From Escherichia coli (GTDB lineage Bacteria; Pseudomonadota; Gammaproteobacteria; Enterobacterales; Enterobacteriaceae), in the NCBI RefSeq assembly GCF_017348835.2, contig NZ_CP071375.1: 64,000 bases of DNA, one strand, 5' to 3'. The position numbers were made by a program, and so were the translations under genes. A model generated the notes under the pieces. It was not told the DNA's origin. It saw only the letters and a program-made list of their open reading frames with translations, and ran no database searches. Shown in pieces: positions 1-64,000 of the stretch; position 1 is the first letter of the stretch, and each line of letters starts with the position of its first letter.

Positions 1-497
1 AAATCTGGACCATTCCCGCCACAAGGGAAACAATTGAGAAAGTCCGTTTCTCTGGCCGTGGCGCAAAAATGCGTACTCCACATATTGTGCCACTTTCCCG
101 ACAGGCTATTGCCATTCTGAAGCAGATACAGGATATCTCAGGTCATCTGGATCTGGTGTTCCCCGGTGATCATAATCTCTATAAGCCAATGAGTGAAAAC
201 ACCACCAACCGGGCACTGCGGTTAATGGGCTATAACACAAAAACCGATGTGTGTGGTCATGGCTTTCGGGCAATGGCCTGTAGCGCGCTGGTGGAATCCG
301 AACTCTGGTCACGGGATGCCGTGGAGCGGCAGATGAGCCATCAGGAGCGCAACAGTGTGCGGGCGGCATATATCCATCGTGCTGAACATCTTGATGCCCG
401 TAAAGCCATGATGCAGTGGTGGTCGGATTATCTGGACGTGAGCCGCGAGGGGTACGTTGCGCCTTATATTTATGCGCGGCGGCATAAGGCGGCCTGA
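1..497 (+). CDS. P4-type tyrosine integrase, C-terminal catalytic portion (partial; 5-prime end outside window)
   Basis: Reading frame is open from the window edge to the stop at 497. C-terminal motifs HGFRAMACS, RAAYIHRAEH and MMQWWSDYLD are typical of P4/CP4-57 IntA-family integrases. Confidence 0.8.
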   Translation, partial: IWTIPATRETIEKVRFSGRGAKMRTPHIVPLSRQAIAILKQIQDISGHLDLVFPGDHNLYKPMSENTTNRALRLMGYNTKTDVCGHGFRAMACSALVESELWSRDAVERQMSHQERNSVRAAYIHRAEHLDARKAMMQWWSDYLDVSREGYVAPYIYARRHKAA

Positions 498-528
498 GCC
501 AGTCATTGCGTAATTTTCTGATAATGGA

Positions 529-566
529 AAAGCAGATCCTGATTGAATTCGGATCTGCTTTTTACA
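529..566 (+). terminator. Intrinsic terminator downstream of the integrase fragment
   Basis: 10-bp stem aagcagatcc/ggatctgctt with 11-nt loop followed by a T-run. Confidence 0.5.
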
Positions 567-888
567 TTAGACAATCTGCACCAGAAACTGATTTACCGGT
601 ACGCCATAACTGCACCAGTTCAATGCCACCGTTTACCTGCGCCAGTCTGCCGTCGCCCATTTATATCAGGACTGCGCCAGATACCATCGGATAAACATCG
701 ATCTGCGCCAGCTTTAGCCTTTTAAGCCCTTTGGCCTTTTCCGGTCTGGCGCTGTTACCCTTAGCCGCCCTTTACCTTTATCTGGCCTTTTTCTGGCGCA
801 ATGATCAGAAAAATACCGTAATGCTGCACCAGAATCCTGTTAATAGGCTATACCGTTCGTAAGCACCGTTATTAAGGGGAAACCGTAC

Positions 889-914
889 AAAAAATTTCTA
901 CGTAGAAATTTTTT
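889..914. repeat. Perfect 26-bp palindrome aaaaaatttctacgtagaaatttttt
   Basis: Read directly from the sequence; shares the arm gtacaaaaaattt with the palindrome at 3391-3426 on the other side of the IS66 element. Confidence 0.6.
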
Positions 915-1062
915 CGGTGGATAACGATGAATAAAGGGTATTTTATAATATGACGACTATCAAAAATCGTTCGCTCAAACATAATTCATTGATTTATCGT
1001 AACGTTCCGGTGAACTCACATTGACGGCGCTGACCGGTTCTGCATTCCGCAGTTCGTCCCGG

Positions 1063-2601
1063 TCAGTTATTCAGGGGATTTTTCGCGAAGGGTAACAGTT
1101 CGTGCTGCCGCTCCTGCGGCCATACCGGCAGACGCTCCAGCACCTGTTTCAGCCAGCCATACGGCTCCATGCCGTTCAGCCGCGCTGTCTCCAGCAGGCT
1201 CATCACCGCTGCCGCACGATGCCCTGCCTGCAACGAGCCGGCAAACAGCCACGTATTCCGCCCCATCACCACCTGCCGGATCGCACGCTCACACCGGTTA
1301 TTGTCCAGTGGCAGCGCACCGTCATCCACGAACCGGCTCAGTTCCGTTTTGTGAGACAGTGCATATTTTATCGCCTTATGCAGCGCCGAACCCGGCGCGC
1401 ACCGCTGTTCCTGCGCCGTCAGCCACGACCACAGCGCATCCAGTTGCGGTTTCGCATACCGCTGTCGCCACTGCCGGCGCTTTTCCGGCGACCTGTGGCG
1501 GAGACTGTATAACCCGTGGATCATCTTCAGCGCCGTTCCGGCATGGGGATCGCGGTTCGCCTTATATAACGCTACGAAGCCGCGCCGCGCGTGCGCCCAA
1601 CAGCCTGCGTTGATGATACTGCCACCGTTTTTCAGCGAGTGATACGCCGCGTAGCCATCTGTCACCAGAGTCCCGCTCCAGCCCGACAGCCACGCTTCAG
1701 AATAACGCGCCGCCCGTCCGGGCTGACAGTCGAAGCAGACCACGCTGTCGCCCGTGGCTTCGCCGCTGGCATACGCCCACAGATAACCGTTCTGCACTTT
1801 CCCGCCTTTCTTCGTGTTCAGGATTTGCAGCGGCGTTTCATCCGCATGAAGCACCGGGCGGCTTAACAGTTCCGTGCGCAGCAGCTCCGCCAGCGGCATC
1901 AGCCAGACGCAGGCCGCGCCCACCCATCCGGCCAGCGTGCTCACCGGCAGCTCCACTCCGGCGCGGGCGAACACCTGCTGCTGGTGATACAGCGGCTGAC
2001 GGTCGCAGAACTTGCTGACCAGCACCTGCGCCACCAGGCCCGGCTCCGGGATGCCCTTCGGGATAATCCGTGCGGGCAGACGGCCTGAGACCACGCACTG
2101 GCAGCCGTCGCAGCCGTACTGCGGGCGGACATAACGCTTCACCACGAACTGCGCGGGGATGTAGTCCAGCCGCTCACTGATTTCATCACGGATATGGCGC
2201 AGCGGCTGGCCGCAGTCCGGACAGGCGCAGGCGTCAGGTCTGATAACCGTTTCTTCGCGTGGCAGGTGCGCCGGCAGCGGTTTGCGGGCAGGACGGGCTT
2301 TTTTCTCTTCCGGCTCCGGTAGCAGACGCGTAAGCTGCGTTTCAGCAGAAGCGATATCCGCGTCGGCATCTTCTTCGAACAGGGAACGCTGTAAGCCGCT
2401 GAAGGATTCGGCATGACGGCCAAAACGCTGCTGGCGGGCCAGCATCAGGGCTTCTTTCAGCAGATGTATCTGGTGATCTTTTTTGTGGCTTTCTTCCAGG
2501 AGGGATAACGCCAGCTTACGCAGCGTGTCGGGGTCGTTGGTGGAGAGAAGCGCGGTGATATCCATGCCGGGTATTATACGCTTTCCGGTACGGATATTCA
2601 T
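1063..2601 (-). CDS. IS66-family transposase TnpC
   Basis: 512-aa ORF with Cys-rich zinc-finger region (CPDCG...CDGCQ) and IS66 transposase core. Confidence 0.85.
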   Translation of the reverse strand: MNIRTGKRIIPGMDITALLSTNDPDTLRKLALSLLEESHKKDHQIHLLKEALMLARQQRFGRHAESFSGLQRSLFEEDADADIASAETQLTRLLPEPEEKKARPARKPLPAHLPREETVIRPDACACPDCGQPLRHIRDEISERLDYIPAQFVVKRYVRPQYGCDGCQCVVSGRLPARIIPKGIPEPGLVAQVLVSKFCDRQPLYHQQQVFARAGVELPVSTLAGWVGAACVWLMPLAELLRTELLSRPVLHADETPLQILNTKKGGKVQNGYLWAYASGEATGDSVVCFDCQPGRAARYSEAWLSGWSGTLVTDGYAAYHSLKNGGSIINAGCWAHARRGFVALYKANRDPHAGTALKMIHGLYSLRHRSPEKRRQWRQRYAKPQLDALWSWLTAQEQRCAPGSALHKAIKYALSHKTELSRFVDDGALPLDNNRCERAIRQVVMGRNTWLFAGSLQAGHRAAAVMSLLETARLNGMEPYGWLKQVLERLPVWPQERQHELLPFAKNPLNN

Positions 2602-2607
2602 TTAAAA

Positions 2608-2964
2608 TCATTGCATTAGTAACGTGCATGATGCCCATTTTGTCAGGTCATGACCGGACATTTTCTGCCAGTCGATGCCGGAGACGAGCCAGTCAAACTG
2701 TTCCGGGGTGAGTGACCATGTGCTGTCGCCGTCACGCGGCCAGGTGAAACGCCCCCGGTGCAGGCGGCGGGAGCAGAGCCAGACGCCATGTTTATCCCAC
2801 CGCAGCAGTTTGATGCGGGTGCGGTTTTTATTGGTGAAGAGGAAGGCGGCGCCGTTATGCCAGGGCATGCAGAGTGAGTTCTGCACATACATCGTGAGGA
2901 CATCAATACCGCAGCGCATATCGACGGGATGGCGGACGAGGAAGAGGCGCTCAGGCTTCAGCAT
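2608..2964 (-). CDS. IS66-family TnpB-like protein
   Basis: 118-aa ORF with the typical IS66 orfB signature (LFLVRHPVDMRCGIDVL...). Confidence 0.75.
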   Translation of the reverse strand: MLKPERLFLVRHPVDMRCGIDVLTMYVQNSLCMPWHNGAAFLFTNKNRTRIKLLRWDKHGVWLCSRRLHRGRFTWPRDGDSTWSLTPEQFDWLVSGIDWQKMSGHDLTKWASCTLLMQ

Positions 2965-3262
2965 GTTTCACCGCCCGGAGAACGTCAGGAAGTTGAGCGG
3001 GAAGGCAGTCAATACGACAACCGCCGGGAAGATGGAGGGTGATGACGCCACCGGCTGGCGCGGGTTCAGGTGATGGCTGAATACAGACGGGCAGCAGTAC
3101 GGGGTGCTCAGCAACAGAGACGCCGTCATCCGGCAGGCGAAGCCATTCGTGAAAAGCATGTGAAGGAAGGCCGTGGAGGCGACAATACTGAAGCCGGGTA
3201 AGGCCGCTGGCGCGCCAGTCACGGACATGCTGAATTTTTTGCGTGGTGGAGTGGGTGGTCAT
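2951..3262 (-). CDS. IS66-family accessory protein TnpA-like
   Basis: First small ORF of the IS66 module, overlapping the start of the next ORF. Confidence 0.65.
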   Translation of the reverse strand: MTTHSTTQKIQHVRDWRASGLTRLQYCRLHGLPSHAFHEWLRLPDDGVSVAEHPVLLPVCIQPSPEPAPAGGVITLHLPGGCRIDCLPAQLPDVLRAVKHAEA

Positions 3263-3390
3263 GTTTTTATCTCACGGAATAAACATGACCACGATGCTAC
3301 AGGGCTGAAAAAATTTGAAAATGTGAGTTCACCGGAACGTTACAATTTAATAGTTGATGATTATTGATTTTGTCAGTGTTGATAGGAAAG

Positions 3391-3426
3391 CGTACAAAAA
3401 ATTTTGCCCCCAAAATTTTTTGTACG
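3391..3426. repeat. Palindromic site-like repeat: 15-bp inverted arms cgtacaaaaaatttt / aaaattttttgtacg around 6-bp spacer gccccc
   Basis: Read directly; lies about 110 bp downstream of the recombinase gene, surrounded by iterated ttttgcccc and ccgatg(g)ataa motifs (3400-3515). Confidence 0.6.
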
Positions 3427-3535
3427 AAAACCGATGAATAACCCGGGATTAATAGGAAACCACCCCAAATTATTTGCCCCAAATAATTTTGCCCGAAAAC
3501 CGATGGATAACGCGATCTTTTCAAGGCAACGGCTA

Positions 3536-4420
3536 TCAGTCAGTATCCCTTCGCCCGTAAACCTGCGCCACATACCGCCCGCGCCCGTCGCCGTGGCCCA
3601 AATCCATCGACGTCATCGCCAGCGCTTCCTTCTCACAAAATCCCTGCGCCAGATAATGACGAATGGCATCCTGCGCCCATGCGTAGCGCAACGAGTGCGG
3701 GGAATATGCGCCCGTTAAGCCAAGACGTGACGCCTGACTGTGCCAGTATTTCATCGCGCTTTTCAGATCCGGCTTATCTATCAGTCTGCCGTGACGATCT
3801 TCTGCCACCGCCAGCGCATTATCCAGCGCGTTTCTGACAGCAACAGCATCAATAATAATTGTCTCACGGGGTCGCCCGCCTTTGGTGCCGAACACCACGG
3901 TTAAGCGAGTGTCACCAAGATCCAGCGCCTGCCGCCACGTTTTCAGCGATTGTGCGCTTTGTACCGCCTCCTGCGAACGTAATCCCATCAGCCTTGAGAG
4001 TTCCAGCGTTGCCGCCAGCCCCGGATCTTTTGCGCGGGCGGTTTCCAGCACATGGCGGTAATGCTCCGGCGTGATGGCCCGCTTCGTACCGTTACGGGAT
4101 GCGCCAGACAGGCCCAGCGAGCGGTTATTCAGTCGCTCACTCTGCGCCAGCCTGTCACGCCCGGCCTGTTTCAGAATGCAGCGCACCGCCGCCATCTCAT
4201 TTTGCAGGGAACGCTTCGTGATACCCTGCGCCAGTCGTTCACGAACATATCCCTCAATATACCGCGCCTTAAGCTGCTCCACCCGGCGGATCTGCACATT
4301 CTGTGCCAGAACCAGACGCTCACAAAACCGCTGCACCAGCTTAATACGGTCGTGAACGGTCTTATGGCTGCCGCCCGCCTGCTGTGCCAGTCGCTTCATT
4401 TCCTGCTCCAGAATCCCCAT
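3536..4420 (-). CDS. Short tyrosine site-specific recombinase (phage-integrase family, Xer-like size)
   Basis: 294 aa; catalytic-type residues in RLMGLRSQE (Arg), HSLRYAWAQ (H-x-x-R) and C-terminal GRGRYVAQVYG (Tyr). Confidence 0.7.
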   Translation of the reverse strand: MGILEQEMKRLAQQAGGSHKTVHDRIKLVQRFCERLVLAQNVQIRRVEQLKARYIEGYVRERLAQGITKRSLQNEMAAVRCILKQAGRDRLAQSERLNNRSLGLSGASRNGTKRAITPEHYRHVLETARAKDPGLAATLELSRLMGLRSQEAVQSAQSLKTWRQALDLGDTRLTVVFGTKGGRPRETIIIDAVAVRNALDNALAVAEDRHGRLIDKPDLKSAMKYWHSQASRLGLTGAYSPHSLRYAWAQDAIRHYLAQGFCEKEALAMTSMDLGHGDGRGRYVAQVYGRRDTD

Positions 4421-5046
4421 ACATTCCCCCTTTCATGATTGCCGCAAACTCATCCCCAAAAACTCAACACTGATACAGCGTTCCCCGGCGCACAGGCCGA
4501 TAGCCCCTGAGTTTTGTCGGGGCTGCGAACGATACCTGAGCGCCGGGGCGGCAGCCGTTGAGGTGTGGTGGGGCTTCGGTTGTGCTCTCAGAGCAGCCGC
4601 CCGCTTGCGCGGGTCATCCCCCGGATCGTCCAGATCCGCCTCGGTATCGGTTCATGTTCTCCTTATGGGTAAATGGCCTGAAAAGGCGGTGTCAGAATCC
4701 AGCCATGAGCTGGCGCAGTTGAGTTTTCTGGTGCAGGTCGAAAGGGCTTGCGTGCGTCACTTTCCCGCTTTGCGCGGTTAAAGTGACGCACGGATCTGGT
4801 GCAGCATCTGAGATTTATCGTCTGGTGCAGTTTTACGGTCACGCGGCAGCAAAGCCTGACGGCAATGCAGGCCGCAGCCCGTAAGGTAAAAGGCGCTGAG
4901 GGTGTCAGCAGATGCAGGTTAGCCGGGAGAATTCCGGCGCGGTGCAGATTCAGACCAGCAGGCTGGCGAAGTAAAAGGATGTATCGTATTAAAACTCTGG
5001 CCTCCGTCGCGATGTTCTGCGACCCGGTGTTTGCAGAGGTCTGCAC

Positions 5047-5195
5047 CGGTAAACGGATCGACCGTCCTGATAACAGGCGCTTCTTTCAGGTTGTGAAGCG
5101 TTGGGCGCTGTCTACGACAGCATAGAGCAAGGGGGAGACTACGCCTGTGCCGCTGGCGCGGAAAGGAGAAACTGTTTTTACCTGCAAAAGGATTT
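5047..5195. repeat. Imperfect direct repeat, copy A, flanking the toxin-antitoxin cassette
   Basis: Shares ccggtaaa...ccgtcctgata.caggcgcttctttcaggt...tgaagc and gaaactg.ttt..c.g..aaaggatt with 6016-6147. Confidence 0.5.
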
Positions 5196-5212
5196 TTTAA
5201 TCACTTGTTGTT

Positions 5213-5248
5213 ATAAAAAATGAGGGCGCTGTATGTGACAGCGCCCTC
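5213..5248 (-). terminator. Intrinsic terminator downstream of the toxin gene
   Basis: Stem gagggcgctgt/acagcgccctc; on the minus strand it is followed by a U-run. Confidence 0.55.
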
Positions 5249-5269
5249 GTTCAGGTTACATAAAAAATA

Positions 5270-5602
5270 TCAGCTCAGAATAGCTTCCAGTCGAGCCAGC
5301 ACCTCATTCACGACAGCATCGGGTATACGTTCCAGCCGCTTACCGCTCCGAGCTCCCATATCAATGGTTCTGGGCTGGTCGCAGCGAATAACGCCCGTTG
5401 TTTTTGTTCCCGCCCCGTCCAGTGAAACGGTAAAACCGGCTTCGCGGGCAAAGTTTCCGCCGCTGGTGACAGGGACAACAACAGGCAACCGGGTGAACGT
5501 GTTAAACGATGCCTTCGATACGATGAGTACCGGACGTTTTCCACTTTGTTCATGGCCAGTGGTGGGATCCAGTGAAACGAGCCAGATTTCTCCTCTGTCC
5601 AT
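5270..5602 (-). CDS. PemK/MazF-family endoribonuclease toxin (ChpB-like)
   Basis: 110 aa; GEIWLVSLDPTTGHEQSGKRPVLIVS and GGNFAREAGF resemble ChpB/MazF. Confidence 0.85.
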   Translation of the reverse strand: MDRGEIWLVSLDPTTGHEQSGKRPVLIVSKASFNTFTRLPVVVPVTSGGNFAREAGFTVSLDGAGTKTTGVIRCDQPRTIDMGARSGKRLERIPDAVVNEVLARLEAILS

Positions 5603-5860
5603 CTACAGGATCTCCTTGCCCACCGCAGGCGCATCAATCCATTCCCGACCCTCTTCGCTTATTTCAGCGTGCGGATCGCACTGCGCCAACAGTTCTTCGA
5701 GCGAATAGCGGGGACGTTTTTGAGGTTCAATAATCAGGCAGCCATCATCAATGGTCATGCCCACTTCGCTGTCCGTCGACAGCCCTAGCGTTTTCAGCAC
5801 GGCGGGGGGAACCGCCAGCATGACGGATCCGCCAACCTTTTTCAGGCGAGTGGTATACAT
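5603..5860 (-). CDS. MazE/ChpS-like antitoxin
   Basis: ATG at 5858-5860 with GAGGTG just upstream; 85 aa; RYSLEELLAQCD motif as in ChpS; stop abuts the toxin start. The longer ORF-track call (to 6013) is taken as an upstream extension. Confidence 0.8.
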   Translation of the reverse strand: MYTTRLKKVGGSVMLAVPPAVLKTLGLSTDSEVGMTIDDGCLIIEPQKRPRYSLEELLAQCDPHAEISEEGREWIDAPAVGKEIL

Positions 5861-6015
5861 AGAGCACCTCCAGATATTATATTTTAATATAACATCTACG
5901 GCAGACGATGCACAACTATTCATCAGGTTCATTGTGGTTTCCTTAGTGTAATAAAGCGTGAAGAAAGCCTTAATCCATCGGAAGACAGATCCGGCAGTTT
6001 TCAAAGGCGACATTG

Positions 6016-6147
6016 CCGGTAAAAGGGCAACCGTCCTGATACATCAGGCGCTTCTTTCAGGTCATGAAGCATTTCGTACAGGCGGGAGCTTAGTGCGTAA
6101 CAAAGAAGGCCGATAATAGGAAACTGCTTTTGCAGTTCAAAGGATTA
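6016..6147. repeat. Imperfect direct repeat, copy B, flanking the toxin-antitoxin cassette
   Basis: Homologous to 5047-5195; contains palindrome cctgatacatcagg. Confidence 0.5.
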
Positions 6148-6208
6148 TGACGGTTCGGATAAACAAAATGCGGCGCAGCTTCCGTATCCGGGCTGCGCCG
6201 CAGGAACA

Positions 6209-6415
6209 TCAGCGGTAGCGCGAAGGCCAGATTTGCTCAGGCTTGAAGCCTAACGCTTCGGCAATTAACCTTTCGCCTTTGGGCCAGCGGCGGGTAAGCG
6301 CATTAGCCAGCGTGGAGGACGCCAGACCTGCCTGACGCGAAAGCGCTGACAGCGAAGTGCCTCGTTTTTTCAGCCCGGCGATAATGTCGGCAGGATGCCA
6401 GTCCTGCAGCATCAT
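6209..6415 (-). CDS. Ner/Nlp(SfsB)-family small DNA-binding protein
   Basis: 68 aa; WHPADIIAGLKKRGTSLSALSR...STLANAL...WPKGE...WPSRY matches the Ner/Nlp family. Confidence 0.8.
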   Translation of the reverse strand: MMLQDWHPADIIAGLKKRGTSLSALSRQAGLASSTLANALTRRWPKGERLIAEALGFKPEQIWPSRYR

Positions 6416-6873
6416 GCAGCCACCTCGTCGATAAACTTCACGCCGTCGGCGGTGCGGAGCCAGCGCGGGGCTTTCATTTCGGCGGCAAAATACCAGACCA
6501 GTTCACATAATAAGCCTGTTATCGTCTGCTCCACTTTTGGCTGCATCCCCTGCCCGATAAGAAGTTGCGCCAGCGTCAGTGAGTAATCACAAAGTAATTC
6601 TGCGTCGGGGACAAATCGGGGCATATCGGCAGGTAGAGCATCAACGGTCAGGCTGTCAGTCAGATGAGACGGGATGGGGTCGTTCAGCGTGGGTTGCAGC
6701 AAAGTGAGACAGGCGGCAAGTCGCCCGCAAAGCGCCAGCCGCAGCACCGGATCTTCGCTTTCGATCAGGGTTTCGGCGACGTTTTCGCAGTGGTCTGCCA
6801 GTACGGTAAAATCTGTGGCAGCACTGAAGGGAACAGCAAGTAACGGGTGTGTCTGAGTGGGGATCGTAGCCAT
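6412..6873 (-). CDS. Hypothetical protein, 4-bp overlap with the Ner-like gene
   Basis: 153-aa ORF with high GC and no motif I recognise; the overlap suggests an operon with the Ner-like gene. Confidence 0.5.
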   Translation of the reverse strand: MATIPTQTHPLLAVPFSAATDFTVLADHCENVAETLIESEDPVLRLALCGRLAACLTLLQPTLNDPIPSHLTDSLTVDALPADMPRFVPDAELLCDYSLTLAQLLIGQGMQPKVEQTITGLLCELVWYFAAEMKAPRWLRTADGVKFIDEVAA

Positions 6874-7035
6874 AAAGGCAGCCTCCAGTATGTGGTTTGA
6901 AAACCACCACCAGAGGTTCCAATCTCATGGGTGGTGGACTGAACGAGGTTGGAACTACCGGCCATACTGGAACCGGCGCACCTTACGGTGCCCCCGCCCA
7001 GCCCACCATAATTTTGGTGTAGCTAAGCGCGCGAC

Positions 7036-7058
7036 ATAAAAAAAGACGCAGACGCGTC
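7036..7058 (-). terminator. Possible intrinsic terminator for the AT-rich two-gene operon
   Basis: Minus-strand hairpin gacgc-gtct-gcgtc followed by a 7-nt U-run, about 190 bp downstream of the 534-aa ORF. Confidence 0.4.
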
Positions 7059-7243
7059 ACGTGTCGCCAGTATGGTTATATTTCGGGGTTCCAATCCCGG
7101 CACCTGATTTTGCAGGTGCGGGTAAAAGATACCGCTTTCGGTTGAAAACGGCAAGGGGAAGTCGTGGAATAGAGATCGCAGATTGTTATAAATATACACA
7201 ATAGTTAATGTTAACAAAGACGGCACATATATTAACTTTACTC

Positions 7244-8848
7244 TCAATCTGCTGAATAGTTTATCGCATGTAATTCTCGGGTCATATAGTGGATACCCTC
7301 CTTCTTTTCTTTCATCCCCTCTTGCCTCACCATAAAAGCAAACGAAAAAATTGCTGAACGAGTTATCTGAAGTAAATGCTCAAAATGGTGAATAAAATCA
7401 CTTTCTTTGATAAAAAGAATATCTTCTATTAGTTGATAAGATTCGTAAATGTCCTCAGGTTTATCACTTTTATGTACAACTAAAAACTTATGCTCTAAAC
7501 CATTGCGCCATTCTTTATAGAAAGCCAACTCCCCACCCTTATCTTTATTCAGGTCGGTAGCAATACTGTACAGCGCCAGAAGCCCTGGTGATTTTACCTT
7601 TTCAAATAATTGTCTTCTGTTATCAACATCTAACTGCCAGAAATTCTGAAAATAGATATTCTTCTGAGATGTACCTTTTTTTGTTGTTGGGTAAAGATTA
7701 TAAAGTTCACATATGGCTACCGCAATTTTATCAAGAATACCAAAGCAAAGACGAAATGCCGTCCTGATTTTTTCAATTTCTATTCCTAAAACTTCGTCAT
7801 TATACAATTCCAGAAAATGGCTTTCGTACTTAATGTAATCCGTATTTTGTGGATGAAGATAATCAAAATAAAGATGGCGTGCGAGTGAAAACTCCGATTT
7901 AAGGCGATTTAATACCATCTCCATGGGAATGATAAAATCACCTGTTACACCGCCTCGCGAAGCAATCACAAGATCATCTGTAGCACTCCCTACACATGGG
8001 CAATACAGGCCATGTTCTGATAAAGTCAGATGATTTCTAAGACAAAACTGTCGATATGGGCTTAACGCTTCGAACTCTTGTTGTGTAAGTGCTTCATCGT
8101 GTTCGTCAGTTTCATCATCAACAGCATATTCTGCGATTTTCTCGTTAGTCTGCGCTATGCGTTCTAAATAGAACGATTCCCATTGTGGTGGGATATTTTT
8201 TGATACAGACGCTTTAATATATCCTGCTCTCACTTCTTTTAGTAACTTGATTGAAAATGAAGATGAAATAAGATTGAGGACCATAAGTGACATCGAACGG
8301 TTGACCCAAGCCTGTGGTATATCTAATCCCTTAAGATTGGTAAGATCATAATATCTCAATGACTCACTGAGCCGAAATTGACTTCTTAATGAATTAGCCA
8401 AATTAACAGATAGTTCAGCCTGAAATTCCTCCTGCTCCTCAGCAGATAGCTTAAAAGAACGCCAGTAGATATTTTTTAAGGAAACCAATTCTTCTATCGA
8501 TTTGAATGTATGGTCATTGGGGTTAGTAATGCTCACCAGATTAGATAGCGCATTACCATAGTTATAATAGTAAAGGCACTCTCCTAACACTGATATAAAT
8601 GCTTCTTTGTTATCTTCCATCAGGTTGCAACCAAGCTCTGACGCATTTTTATTATTTTGCATCTGCCCGATGTCAACAAGAGCACCCGCAATGTTCGCCA
8701 ATACTATAAAGTAGTTATCGTTCCTGATTGTTATTCTTTCCAGTTTGTTCAGGAACGCAACTGACTGTTGATAAGATTCGTCAAATCTTCCAATATCAAC
8801 CAGTTGGCTAATGAAATTACTTTCATCGACAAGTTCTTTTGTTATCAA
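7244..8848 (-). CDS. Large hypothetical protein with C-terminal HEPN-like motif (candidate RNase effector)
   Basis: 534 aa, strongly AT-rich coding sequence, TTG start 12 nt after the upstream gene's stop. C-terminal EWRNGLEH fits the HEPN R-x4-H motif. Confidence 0.6.
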   Translation of the reverse strand: MITKELVDESNFISQLVDIGRFDESYQQSVAFLNKLERITIRNDNYFIVLANIAGALVDIGQMQNNKNASELGCNLMEDNKEAFISVLGECLYYYNYGNALSNLVSITNPNDHTFKSIEELVSLKNIYWRSFKLSAEEQEEFQAELSVNLANSLRSQFRLSESLRYYDLTNLKGLDIPQAWVNRSMSLMVLNLISSSFSIKLLKEVRAGYIKASVSKNIPPQWESFYLERIAQTNEKIAEYAVDDETDEHDEALTQQEFEALSPYRQFCLRNHLTLSEHGLYCPCVGSATDDLVIASRGGVTGDFIIPMEMVLNRLKSEFSLARHLYFDYLHPQNTDYIKYESHFLELYNDEVLGIEIEKIRTAFRLCFGILDKIAVAICELYNLYPTTKKGTSQKNIYFQNFWQLDVDNRRQLFEKVKSPGLLALYSIATDLNKDKGGELAFYKEWRNGLEHKFLVVHKSDKPEDIYESYQLIEDILFIKESDFIHHFEHLLQITRSAIFSFAFMVRQEGMKEKKEGIHYMTRELHAINYSAD

Positions 8849-8860
8849 AATAAATTTTCC

Positions 8861-19762: not shown

Positions 19763-19863
19763 TAGTCTGGCGAAGATCATCCGATCTTCGCCTTACACTT
19801 TTGTTTCACATTCCTGTGACATACTATCGGATGTGCGGTAATTGTATGGAACAGGAGACACAC

Positions 19864-21318
19864 ATGAATAATAAGGGCTCCGGTCTGACCCCAGCTCAGG
19901 CACTGGATAAACTCGACGCGCTGTATGAGCAATCTGTAGTCGCTTTACGCAACGCCATTGGCAAATATATTACAAGTGGCGAATTACCTGATGAAAACGC
20001 CCGCAAACAAGGTCTTTTTGTCTATCCATCACTGACCGTAACCTGGGACGGTAGCACAACCAATCCCCCCAAAACGCGCGCATTTGGACGTTTTACTCAC
20101 GCAGGCAGCTACACCACCACGATTACTCGCCCTACTCTCTTTCGTTCGTATCTTAATGAACAACTTACGTTGCTGTATCAGGATTATGGTGCGCATATCT
20201 CTGTGCAACCCTCGCAGCATGAAATCCCTTATCCTTATGTCATCGATGGCTCTGAATTGACACTTGATCGCTCAATGAGCGCTGGGTTAACTCGCTACTT
20301 CCCGACAACAGAACTGGCGCAAATTGGCGATGAAACTGCAGACGGCATTTATCATCCAACTGAATTCTCCCCGCTATCGCATTTTGATGCGCGCCGCGTC
20401 GATTTTTCCCTCGCACGGTTGCGCCATTATACCGGTACGCCAGTTGAACATTTTCAGCCGTTCGTCTTGTTTACCAACTACACACGTTATGTGGATGAAT
20501 TCGTTCGTTGGGGATGCAGCCAGATCCTCGATCCTGATAGTCCCTACATTGCCCTTTCTTGTGCTGGCGGGAACTGGATCACCGCCGAAACCGAAGCGCC
20601 AGAAGAAGCCATTTCCGACCTTGCATGGAAAAAACATCAGATGCCAGCATGGCATTTAATTACCGCCGATGGTCAGGGTATTACTCTGGTGAATATTGGC
20701 GTGGGACCGTCAAATGCTAAAACCATCTGCGATCATCTGGCAGTGCTACGCCCGGATGTCTGGTTGATGATTGGTCACTGTGGCGGATTACGTGAAAGTC
20801 AGGCCATTGGCGATTATGTACTTGCACACGCTTATTTACGCGATGACCACGTTCTTGATGCGGTTCTGCCGCCCGATATTCCTATTCCGAGCATTGCTGA
20901 AGTGCAACGTGCGCTTTATGACGCCACCAAGCTGGTGAGCGGCAGGCCCGGTGAGGAAGTCAAACAGCGGCTGCGTACAGGTACTGTGGTAACCACAGAT
21001 GACAGGAACTGGGAATTACGTTACTCAGCTTCTGCACTTCGTTTTAACTTAAGCCGGGCCGTAGCAATTGATATGGAAAGTGCAACCATTGCCGCGCAAG
21101 GATATCGTTTCCGCGTGCCATACGGGACACTACTGTGTGTTTCAGATAAACCATTACATGGTGAGATTAAACTTCCCGGTCAGGCTAACCGTTTTTATGA
21201 AGGCGCTATTTCCGAACACCTACAAATTGGCATTCGGGCGATCGATTTGCTGCGCGCAGAAGGCGACCGACTGCATTCGCGTAAATTACGAACCTTTAAT
21301 GAGCCGCCGTTCCGATAA
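19864..21318 (+). CDS. amn: AMP nucleosidase
   Basis: 484 aa from ATG at 19864 (MNNKGSGLTPAQALDKL...); the ORF-track call from 19708 is an upstream extension. Confidence 0.9.
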   Translation: MNNKGSGLTPAQALDKLDALYEQSVVALRNAIGKYITSGELPDENARKQGLFVYPSLTVTWDGSTTNPPKTRAFGRFTHAGSYTTTITRPTLFRSYLNEQLTLLYQDYGAHISVQPSQHEIPYPYVIDGSELTLDRSMSAGLTRYFPTTELAQIGDETADGIYHPTEFSPLSHFDARRVDFSLARLRHYTGTPVEHFQPFVLFTNYTRYVDEFVRWGCSQILDPDSPYIALSCAGGNWITAETEAPEEAISDLAWKKHQMPAWHLITADGQGITLVNIGVGPSNAKTICDHLAVLRPDVWLMIGHCGGLRESQAIGDYVLAHAYLRDDHVLDAVLPPDIPIPSIAEVQRALYDATKLVSGRPGEEVKQRLRTGTVVTTDDRNWELRYSASALRFNLSRAVAIDMESATIAAQGYRFRVPYGTLLCVSDKPLHGEIKLPGQANRFYEGAISEHLQIGIRAIDLLRAEGDRLHSRKLRTFNEPPFR

Positions 21319-21660
21319 TAAGTTCTGAACCTTCTTCTCAGAAAAAGATGTGAAGAATTAAGTAAGACATCTGGCAAATAGTCCGCAATAAACGCGGGCT
21401 GTTTGCTTCCTTGGGCGGATACGAGTTTTATTATAACCTTAATGATTTTCACATATTAAAAGCAAGTATGCTTTCAAAACACAATTATAAAAAATTCCGC
21501 CAACAATATAAGTTTTTATAAAATTAAATATAAGATTATGACTTTAGAATATTTTTATTTCTAATAGACGAGATTTTTCCTGTTATGATATAATATGTCG
21601 AATTAACACATGTTAACGATTTACCAGTAATGTAAATAAATTTTCGAGGAGATCATTCCA

Positions 21661-22377
21661 GTGGGACGTAAATGGGCCAATATTGTTGCTAAAAAAACGG
21701 CTAAAGACGGTGCAACGTCTAAAATTTATGCAAAATTCGGTGTAGAAATCTATGCTGCTGCCAAACAAGGTGAACCCGATCCAGAATTAAACACATCTTT
21801 AAAATTCGTTATTGAACGTGCAAAGCAGGCACAAGTTCCAAAACACGTTATTGATAAAGCAATTGATAAAGCCAAAGGCGGCGGAGATGAAACGTTCGTG
21901 CAGGGACGTTATGAAGGCTTTGGTCCTAATGGCTCAATGATTATCGCCGAGACATTGACTTCAAATGTTAACCGTACGATTGCTAACGTTCGCACAATTT
22001 TCAATAAAAAAGGCGGCAATATCGGAGCGGCAGGTTCTGTCAGCTATATGTTTGACAATACGGGTGTGATTGTATTTAAAGGATCAGACCCTGACCATAT
22101 TTTTGAAATTTTACTTGAAGCTGAAGTTGATGTTCGTGATGTGACTGAAGAAGAAGGTAACATTGTTATTTATACTGAACCTACTGACCTTCATAAAGGA
22201 ATCGCGGCTCTAAAAGCAGCTGGAATCACTGAGTTCTCAACAACAGAATTAGAAATGATTGCTCAATCAGAAGTTGAGCTTTCCCCAGAAGATTTAGAAA
22301 TCTTTGAAGGGCTTGTTGATGCCCTTGAAGATGACGACGATGTACAAAAAGTTTATCATAACGTCGCAAATCTCTAA
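21661..22377 (+). CDS. yeeN: YebC/PmpR-family transcriptional regulator
   Basis: 238 aa, GTG start; YebC-family sequence. Confidence 0.85.
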
Positions 22378-22387
22378 TTATATGTTA

Positions 22388-22421
22388 AAGAAATCTGTCT
22401 TTATGGCAGATTTCTTTAATC
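22388..22421 (+). terminator. Intrinsic terminator after yeeN
   Basis: Stem aaagaaatctg/cagatttcttt followed by a T-rich tract. Confidence 0.5.
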
Positions 22422-22831
22422 TCATATAATCCTTATAAAAAATATAATGTTTAACTCGTCATATTGCTTATAAAAATCCCCGTTCCCAGAGAAATAATAT
22501 TTATTAAAATGGCAGGTCTTCTTTTTCTGATTACCGAAGACAAAGTGGCAATTACGTATAGTTTCCCGATAAAGACGCGACAGCTACATCCCGCATAAGG
22601 CATTTTTCTCTTTATCTTTGTACGGTACTTCATGGAACAGAATTTTTGACCTTGTGAATCGTGATGTCTGTTGGGGAGGGGCAATTTGCTCACTGAAGCG
22701 TGAGACTCGATTAAGCGCACGAAACACAGAAATCAAAAAACCCGGTCACTTTTTTACAAAGTGACCGGGTAAAAATAATTTTTATTTTTTAACTGCCTTG
22801 AGACTCATAGAGATGTCTCAAAACTAAAATT

Positions 22832-22907
22832 TGGCTCCTCTGACTGGACTCGAACCAGTGACATACGGATTAACAGTCCGCCGTTCTACCGACTGAACTA
22901 CAGAGGA
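22832..22907 (-). tRNA. asnW: tRNA-Asn (GUU)
   Basis: Reverse complement reads TCCTCTGTAGTTCAGTCGGTAGAACGGCGGACTGTTAATCCGTATGTCACTGGTTCGAGTCCAGTCAGAGGAGCCA. Confidence 0.95.
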
Positions 22908-24294
22908 ATCGTGAGAACGAGGCGAATATTAGCGATGCCCACCCACAATGTCAAAGCCTGTTTTTTAAATTTGAAATCGTTTGCTGAAATAATCTGCATT
23001 TTGTCGTTTATTCCGACACAACTGGCTTTTTTTCACACTTTTGCGGCTCGGATCGAGGGTATTTCCATAGCCAACGTCCAGTAACCATTCGCCAGTAAAA
23101 CAGCACGGCCCGCACAGCCCAGTCGGCAAACATTCCCATCCAGACACCAACCACACCCCAGCCAAGCATGATTCCCAGCACATAACCGACTACAACCCGA
23201 CAACCCCACATGCTCAACATCGAAACCCACATGGCGTAACGGGCATCACGAGCACCTTTAAATCCAGCGGGTAGCACCCATGAGGCGGACCAAATAGGCA
23301 TAAATAAAGCATTTAGCCAAATCAGAATCACAACGACATGTTTAACCTGTGGATCCTGGGTGTAAAACGATGCCATAAGCCCGGCAAAGGGAGCCGTTAG
23401 CCAGGCGATGGCCGTTAATCCAAGAGTGGACAGCCAGAACACATGCCGCAACTGAATCTCTGCTTGCGCTATCTGCCCTACCCCCAACCTTCGGCCTGTA
23501 ATGATCGTAGAAGCAGAGCCGAGCGCACTTCCGGGTAAGTTGATAAGAGCCGCAATTGAAAACGCGATAAAATTTCCGGCAATAACACTGGTCCCCATCC
23601 CGGCAACGAACATTTGGGTTAATAACCGACCACTGGTAAATAACACTGATTCGACACTCGCTGGAATACCAATCCCCATGACTTCCCAGATAATGCTAAA
23701 ATTCAGCGGTTTAAAATAGCTCTTTAACGAAATCCTTAGCGCAGGATTAAAACCAATCGCCAGCACCCACAAAATTGCAACTGCGCCAATATAACGAGAA
23801 ATGGTTAAACCCAACCCAGCCCCGACAAATCCCAGTCCCGGCCAGGAGAAAAGGCCGTAAATCAATATGCCGCTAATAATAATATTAAGAATATTCAGGC
23901 TACCGTTAATCAGTAGCGGTATTTTCGTATTCCCTGCACCACGAAGTGCCCCGCTACCAATCAAAGTGATGGCAGCTGCTGGATAACTGAGTACCGTCAG
24001 CTCCAGATAAGTCAACGCCAGTGCTTTAACTTCTGTCGTGGCATCACCCGCAACGAAATCAATAATTTGTTCGCCAAAATGATGAATAAGCGTTGCCAAC
24101 AGTACGGCAAACAAAGTCATGATCACCAATGACTGCCGCGTCGCCACCCTCGCTCGTCGTCGATCCCGCTTACCGAGACTAAATGCCACAACGACAGTAG
24201 TACCAAGATCGATAGCAGCAAAAAAAGCCATAATGACCATATTGAAGCTGTCTGAACCGCCCCGGGTTTCCTGGAGAGTGTTTTATCTGTGAAC

Positions 24295-25182
24295 TCAGGC
24301 TGCCAGATCATTATTTCCGATGGAAGCATAATAAGCTTTTTCTGCTTCTGCCGGAGGAATATGGCCCAGCCTTTCCAGCAATCGTCGATTGTTATACCAG
24401 TCCACCCACGTTAGTGTGGCCAGTTCCACTTCTGTCCGGTTTTTCCAGCTCTTACGGTGTATTACCTCCGCTTTGTAAAGACCATTGATGCTCTCAGCCA
24501 TCGCGTTGTCATACGAGTCGCCAGTACTCCCTGTTGATGCCAGTAATCCGGCTTCCTTAAGCCGCTGCGTGTAGGCCAGCGATACATACTGAGAACCTTT
24601 ATCACTGTGATGGATTGTGCCGGACGGCCGACGGGCCCACAACGCCTGCTCCAGTGCATCCAGCACGAATGTTGTTTCCATGGATGATGAGACCTGCCAT
24701 CCCACGATGTATCCGGCGAACACATCAATGATGAACGCCACATAAACGAAGCCCTGCCATGTGCTTACCCAGGTAAAATCAGCCACCCACAACTGGTCTG
24801 GACGTTCTGCCACGAACTGACGGTTTACGCGGTCGCATGCGGCAACGGCTTTCCGGCTGACGGTAGTGCGGACCTTTTTACCCCGGAGAACACCGGCAAG
24901 TCCCATAACTGCCATGAGACGTGCCACAGTGCATCTGGCCACTCTGATACCTTCCCGTAACAACTGACGCCAGACTTTACGCACACCGTATACCTGGTGA
25001 TTTTCATCGTATACGCGCTGTATCTCTTTCTTCAGCCAGTCATCGTGCTGCGCACGGGCACTGCGTTTATCCGGATGATGTCGCTGTTGCTGACAATGGT
25101 AATACGTTGACGGGGCAATATGCAGTTCGCTGCATACCGGTCCGACCCCGTACTGCTCACGCAGCTTATCCAGCAGTGGCAT
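24295..25182 (-). CDS. IS3-family transposase OrfB
   Basis: 295 aa, near-identical to 12141-13028. Confidence 0.85.
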   Translation of the reverse strand: MPLLDKLREQYGVGPVCSELHIAPSTYYHCQQQRHHPDKRSARAQHDDWLKKEIQRVYDENHQVYGVRKVWRQLLREGIRVARCTVARLMAVMGLAGVLRGKKVRTTVSRKAVAACDRVNRQFVAERPDQLWVADFTWVSTWQGFVYVAFIIDVFAGYIVGWQVSSSMETTFVLDALEQALWARRPSGTIHHSDKGSQYVSLAYTQRLKEAGLLASTGSTGDSYDNAMAESINGLYKAEVIHRKSWKNRTEVELATLTWVDWYNNRRLLERLGHIPPAEAEKAYYASIGNNDLAA

Positions 25183-25508
25183 TATTTTTTCCAGAGGCGG
25201 TCGAACTCCGCCTTCGCAAAATAAGCGGAAGCCTGGCGAAGGATATCGTTACTGCGGCGCAGTTCACGATTTTCACGTTCCAGCTCTTTCAGACGCTGAC
25301 GTTCAGCGGTGGTGAGTCCACCATCACCACTCCCGGTATCCCGCTCATGCTGGCGAACCCAGACACGCAGAGTCTCCGGCGTACAGCCAATCTTTGGGGC
25401 AATGGAACAAATTGCCGCCCACTGTGAGTCATATTCATCCTGACTTTCCAGAACCATACGAATCGCCCGCTGACGGACTTCGGGGGAAAAACGAGTATTT
25501 TTAGTCAT
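25182..25508 (-). CDS. IS3-family transposase OrfA
   Basis: 108 aa, identical to 11815-12141 product. Confidence 0.85.
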
Positions 25509-25968
25509 CCTGTTTACCTCTTTCTCAGGGAGTTTAGTCTCCAGGATTTCCGGGGCGGTTCAGTCCGCCAATCCCACGCCGGCCATCGCATCTTTTCCCA
25601 GCCAACTGACCAGAAAAGTGCTCAGGACACCCATCAGCAGGACACAGGCATTCTCCATGTAGATAGGAACAGCAAGCGGGGTTATCTCGCGCCAGAACAA
25701 CACTTTGTAACTCTTGCGTTTGGCGTGCCAGCGAGTGCCGTGAACAACCTGGCGTAAAGCAGAGGAGATATTCAAAGCCGACCTTAATTGCAGAAAGTGA
25801 AACCACATTTCAAATGATGAGGGAGAATCAGCAAAGCTGCAAAGATTTTCGCCAACAAATTGTCTGCAAATGCAACAAACTGTTGATAGAAACGGCAAAC
25901 AGTTGGGAAATTTAAAAATCGGGTTTGACAAAAGATTTTTCGCCGTTAAGATGTGCCTCAACAGCGAT

Positions 25969-26044
25969 TCCTCTGTAGTTCAGTCGGTAGAACGGCGGAC
26001 TGTTAATCCGTATGTCACTGGTTCGAGTCCAGTCAGAGGAGCCA
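25969..26044 (+). tRNA. asnU: tRNA-Asn (GUU)
   Basis: 76-nt sequence identical to the other Asn tRNA copies; ends in CCA. Confidence 0.95.
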
Positions 26045-26053
26045 AATTTCTGA

Positions 26054-26080
26054 AAAGCCCGCTTTTATAGCGGGCTTTTG
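26054..26080. terminator. Hairpin terminator between asnU and the 3-prime end of cbl
   Basis: Stem agcccgc/gcgggct with T-run. Confidence 0.55.
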
Positions 26081-27031
26081 CTATATCTGATAATCAATTT
26101 CCTCTTCACTGTTTTCCATCACCTGCCGCTTGATATCCTCAACTGACAGTCCTGCATTACAAAGTTCCAGAAAGCGCCAGACATAGTTACGCTGAAGTTG
26201 TCCTCGCTTCAGTCCCAACCAGACAGTATTAGCATCGAAAAGATGCCGCGTATCCAGACGGATTAAATTCTCTTCCTCTTGTTCGCCGCTGGATTGTTCG
26301 GCAACTAATCCGATCCCAAGCCCAAGAGCAACATAGGTTTTAATGACATCAGAATCCTGCGCACTTAATACAATATCTGCCAGCAAACCTTTGCGGGCAA
26401 ATGCGTCATCAATGCGTGAGCGCCCCGTAATACCCTGTCGGTAAGTGATTAACGGCCACTTCGCTATTGATTCCAGCGTCAATGGTGTAATTTGCGTCAA
26501 CGGATGATCGAGTGGAACAAGCAAACTATGGTGCCAACGAAACCACGGGAAGGCGACGAGCTGCGGGTCATTACTCAAACGCTCGCTGGCGATACCAATA
26601 TCAGCTTCGCCATTTTGCAACAACGTCGCAATTTCCTGTGGCGTCCCCTGGATTAGCTCGAGCCGAACCTCCGGGAAAAGTTCGCGAAAAGCTTTAATGA
26701 CCCCTGGCAAGCTATAACGCGCCTGAGTATGCGTCGTTGCAATAGTGAGAACGCCAGACGTATCGTTGGTAAACAGGTCTGCAAGCCGACGAACATTACT
26801 GGCTTCATTCAGAATACGTTCTGCAATGACCAGTAATGCTTTGCCCGGTTCAGTCATGCCCAGCAGTCGCTTACCTCGTCGAACAAATATTTCGATGCCA
26901 AGTTCATCCTCCAGTTCCCGAATATGACGGCTGACGCCTGACTGTGAGGTAAAAAGCATATTCGCAACCTCTGTCAGGTTGTAATCCTGACGTGCAGCTT
27001 CGCGGATTATCTTTAGTTGTTGGAAATTCAC
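26081..27031 (-). CDS. cbl: LysR-family regulator of sulfonate-sulfur utilisation
   Basis: 316-aa LysR-type protein in the conserved cbl-nac arrangement. Confidence 0.85.
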   Translation of the reverse strand: MNFQQLKIIREAARQDYNLTEVANMLFTSQSGVSRHIRELEDELGIEIFVRRGKRLLGMTEPGKALLVIAERILNEASNVRRLADLFTNDTSGVLTIATTHTQARYSLPGVIKAFRELFPEVRLELIQGTPQEIATLLQNGEADIGIASERLSNDPQLVAFPWFRWHHSLLVPLDHPLTQITPLTLESIAKWPLITYRQGITGRSRIDDAFARKGLLADIVLSAQDSDVIKTYVALGLGIGLVAEQSSGEQEEENLIRLDTRHLFDANTVWLGLKRGQLQRNYVWRFLELCNAGLSVEDIKRQVMENSEEEIDYQI

Positions 27032-27132
27032 GGTAAACTCCGGGCAGTTCAGATATCCCGTTATTGTTAAAGTCTAACGCCCGGCATAACAAATAATAAA
27101 AACCCGCATCTTATTCCATCCCGATATAACGC

Positions 27133-28050
27133 TTAGCTCACCAATTGCCACTGCCTTTTTTCCATCACTGGAGAACTAATCACTGACATTAACAACTCTT
27201 TCACTGCCTGTGCCTGTGGCGATAAGTTCGCTCTGGCGGGTAAATTTAATGACAAAGAGAGACTCATGGAAGGCGTGGTAATACGTGACATCCACCCATT
27301 TACTGCGCCACATAACGAACGCGCGGCCGATTCGGGTAATACAGCAACGCCCATGCCGCTGGCAATCGCTGCGGTAAGCGTGGCAATAGACTCAATTTCA
27401 CCAATGACTTTTGCCGTGAGCCGCCGTAGGGAAAAAGCCTCATCAACACGAAGTCTAACAGCACTGTAATCACTGGGGAGAAAGAGGTTCATTTGCGCAA
27501 TAGCATTAACATCAACGCTTTGCCCCGGACAATCTTGAGTTCCTACCAGGAAAAGATCTTCTTTCAGCAAAGCCTGACTGGATACCCCAGCAACAGGAGA
27601 ATGCTCATAAATCACCGCCATATCGAGTTGATGATTTATCAGTTTTTCGTTAAGTACTGCACCGCTATTTTCATGAAGATAGATAACGACCTCCGGGAAT
27701 TCAGCGCGAACCGCCTGTAATAAGGGCATGGTGATGGATGACGCAGCGGTTCCTGGCGCAAAGCCAATCGAGACTTGCCCCGATAATGCCTGACCAACGT
27801 TATGCACCGCCAGTTGGGCCTGCTCACACTGACGTAAAATGGCCCGCGCATGGGTATAGAGAATTTTTCCGGCGTCTGTTGGCGTAACGCCCCGTTTTGT
27901 GCGAATCAAAAGTTGTTGATTTAACTCACCTTCCAGTGTGGCAACCTGCTGGCTGAGCGCTGGTTGTGCGATATGCAATACTTCAGCAGCCTGGGTCAGG
28001 CTACCAATATCTACAATTTTTACGAAGTATTTCAGGCGTCTGAAGTTCAT
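27133..28050 (-). CDS. nac: Nitrogen assimilation control LysR-family regulator
   Basis: Begins MNFRRLKYFVKIVDIGSLTQAAE at the internal ATG (305 aa). Confidence 0.85.
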   Translation of the reverse strand: MNFRRLKYFVKIVDIGSLTQAAEVLHIAQPALSQQVATLEGELNQQLLIRTKRGVTPTDAGKILYTHARAILRQCEQAQLAVHNVGQALSGQVSIGFAPGTAASSITMPLLQAVRAEFPEVVIYLHENSGAVLNEKLINHQLDMAVIYEHSPVAGVSSQALLKEDLFLVGTQDCPGQSVDVNAIAQMNLFLPSDYSAVRLRVDEAFSLRRLTAKVIGEIESIATLTAAIASGMGVAVLPESAARSLCGAVNGWMSRITTPSMSLSLSLNLPARANLSPQAQAVKELLMSVISSPVMEKRQWQLVS

Positions 28051-28375
28051 GTTGCCTCCGGTTTTTAAGAATCGGCCCAAGTGCCGCCATTACTTACAAC
28101 CAGATTGCAAGATGCTTGCCAGTTTTATTGTGGCGTTGATGTACAAGCTAACCAACTGTCAAATAAGAGATTATGATAGATTCGTCATTGGTTCTTTTTA
28201 TCAGCAGTCGCGTTCCCCTGCCCCATAAAAGGAGAGTATGCACCACGATGGTTCATAACCAAAAAGATTGAAAGCTCACCACTTTGTTGAAATTGACAGC
28301 AAACAAACAAAAAAATGCATTTCACCCTTTGACATCACCATGCACTGCCATTAATATGCGCCCCGTTCACACGAT

Positions 28376-28451
28376 TCCTCTGTAGTTCAGTCGGTAGAAC
28401 GGCGGACTGTTAATCCGTATGTCACTGGTTCGAGTCCAGTCAGAGGAGCCA
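28376..28451 (+). tRNA. asnV: tRNA-Asn (GUU)
   Basis: Third identical 76-nt Asn tRNA copy, with a downstream hairpin terminator. Confidence 0.95.
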
Positions 28452-28456
28452 AATTC

Positions 28457-28486
28457 AAAAAAGCCTGCTTTCTAGCAGGCTTTTTG
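28457..28486 (+). terminator. asnV terminator
   Basis: Stem gcctgc/gcaggc with T-run. Confidence 0.55.
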
Positions 28487-28509
28487 CTTTCTAATTACCA
28501 ACTCTTTGG

Positions 28510-29070
28510 TCATTCCAGATCAGCGTGTCGGGTAAACATTGTGGCACTGCTTTCACCCAGTTCCGACATCAACTGCAGAACAATTGCATCATAAGTAATA
28601 AAGCAGAGTTGCTCAAAAGCTGAGCCCATTGGTTGTGCGAAAGCGCCTGCAACACGATTGTTATCGTCTTTCACACTTCCTGGTAGTACCAACACAGATT
28701 GAGCTAATTTACCGATCGTCGAATCTGCTTTCATAGTTACCAGAGCTACGTTTACTCCGCTATCAACTGCTTTTTGTGCCAGACTTTTCAAACTGGTAGT
28801 TTCACCACTGCCTGACCCAATAATTAATAGATCTCCAGGTTGGGTATGCGGGGATGATATTTCTCCCACAACGCTTACTGAAAAACCTAAATGCAGCAAG
28901 CGATTAGCAAAAGCGCGAATAGCAATGCCACTGCGACCAGCTCCCTGCAAAAAAATATGCCGGGCATTTCTGATTTGCGAAATAAACTGTGCAGCCTGAG
29001 CATCGTCAATCTTCAGCGCATTACTCTCTAATTCATGCAGAATATTAATAGTATTTTCCTGAACACTCAT
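28510..29070 (-). CDS. SIS-domain sugar-phosphate isomerase (6-phospho-3-hexuloisomerase-like)
   Basis: 186 aa with SIS features (FLQGAGRSG...LLIIGSGSGET). Confidence 0.65.
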   Translation of the reverse strand: MSVQENTINILHELESNALKIDDAQAAQFISQIRNARHIFLQGAGRSGIAIRAFANRLLHLGFSVSVVGEISSPHTQPGDLLIIGSGSGETTSLKSLAQKAVDSGVNVALVTMKADSTIGKLAQSVLVLPGSVKDDNNRVAGAFAQPMGSAFEQLCFITYDAIVLQLMSELGESSATMFTRHADLE

Positions 29071-29084
29071 TTTTCTCTCCCTTT

Positions 29085-29837
29085 TTAAGCAATAGTCCGG
29101 CCACCATCCATTAAAATGGTTTGTCCCTGAATATAAGAGTTATCTTTATCTGCCAAAAATATTGCCAGGTTAGCCACATCATCGATAGTCCCCAGACGAC
29201 GGACGGGTATTTTTTCCAGGACAGCGTCTAAATCGGCTTGTGTTGGATAGTTGACCCGCATCATCTCTCCGGTGTCTATTAAGCGAGGAGCGATCGCATT
29301 AACATTGACGCCTTTTGGTCCTAACTCTTTTGCCAGCCCACGAATCAATCCTTCGCCTCCCGCTTTACTGGCAGGATAACTCACACCGCCCCCAGTCCCC
29401 GAAAGCGCTGATCCCGATGAGATATAAACAATAGATCCCTTATTTGTCAGGAAATCATCATAAAACGCCTTAACGGTATTAAACAAACCCGATAAGTTAA
29501 TTGCGATAGTCTTATTCCATTCCTCAAAAGAAATATTGTTAACTTTATTGGCAAATGCCACACCGGCATTTAATATCAACACATCAATGCGACCAAAGGT
29601 AGCAAATACCTTTTCCCGAACATCCACTAATGCCTGTGGATCGGAGACATCTGTTTTAACAAACAGCGATTTAACATCGCCAAAAGTTAACTCTGCTGCA
29701 GTGGCCTTGCCGTTCTCTTCGTTATAGTCAACAATAACAGTATGTGCACCACGATCAGCAAATTGTTTAGCTATCCCTTTGCCAATACCGTGAGCACCTC
29801 CGGTAACTAAAACCACTTTACCTGCAAAATTACTCAT
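29085..29837 (-). CDS. Short-chain dehydrogenase/reductase (SDR) family oxidoreductase
   Basis: 250 aa; N-terminal VTGGAHGIGKGIA dinucleotide-binding motif. Confidence 0.75.
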   Translation of the reverse strand: MSNFAGKVVLVTGGAHGIGKGIAKQFADRGAHTVIVDYNEENGKATAAELTFGDVKSLFVKTDVSDPQALVDVREKVFATFGRIDVLILNAGVAFANKVNNISFEEWNKTIAINLSGLFNTVKAFYDDFLTNKGSIVYISSGSALSGTGGGVSYPASKAGGEGLIRGLAKELGPKGVNVNAIAPRLIDTGEMMRVNYPTQADLDAVLEKIPVRRLGTIDDVANLAIFLADKDNSYIQGQTILMDGGRTIA

Positions 29838-29934
29838 TACTTTTCTCCATTAAAGATATTTTTTAGCTGAGGTTTTCCTCCCGATATGAAATCGAAAACC
29901 TCACTTAACTGGATGTGAAATTTTTAGATTGTGA

Positions 29935-30579
29935 TCACTGAACAGCGATTTTTAATGCCTGATAACTTTCACGAGGCTGTTTGTTAAATAAGGCACCACC
30001 AACAACAATAAGGTCAGCCCCTGCTTCTTTAACTTGTTTTACATTATCAAGATTAACGCCACCATCCACTTCAATTTGAATATCTCTGCCAGATATCATT
30101 TTTTTGGTATTACGGATTTTCTCCAGACTTTTATGAATAAATGTCTGGCCTGGTTGCCCTGGGTTAATTGTCATTAACAATATATAATCAATATCATCCA
30201 ATAAATATTCGATTACAGATTCAGGTGTCCCAGGATTAAGCACAACACCTGCTTTGCGACCCGCCTTTTTGATTTTTTGAATAATATAATGTACATGTGG
30301 CGTCGATTCATAATGTACAGAAATCATCTCCGCCCCGGTATTGATTACATCATCAATATGTCGCTCAGGATTTGCCAGCATCATGTGCACGTCAAAGATC
30401 ATCGAACTGGCTTTTTTCATTGCTGCTATTTGATTTGGGCCAAAGGCAATATTACTGACATAAGTGCCATCCATTAAATCAACGTGCAATATTTCGGTTT
30501 GTTCCTCTTCCAGAAAATGAATTTCATCTTTCAGGCGTAAAATATCCGCGCCAAATATAGAAGGTAATATTTTTGCCAT
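29935..30579 (-). CDS. Ribulose-phosphate 3-epimerase-family protein (SgcE/AlsE-like)
   Basis: 214 aa with Rpe-family features. Confidence 0.7.
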   Translation of the reverse strand: MAKILPSIFGADILRLKDEIHFLEEEQTEILHVDLMDGTYVSNIAFGPNQIAAMKKASSMIFDVHMMLANPERHIDDVINTGAEMISVHYESTPHVHYIIQKIKKAGRKAGVVLNPGTPESVIEYLLDDIDYILLMTINPGQPGQTFIHKSLEKIRNTKKMISGRDIQIEVDGGVNLDNVKQVKEAGADLIVVGGALFNKQPRESYQALKIAVQ

Positions 30580-30601
30580 GTTAAAACTCCAGAATATTAA
30601 A

Positions 30602-31855
30602 TCAATGTAATACGGTACTCAACCAATAGGTTAAAATTTCCCACGGGCCGGTTAATACAAAATCAGTACCTTGTCCTTGCAAGCCTACACCGGCTCCAGC
30701 TAAAAATGGCGTTGCCCCTGGTGCGACATAACCGCCTAAATACATCACTACAACGCAGAATAACAAGGTCGAGATAATCGAACGAATCACGTTACCGTTG
30801 CTCGCCATTACGGTCATGGTGGTCATATAAATAATTGACATCAATACGCCAATTGGGAAGATCTTAATATCAGGCAATACCAGAGCACATAGCATGGTTA
30901 AAGGAATGGTAATTACTGTCACGGTGACCGTCGCCTGATCCCCCAACGCTAGTGCACAATCCATACCGATGTTTAATTCAGCATCTTTACCCATCTGTTT
31001 TTGCATGATTTCTTTGGCACTTTTCCCTATTGGGTTAAGACCTTCCATCAGCACACCGACCACTTTAGGTAACAATACCATTACGCCAGCAACCCCCATC
31101 GCCATGGGAACAATTGTGGTAATTGCCTGTTTCGTTAAAACTCCGAGTAATGCGCCAACGATAACACCGATAATTGCAGGTTCACCAAAGACACCCAGGC
31201 GTTTTTGCACACTGTTTAAGTCAACATCTAACTTATTTAACCCTGGGATGTAATCAATGATTTTATTTACTACCCAGGCGAACGGTAGAGTCCAGCCGAT
31301 ATGAATCATCGTGGTACAGGTTGTTCCCTCGAGTCCATAATATTTTTGCCATCTGGGCGCAATCAAATCGCCAATAAACAGAGCCGCAATACTCAAAGCC
31401 ACCGCGACAGAGAAGCCGATGATAAAACTGTCGAACACAAAATATGCCAGAGCGCCCGGAACTAAAAAATGCATATAGTTCCAGATATCAACATTTAACG
31501 TTTTGGTTAATTTCAGGCGCACCAGTATCAGGTTAAGTACGATGCCAACTGGTATCACTAATGCGGCAAAAGGTGCTACCCATGCAGCAGCACCGACTGC
31601 TGGCCAACCAATATCTGCAACCGTAAAACCACTACCTACTTTTGAGTAAAACTCAATAGCTGGCTGTAATGAACTATTTAATAAACCAACAACCAAACCT
31701 AAACCAATAAAACCAATACCGACTGTGATGCCCGACTTGATCGCGGCACCGGGTTTCATTCTGAACACCAGACCTAAAATAAATATCACCAGCGGCAGTA
31801 TTGCAGTTGCCCCCATTCCGGTGATTGTTTCCATTAAATTTTTCAACATTTCCAT
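30602..31855 (-). CDS. PTS EIIC component, galactitol (GatC/SgcC) family
   Basis: 417-aa polytopic membrane protein with GatC-family sequence. Confidence 0.8.
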   Translation of the reverse strand: MEMLKNLMETITGMGATAILPLVIFILGLVFRMKPGAAIKSGITVGIGFIGLGLVVGLLNSSLQPAIEFYSKVGSGFTVADIGWPAVGAAAWVAPFAALVIPVGIVLNLILVRLKLTKTLNVDIWNYMHFLVPGALAYFVFDSFIIGFSVAVALSIAALFIGDLIAPRWQKYYGLEGTTCTTMIHIGWTLPFAWVVNKIIDYIPGLNKLDVDLNSVQKRLGVFGEPAIIGVIVGALLGVLTKQAITTIVPMAMGVAGVMVLLPKVVGVLMEGLNPIGKSAKEIMQKQMGKDAELNIGMDCALALGDQATVTVTVITIPLTMLCALVLPDIKIFPIGVLMSIIYMTTMTVMASNGNVIRSIISTLLFCVVVMYLGGYVAPGATPFLAGAGVGLQGQGTDFVLTGPWEILTYWLSTVLH

Positions 31856-31875
31856 TTTTATTATTCCTGTCAGGT

Positions 31876-32169
31876 TTAGCTATTTGCTAATTCAGTTAAT
31901 AACTCTCCTAATTTCTTACGTAATGCTCCTTCATTAATACCCGTTACAAAACCTGCAACACTCATATGTGGTTTCCCAATATCACCTTTATAGTTATTAG
32001 TTGTGAGTACAATATCTGCATGAGCCATCTCAGAAGAAAGTTCAGCCATACTGCATTTGTTGATTTTAAATGCCGTAATACCATATTCAGCACATACTGA
32101 CTTCACTTCATCAGCAGCAAGCGTAGATGTAGCGACACCGCTACCACAAGCAACAAGAATATTAATCAT
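31876..32169 (-). CDS. PTS EIIB component
   Basis: 97 aa with N-terminal ILVACGSGVATS cysteine-loop motif. Confidence 0.75.
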   Translation of the reverse strand: MINILVACGSGVATSTLAADEVKSVCAEYGITAFKINKCSMAELSSEMAHADIVLTTNNYKGDIGKPHMSVAGFVTGINEGALRKKLGELLTELANS

Positions 32170-32187
32170 AATAAACTCCAGTTTTTA

Positions 32188-32682
32188 CTATTGGATTATT
32201 TTGGACACAAAAAGTGCTTTTGCATCATCGACGGGAAGTGTCAGTAAGCTTTGGTAAAATTCTTCATTTTGGAGATGGTTAAATAATGACTTTAACAATC
32301 GAAGCTGGTCAGCAGGATCCGTAACAATAAGATTAACGACGAGTCTGACCCACAATATTCCATCTTCATCAGCCCTGTTCACAGGTATTGCGTCTGGCAG
32401 ACGGATGATATAAATAGCCGGTTGATTCGCATGTTCACTATCACAGTGTGGTATAGCGATAGAATAACCTTCCAGTTCTATTCCTGTCGGATATTCCGCT
32501 TCGCGTTTACGCATAGCATTGAGCCAGCTCTCTTTCACCGTATTCGTTTCACGATGCGTGTTATAAATATGTTCAAGCACGGCATCGTAGTTCTGTAGTC
32601 CCGCACCATCGGCAACACTGATCGATATCATATCCTTCCCCCTCACCCCACAATGCTCACATGAGCATTGAACAATCTTCAT
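32188..32682 (-). CDS. PTS EIIA component (type 2 family); start uncertain
   Basis: Contains AIPHCDSEH active-site-His region; a shorter product from an internal Met near 32634 is plausible. Confidence 0.65.
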   Translation of the reverse strand: MKIVQCSCEHCGVRGKDMISISVADGAGLQNYDAVLEHIYNTHRETNTVKESWLNAMRKREAEYPTGIELEGYSIAIPHCDSEHANQPAIYIIRLPDAIPVNRADEDGILWVRLVVNLIVTDPADQLRLLKSLFNHLQNEEFYQSLLTLPVDDAKALFVSKIIQ

Positions 32683-32967
32683 ATGAGCAGTTATAGCACA
32701 ACGATCCTGTGGATGAATGACGAGATCTGAGAAATTAAATCCAGATCACAAAAGCACATAATGGCGACAGTATTTATGCTCATATGAGCAAATCATGATT
32801 CAAAAAATGATTTCTTCGAAAAAAATGAGGTAAAACTGGCAATATGCAGAGGATGCACTCAATAGAGGACGCTAAGCAAGCATCGCCATGGATGCTCACT
32901 TGATAATTAGGAAATGATTACATTTGGCAAAGCTGATTCGAAGGGAGAAGGCGTGTCGTAGTGAGTT

Positions 32968-33723
32968 CTAACAGGTTATTACTGACGTGTATTTTGCGAC
33001 TTCGGCAATCCCCTCTTTGTCGGCATGATCGTTGGTTATAAGGGCGGTGATCTCCGACCAGTCGCAGATCTTAAACAAACTGCTGCGCTCAAACTTGGTG
33101 TAATCGCCGAGGATATATTTTTTGTCTGAGTGCGAAATTATCGTGCGATCCAAAAACGCATCAGAAGAAGAAGGCGTCGATGGACCAGTCATGTTACTAA
33201 AGCCGTCGGTTCCAATAAAACAGAGATCAACATGTATATCGTTGATCATAGATACCGCCCACCCCCCAAACACTGAGGAACTCTTTCTACGCAGTTCGCC
33301 GCCAAAGAGAAAAACCTGGTTGTCAGATTCAATCAACACACTGGCAACGGGGAGCGAATCTGTGAAGATTTTAAACCCAGATTTCATACATAACAGGTTA
33401 GCCAGCTCAAAAGTGGTACTGCCCGTACCGATAATCATCGAACTATTAGGTGGAATGAAATCAAGCGCTTTGCGAGCAATCGCCTTCTTATAAGAGTTAT
33501 TTTCTTTTTCCCTGACCTGAAAGGGATGCTCTATGGCCCTTTGCTTTAAAGTCGCCCCACCATGGCTTTTGATCAGCAGCCCTTTTTGTTCAAGATGGGT
33601 CAAATCTTTCCTGATGGTTTCATACGTTACTTCATACTTTCGTGCAAGATCACTGACATAGACCGTACCTGCCGACATTAAGTCTTCAAGTATTAACTTT
33701 CGCCTTTCATCAACCAGATACAT
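32968..33723 (-). CDS. DeoR-family transcriptional regulator
   Basis: 251 aa; N-terminal HTH (RRKLILEDLMSAGTVYVSDLARKYEVTYETIRKDL) and C-terminal sugar-phosphate sensor region. Confidence 0.8.
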   Translation of the reverse strand: MYLVDERRKLILEDLMSAGTVYVSDLARKYEVTYETIRKDLTHLEQKGLLIKSHGGATLKQRAIEHPFQVREKENNSYKKAIARKALDFIPPNSSMIIGTGSTTFELANLLCMKSGFKIFTDSLPVASVLIESDNQVFLFGGELRRKSSSVFGGWAVSMINDIHVDLCFIGTDGFSNMTGPSTPSSSDAFLDRTIISHSDKKYILGDYTKFERSSLFKICDWSEITALITNDHADKEGIAEVAKYTSVITC

Positions 33724-34071
33724 CCTTCCTCCTGAAAACTATTACCCATCTTAGAAAACGCCAAGCATAGCACAGATGATGCAAACAAAAACAAACACTA
33801 ACAGTGGAAAGTACAAATAAACCCAATAAAGACAATAGTTCAAAAACCATATATCCGATTGATAATAAATGAGTTTTTATTATTCATTACAACGCCACTG
33901 TACAATCCCAATTTGTCCCAATTGGCTTAATTTATTAATTATTTGTTTTTGTTGGTTTTTAATATCATAAAAATCAATTAGTTATAAATTTTGTGATTCA
34001 GATCTCAATTGACAACCAATATTTACCAATAGCATACTTGGCTTTAGTTACTTAACGACAGGCAAAATGAA

Positions 34072-34608
34072 ATGAAAACAAAGATTGCTATCGCAAGCGA
34101 TGATGTAGGTTTTGCACGTAAAGAGGAGATAAAAAAATACCTCATAGAAGAGAAAAACATGGAGATCGTGTACGATCCCGTCACATGTAAGGAACAAGGT
34201 GTCAATAACTTCGCGCGTCTGGCCGACGAAATGGCAGGCATTATTCAACGCGATGAGTGCCGTCTGGGAATTTACATTTGTGGGACTGGCATTGGCTTTA
34301 CTTGTCAGATCAACAAACACTGGGGCATAAGAGCCGTTGCGGTTACTAACCCCTACTCCGCAAAGCGGGCGCGACTCAGCAATAACGCACAAGTTATTGG
34401 ACTGGGTTGCCGGGTCAACGATCTCGAATACAGCAAAATGATTGTCGATGCATGGTTGGATAACCCATTCGACTTCACCACCGCCAGAGAAAATTCTAAA
34501 AAGAACTTGCTAGAAGCTGAACGTAACGATAATGCATTGCTGGTTAAGCCCGCTGATGTACGCTGGAATATGGGTTTCCGACCAGATGATGAAAAATCTG
34601 AGGGTTAA
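34072..34608 (+). CDS. RpiB/LacA/LacB-family sugar-phosphate isomerase
   Basis: 178 aa with RpiB-family features. Confidence 0.7.
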   Translation: MKTKIAIASDDVGFARKEEIKKYLIEEKNMEIVYDPVTCKEQGVNNFARLADEMAGIIQRDECRLGIYICGTGIGFTCQINKHWGIRAVAVTNPYSAKRARLSNNAQVIGLGCRVNDLEYSKMIVDAWLDNPFDFTTARENSKKNLLEAERNDNALLVKPADVRWNMGFRPDDEKSEG

Positions 34609-34611
34609 TGT

Positions 34612-35982
34612 ATGGAACTGATCACGCAATTTATAAACGATCTGGGAAATTTTATATTTATCCCGGTCATCTTCCTGGTACTGATGAAGATACTTGGCCG
34701 TCCTCTTTCAGAATGTATCTCGTCTGCCATCAAAGTCGGCATTGGTTTCATTGCGTTAACCATGACCATCAAACTGATGCTGGAAAAAATGCAACCGGCA
34801 GTCACCGGATTAGCAGAAGCAACAGGTTCCTCGCTCAGTGCCATCGATGTTGGTGGCGCAGCGACTGCAGTTATGGGATTTGGCTCCAGCATGGGCGCTA
34901 TCATTATTCCCCTCTGTGTTGCGGTAAATATTGCAATGCTGGTCGCCCGCCTGACTGACTGTGTTAACGTTGATGTTTTCAACCTTCATCAAAATGCGTC
35001 AATGGGGGCAATTGTTGGCGTCTATTCTGGCAGCTTCCTGTATGGCGCATTGACCGCCGCGCTATTCCATGTCTGGGCGCTGATCGCTGCCGATCTTGGT
35101 GCTAAAAATAACGAAAAATTCTTTAACCTGCCAAAAGGTGTTGCGATCTCTCACCCGGTTGCCAATACCTACTTACTTTTCGCTTATCCATTCAACTGGA
35201 TTTATGATCGCATCCCAGGCTTCCGTAATCTGAATGTGACCGCCGAAACTATTCAAAAACGGTTTGGCATTCTCGGCGATCCAACTATGGTTGGTTTTAT
35301 TATTGGTATTTTATTGGGCTTTTGTGGTTATGGCTGGAAATCCCCATACCACACCATAATCGCCAGCCTACAGTTAGGGATGTATCTGGCTGCGGTCATG
35401 CTTCTGTTGCCACGTATGACCTCTATCATGATGGAAGGGCTTGTTCCGCTTTCTAACGTAGCACGCAAAAAACTGGTCAAACGTTTCCCGGATCGTCAAA
35501 TCACTGTTGGCATGGACACTGCCCTGATTGTGGGTCATCCGTCAGTTATCGCCCCTGCATTATTACTGATTCCGGTAATTGTGATCCTCGCCGTAATCTT
35601 GCCTGGCAACCGCGTTATGCCACTGGGTGACCTCTCTCAGTTTGTGTTTTTCATTGCCTGCATGGTACCTGTTTTCAATGGCAACATTATTCGCACCTGG
35701 GTGACCTCGATCATATTGTTTGGTGGTGGTCTGTATATTGCGTCGTGGATGGCACCGGCTACCAACGAAGTCTTCCAGAAATTTGGTACAAACCCGGATG
35801 CCAGCGTGATGTACTCTTCGCTTAACCCGTCAGCGAATCCATTTACTGGTCTGTTTGCCGCCCTGAGCCATGTTGGAATCATTGGCTATGTGATGGCAGG
35901 TATCCTTTTGTTATCTATCGGATACTTAATTAAACAAAAATCACGTCGCCAGATTGAAACGGATTTGGAAAAAGCGCTTTAA
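34612..35982 (+). CDS. PTS EIIC component, galactitol family (second copy)
   Basis: 456-aa membrane protein, paralogous to the EIIC at 30602-31855. Confidence 0.8.
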   Translation: MELITQFINDLGNFIFIPVIFLVLMKILGRPLSECISSAIKVGIGFIALTMTIKLMLEKMQPAVTGLAEATGSSLSAIDVGGAATAVMGFGSSMGAIIIPLCVAVNIAMLVARLTDCVNVDVFNLHQNASMGAIVGVYSGSFLYGALTAALFHVWALIAADLGAKNNEKFFNLPKGVAISHPVANTYLLFAYPFNWIYDRIPGFRNLNVTAETIQKRFGILGDPTMVGFIIGILLGFCGYGWKSPYHTIIASLQLGMYLAAVMLLLPRMTSIMMEGLVPLSNVARKKLVKRFPDRQITVGMDTALIVGHPSVIAPALLLIPVIVILAVILPGNRVMPLGDLSQFVFFIACMVPVFNGNIIRTWVTSIILFGGGLYIASWMAPATNEVFQKFGTNPDASVMYSSLNPSANPFTGLFAALSHVGIIGYVMAGILLLSIGYLIKQKSRRQIETDLEKAL

Positions 35983-36005
35983 ATCTTTTACAGAGGAATA
36001 ATCAA

Positions 36006-36290
36006 ATGAAAAAAATATTAGTAGTTTGCGGAAACGGAATTGCCTCATCTTCCATCATGGTCTCTGTACTGCAGGACTTCCTGAAAGAAGAGAAAATTGA
36101 AGCGCAAGTCGATAAATCTTCGTTAATGGCATGCACCAGCGATACCTTCAACAGCTATGACCTGGTAGTTTCATCAACCAAACTCGATAACCCGGCCATT
36201 ACTACTCGTGTCATCGTTGGCGCTGGATTACTGACTGGTCTGGGCGAAGATGAGATTTTCGCTGCAGTTAAAGAAGAGATGTTGAAATAA
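36006..36290 (+). CDS. PTS EIIB component (second set)
   Basis: 94 aa with VVCGNGIASS motif. Confidence 0.75.
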   Translation: MKKILVVCGNGIASSSIMVSVLQDFLKEEKIEAQVDKSSLMACTSDTFNSYDLVVSSTKLDNPAITTRVIVGAGLLTGLGEDEIFAAVKEEMLK

Positions 36291-36300
36291 CAGGTGTGCA

Positions 36301-36759
36301 ATGAAATTTGAAATTCTGGTGAATGATGTTGATAACAGCATCAGTGACTATCAAACGGCGATCACCTTTGCTGGTACGCAATTATTGGAAAAAGGCTACA
36401 TCACTGCAGAATACATTGACGCCTGCCTGGAACGTGAAAAAAACTATCCGACAGGGCTAATGATGGCAAACGGTCAGGGTATCGCCATTCCCCATGCCGA
36501 TTACACGCTGGTAAATGTAAACAGTATCAGTATTGTTCGTTTCGCCAATGATGTCACTTTCGGGCAAATGGAAGATGCTGATTTAACAGTTGATTGTAGC
36601 ATTATGTTTAACCTGGCATTTGCCACCAGTGATCAACATATGTCGATATTGCGTCGTTTATTCACACTGTTTCAGGATAACGCCTTTGTTGAGACTTGCC
36701 GCAATTTACCTGCAACGCGCGTGGCTAAATATGTAGAGGATACGCTCGCAGCATCCTGA
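36301..36759 (+). CDS. PTS EIIA component (second set)
   Basis: 152 aa with GIAIPHAD active-site-His region. Confidence 0.7.
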   Translation: MKFEILVNDVDNSISDYQTAITFAGTQLLEKGYITAEYIDACLEREKNYPTGLMMANGQGIAIPHADYTLVNVNSISIVRFANDVTFGQMEDADLTVDCSIMFNLAFATSDQHMSILRRLFTLFQDNAFVETCRNLPATRVAKYVEDTLAAS

Positions 36760-36810
36760 AATTAAAAGGGCAGAATCAGCGGTACTGCCCTTTCTTCACT
36801 GATACGGCTA

Positions 36811-37788
36811 TTAATCCAGAAGTTTAATGGCCGTATCAAAATCAGTAATTAAGACATTCAAAAGTCCGGATTTCAGCGAAGCAAGGATGCCTTCATATTT
36901 TTCTTCTCCTCCAGCGACACCAATCACTTTTTTGGCTTTTTGTAGTTGATCCATCGAAATGCCAAATCCCAGACGTTCAATAGGACTATGAAGAATCTTC
37001 CCTTCCCTGTTGACCAACGAGATACACACATCCGCAGCGATATCTTGTTGAAACAAAGCTTCGCACCAGGTATCCGGAAATATTTTACACAAGCTTGAAG
37101 AACCAGATTTCCAGTCACCTATCCCGGTGATAACCACATCCAACTGTGAGTAATATTGCTGTGTATCTAATACCGCAGGATCACCTGCCAGTCTGGCAGC
37201 AAGCTCTTCGTCATCGACCCACATCGGCACGTACATTGGGTGCGCTTTTCCCTGCGAAATGGCTGCGATCTTATGAATAAGATCTATTGGCCCTTGACTG
37301 AACTCAATCCCCGGATGTACGCCAGATAACTGCACAACGTCTAAAGGAGGCAACTTGCTCAACTTACTGACCGTGCTTGATAATACACGCCCCCAGGCGA
37401 TCCCCACTTTCATACCTTCATGAAGAGATTGCATAAGATATTCAGCGGTGACTTCACCCAATTTGTGATTGAGTTCTTCTTGCGTCGTCCAGGATTCTGC
37501 AACTGAAAGAACAATTGCATCTTCCAGATGAAATTTTTTCCGTAGATTATTAGCGATTTCTTCATCCATCGCTTGCTGCTTAGGGAAGATAAACCTCACG
37601 TAATCCTGTTCGATCGCCTCATCGATCAATCTGGCAACTTTAAAGCGGGAAACGCCAAGCTCCTCTGCAATCTCAATCTTGGTTTTCATATCCGCAAAAT
37701 AACGTCTGACCACGAGCGAGTATATGTAGCGAGGATCGTAACCCTGCCAGCGGCTGTTTTTTTTCTGTTTCGTCATTCTCTTTTCCAT
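36811..37788 (-). CDS. SorC/DeoR-type sugar-binding transcriptional regulator
   Basis: 325 aa with N-terminal HTH and C-terminal sugar-binding domain typical of SorC-family regulators. Confidence 0.7.
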   Translation of the reverse strand: MEKRMTKQKKNSRWQGYDPRYIYSLVVRRYFADMKTKIEIAEELGVSRFKVARLIDEAIEQDYVRFIFPKQQAMDEEIANNLRKKFHLEDAIVLSVAESWTTQEELNHKLGEVTAEYLMQSLHEGMKVGIAWGRVLSSTVSKLSKLPPLDVVQLSGVHPGIEFSQGPIDLIHKIAAISQGKAHPMYVPMWVDDEELAARLAGDPAVLDTQQYYSQLDVVITGIGDWKSGSSSLCKIFPDTWCEALFQQDIAADVCISLVNREGKILHSPIERLGFGISMDQLQKAKKVIGVAGGEEKYEGILASLKSGLLNVLITDFDTAIKLLD

Positions 37789-37949
37789 TGATCATGTCAT
37801 CAGCAAACATGTATAAATCAGAAGAGTATAACGATTATGCTCATAAGAGATGCGCATATGAGAAGAAAATTATCATTTGTATGATTCGAAACAACCTGTT
37901 CTGGATGACGGAATGCTTACACAGACCGACAAACCAGACGTTTTGAATG

Positions 37950-38876
37950 TCAAAATCCGTTACGGTTGATATTCACAGGCATTCCCGATCGACGTTGCAA
38001 CGCAGCATTTGCGCGATTTACATCAACTTCTTGCCCGTTGATAAACGCCCGCAAAGATGGGGTTACAGGCAATGGCACTTTTCGGTCAGACTCATATTCT
38101 GCACGATTGCGCGACAGCGGCTCATGAACTTCCAGCCAGTTCGAGCCATCTGGTTCAGTGGTGTATTTTACTGGCTGGTCGATAATTTGCACACGCGTCC
38201 CAACAGGAACATTATCAAACAGATATTTGATATCGTCATTGCGCAGACGAATACAGCCCTGACTTACCCGAAGTCCAATACCAAAATTGGCATTGGTACC
38301 GTGGATGGCATACAACCTGCCAATATAAATCGCGTACAGCCCCATGGGATTATCGGGCCCCGCAGGAACAAATGCGGGCAAACTCTCCCCTCGTTTCGCA
38401 TATTCGCGCCGAGTGTTCGGCGTTGGCGTCCAGGTTGGAGCTTCTTGTTTACGTTCAACGGTAGTCACCCAGTTACGCGGGGTTTCTCGCCCAGCCTGGC
38501 CGATACCAATAGGAAAGACTTCCACAGTATTACTGTCTGGTGGGTAGTAATAAAGACGCATCTCAGCGACGTTAACCACAATCCCTTTACGAACAGTGGC
38601 GGGCAAAATCAGTTGCTGCGGAATGGTGAGTTGCGAGCCAGACTTCGGCAAGAAAACATCAGCGCCCGGGTTCGCTTCCAGCATGTTACTTAACCCTTGC
38701 CCGTATTGTGCGGCAAAAGTCTCCAGCGGCTGGGTATTGTGATCAGGAACAGTTACAGTAAACGACTGCCCCACTAAACGGCTACCCTCTGGAGGTAATG
38801 GATAAGTTACCGCCAGGCTAGTATGGCTGGCAAAAAGCAGAGCAAATGAGCAAAGAATATTTACACGACGCATCAT
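37950..38876 (-). CDS. ldtA: L,D-transpeptidase
   Basis: ErfK/YbiS/YcfS/YnhG-family sequence with signal peptide. Confidence 0.85.
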
Positions 38877-38937
38877 GTCCCTTTCCTAAGTCGCGAAAGC
38901 TATCCGTTAAGTATAGCTTTTATCAGACTTTTCGTTT

Positions 38938-40017
38938 TTAACTGTTCAAATCAGAAGTCGTATTCCCCGGTAGAACAATATTACTGGCAGCAAGTTCGCC
39001 CATATTGTTATATATCGCACAGGCAGCTTCGATGATGGGCATCGCCAGAGCTGCGCCACTCCCCTCACCTAAACGCATCTCCATATTGAGATAAGGCTCC
39101 AGCCCCAAATGCGACAGCGCTATACGCGCCCCTTTTTCTGCCGACAGGTGAGAAGGAATGAGATACGGTTTGATTGCAGGAGACATCTGGCAGGCTGCGA
39201 GCGCAGCAGCATAAGAAAGAAATCCATCCAGCAACACGGGTAAACCGCAGGAAGCAGCGCCTAACATCACGCCAGCCATTCCGACCAAATCAAATCCACC
39301 CACTTTTGCCAGGACATCAACGCCATCCTGAGGATTTGGTTGATTCAACGTAATCGCCCGGCGCACAACATCAATTTTATTAGCCAGTTTATCTGTCGGC
39401 AGGTTTGCGCCAATCCCAACCACTTCTTCAGGATCCCGGCCAGTGATTGTGCTGACGATTGCCGCTGCCGGTGTCGTGTTTGCCATCCCCAGTTCACCTA
39501 CACCAAACAGCGTGACACCGTTTTTTGCCAGCTCCCGCGTATAACATATGACGTCGAAAAGCAACTTTTCAGCCTGACGGCGACTCATTGCCGGAGCTGA
39601 AGCAATATTGCCGCTACCTCGTGCGACACGCATGTTGATAAGCCCGGGGATAGGCTCAGCAGTATCAATACCAACATCAATTACGTGGACGTTAGCGCCC
39701 GCTTGTGCTGCCAGCACACACACGCCGGTTGTTCCGCGGGTCATATTTTCAGCCTGAATGGCTGTCACTTCTTTTGGGGAAATAGCGACCCCTTCCTCCC
39801 AGACGCCGTGATCGGCACACATAACCAGTACCGCTTTTTTGCCCACATGCGGTATGCCATTCAACCCCGGCATTCCTGCCAGTTGTATGGCAAGCGCCTC
39901 CAGCCTTCCAAGGCTACCAACAGGTTTGAGTAACCCGTCAATATGCCGTTGTGCACGCGACATAGCGGCAGGATCGATAGCAGGGATCGTATTCAGTAAA
40001 TCGGCAAGTGTTTGCAT
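38938..40017 (-). CDS. cobT: Nicotinate-nucleotide--dimethylbenzimidazole phosphoribosyltransferase
   Basis: 359-aa CobT in the cobUST arrangement. Confidence 0.9.
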
Positions 40018-40028
40018 GTCACGTCTCT

Positions 40029-40772
40029 TTATAGCAGTGCCAGCAGGAAGACCAGTTCACCAAGCTCTATAGCTGCTCCCAGCGTATCGCCGGTTTGCCC
40101 GCCCAGCGTACGTTTGAGAAGCTGACCGAGGATGAAAATCGCCACCATCGTCACCACCATAGCAGCCACACCATGCATACCCGGCAATAATACGGCAGCA
40201 AAAATAGCGGCTAAGCCGAGTGTGACGCAAGTTTGTCGCCCATCAATTTTGCCAATGAACACATTGCCAAGTCCTTCTTCCCGGGCATAACGATGACGAT
40301 ACATCAATAATGCGGCAGTCCCGCGGCTGACCGCACATGCTGCCGCCAGCGATGCAAGGATCGGTTCGCCACGCAGAGCCAACTCGCTTAACACCAGAAT
40401 CTTTGCCAGTACAACAAAAATCAATGCCAGACCGCCGTGGGTGCCTAAACGGCTATCACGCATGATTTCCAACATGCGATCGCGGCTACGTGCAGAAAAT
40501 ACGCCATCACAGGTATCGGCGAGGCCGTCCAGGTGGAATCCCCCGGTCATCAGCGCCAGCGCCAGCACGCTAAACAGTGCCGCCAGTGGTACACCAAACC
40601 ATGCCTGCAACGCCATGAAGACCAGCCCGCTAATCGCGCCAAGCAATAAACCAATTAAAGGAAAAGTAATAATACCGCGAGAATAATGCTCGAAATCCAG
40701 TCCCTGGGACCAGCGACGCGGTACAGGCAGACGCGTAATAAATGAGAGCATCGCCCAAAATAATTTACTCAT
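40029..40772 (-). CDS. cobS: Cobalamin 5-prime-phosphate synthase
   Basis: Membrane protein; start placed at [11 protein letters not shown], overlapping the cobU stop. Confidence 0.85.
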
Positions 40773-41314
40773 TTGATTTTTACTCCAATACCCGAAACCA
40801 CCAGCCATACTTCATTTGCCGCAGCGGCCAGCTGCTGATTTACCCGCCCGGCAATATCACGAAAATGTCGTGCCAGACGACTCTCCGGCACAATCCCCAT
40901 TCCCACTTCGTTAGTCACTAATACAACCTTTGCGGGGCAACGTTGGCAGGCAGCAATCAACGACTGAATCTCAGCATTAATCGCCTGTTCCATCGCCTGA
41001 TAATCCCATTCATCAGGGTCTTTATCGCCGCCATAATCAAACAACAGATTAGTCACCATTGTGGTAACGCATTCCAGCAACACAGCTTCATGCGGGTTAA
41101 TGTCTGCATGAATTAATTCATCAAGATGTTGCCAACGCTCCACCGTGCGCCAGTGCGCCGGACGGCCTTGCCGATGATGTTCTATCCGTGCAGCCATCTC
41201 ATCATCAAGGATTTGCGAGGTGGCGATATACAGAACCTGTGAAGAGTCCCCAATAAGCGCCTCTGCGTGGCGACTCTTCCCGCTCCGTGCGCCCCCCGTC
41301 ACCAAAATCATCAT
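40769..41314 (-). CDS. cobU: Adenosylcobinamide kinase / adenosylcobinamide-phosphate guanylyltransferase
   Basis: 181 aa with P-loop GGARSGKS. Confidence 0.9.
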
Positions 41315-41447
41315 ACCTACTCCTGATTCAATTGTATGATGGTATTCATTGAACAGAACAATGGATCCCCCACCGTTGCTGACCGCAAAACATTTACACG
41401 ATTAATACTGCGCGTAATATAATTAAAAATCCAGCATTCTCAATCCA

Positions 41448-41807
41448 TTACGAAAGAAGATGGCATTGCGGAATAGCCCGACTTCCTCGTGTTAACGTAT
41501 GACAAAATGCGTCATTGACAGCGGTTTCTCTGGAATGACAGATTTCATTCAGATAATGGATTAATGCTACAGTCCCACCAGCCGGACCAGTCAGCAAACG
41601 GGCATTGTGTTCTGCAATCAAAATTACCGTCGTTCCCTCAGAATGAGCGAGCCATTCTGGTACGGATATCTCGCTTTCAGCTGCTATCAATAGCTGCACT
41701 GAATAATCGCTATACGCATCTGATAATGATTGCACAGACCCACCGTTAAGAGGCTGGAAATCTTGCTGCCAGTCCTCACGGATAAAACCGCAGCCTCTAC
41801 AGTGCAC
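41448..41807 (-). pseudogene. Gene remnant upstream of cobU (possibly the 3-prime end of a cobyric-acid-synthase-like gene)
   Basis: 119-aa ORF immediately upstream of cobU on the same strand with no convincing start context; assignment is by position only. Confidence 0.3.
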
Positions 41808-41809
41808 TG

Positions 41810-42082
41810 TTGGTCAGTGCCTGCGAAGCGGACATTATCGCGCTGGTGCTTAATGCGGACGCACCGTGGTCACCTTTTTCGCCAGGCTTTACCTCGTCAA
41901 TGAATCGCCCGGTCATTGGAGTAGTAACCAAAGCAGATTTAGCCAACATGGAACAAATATCTTTGGTGAAATGTTGGTTACGGGAAGCTGGAGCGCACAA
42001 CGTGTTAGTAACCAGTGCGGTTAATAACAATAGAGTTGCAGAACTTTTTGCCTTGCTGCATATAGAAGAAGTCTGTCGCTAA
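41810..42082 (+). pseudogene. yoeF: EutP/PduV-like fragment (yoeF-type remnant)
   Basis: 90-aa fragment resembling the C-terminus of small EutP/PduV GTPases, at the cobU-yeeX junction. Confidence 0.4.
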
Positions 42083-42182
42083 TTTCGACAGGTCCTCAGA
42101 TGGGAATGATGACGGTGATACACAGAAAAGAATCAATGAGCAATGAGGGTTGCCAAGCAACCCTCATTGAATAAAACAGGAA

Positions 42183-42512
42183 TTACTTCGCTTCGCCGTT
42201 TTTCATTTCGCCCATAGCTTTCAGCTTTTTGGAGATATCACGGCGTTCTTTGGAGAGCTCGGCATTTTTGATGATGTAATCGTCAACACGATCTTCATAG
42301 TCACCTTTCATGCTAGCGATGATGCCCTGGATTGCTTCAACGCTCATCCCCGGCTTGATGTAATCACTCAGGTTGTCCAGCAGCAGGACGCGCTTCTGGT
42401 TGTCACGGATCTTTTTCTCAACGTCCTGAATTTCACGTTGCAGTTTGTTCTTACGACGGAACAGGCGAACAAATTCCAGTACGTCCTGGAATGAAGGCTT
42501 GGTAGTTTCCAT
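42183..42512 (-). CDS. yeeX: DUF496-family protein
   Basis: Product from the internal Met ([14 protein letters not shown]...), about 109 aa. Confidence 0.85.
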
Positions 42513-42683
42513 TTTTATACCCCTGATAATGTGAGAGTCGGATTCGTTTAAGCAACCGCTATTCGTTAGGGCCAACATTACTCATAGCTGCCGCAGATGA
42601 CAATGCTTTTATCCCTTTTCACTATCATACCCTTTATCCTTGCTGAATCGAAGCAGCAGCAAGATGATTCTGAAGTTCAGGAA

Positions 42684-43742
42684 TTATTTGCGCAAGGCCC
42701 GGCAAATCAGATTCGATAGCAACTCAAGCTGATGTGCCGTTTCCATGTTCAGCCACACATAACCATAGATTGGTGTTTCCACAACCTTCAGGTCATGGTG
42801 GTTATTGAGCAACTGACGCAGCTCTTCCACAGCATCGTTCAATTTTTCCGTATTAGCAAAAACCGGCTGAGGATTACCTTCGTACAGAGCATGAACAAGG
42901 CTCAGCAGTATTTGCTGCATCATGTGCTGGGTATCACGAAGTTTTTGCGCGTTCAATAACACGAAATGGCTGGGGCGCGTGGCCCAGTATGCATTGATTT
43001 GCAACTCCAGCATACAAACCAGATTGCGGTTAATGGTCTGGATACCTTCATATATCGATTTTGGAATACGGGTTTCTTTGCTGGCGGGCGCAATCAGCCC
43101 ACGCATTTTTACGGCATCGGTCAAGAGTTTTTGTAGATGGCTTTCCAGACGTGGGCGTTCGAGTAAGTTCGGTGAGAATGCAGATTGATAGACCCGATTA
43201 TACTCGGTCAGACTTTTCGCCAGTTGAATACGCCAGTGGATGAACGCCCGTTGTGGCCAGATACCGGTAAACAACATTGCCAGTAAAGAGCCGAGGATCA
43301 CATCGCCGCTTCGCCATAACGCCGTATCAATTTCACCTGTCGGGGACCCCACAACAATTGCCAGCGTCACCCCAATCAATAAACCTTGATACGGTTTCTT
43401 GCCCAGCGCCAGCCAACCGCAAAGGAACATGGCCGCCGCGCACCAGACTAACATCAGCGGTAACGAGATTAACTCCAGTTGCAGAGCGATAAGACCTAAA
43501 ATCGAACCCAACACCGTACCGCCAATACGCTCAAAGGCGCGAGGGACAACGTTACCCCAGAACGAGATTGGCCCCATAATCACCACCATGGTGACCAGCG
43601 GCCAGGTGCTTTCCGGGATAGTAAACAGGCGGATAATGAGAAAAGTGAGCAGGAATGCCAGCGCGACCCGAGTACCATGCACAATGCGGTAATGGCGGTA
43701 TACCCGGATTTCAAACGGGCTTAATGACTTATCGGCACGCAC
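42684..43742 (-). CDS. yeeA: Inner-membrane protein, FUSC/aromatic acid exporter-like
   Basis: 352-aa membrane protein in the conserved position. Confidence 0.85.
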   Translation of the reverse strand: MRADKSLSPFEIRVYRHYRIVHGTRVALAFLLTFLIIRLFTIPESTWPLVTMVVIMGPISFWGNVVPRAFERIGGTVLGSILGLIALQLELISLPLMLVWCAAAMFLCGWLALGKKPYQGLLIGVTLAIVVGSPTGEIDTALWRSGDVILGSLLAMLFTGIWPQRAFIHWRIQLAKSLTEYNRVYQSAFSPNLLERPRLESHLQKLLTDAVKMRGLIAPASKETRIPKSIYEGIQTINRNLVCMLELQINAYWATRPSHFVLLNAQKLRDTQHMMQQILLSLVHALYEGNPQPVFANTEKLNDAVEELRQLLNNHHDLKVVETPIYGYVWLNMETAHQLELLSNLICRALRK

Positions 43743-43939
43743 GCAGAAACTCCGTAATGAAGATTAAAAGCGCTCATAACTCATCTGTCGGCCAGAAGGC
43801 GCGCCTCTGAATTATCCGACGGACAAACCGGGAACAGTGTAATTTCCCGGCAGGAGCGAAAAAATTGAAAGGCGCATCTTACTCTTTTCGCTTTCAAAAA
43901 AAGAGTGGTCATCGCGTTAACACACCGCCCTGAGATGAA

Positions 43940-44413
43940 TTAGTGATGTTTTGGCTGCACCGCAACATACATTTCGATATCCCAGTACCCATCTTCCGCG
44001 CCATTGTTCAAATAAACCTCGAAGCAGGGCTTTGGTAACATTTCATAAGCACTGTCCTGCAAGAGGCTATTAAAGAACTGATACCAGGGTTTAGCAAAAT
44101 CATCACCGACTACACGAGCTACCGCCACCGCATACTGACCACCTGAAATTTCTGTCAGAATGACGCCCTCACTGTTTTCGGGAAGCGTAAAGTAACCCGG
44201 CACCGTCACGACGGTGTCGCAGCGTAATTTTTCGGCGGGTGTTTCATCTGGATTGTCGTAATAGACAGCAACCCACTCCTTCGGCACAATATTTTTACTA
44301 TCTACCCACATCATCAACTGCTCAAAACCTTTCTTTACCGTCTGTTCCCAGGGGCCAACGAGATGGAAACCTGCAACGGTACGTTTATCTTCCTGCTTAA
44401 TCTCGTAGTTCAT
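43940..44413 (-). CDS. sbmC: DNA gyrase inhibitor
   Basis: 157 aa, GyrI-like sequence. Confidence 0.9.
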
Positions 44414-44531
44414 GACGCCTCCATTAATACTGTTTTTATATACAGTATAGTTGCAATATTAAAACCACAAGGAATGAGTGTTGATTATGCGAGCAGACTC
44501 GCACTCCTGCCAGTCTGCTGCAAAAGAAAGG

Positions 44532-45704
44532 TCAGGCCTTATGGTGGAAATAATCACTCAGGCGAGAAAACATGCTGCCTTCCCCGACAGATTCCAGGGT
44601 AACCAGAGGCCAGTGCGCCACCTGTTTATCACGGTCGTAAAGTTCAATTTCCCCTACCCGCTGATGGGCGCTAATTGGCGCGGTGAGCTCTTTACCATCA
44701 AGGGTATATTTGGCTTTGATATGTGGAATTTCGGCTTTCGGTAGTACCATCCAGAACTCTTGTTCTGTTCCCAGGGCGATATTTTCTTTATCGCCATACC
44801 AGATGCGTTCCGTACCGACCTTTTTCCCACGGTGCAAAATTTGCACCGTAGTAAAGTTTTGTTGCCCCCAACGCAGTAATTTTCTTGCCTCTTCCTCACG
44901 ACCTTTTGCGCTGTCAGCCCCCATTACCACTGCAATGAGACGACGCTGCCCATCTACAGCCGAAGCAATGAGATTAAACCCGGCACCAGAAGTATGACCC
45001 GTTTTCAGGCCGTCAATATTCATGGTTTTATCCCACAATAACCCGTTACGGTTTTGCTGGGTGATACCGTTCCAGGTGAGGCTTTTCTCACTGTACATAT
45101 GATAAAACTCGGGCTCGCCGTGGATGATAGCGCGAGAAAGCACAGCTAAATCATAAGCCGAGCTATGCTGGCCAGGTGCATCCAGACCATGCACTGTTTC
45201 AAAATGCGTATCCTTGAGATGCAGCTTCTCGGCATAGTTGTTCATCATTTCAACAAACTGCCGTTGCCCACCGGCAATATAGTCAGCCAGAGCAACACAA
45301 GCGTCATTTCCGGAATCAACAATTAAACCACGGCTTAAATCACGTACCGATACGCGATCGCCCTCTTTCAAAAACATCAGTGAAGAACCGACAAACACCG
45401 GATTATCTTTCGCCCACGCATCGCGCCCCACGGTGACAATATCGTCTGGCGTAATGCGATGACTATCGATAGCGCGATCCACGACATAACCCGTCATCAG
45501 CTTTGTCAGGCTGGCGGGATTGCGCTGTTGATGCTCATTACCCGCGGTGAGGATCTGTCCGGTGGTGTAATCCATCAGTACCCAGGACCCGGCATGAATC
45601 TCTGGAGGCTGAGGTGAAAAAGGAATGTTTTCCGCCGCAAAACCAGACGATAAGTTAAAAACGAACAAAGAAGCAGCAATAATAAGACGGCGTTTCAACA
45701 GCAA
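44532..45704 (-). CDS. dacD: D-alanyl-D-alanine carboxypeptidase (PBP6b)
   Basis: 390-aa ORF with signal peptide and SxxK-type PBP5/6 sequence. Confidence 0.9.
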   Translation of the reverse strand: MLLKRRLIIAASLFVFNLSSGFAAENIPFSPQPPEIHAGSWVLMDYTTGQILTAGNEHQQRNPASLTKLMTGYVVDRAIDSHRITPDDIVTVGRDAWAKDNPVFVGSSLMFLKEGDRVSVRDLSRGLIVDSGNDACVALADYIAGGQRQFVEMMNNYAEKLHLKDTHFETVHGLDAPGQHSSAYDLAVLSRAIIHGEPEFYHMYSEKSLTWNGITQQNRNGLLWDKTMNIDGLKTGHTSGAGFNLIASAVDGQRRLIAVVMGADSAKGREEEARKLLRWGQQNFTTVQILHRGKKVGTERIWYGDKENIALGTEQEFWMVLPKAEIPHIKAKYTLDGKELTAPISAHQRVGEIELYDRDKQVAHWPLVTLESVGEGSMFSRLSDYFHHKA

Positions 45705-45906
45705 ACCCTCAGGAGTTTCAAATAGCTGTTCTTTTTACGGAAATACTTATGAACTGGCTGGAATAAAGTGCAAGAAAATGTGACCACCCTCTCATTTTTA
45801 TCTGACATGATCTGTTGCCACTCGCTGTCAAATTGTCGCGCTAAAGCTGATTAGCACGGTGATATTTGATACTCTGGCAGACAGCAGAAATAACGGATTT
45901 AATCTA

Positions 45907-47334
45907 ATGATGAATGACGGTAAGCAACAATCTACCTTTTTGTTTCACGATTACGAAACCTTTGGCACGCACCCCGCGTTAGATCGCCCTGCACAGTTCG
46001 CAGCCATTCGCACCGATAGCGAATTCAATGTCATCGGCGAACCCGAAGTCTTTTACTGCAAGCCCGCAGATGACTATTTACCCCAGCCCGGAGCAGTATT
46101 AATTACCGGTATTACCCCGCAGGAAGCACGGGCGAAAGGAGAAAACGAAGCCGCGTTTGCCGCCCGTATTCACTCGCTTTTTACCGTACCGAAGACCTGT
46201 ATTCTGGGCTACAACAATGTGCGTTTCGACGACGAAGTCACACGCAACGTTTTTTATCGTAATTTCTACGATCCTTACGCCTGGAGCTGGCAGCATGATA
46301 ACTCGCGCTGGGATTTACTGGATGTTATGCGTGCCTGTTATGCCCTGCGCCCGGAAGGAATAAACTGGCCTGAAAATAATGACGGTCTACCGAGCTTTCG
46401 CCTTGAGCATTTAACCAAAGCGAATGGAATTGAACATAGCAACGCCCACGATGCGATGGCTGATGTGTACGCCACTATTGCGATGGCGAAACTGGTAAAA
46501 ACGCGTCAGCCACGTCTGTTTGAATATCTCTTTACCCATCGTAATAAACACAAACTGATGGCGTTGATTGATGTTCCGCAGATGAAACCCCTGGTTCACG
46601 TTTCCGGAATGTTTGGGGCATGGCGCGGCAATACCAGCTGGGTGGCACCGCTGGCGTGGCATCCTGAAAATCGCAATGCCGTAATTATGGTGGATTTGGC
46701 AGGAGACATTTCGCCATTACTGGAACTGGATAGCGACACATTGCGCGAGCGTTTATATACCGCAAAAACCGATCTTGGCGATAACGCCGCCGTTCCGGTT
46801 AAGCTGGTGCATATCAATAAATGTCCGGTGCTGGCCCAGGCGAATACGCTACGCCCGGAAGATGCCGACCGACTGGGAATTAATCGTCAGCATTGCCTCG
46901 ATAACCTGAAAATTCTGCGTGAAAATCCGCAAGTGCGCGAAAAAGTGGTGGCGATATTCGCGGAAGCCGAACCGTTTACGCCTTCAGATAACGTGGATGC
47001 ACAGCTTTATAACGGCTTTTTCAGTGACGCCGATCGTGCAGCAATGAAAATTGTGCTGGAAACCGAGCCGCGTAATTTACCGGCACTGGATATCACTTTT
47101 GTTGATAAACGGATTGAAAAGCTGTTGTTCAATTATCGGGCACGCAACTTCCCAGGGACGCTGGATTATGCCGAGCAGCAACGTTGGCTGGAGCACCGCC
47201 GCCAGGTATTCACACCCGAGTTTTTACAAGGCTATGCAGAAGAGATTCAGATGCTGGCGCAGCAGTATGCCGACGATAAAGAAAAAGTGGCGCTGTTAAA
47301 AGCGCTTTGGCAGTACGCGGAAGAGATCGTCTAG
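45907..47334 (+). CDS. sbcB: Exodeoxyribonuclease I
   Basis: 475 aa from ATG at 45907 (MMNDGKQQSTFLFHDYETFG...). Confidence 0.9.
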   Translation: MMNDGKQQSTFLFHDYETFGTHPALDRPAQFAAIRTDSEFNVIGEPEVFYCKPADDYLPQPGAVLITGITPQEARAKGENEAAFAARIHSLFTVPKTCILGYNNVRFDDEVTRNVFYRNFYDPYAWSWQHDNSRWDLLDVMRACYALRPEGINWPENNDGLPSFRLEHLTKANGIEHSNAHDAMADVYATIAMAKLVKTRQPRLFEYLFTHRNKHKLMALIDVPQMKPLVHVSGMFGAWRGNTSWVAPLAWHPENRNAVIMVDLAGDISPLLELDSDTLRERLYTAKTDLGDNAAVPVKLVHINKCPVLAQANTLRPEDADRLGINRQHCLDNLKILRENPQVREKVVAIFAEAEPFTPSDNVDAQLYNGFFSDADRAAMKIVLETEPRNLPALDITFVDKRIEKLLFNYRARNFPGTLDYAEQQRWLEHRRQVFTPEFLQGYAEEIQMLAQQYADDKEKVALLKALWQYAEEIV

Positions 47335-47376
47335 TTTGAAGCCTCCGCCGCTGATACGGCGGAGGACAATGTTGGG

Positions 47377-47604
47377 TCAGGCTTTTTGAACGGTGATGCT
47401 CCACGCAGCATCGCCAATCTGCTGATAATCGGTGATGGCATGTCCTTCTTCTGCCGCCCACTGTGGGATTGCTTCTGTTGCCTGGGTGCAATCAAACTCA
47501 ATTACCAACTCATCGCCGCTGGCCATTTCTGCCAGTGCTGCCTTTGCTTCTATGAGTGGAAACGGACAGACCTGCGTCACCACATCCAGCTTTTTAATCG
47601 CCAT
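47377..47604 (-). CDS. yeeD: TusA-like sulfurtransferase
   Basis: 75 aa with the TusA-type Cys motif (TQVCPFP). Confidence 0.85.
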   Translation of the reverse strand: MAIKKLDVVTQVCPFPLIEAKAALAEMASGDELVIEFDCTQATEAIPQWAAEEGHAITDYQQIGDAAWSITVQKA

Positions 47605-47617
47605 CTTTACACCTTAC

Positions 47618-48676
47618 TTAATTTGCCGCAGCAGTTGCCAGTCGCGCCTTACGCTGCGGTCGAACATACACAAGCCAGGACGCAGTCCAGACTCCGAGAA
47701 TCATAAATACAAGGCCAATCCAGCCCTGCCAGGTCATCATTGCAGTCATAACTAGTCCATTACCGATAGAGCAACCACCTGCAATACTGGCACCGAAGCC
47801 CATCAGTACACCACCTAACCCGCTACGTAATGTTGTTTGTGCATCAGCTGCGCGAACGCGGAACTCACGGCTCGCTTTGGCTGCAATAAATGACCCCACG
47901 AAGATCCCTAACACCAGAAAAACGCCCCAGTTAATGTATTTCACGTCACCCGCGACCAGAAATTGCAGAATATTGGCCGTTGGGGAAGTGATTCCTAACC
48001 CAAACATGCGTCCGGTTGCTTCACTCAGTGGCCAGGCTAAAAGCGCAATCAAACCGATGAGTACAGCAGTGACAAAGGGATGCCAGCGTTTTTCAAACAG
48101 AATATGAGCGATCCCGGTTCGGCGCGGCGGTAAGGTCGCGACTTTGAGTTTTGGCTTCTTCAACTCTTTCATCACCACCCAGAGCGTTATCACCAGCAAA
48201 ACGGCAACCAACGGCCACACAGACAAATTAAAAGTCTCAGCAATAGAGTTATGTTCAGTACTGTAGTGCTGCAAGGTTTGATTTAAACCACTGGCATGTG
48301 GAGAACGCATCACCGCACTCATCACCATATAAGTGAAAAGCGCGATCCAACTGCCGATCAATCCCTCACCCGCGCGATACCAGGTCCCGGTGGCACATCC
48401 ACCCGCCAGAACAATTCCCAGCCCGAAGATATACCCACCTATAACAGTACCAAGCCACGGGAACGCCCCGGCTTCGTAAGTCAGTAGGCCCGCCTGAATT
48501 AACGCAAAAACCCCCACGCTTTGTACCGAAATTGCAATCAGCAAGGCGTAAAACATGCGATTATTTTTCGCGATATACATATCGCGAAAACCACCTGTCA
48601 GGCAAAAACGCCCACGCTGCATGACAAATCCCAGCAGAGCACCACAAATTAGCCCGCTTAATATCATTGAAAACAT
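47618..48676 (-). CDS. yeeE: Putative thiosulfate/sulfur-compound transporter
   Basis: 352-aa polytopic membrane protein upstream of yeeD. Confidence 0.85.
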   Translation of the reverse strand: MFSMILSGLICGALLGFVMQRGRFCLTGGFRDMYIAKNNRMFYALLIAISVQSVGVFALIQAGLLTYEAGAFPWLGTVIGGYIFGLGIVLAGGCATGTWYRAGEGLIGSWIALFTYMVMSAVMRSPHASGLNQTLQHYSTEHNSIAETFNLSVWPLVAVLLVITLWVVMKELKKPKLKVATLPPRRTGIAHILFEKRWHPFVTAVLIGLIALLAWPLSEATGRMFGLGITSPTANILQFLVAGDVKYINWGVFLVLGIFVGSFIAAKASREFRVRAADAQTTLRSGLGGVLMGFGASIAGGCSIGNGLVMTAMMTWQGWIGLVFMILGVWTASWLVYVRPQRKARLATAAAN

Positions 48677-48854
48677 AAATTAATTAACCAGATGAATGTT
48701 AATAGGGAAATTATTCATGACTGGTGGAATGCAGACCAATAACCAAATTCTCTAAATTAGAACAAATGGTTATTAATGAGGATTTCGATAAAAAAGAATA
48801 AAAAAACCGGAGCCAAATATTCATTCGACTCCGGTTTATTATTAGAAAAGATGA

Positions 48855-50219
48855 TTATGCAACGTCTTCGTACTGCGGAACCGGGTTACGGAAGCTCTTG
48901 GTGACGCAAGCCAGGTAAATCAGGCCGATAGCCGCCCAGATCAGACCCAGAACCATTGAGCTTTCTTCCAGGTTAACCCACAGCGCACCAACGGTCAGCG
49001 CACCACACATCGGCAGGAACAGATACTGGAAGTGATCTTTCAGCGTCTTATTACGCTTCTCACGGATCCAGAACTGCGAGATGACCGACAGGTTAACGAA
49101 GGTGAACGCCACCAACGCACCAAAGTTAATCAGCGCCGTAGCCATTACCAGGTCGAAGTTGATTGCCAGCAAGGCAATCGCGCCAACCAGGATGATGTTC
49201 ATTGCCGGAGTACGCCATTTCGGGTGTACATAACCGAAGAAGCTTTTCGGGAATACGCCGTCACGACCCATTACGTACATCAGACGCGCTACGCCTGCGT
49301 GCGCCGCCATACCGGACGCCAGTACGGTAATGGTGGAGAAGATCAGCGCGCCAACCTGGAACGCTTTACCCGCAACATACAGCATGATTTCAGGCTGTGA
49401 CGCATCCGGATCTTTAAAGCGAGAGATATCCGGGAAGTACAGCTGCAGGAAGTAAGTTGCAAAGATGAAGATCATGCCGCCAATCAGCGCGGTCAGGAAA
49501 ATCGCACGCGGGATCACGCGCTCTGCATCTTTGGTTTCTTCCGACAGATTGCTGATGCCGTCAAAGCCGGTAAAGGAGAAGCACAGGATTGTCGCCCCGG
49601 TAATCATCGGGATAACATGCGCATCGCCAGACCAGAACGGACGAGTGCTCGCCAGCGTACCAGCGCCTTCACCTTCAAATACGCCATAAACAACCATGCC
49701 CAGAATCACCGCGATCAGCACTACCTGCAACACGACGATTACAGTGTTGAAGTTCGCTACGGATTTCAGACTACGCAGGTTAAAGGCGGTCATAAAGGCC
49801 ACCAGCGCCACCACAAACATCCACGATGGGATGGAAGGCACCAGAGCTTCAAAATAGATTTTCGCCAGCAGAATGTTGATCATCGGCGCGAACAGATAGT
49901 CGAGCAGAGAAGACCAACCCACCATAAAGCCGACAGTCGGGCTAATGGATTTCTGGGCGTAAGTATATGCAGAGCCAGCAGAAGGATAGCGGCGAACCAG
50001 CTTCCCGTAGCTAAGAGCCGTAAACAGGATCGCAATCAATGCGAACGCATAGGCTGTCGGCACATGACCATCCGTGAGGCCTGAAACGATACCAAAAGTA
50101 TCAAACAGCGTCATCGGCTGCATATAGGCAAGACCCATCATTACAACCGGAACTAACGTAAGCGTTTTACGCAATTCCACGCGAGAGGTGTTTGGAGTAA
50201 CGTTATGCGACATGGTCAT
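48855..50219 (-). CDS. plaP: Putrescine importer (APC family)
   Basis: 454-aa amino-acid/polyamine permease in the yeeF position. Confidence 0.85.
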
Positions 50220-50479
50220 TCTCCTTTACGGTGATAACCGTCGCGTAAGCAAAAAATTGCCCCATTTTTTTGGATTCCTCAGCGACAACAACTGTCGATT
50301 TTTAGTAAATATCTATCCGGTACGAAGCCCGGCCTCTTGGTATGAATGATTGGTTTGAAGCAAAAAATAACCGACGCTGATGAAACGTCGGTTTTTAGTC
50401 ATTTTTTGACAGCGGCGCATTGTGCCTAAATGGGGGGGAAATGACAAGAGAATGAGAGGCTTGTCATAATAATTTTTCT

Positions 50480-51409
50480 TTAAATGGCTGATTTTCCGTC
50501 ATCAGATTTTGCATAAACACCGGCGATCGCACTATTTGCTAAAATTTCATCCCGCCACCAGCCGCTGGCAAGCCCTGCGGTCTGTTCATTCCAGCCAATC
50601 CAGACGGGTTCAAAGAGAGTTTGGGCGACCACTTTCTTCTCGATTAACGCGCCACTATCGAGAAAACGTTGCGCCAGATAACGGGGTAAATAGCCGCAGC
50701 CGAGGCCGCTAATTTGCAGCTCCAGCTTGGTTTTAAAATCGAAAACGGTAATGGCTTCTTGTTCGTCGAGAAGTTGTGAGGCCGTAGAAGCGCCGGCCTG
50801 CGCAGTGTCCCCCACCACAATCGCCCGATATCGTTTAATGATACGACGGTTTAACGGTTCTTCTTCCTGGGCTAACGGATGATGAGGCGCGACCGCAAAG
50901 ACTTGTTCCAGATCGCCCAACCGCGAGAAACCAAACTCACTGGAAGATGGTGGCTCATGCATCGCGCCAACAATAATATCCGCTCGCCCCTGAGTCAGGG
51001 CATCCCAGGAACCACCGAGTACGCCATTGATAAACTTCAGGCGCGTCACGCTATGATGTTGATAAAAAGCTTCAATCAGTGGCGCAAGCAGAGAAAAAGG
51101 AAACGTGTCGTCCACGCCAATCACCAGCTCGTTTTCCCAGCCTTCATGCAGTTTGATCGCCTGCTTTTCCAGTTCTCGCACGGTATGCAGAACTTCCCGC
51201 CCCTTCTCTAATAACATTTTTCCGGTACGGGTGAATTTAGCGCGGTGACCGCTACGATCAAGCAATTGAATATTAAGGTCGCTTTCCAGCTTGTGAACGG
51301 TGTAACTCAGAGCGAACGGCGTCTTGTAGAGTTTGGCCGACGCCGCCGCAAAACTGCCTTCTTTTTCTAAGGCATCGAGGATCATCAACACATCCAGCAG
51401 TGGTTTCAT
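50480..51409 (-). CDS. yeeY: LysR-family transcriptional regulator
   Basis: Start placed at MKPLLDVLMILDALEKEG; LysR HTH and substrate-binding domain. Confidence 0.8.
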   Translation of the reverse strand: MKPLLDVLMILDALEKEGSFAAASAKLYKTPFALSYTVHKLESDLNIQLLDRSGHRAKFTRTGKMLLEKGREVLHTVRELEKQAIKLHEGWENELVIGVDDTFPFSLLAPLIEAFYQHHSVTRLKFINGVLGGSWDALTQGRADIIVGAMHEPPSSSEFGFSRLGDLEQVFAVAPHHPLAQEEEPLNRRIIKRYRAIVVGDTAQAGASTASQLLDEQEAITVFDFKTKLELQISGLGCGYLPRYLAQRFLDSGALIEKKVVAQTLFEPVWIGWNEQTAGLASGWWRDEILANSAIAGVYAKSDDGKSAI

Positions 51410-51454
51410 ACACGCCCCCTTGCAGTGCATGCGGCGTCCTGCTGGCGTGATCGT

Positions 51455-52279
51455 TTACTCCAGCGGCATTACCAGCGGATCGGGATACTGGTATTCAAAC
51501 CCCAGTTCATTACAAATCCGACTGCCATCAATAATCTTACCTTTGCCGCTGTCCAGACTATTTCTGAACTGCGGAGGTTCCAGCCCCAGTAAACGGGCCA
51601 TCTGCGGATAGAAAACATTACGCGCAGGGTGAGCTGGCGCACATATATTATAGATGTGTCCGCCTTTAGGTGCCTGTAACAACAGAGTGATAGCGCCAAT
51701 AACATCTTCTAAATGGACTAAATTAACACCATGTTCACCATCAGGCGCGGTTTTTCCGGCAAAGAAGCGTCCGGGATGACGTCCCGGTCCGACCAGGCCC
51801 GCAAGACGCAGAATATCGACCGAAGTACCGGGTAAATTGTGCAGCCAGTCTTCAAGTTCTTCTAATACTCGTCCACTGTTGGTTACCGGATTACGCGGGG
51901 TAGTTTCTTTCACCGTGCCTTGCGCGTCGCCATAGACAGATGTTGAGCTGGTGAAAATAATGCGGGGAATACGATGGGCCAGCGCGCTATCTACTAACTC
52001 TTGTACCGCTTGTAAATAGAACTCATCGCCGGGGCCGCTACGACGGGCCGGAAGCGTAATGACCAGCGCATCGGCATCCATCAGGGCATCCAGATCGTCA
52101 GAATCGCAAACTAACTCAGGCTCCATGCGAAGCAGATAGCTATCAATGCCACTCATTCGGGCCGCTTCGACACCATCTTGTGTGGTTTTACTCCCGGTGA
52201 CTTGCCAGCCTCGCGCTGAAAGTGACATCGCCAGCGGCATGCCTAACCACCCTAACCCGACAATTGCGACCTTTTTCAT
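51455..52279 (-). CDS. yeeZ: NAD-dependent epimerase/dehydratase-family protein
   Basis: 274 aa with Rossmann motif (VAIVGLGWLG). Confidence 0.85.
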   Translation of the reverse strand: MKKVAIVGLGWLGMPLAMSLSARGWQVTGSKTTQDGVEAARMSGIDSYLLRMEPELVCDSDDLDALMDADALVITLPARRSGPGDEFYLQAVQELVDSALAHRIPRIIFTSSTSVYGDAQGTVKETTPRNPVTNSGRVLEELEDWLHNLPGTSVDILRLAGLVGPGRHPGRFFAGKTAPDGEHGVNLVHLEDVIGAITLLLQAPKGGHIYNICAPAHPARNVFYPQMARLLGLEPPQFRNSLDSGKGKIIDGSRICNELGFEYQYPDPLVMPLE

Positions 52280-52383
52280 CCGTTATCTCCTGATACACCT
52301 TAGATCTATAAGGCTACGCTAGCGTATCAAAACTGACAATTCATTCTATGAATGAAATCGAAACTGTTAGCAAATATACAATT

Positions 52384-52412
52384 GCCTGATGCGCTCCGCT
52401 TATCAGCCCTAC
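52384..52412. repeat. REP-like palindromic element
   Basis: gcctgatgcgctccgcttatcagccctac resembles E. coli REP units. Confidence 0.5.
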
Positions 52413-52637
52413 AAAAACATCAATATATTGAATTTAGGCAACATTTGTAGACCAGATAAGGCATTCACGCCGCATCCGGCAGGAACAAAGCCCACTTTAG
52501 TTACAGAACACAATGTTCTTGAGGGTTTTAAAGACATATTTTCACGATTACTTTTCTAACGTAGTCACTCCAGGCCCCCACCTTTCCCCGCTCATTCATT
52601 AAACAAATCCATTGCCATAAAATATATAAAAAAGCCC

Positions 52638-52667
52638 TTGCTTTCTAACGTGAAAGTGGTTTAGGTT
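52638..52667 (+). promoter_or_regulatory. Probable his operon promoter
   Basis: TTGCTT and TAGGTT hexamers at about 17-18 bp spacing upstream of hisL. Confidence 0.5.
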
Positions 52668-52705
52668 AAAAGACATCAGTTAAATAAACATTCACAGAGA
52701 CGTTT

Positions 52706-52756
52706 ATGACACGCGTTCAATTTAAACACCACCATCATCACCATCATCCTGACTAG
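52706..52756 (+). CDS. hisL: his operon leader peptide
   Basis: MTRVQFKHHHHHHHPD with seven consecutive His codons. Confidence 0.95.
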   Translation: MTRVQFKHHHHHHHPD

Positions 52757-52820
52757 TCTTTCAGGCGATGTGTGCTGGAAGACATTCAGATCTTCCAGTG
52801 GTGCATGAACGCATGAGAAA

Positions 52821-52854
52821 GCCCCCGGAAGATCACCTTCCGGGGGCTTTTTTA
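52821..52854 (+). terminator. his attenuator terminator
   Basis: GC-rich hairpin gcccccggaag...cttccgggggc followed by a T-run. Confidence 0.9.
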
Positions 52855-52901
52855 TTGCGCGGTTGATAACGGTTCAGACAGGTTTAAAGAGGAATAAGAA
52901 A

Positions 52902-64000: not shown

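Follow-up and report, generated by a model that had tools for sequence, protein, structure and literature searches.

The leader in front of hisG in this DNA is almost certainly the ribosome-mediated transcription attenuator of the Escherichia coli hisLGDCBHAFI operon. By its sequence it is an element that is already known, namely the classical attenuator of E. coli and Salmonella and a member of the Rfam family His_leader (RF00514). Throughout, the window refers to the whole stretch of 64,000 nucleotides (64 kb) that was analysed.

Identity of the leader and its gene context

The assignment rests on an RNA-family match and on the genes that follow it:

52732-52855, + strand: match to Rfam His_leader (RF00514), model positions 1-126 of 126, 131.6 bits
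52902-53801, + strand: hisG, first structural gene (NCBIfam TIGR00070, 193.5 bits, cut-off 75.75)
from 53807, + strand: hisD (NCBIfam TIGR00069, 537.8 bits)

The Rfam match is the top-scoring RNA-family match in the 64-kb window, and with 131.6 bits, for a gathering score of 49 (E = 1.9e-23), the leader is placed within the family. The genes hisG and hisD were called with NCBIfam equivalog models, while the order hisGDCBHAFI, followed by wzzB and ugd, was taken from collinearity with the annotated genome of E. coli PE164, to which the window is collinear at 99.995% identity (99.99% over positions 1-61910). The attenuator is found directly 5' of its cognate biosynthetic genes and on the same strand as these (+), and a genome that is 100% identical has hisL annotated at this site. 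On the 5' side the closest gene is yeeZ (51455-52279), which lies on the opposite strand and is divergent.

Alignment with E. coli K-12 MG1655 shows 100% identity over 52683-52897, a span that begins just 5' of hisL, ends just short of hisG and covers hisL, all six pairing segments, the terminator and the T-run. A preliminary description of this DNA had taken the leader as confirming the identity and orientation of the his operon, which is borne out by hisG and hisD on the + strand behind a K-12-identical leader. It had also called the element not novel, correctly, the leader being base-for-base that of K-12. The region is present, and annotated as hisL, His leader and hisG, in 5423 of 5426 complete E. 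coli genomes, with 4554 of the 5423 at least 99% identical over 52700-52860. Matches to plasmid records were considered as a sign of mobility and discarded: these records measure 0.3-4.9 Mb, several being as large as a whole E. coli chromosome, which suggests that chromosomal sequence was deposited under a plasmid label.

Leader peptide, signals and alternative RNA structures

The features of the leader, with the helices named by the segments A to F that form them, are the following:

52638-52667, + strand: probable his promoter, TTGCTT (52638-52643), 18-bp spacer, TAGGTT (52662-52667)
52706-52756, + strand: hisL leader peptide ORF, ATG to TAG, 16 codons, translation MTRVQFKHHHHHHHPD followed by the stop
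52727-52747, + strand: seven consecutive His codons (CAC CAC CAT CAT CAC CAT CAT), regulatory
52739-52745 and 52748-52752 with 52761-52765 and 52767-52774, + strand: A:B pairing, -11.7 kcal/mol
52748-52765, + strand: his pause hairpin, the apical part of A:B, 5 bp with an 8-nt loop
52776, + strand: putative his pause position (U, -1), with G -10 at 52767 and G +1 at 52777
52756-52764 with 52775-52783, + strand: B:C, the first alternative helix, -10.6 kcal/mol, in masked nascent folds
52775-52782 with 52791-52798, + strand: C:D hairpin, -9.9 kcal/mol
52789-52796 with 52827-52834, + strand: D:E antiterminator, -15.2 kcal/mol
52813-52855, + strand: E:F intrinsic terminator (attenuator), 19-bp stem, 5-nt loop, T-run at 52848-52853

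The codons of hisL read ATG ACA CGC GTT CAA TTT AAA CAC CAC CAT CAT CAC CAT CAT CCT GAC TAG, so that seven of its 16 codons are consecutive His codons, as expected of the leader ORF of a ribosome-mediated attenuator. A GAGA motif is located 8-11 nt 5' of the ATG. A run of seven CAY codons occurs only once in the 64-kb window, both strands taken together, and in none of 100 dinucleotide-preserving shuffles. Translation and run count are thereby in agreement with the leader peptide of the preliminary description. The span of 52706-52854 given there for the whole attenuator holds to within one base; 52854 is an A that lies past the T-run, and the extended stem continues to 52855. Two other ORFs of this region were set aside as mechanical ORFs that have no support: one of 23 aa on the minus strand (52676-52747), which is the mere antisense of the His codons, and one of 32 aa on the plus strand (52768-52866), which overlaps the leader.

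The hexamers TTGCTT and TAGGTT, which we take to be those of the his promoter, are the same as in K-12 by alignment, and an A/T-rich tract is found just 5' of them (~52618-52634). A consensus promoter scan gave no call for this promoter because the -10 hexamer TAGGTT fits the consensus at only three of six positions. Transcription would start near 52674-52675, and the leader RNA is presumably ~180 nt long.

The arms of the terminator form the inverted repeat 52813-52831/52837-52855, which was also found by repeat search. The G+C-rich core, GCCCCCGGAAG/CUUCCGGGGGC, has a predicted folding energy of -25.1 kcal/mol, and the extended stem one of -32.2 kcal/mol; T6 follows at 52848-52853. A hairpin with T6 is therefore evident, by fold and by inverted repeat, between hisL and hisG and 47 nt before the hisG ATG, in keeping with the strong GC-rich terminator that had been described after hisL. 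The statement from a consensus terminator scan that no terminator exists in 52280-53000 was rejected as a false negative; the scan remained blank because maximal extension of the stem through A-U and G-U pairs consumes the T-run.

As for the pause, we assume that it lies exactly 11 nt 3' of the hairpin. Positions 52767, 52776 and 52777 fit the consensus G-10 Y-1 G+1. Both this consensus and the dependence on an upstream hairpin have been described for the hisL pause, together with the role of the pause hairpin (PMC9291695).

The whole leader, with a minimum free energy (MFE) of -68.4 kcal/mol, is more stable than each of 200 shuffles (z = -8.2). The free RNA forms the three hairpins A:B, C:D and E:F. 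The D:E helix, which was also recovered independently as an inverted repeat and which has additional pairs at 52798:52825 and 52800-52802:52821-52823, overlaps arm E and sequesters the 5' arm of the terminator, making antiterminator and terminator mutually exclusive.

The effect of the ribosome was explored by folding nascent RNAs with 3' ends at 52834-52838, which do not contain segment F, with the ribosome footprint masked. B:C and D:E are formed when the A site is placed on His codon 10 or 12, the mask then extending to 52747-52753, and in RNA that carries no ribosome A:B and C:D are retained. Moving the A site to the seventh His codon brings the mask into B, and the antiterminator no longer forms. 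For a ribosome that has reached the stop codon before F is transcribed, the structure favoured at equilibrium is D:E and not C:D. In silico, the position of the stalled ribosome thus decides which helix forms, and the stop-codon branch needs a kinetic argument. In the complete leader at equilibrium, the terminator is kept under every ribosome mask. These full-leader folds are uninformative for the choice between structures, given that attenuation is decided before segment F exists, and the fact that the terminator is kept under all masks means that the switch can only be kinetic. For the ribosome at the stop codon the classical reading was retained because C:D is complete before E is transcribed. 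The branch for plentiful histidine would thus depend on C:D forming first and persisting, and the kinetic order of leader folding is itself something that we infer. The check for alternative antiterminator and terminator pairings that had been proposed for this leader gives the classical A-F model, in which the stop-codon branch would follow from the order of folding. This model is attributed to Johnston et al. 1980 where PMC10989985 and PMC4046918 cite it.

Conservation of both conformations and of long-range outer helices

Homologues were retrieved by scanning genome contigs for six CAY codons followed by CCN GAY TAR. This pattern returned 120 loci, from Enterobacterales, Aeromonas and Pasteurella, and the alignment contains the leader from the window and the 110 distinct homologues that could be extracted whole (n=111). 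All 111 sequences have a short ORF that ends in (His)n-Pro-Asp-stop, with the same helices downstream of it. In hisL, six His codons are present in 92 of the 111, seven in 18 and ten in one, in a scan that by design detects only runs of at least six. The hisL genes with seven belong mostly to genera of Enterobacteriaceae, such as Escherichia, Salmonella, Klebsiella and Enterobacter. The one with ten is from Trabulsiella odontotermitis (L093:1186-1345), and its run looks like the product of a 9-nt tandem duplication of CACCATCAT.

In the 110 homologues, the terminator conformation is 95.8% paired, compared with 44-60% in controls where the pairing partners were slid by 1-3 columns, and the antiterminator conformation is 96.4% paired compared with 42-58%, a contrast that is somewhat generous given that kinship is partly retained and that the structures were derived from one of the aligned sequences. 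Taken individually, A:B is 95.8% paired in these homologues, B:C 98.8%, C:D 98.3%, and D:E 94.7% with four compensatory pairs. Compensatory changes in E:F replace C-G by U-A in 33 homologues and G-C by A-U in 24. Covariation in B:C comes only from one-sided changes that G-U pairing tolerates, because much of the region of alternative pairing is near-invariant. Positions that serve two partners are either invariant or changed within the tolerance of both: an A-to-G change in segment C pairs with U in B and in D alike, and a C-to-U change in segment E is compensated in F and still paired with its partner in D, mostly as G-U. To judge from the alignment, this is the kind of variation that a two-state switch would be expected to leave. 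The residues of the peptide outside the His run vary freely among the homologues.

The MFE fold contains two further helices that lie outside the Rfam His_leader consensus and the A-F scheme:

52713-52719 with 52806-52812, + strand: outer helix 1, encloses A:B and C:D
52727-52732 with 52798-52803, + strand: outer helix 2, encloses A:B and C:D

Outer helix 1 joins hisL codons 3-5 to the spacer between D and E. Its pairs 52713-52718:52807-52812 are 93.4% paired in the 110 homologues, with compensatory changes in five of the six, compared with 21-43% in slid controls; outer helix 2 is weaker, with 87.1% paired. Together they stabilise the untranslated fold by ~12 kcal/mol (-35.6 versus -23.2 kcal/mol) and take up bases that otherwise extend D:E. 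To judge from these folds, the outer helices would reinforce termination on untranslated leaders. It is possible, though on balance doubtful, that the conserved outer helix 1 and the weaker helix 2 form a functional extra layer. If this is the case, they would lock A:B and C:D together in leaders that are untranslated or already translated, would make the 3' part of D unavailable to the antiterminator, and might also block re-initiation at hisL. A tRNA-His-like fold was reportedly proposed for the leader (Ames et al. 1983), and the outer helix may correspond to its acceptor-like stem. The outer-helix pairing is shown in the predicted structures of PMC10989985, and priority for it is not claimed here.

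Proposed mechanism, alternatives and genomic setting

In the mechanism proposed for this leader, RNA polymerase would start ~30 nt 5' of hisL and pause after the hairpin 52748-52765, while a ribosome loads on hisL. When charged tRNA-His is plentiful, the ribosome would pass the seven His codons and reach the stop codon (52754-52756), covering A and B. In this situation C:D would form on emergence and leave E free for F, and E:F with the U-run would terminate transcription before hisG. When charged tRNA-His is scarce, the ribosome would stall on the central His codons and cover A and not B, which would allow B:C and D:E to form, with sequestration of the 5' arm of the terminator and read-through into hisG. 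In a leader that is not translated, A:B, C:D and E:F would form, reinforced by the conserved outer helix, and transcription would terminate. Experiments with the same leader, in Salmonella and E. coli, have shown that read-through responds to charged tRNA-His (PMC4046918, PMC9291695). The response to charged tRNA-His, the pausing and the requirement for translation are carried over to the present leader from this literature by sequence identity, and may be expected to apply to it. An experimental model has been described for the same 16-codon leader, and in it stalling at His4-His6 gave the strongest read-through, in Salmonella (PMC4046918). The masked folds appear to be in rough agreement with this peak.

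Other explanations of the same sequence were weighed against ribosome-mediated attenuation. In the model proposed by a 2023 study, attenuation requires, and depends mainly on, DnaA bound to 'rDnaA boxes' in the leader RNA, as a DnaA-dependent riboswitch that the ribosome only relieves (PMC10989985). That study reports DnaA-dependent effects on the transcription of hisG and not of hisL, as well as RNA immunoprecipitation in vivo, and its K-12 leader has the sequence found here. Nonetheless, each of the proposed boxes has two mismatches to TTWTNCACA, and such two-mismatch boxes number 1261 in the 64-kb window versus 1193 +/- 31 in shuffles, i.e., about one per 51 bp, so that four of them in ~250 bp of promoter and leader match chance expectation. 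DnaA-box motifs were therefore not enriched beyond chance in the window relative to shuffles, and the sequence gives the DnaA proposal no support. Moreover, DnaA binding was absent in vitro according to the same authors, and a model with the ribosome only already explains the conserved alternative pairings. For these reasons a main role of DnaA is considered unlikely. Even less probable, and in our opinion very unlikely, is a second function in trans, such as that of a base-pairing small RNA, for the ~180-nt RNA left by termination or for the peptide of 16 residues. When histidine is plentiful, a leader RNA with a stable fold is generally expected to be abundant, and trans-acting trp attenuator RNAs of other bacteria provide a precedent; nevertheless, none of the analysis results indicates a target, the conservation of the RNA is fully accounted for by the cis pairings, and the free variation of the peptide outside its His run speaks against a functional peptide.

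Short ORFs and hairpins are common in general, and it could be argued that a His-rich mini-ORF has arisen by chance beside the ordinary terminator of another transcript, the two being uncoupled. This reading has a negligible probability and was rejected on the grounds of context, His run, Rfam match and conservation. Chance expectation for the His run is zero and the Rfam E-value is 1.9e-23; the ORF, the His run and both sets of pairings are kept across orders of Gammaproteobacteria; and yeeZ is divergent, which means that there is no + strand transcript for the hairpin to terminate.

Several known systems resemble this leader to different degrees. In E. coli K-12 and Salmonella enterica, the hisL attenuator encodes the same peptide, likewise stands before hisG and is predicted to form the same alternative structures; the present leader differs from that of K-12 by three single-nucleotide polymorphisms (SNPs) outside the core and by its upstream neighbourhood. 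Other gammaproteobacterial his leader peptides share the (His)n-Pro-Asp-stop ending and the helices, six His codons being commonest and seven being present here. The logic of the trp attenuator of E. coli (trpL) is also shared, with a peptide of regulatory codons, a coupling pause hairpin, and antiterminator and terminator that exclude each other. The trpL leader has two Trp codons and four segments (1-4), as against seven His codons and six segments in the his leader, where they work as a two-step relay (B:C, then D:E); the his leader also forms a separate Rfam family. In the T-box leaders of his genes in some Firmicutes, tRNA charging likewise sets the choice between terminator and antiterminator, but by direct binding of the tRNA and in the absence of a leader peptide. 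The Rfam scan of this region gave no T-box or other riboswitch family at threshold.

The SNPs relative to K-12 lie in the leader transcript and outside the switch. Position 52682 has A where K-12 has G; 52702, located 4 nt 5' of the hisL start codon, has G instead of T; and 52898, located 4 nt 5' of the hisG start codon, has G instead of C. Their combination is a minority haplotype, given that an identity of at least 99% over 52560-52910 is reached by only 181 of the 5423 genomes. The yefM-yoeB toxin-antitoxin module, which in K-12 lies between yeeZ and hisL, is absent here (52280-52705), and homology with K-12 resumes at 52574, 64 bp 5' of the his -35 hexamer. The 426-bp spacer between yeeZ and hisL contains a REP/BIME-like imperfect inverted repeat (52399-52415 / 52444-52460). 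This spacer is present in full length in only 1192 of 5426 complete E. coli genomes, and most of the 5426 have yefM-yoeB.

Several features of the remaining window were observed along the way. By collinearity with E. coli PE164, approximately the first 11.7 kb (~1-11700) appear to be an integrated island with tyrosine recombinase/integrase genes, an IS66 element and a MazE/MazF-like pair. In this island, a 946-aa hypothetical protein adjoins a LA2681-family HEPN protein, possibly as a defence pair, and Rfam matches were obtained for EFASI RNA (4526-4655), C4 antisense RNA (6927-7013), isrK (7039-7119) and c4-a1b1 (7080-7132). Two near-identical IS3-family copies in inverted orientation follow (11757-13070 and 24253-25566), each with an ALIL frameshift pseudoknot (12096-12212 on the + strand and 25111-25227 on the - strand); in the collinear genome one of them splits yeeO and the other abuts a truncated pseudogene with Ig-like domains. 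Three identical tRNA-Asn (GTT) genes are found at 22832-22907 (-), 25969-26044 (+) and 28376-28451 (+). Two sugar-PTS clusters with rpe and hxlB adjoin the third of these in the collinear genome, and may represent an islet inserted at tRNA-Asn. Upstream of yoeI/plaP, there is an Rfam match to the STnc240 sRNA at 50360-50434 (-) with 68.2 bits.

The his attenuator is among the founding examples of transcription attenuation, and nothing about the present copy is unexpected. In the window it serves as an anchor only, fixing the identity of the his operon, its + orientation and its 5' boundary, and together with the match to PE164 it marks the window as E. coli chromosome. What may be mildly useful are the covariation figures for both conformations, from ~110 species, and a conserved outer helix that is absent from the Rfam model.
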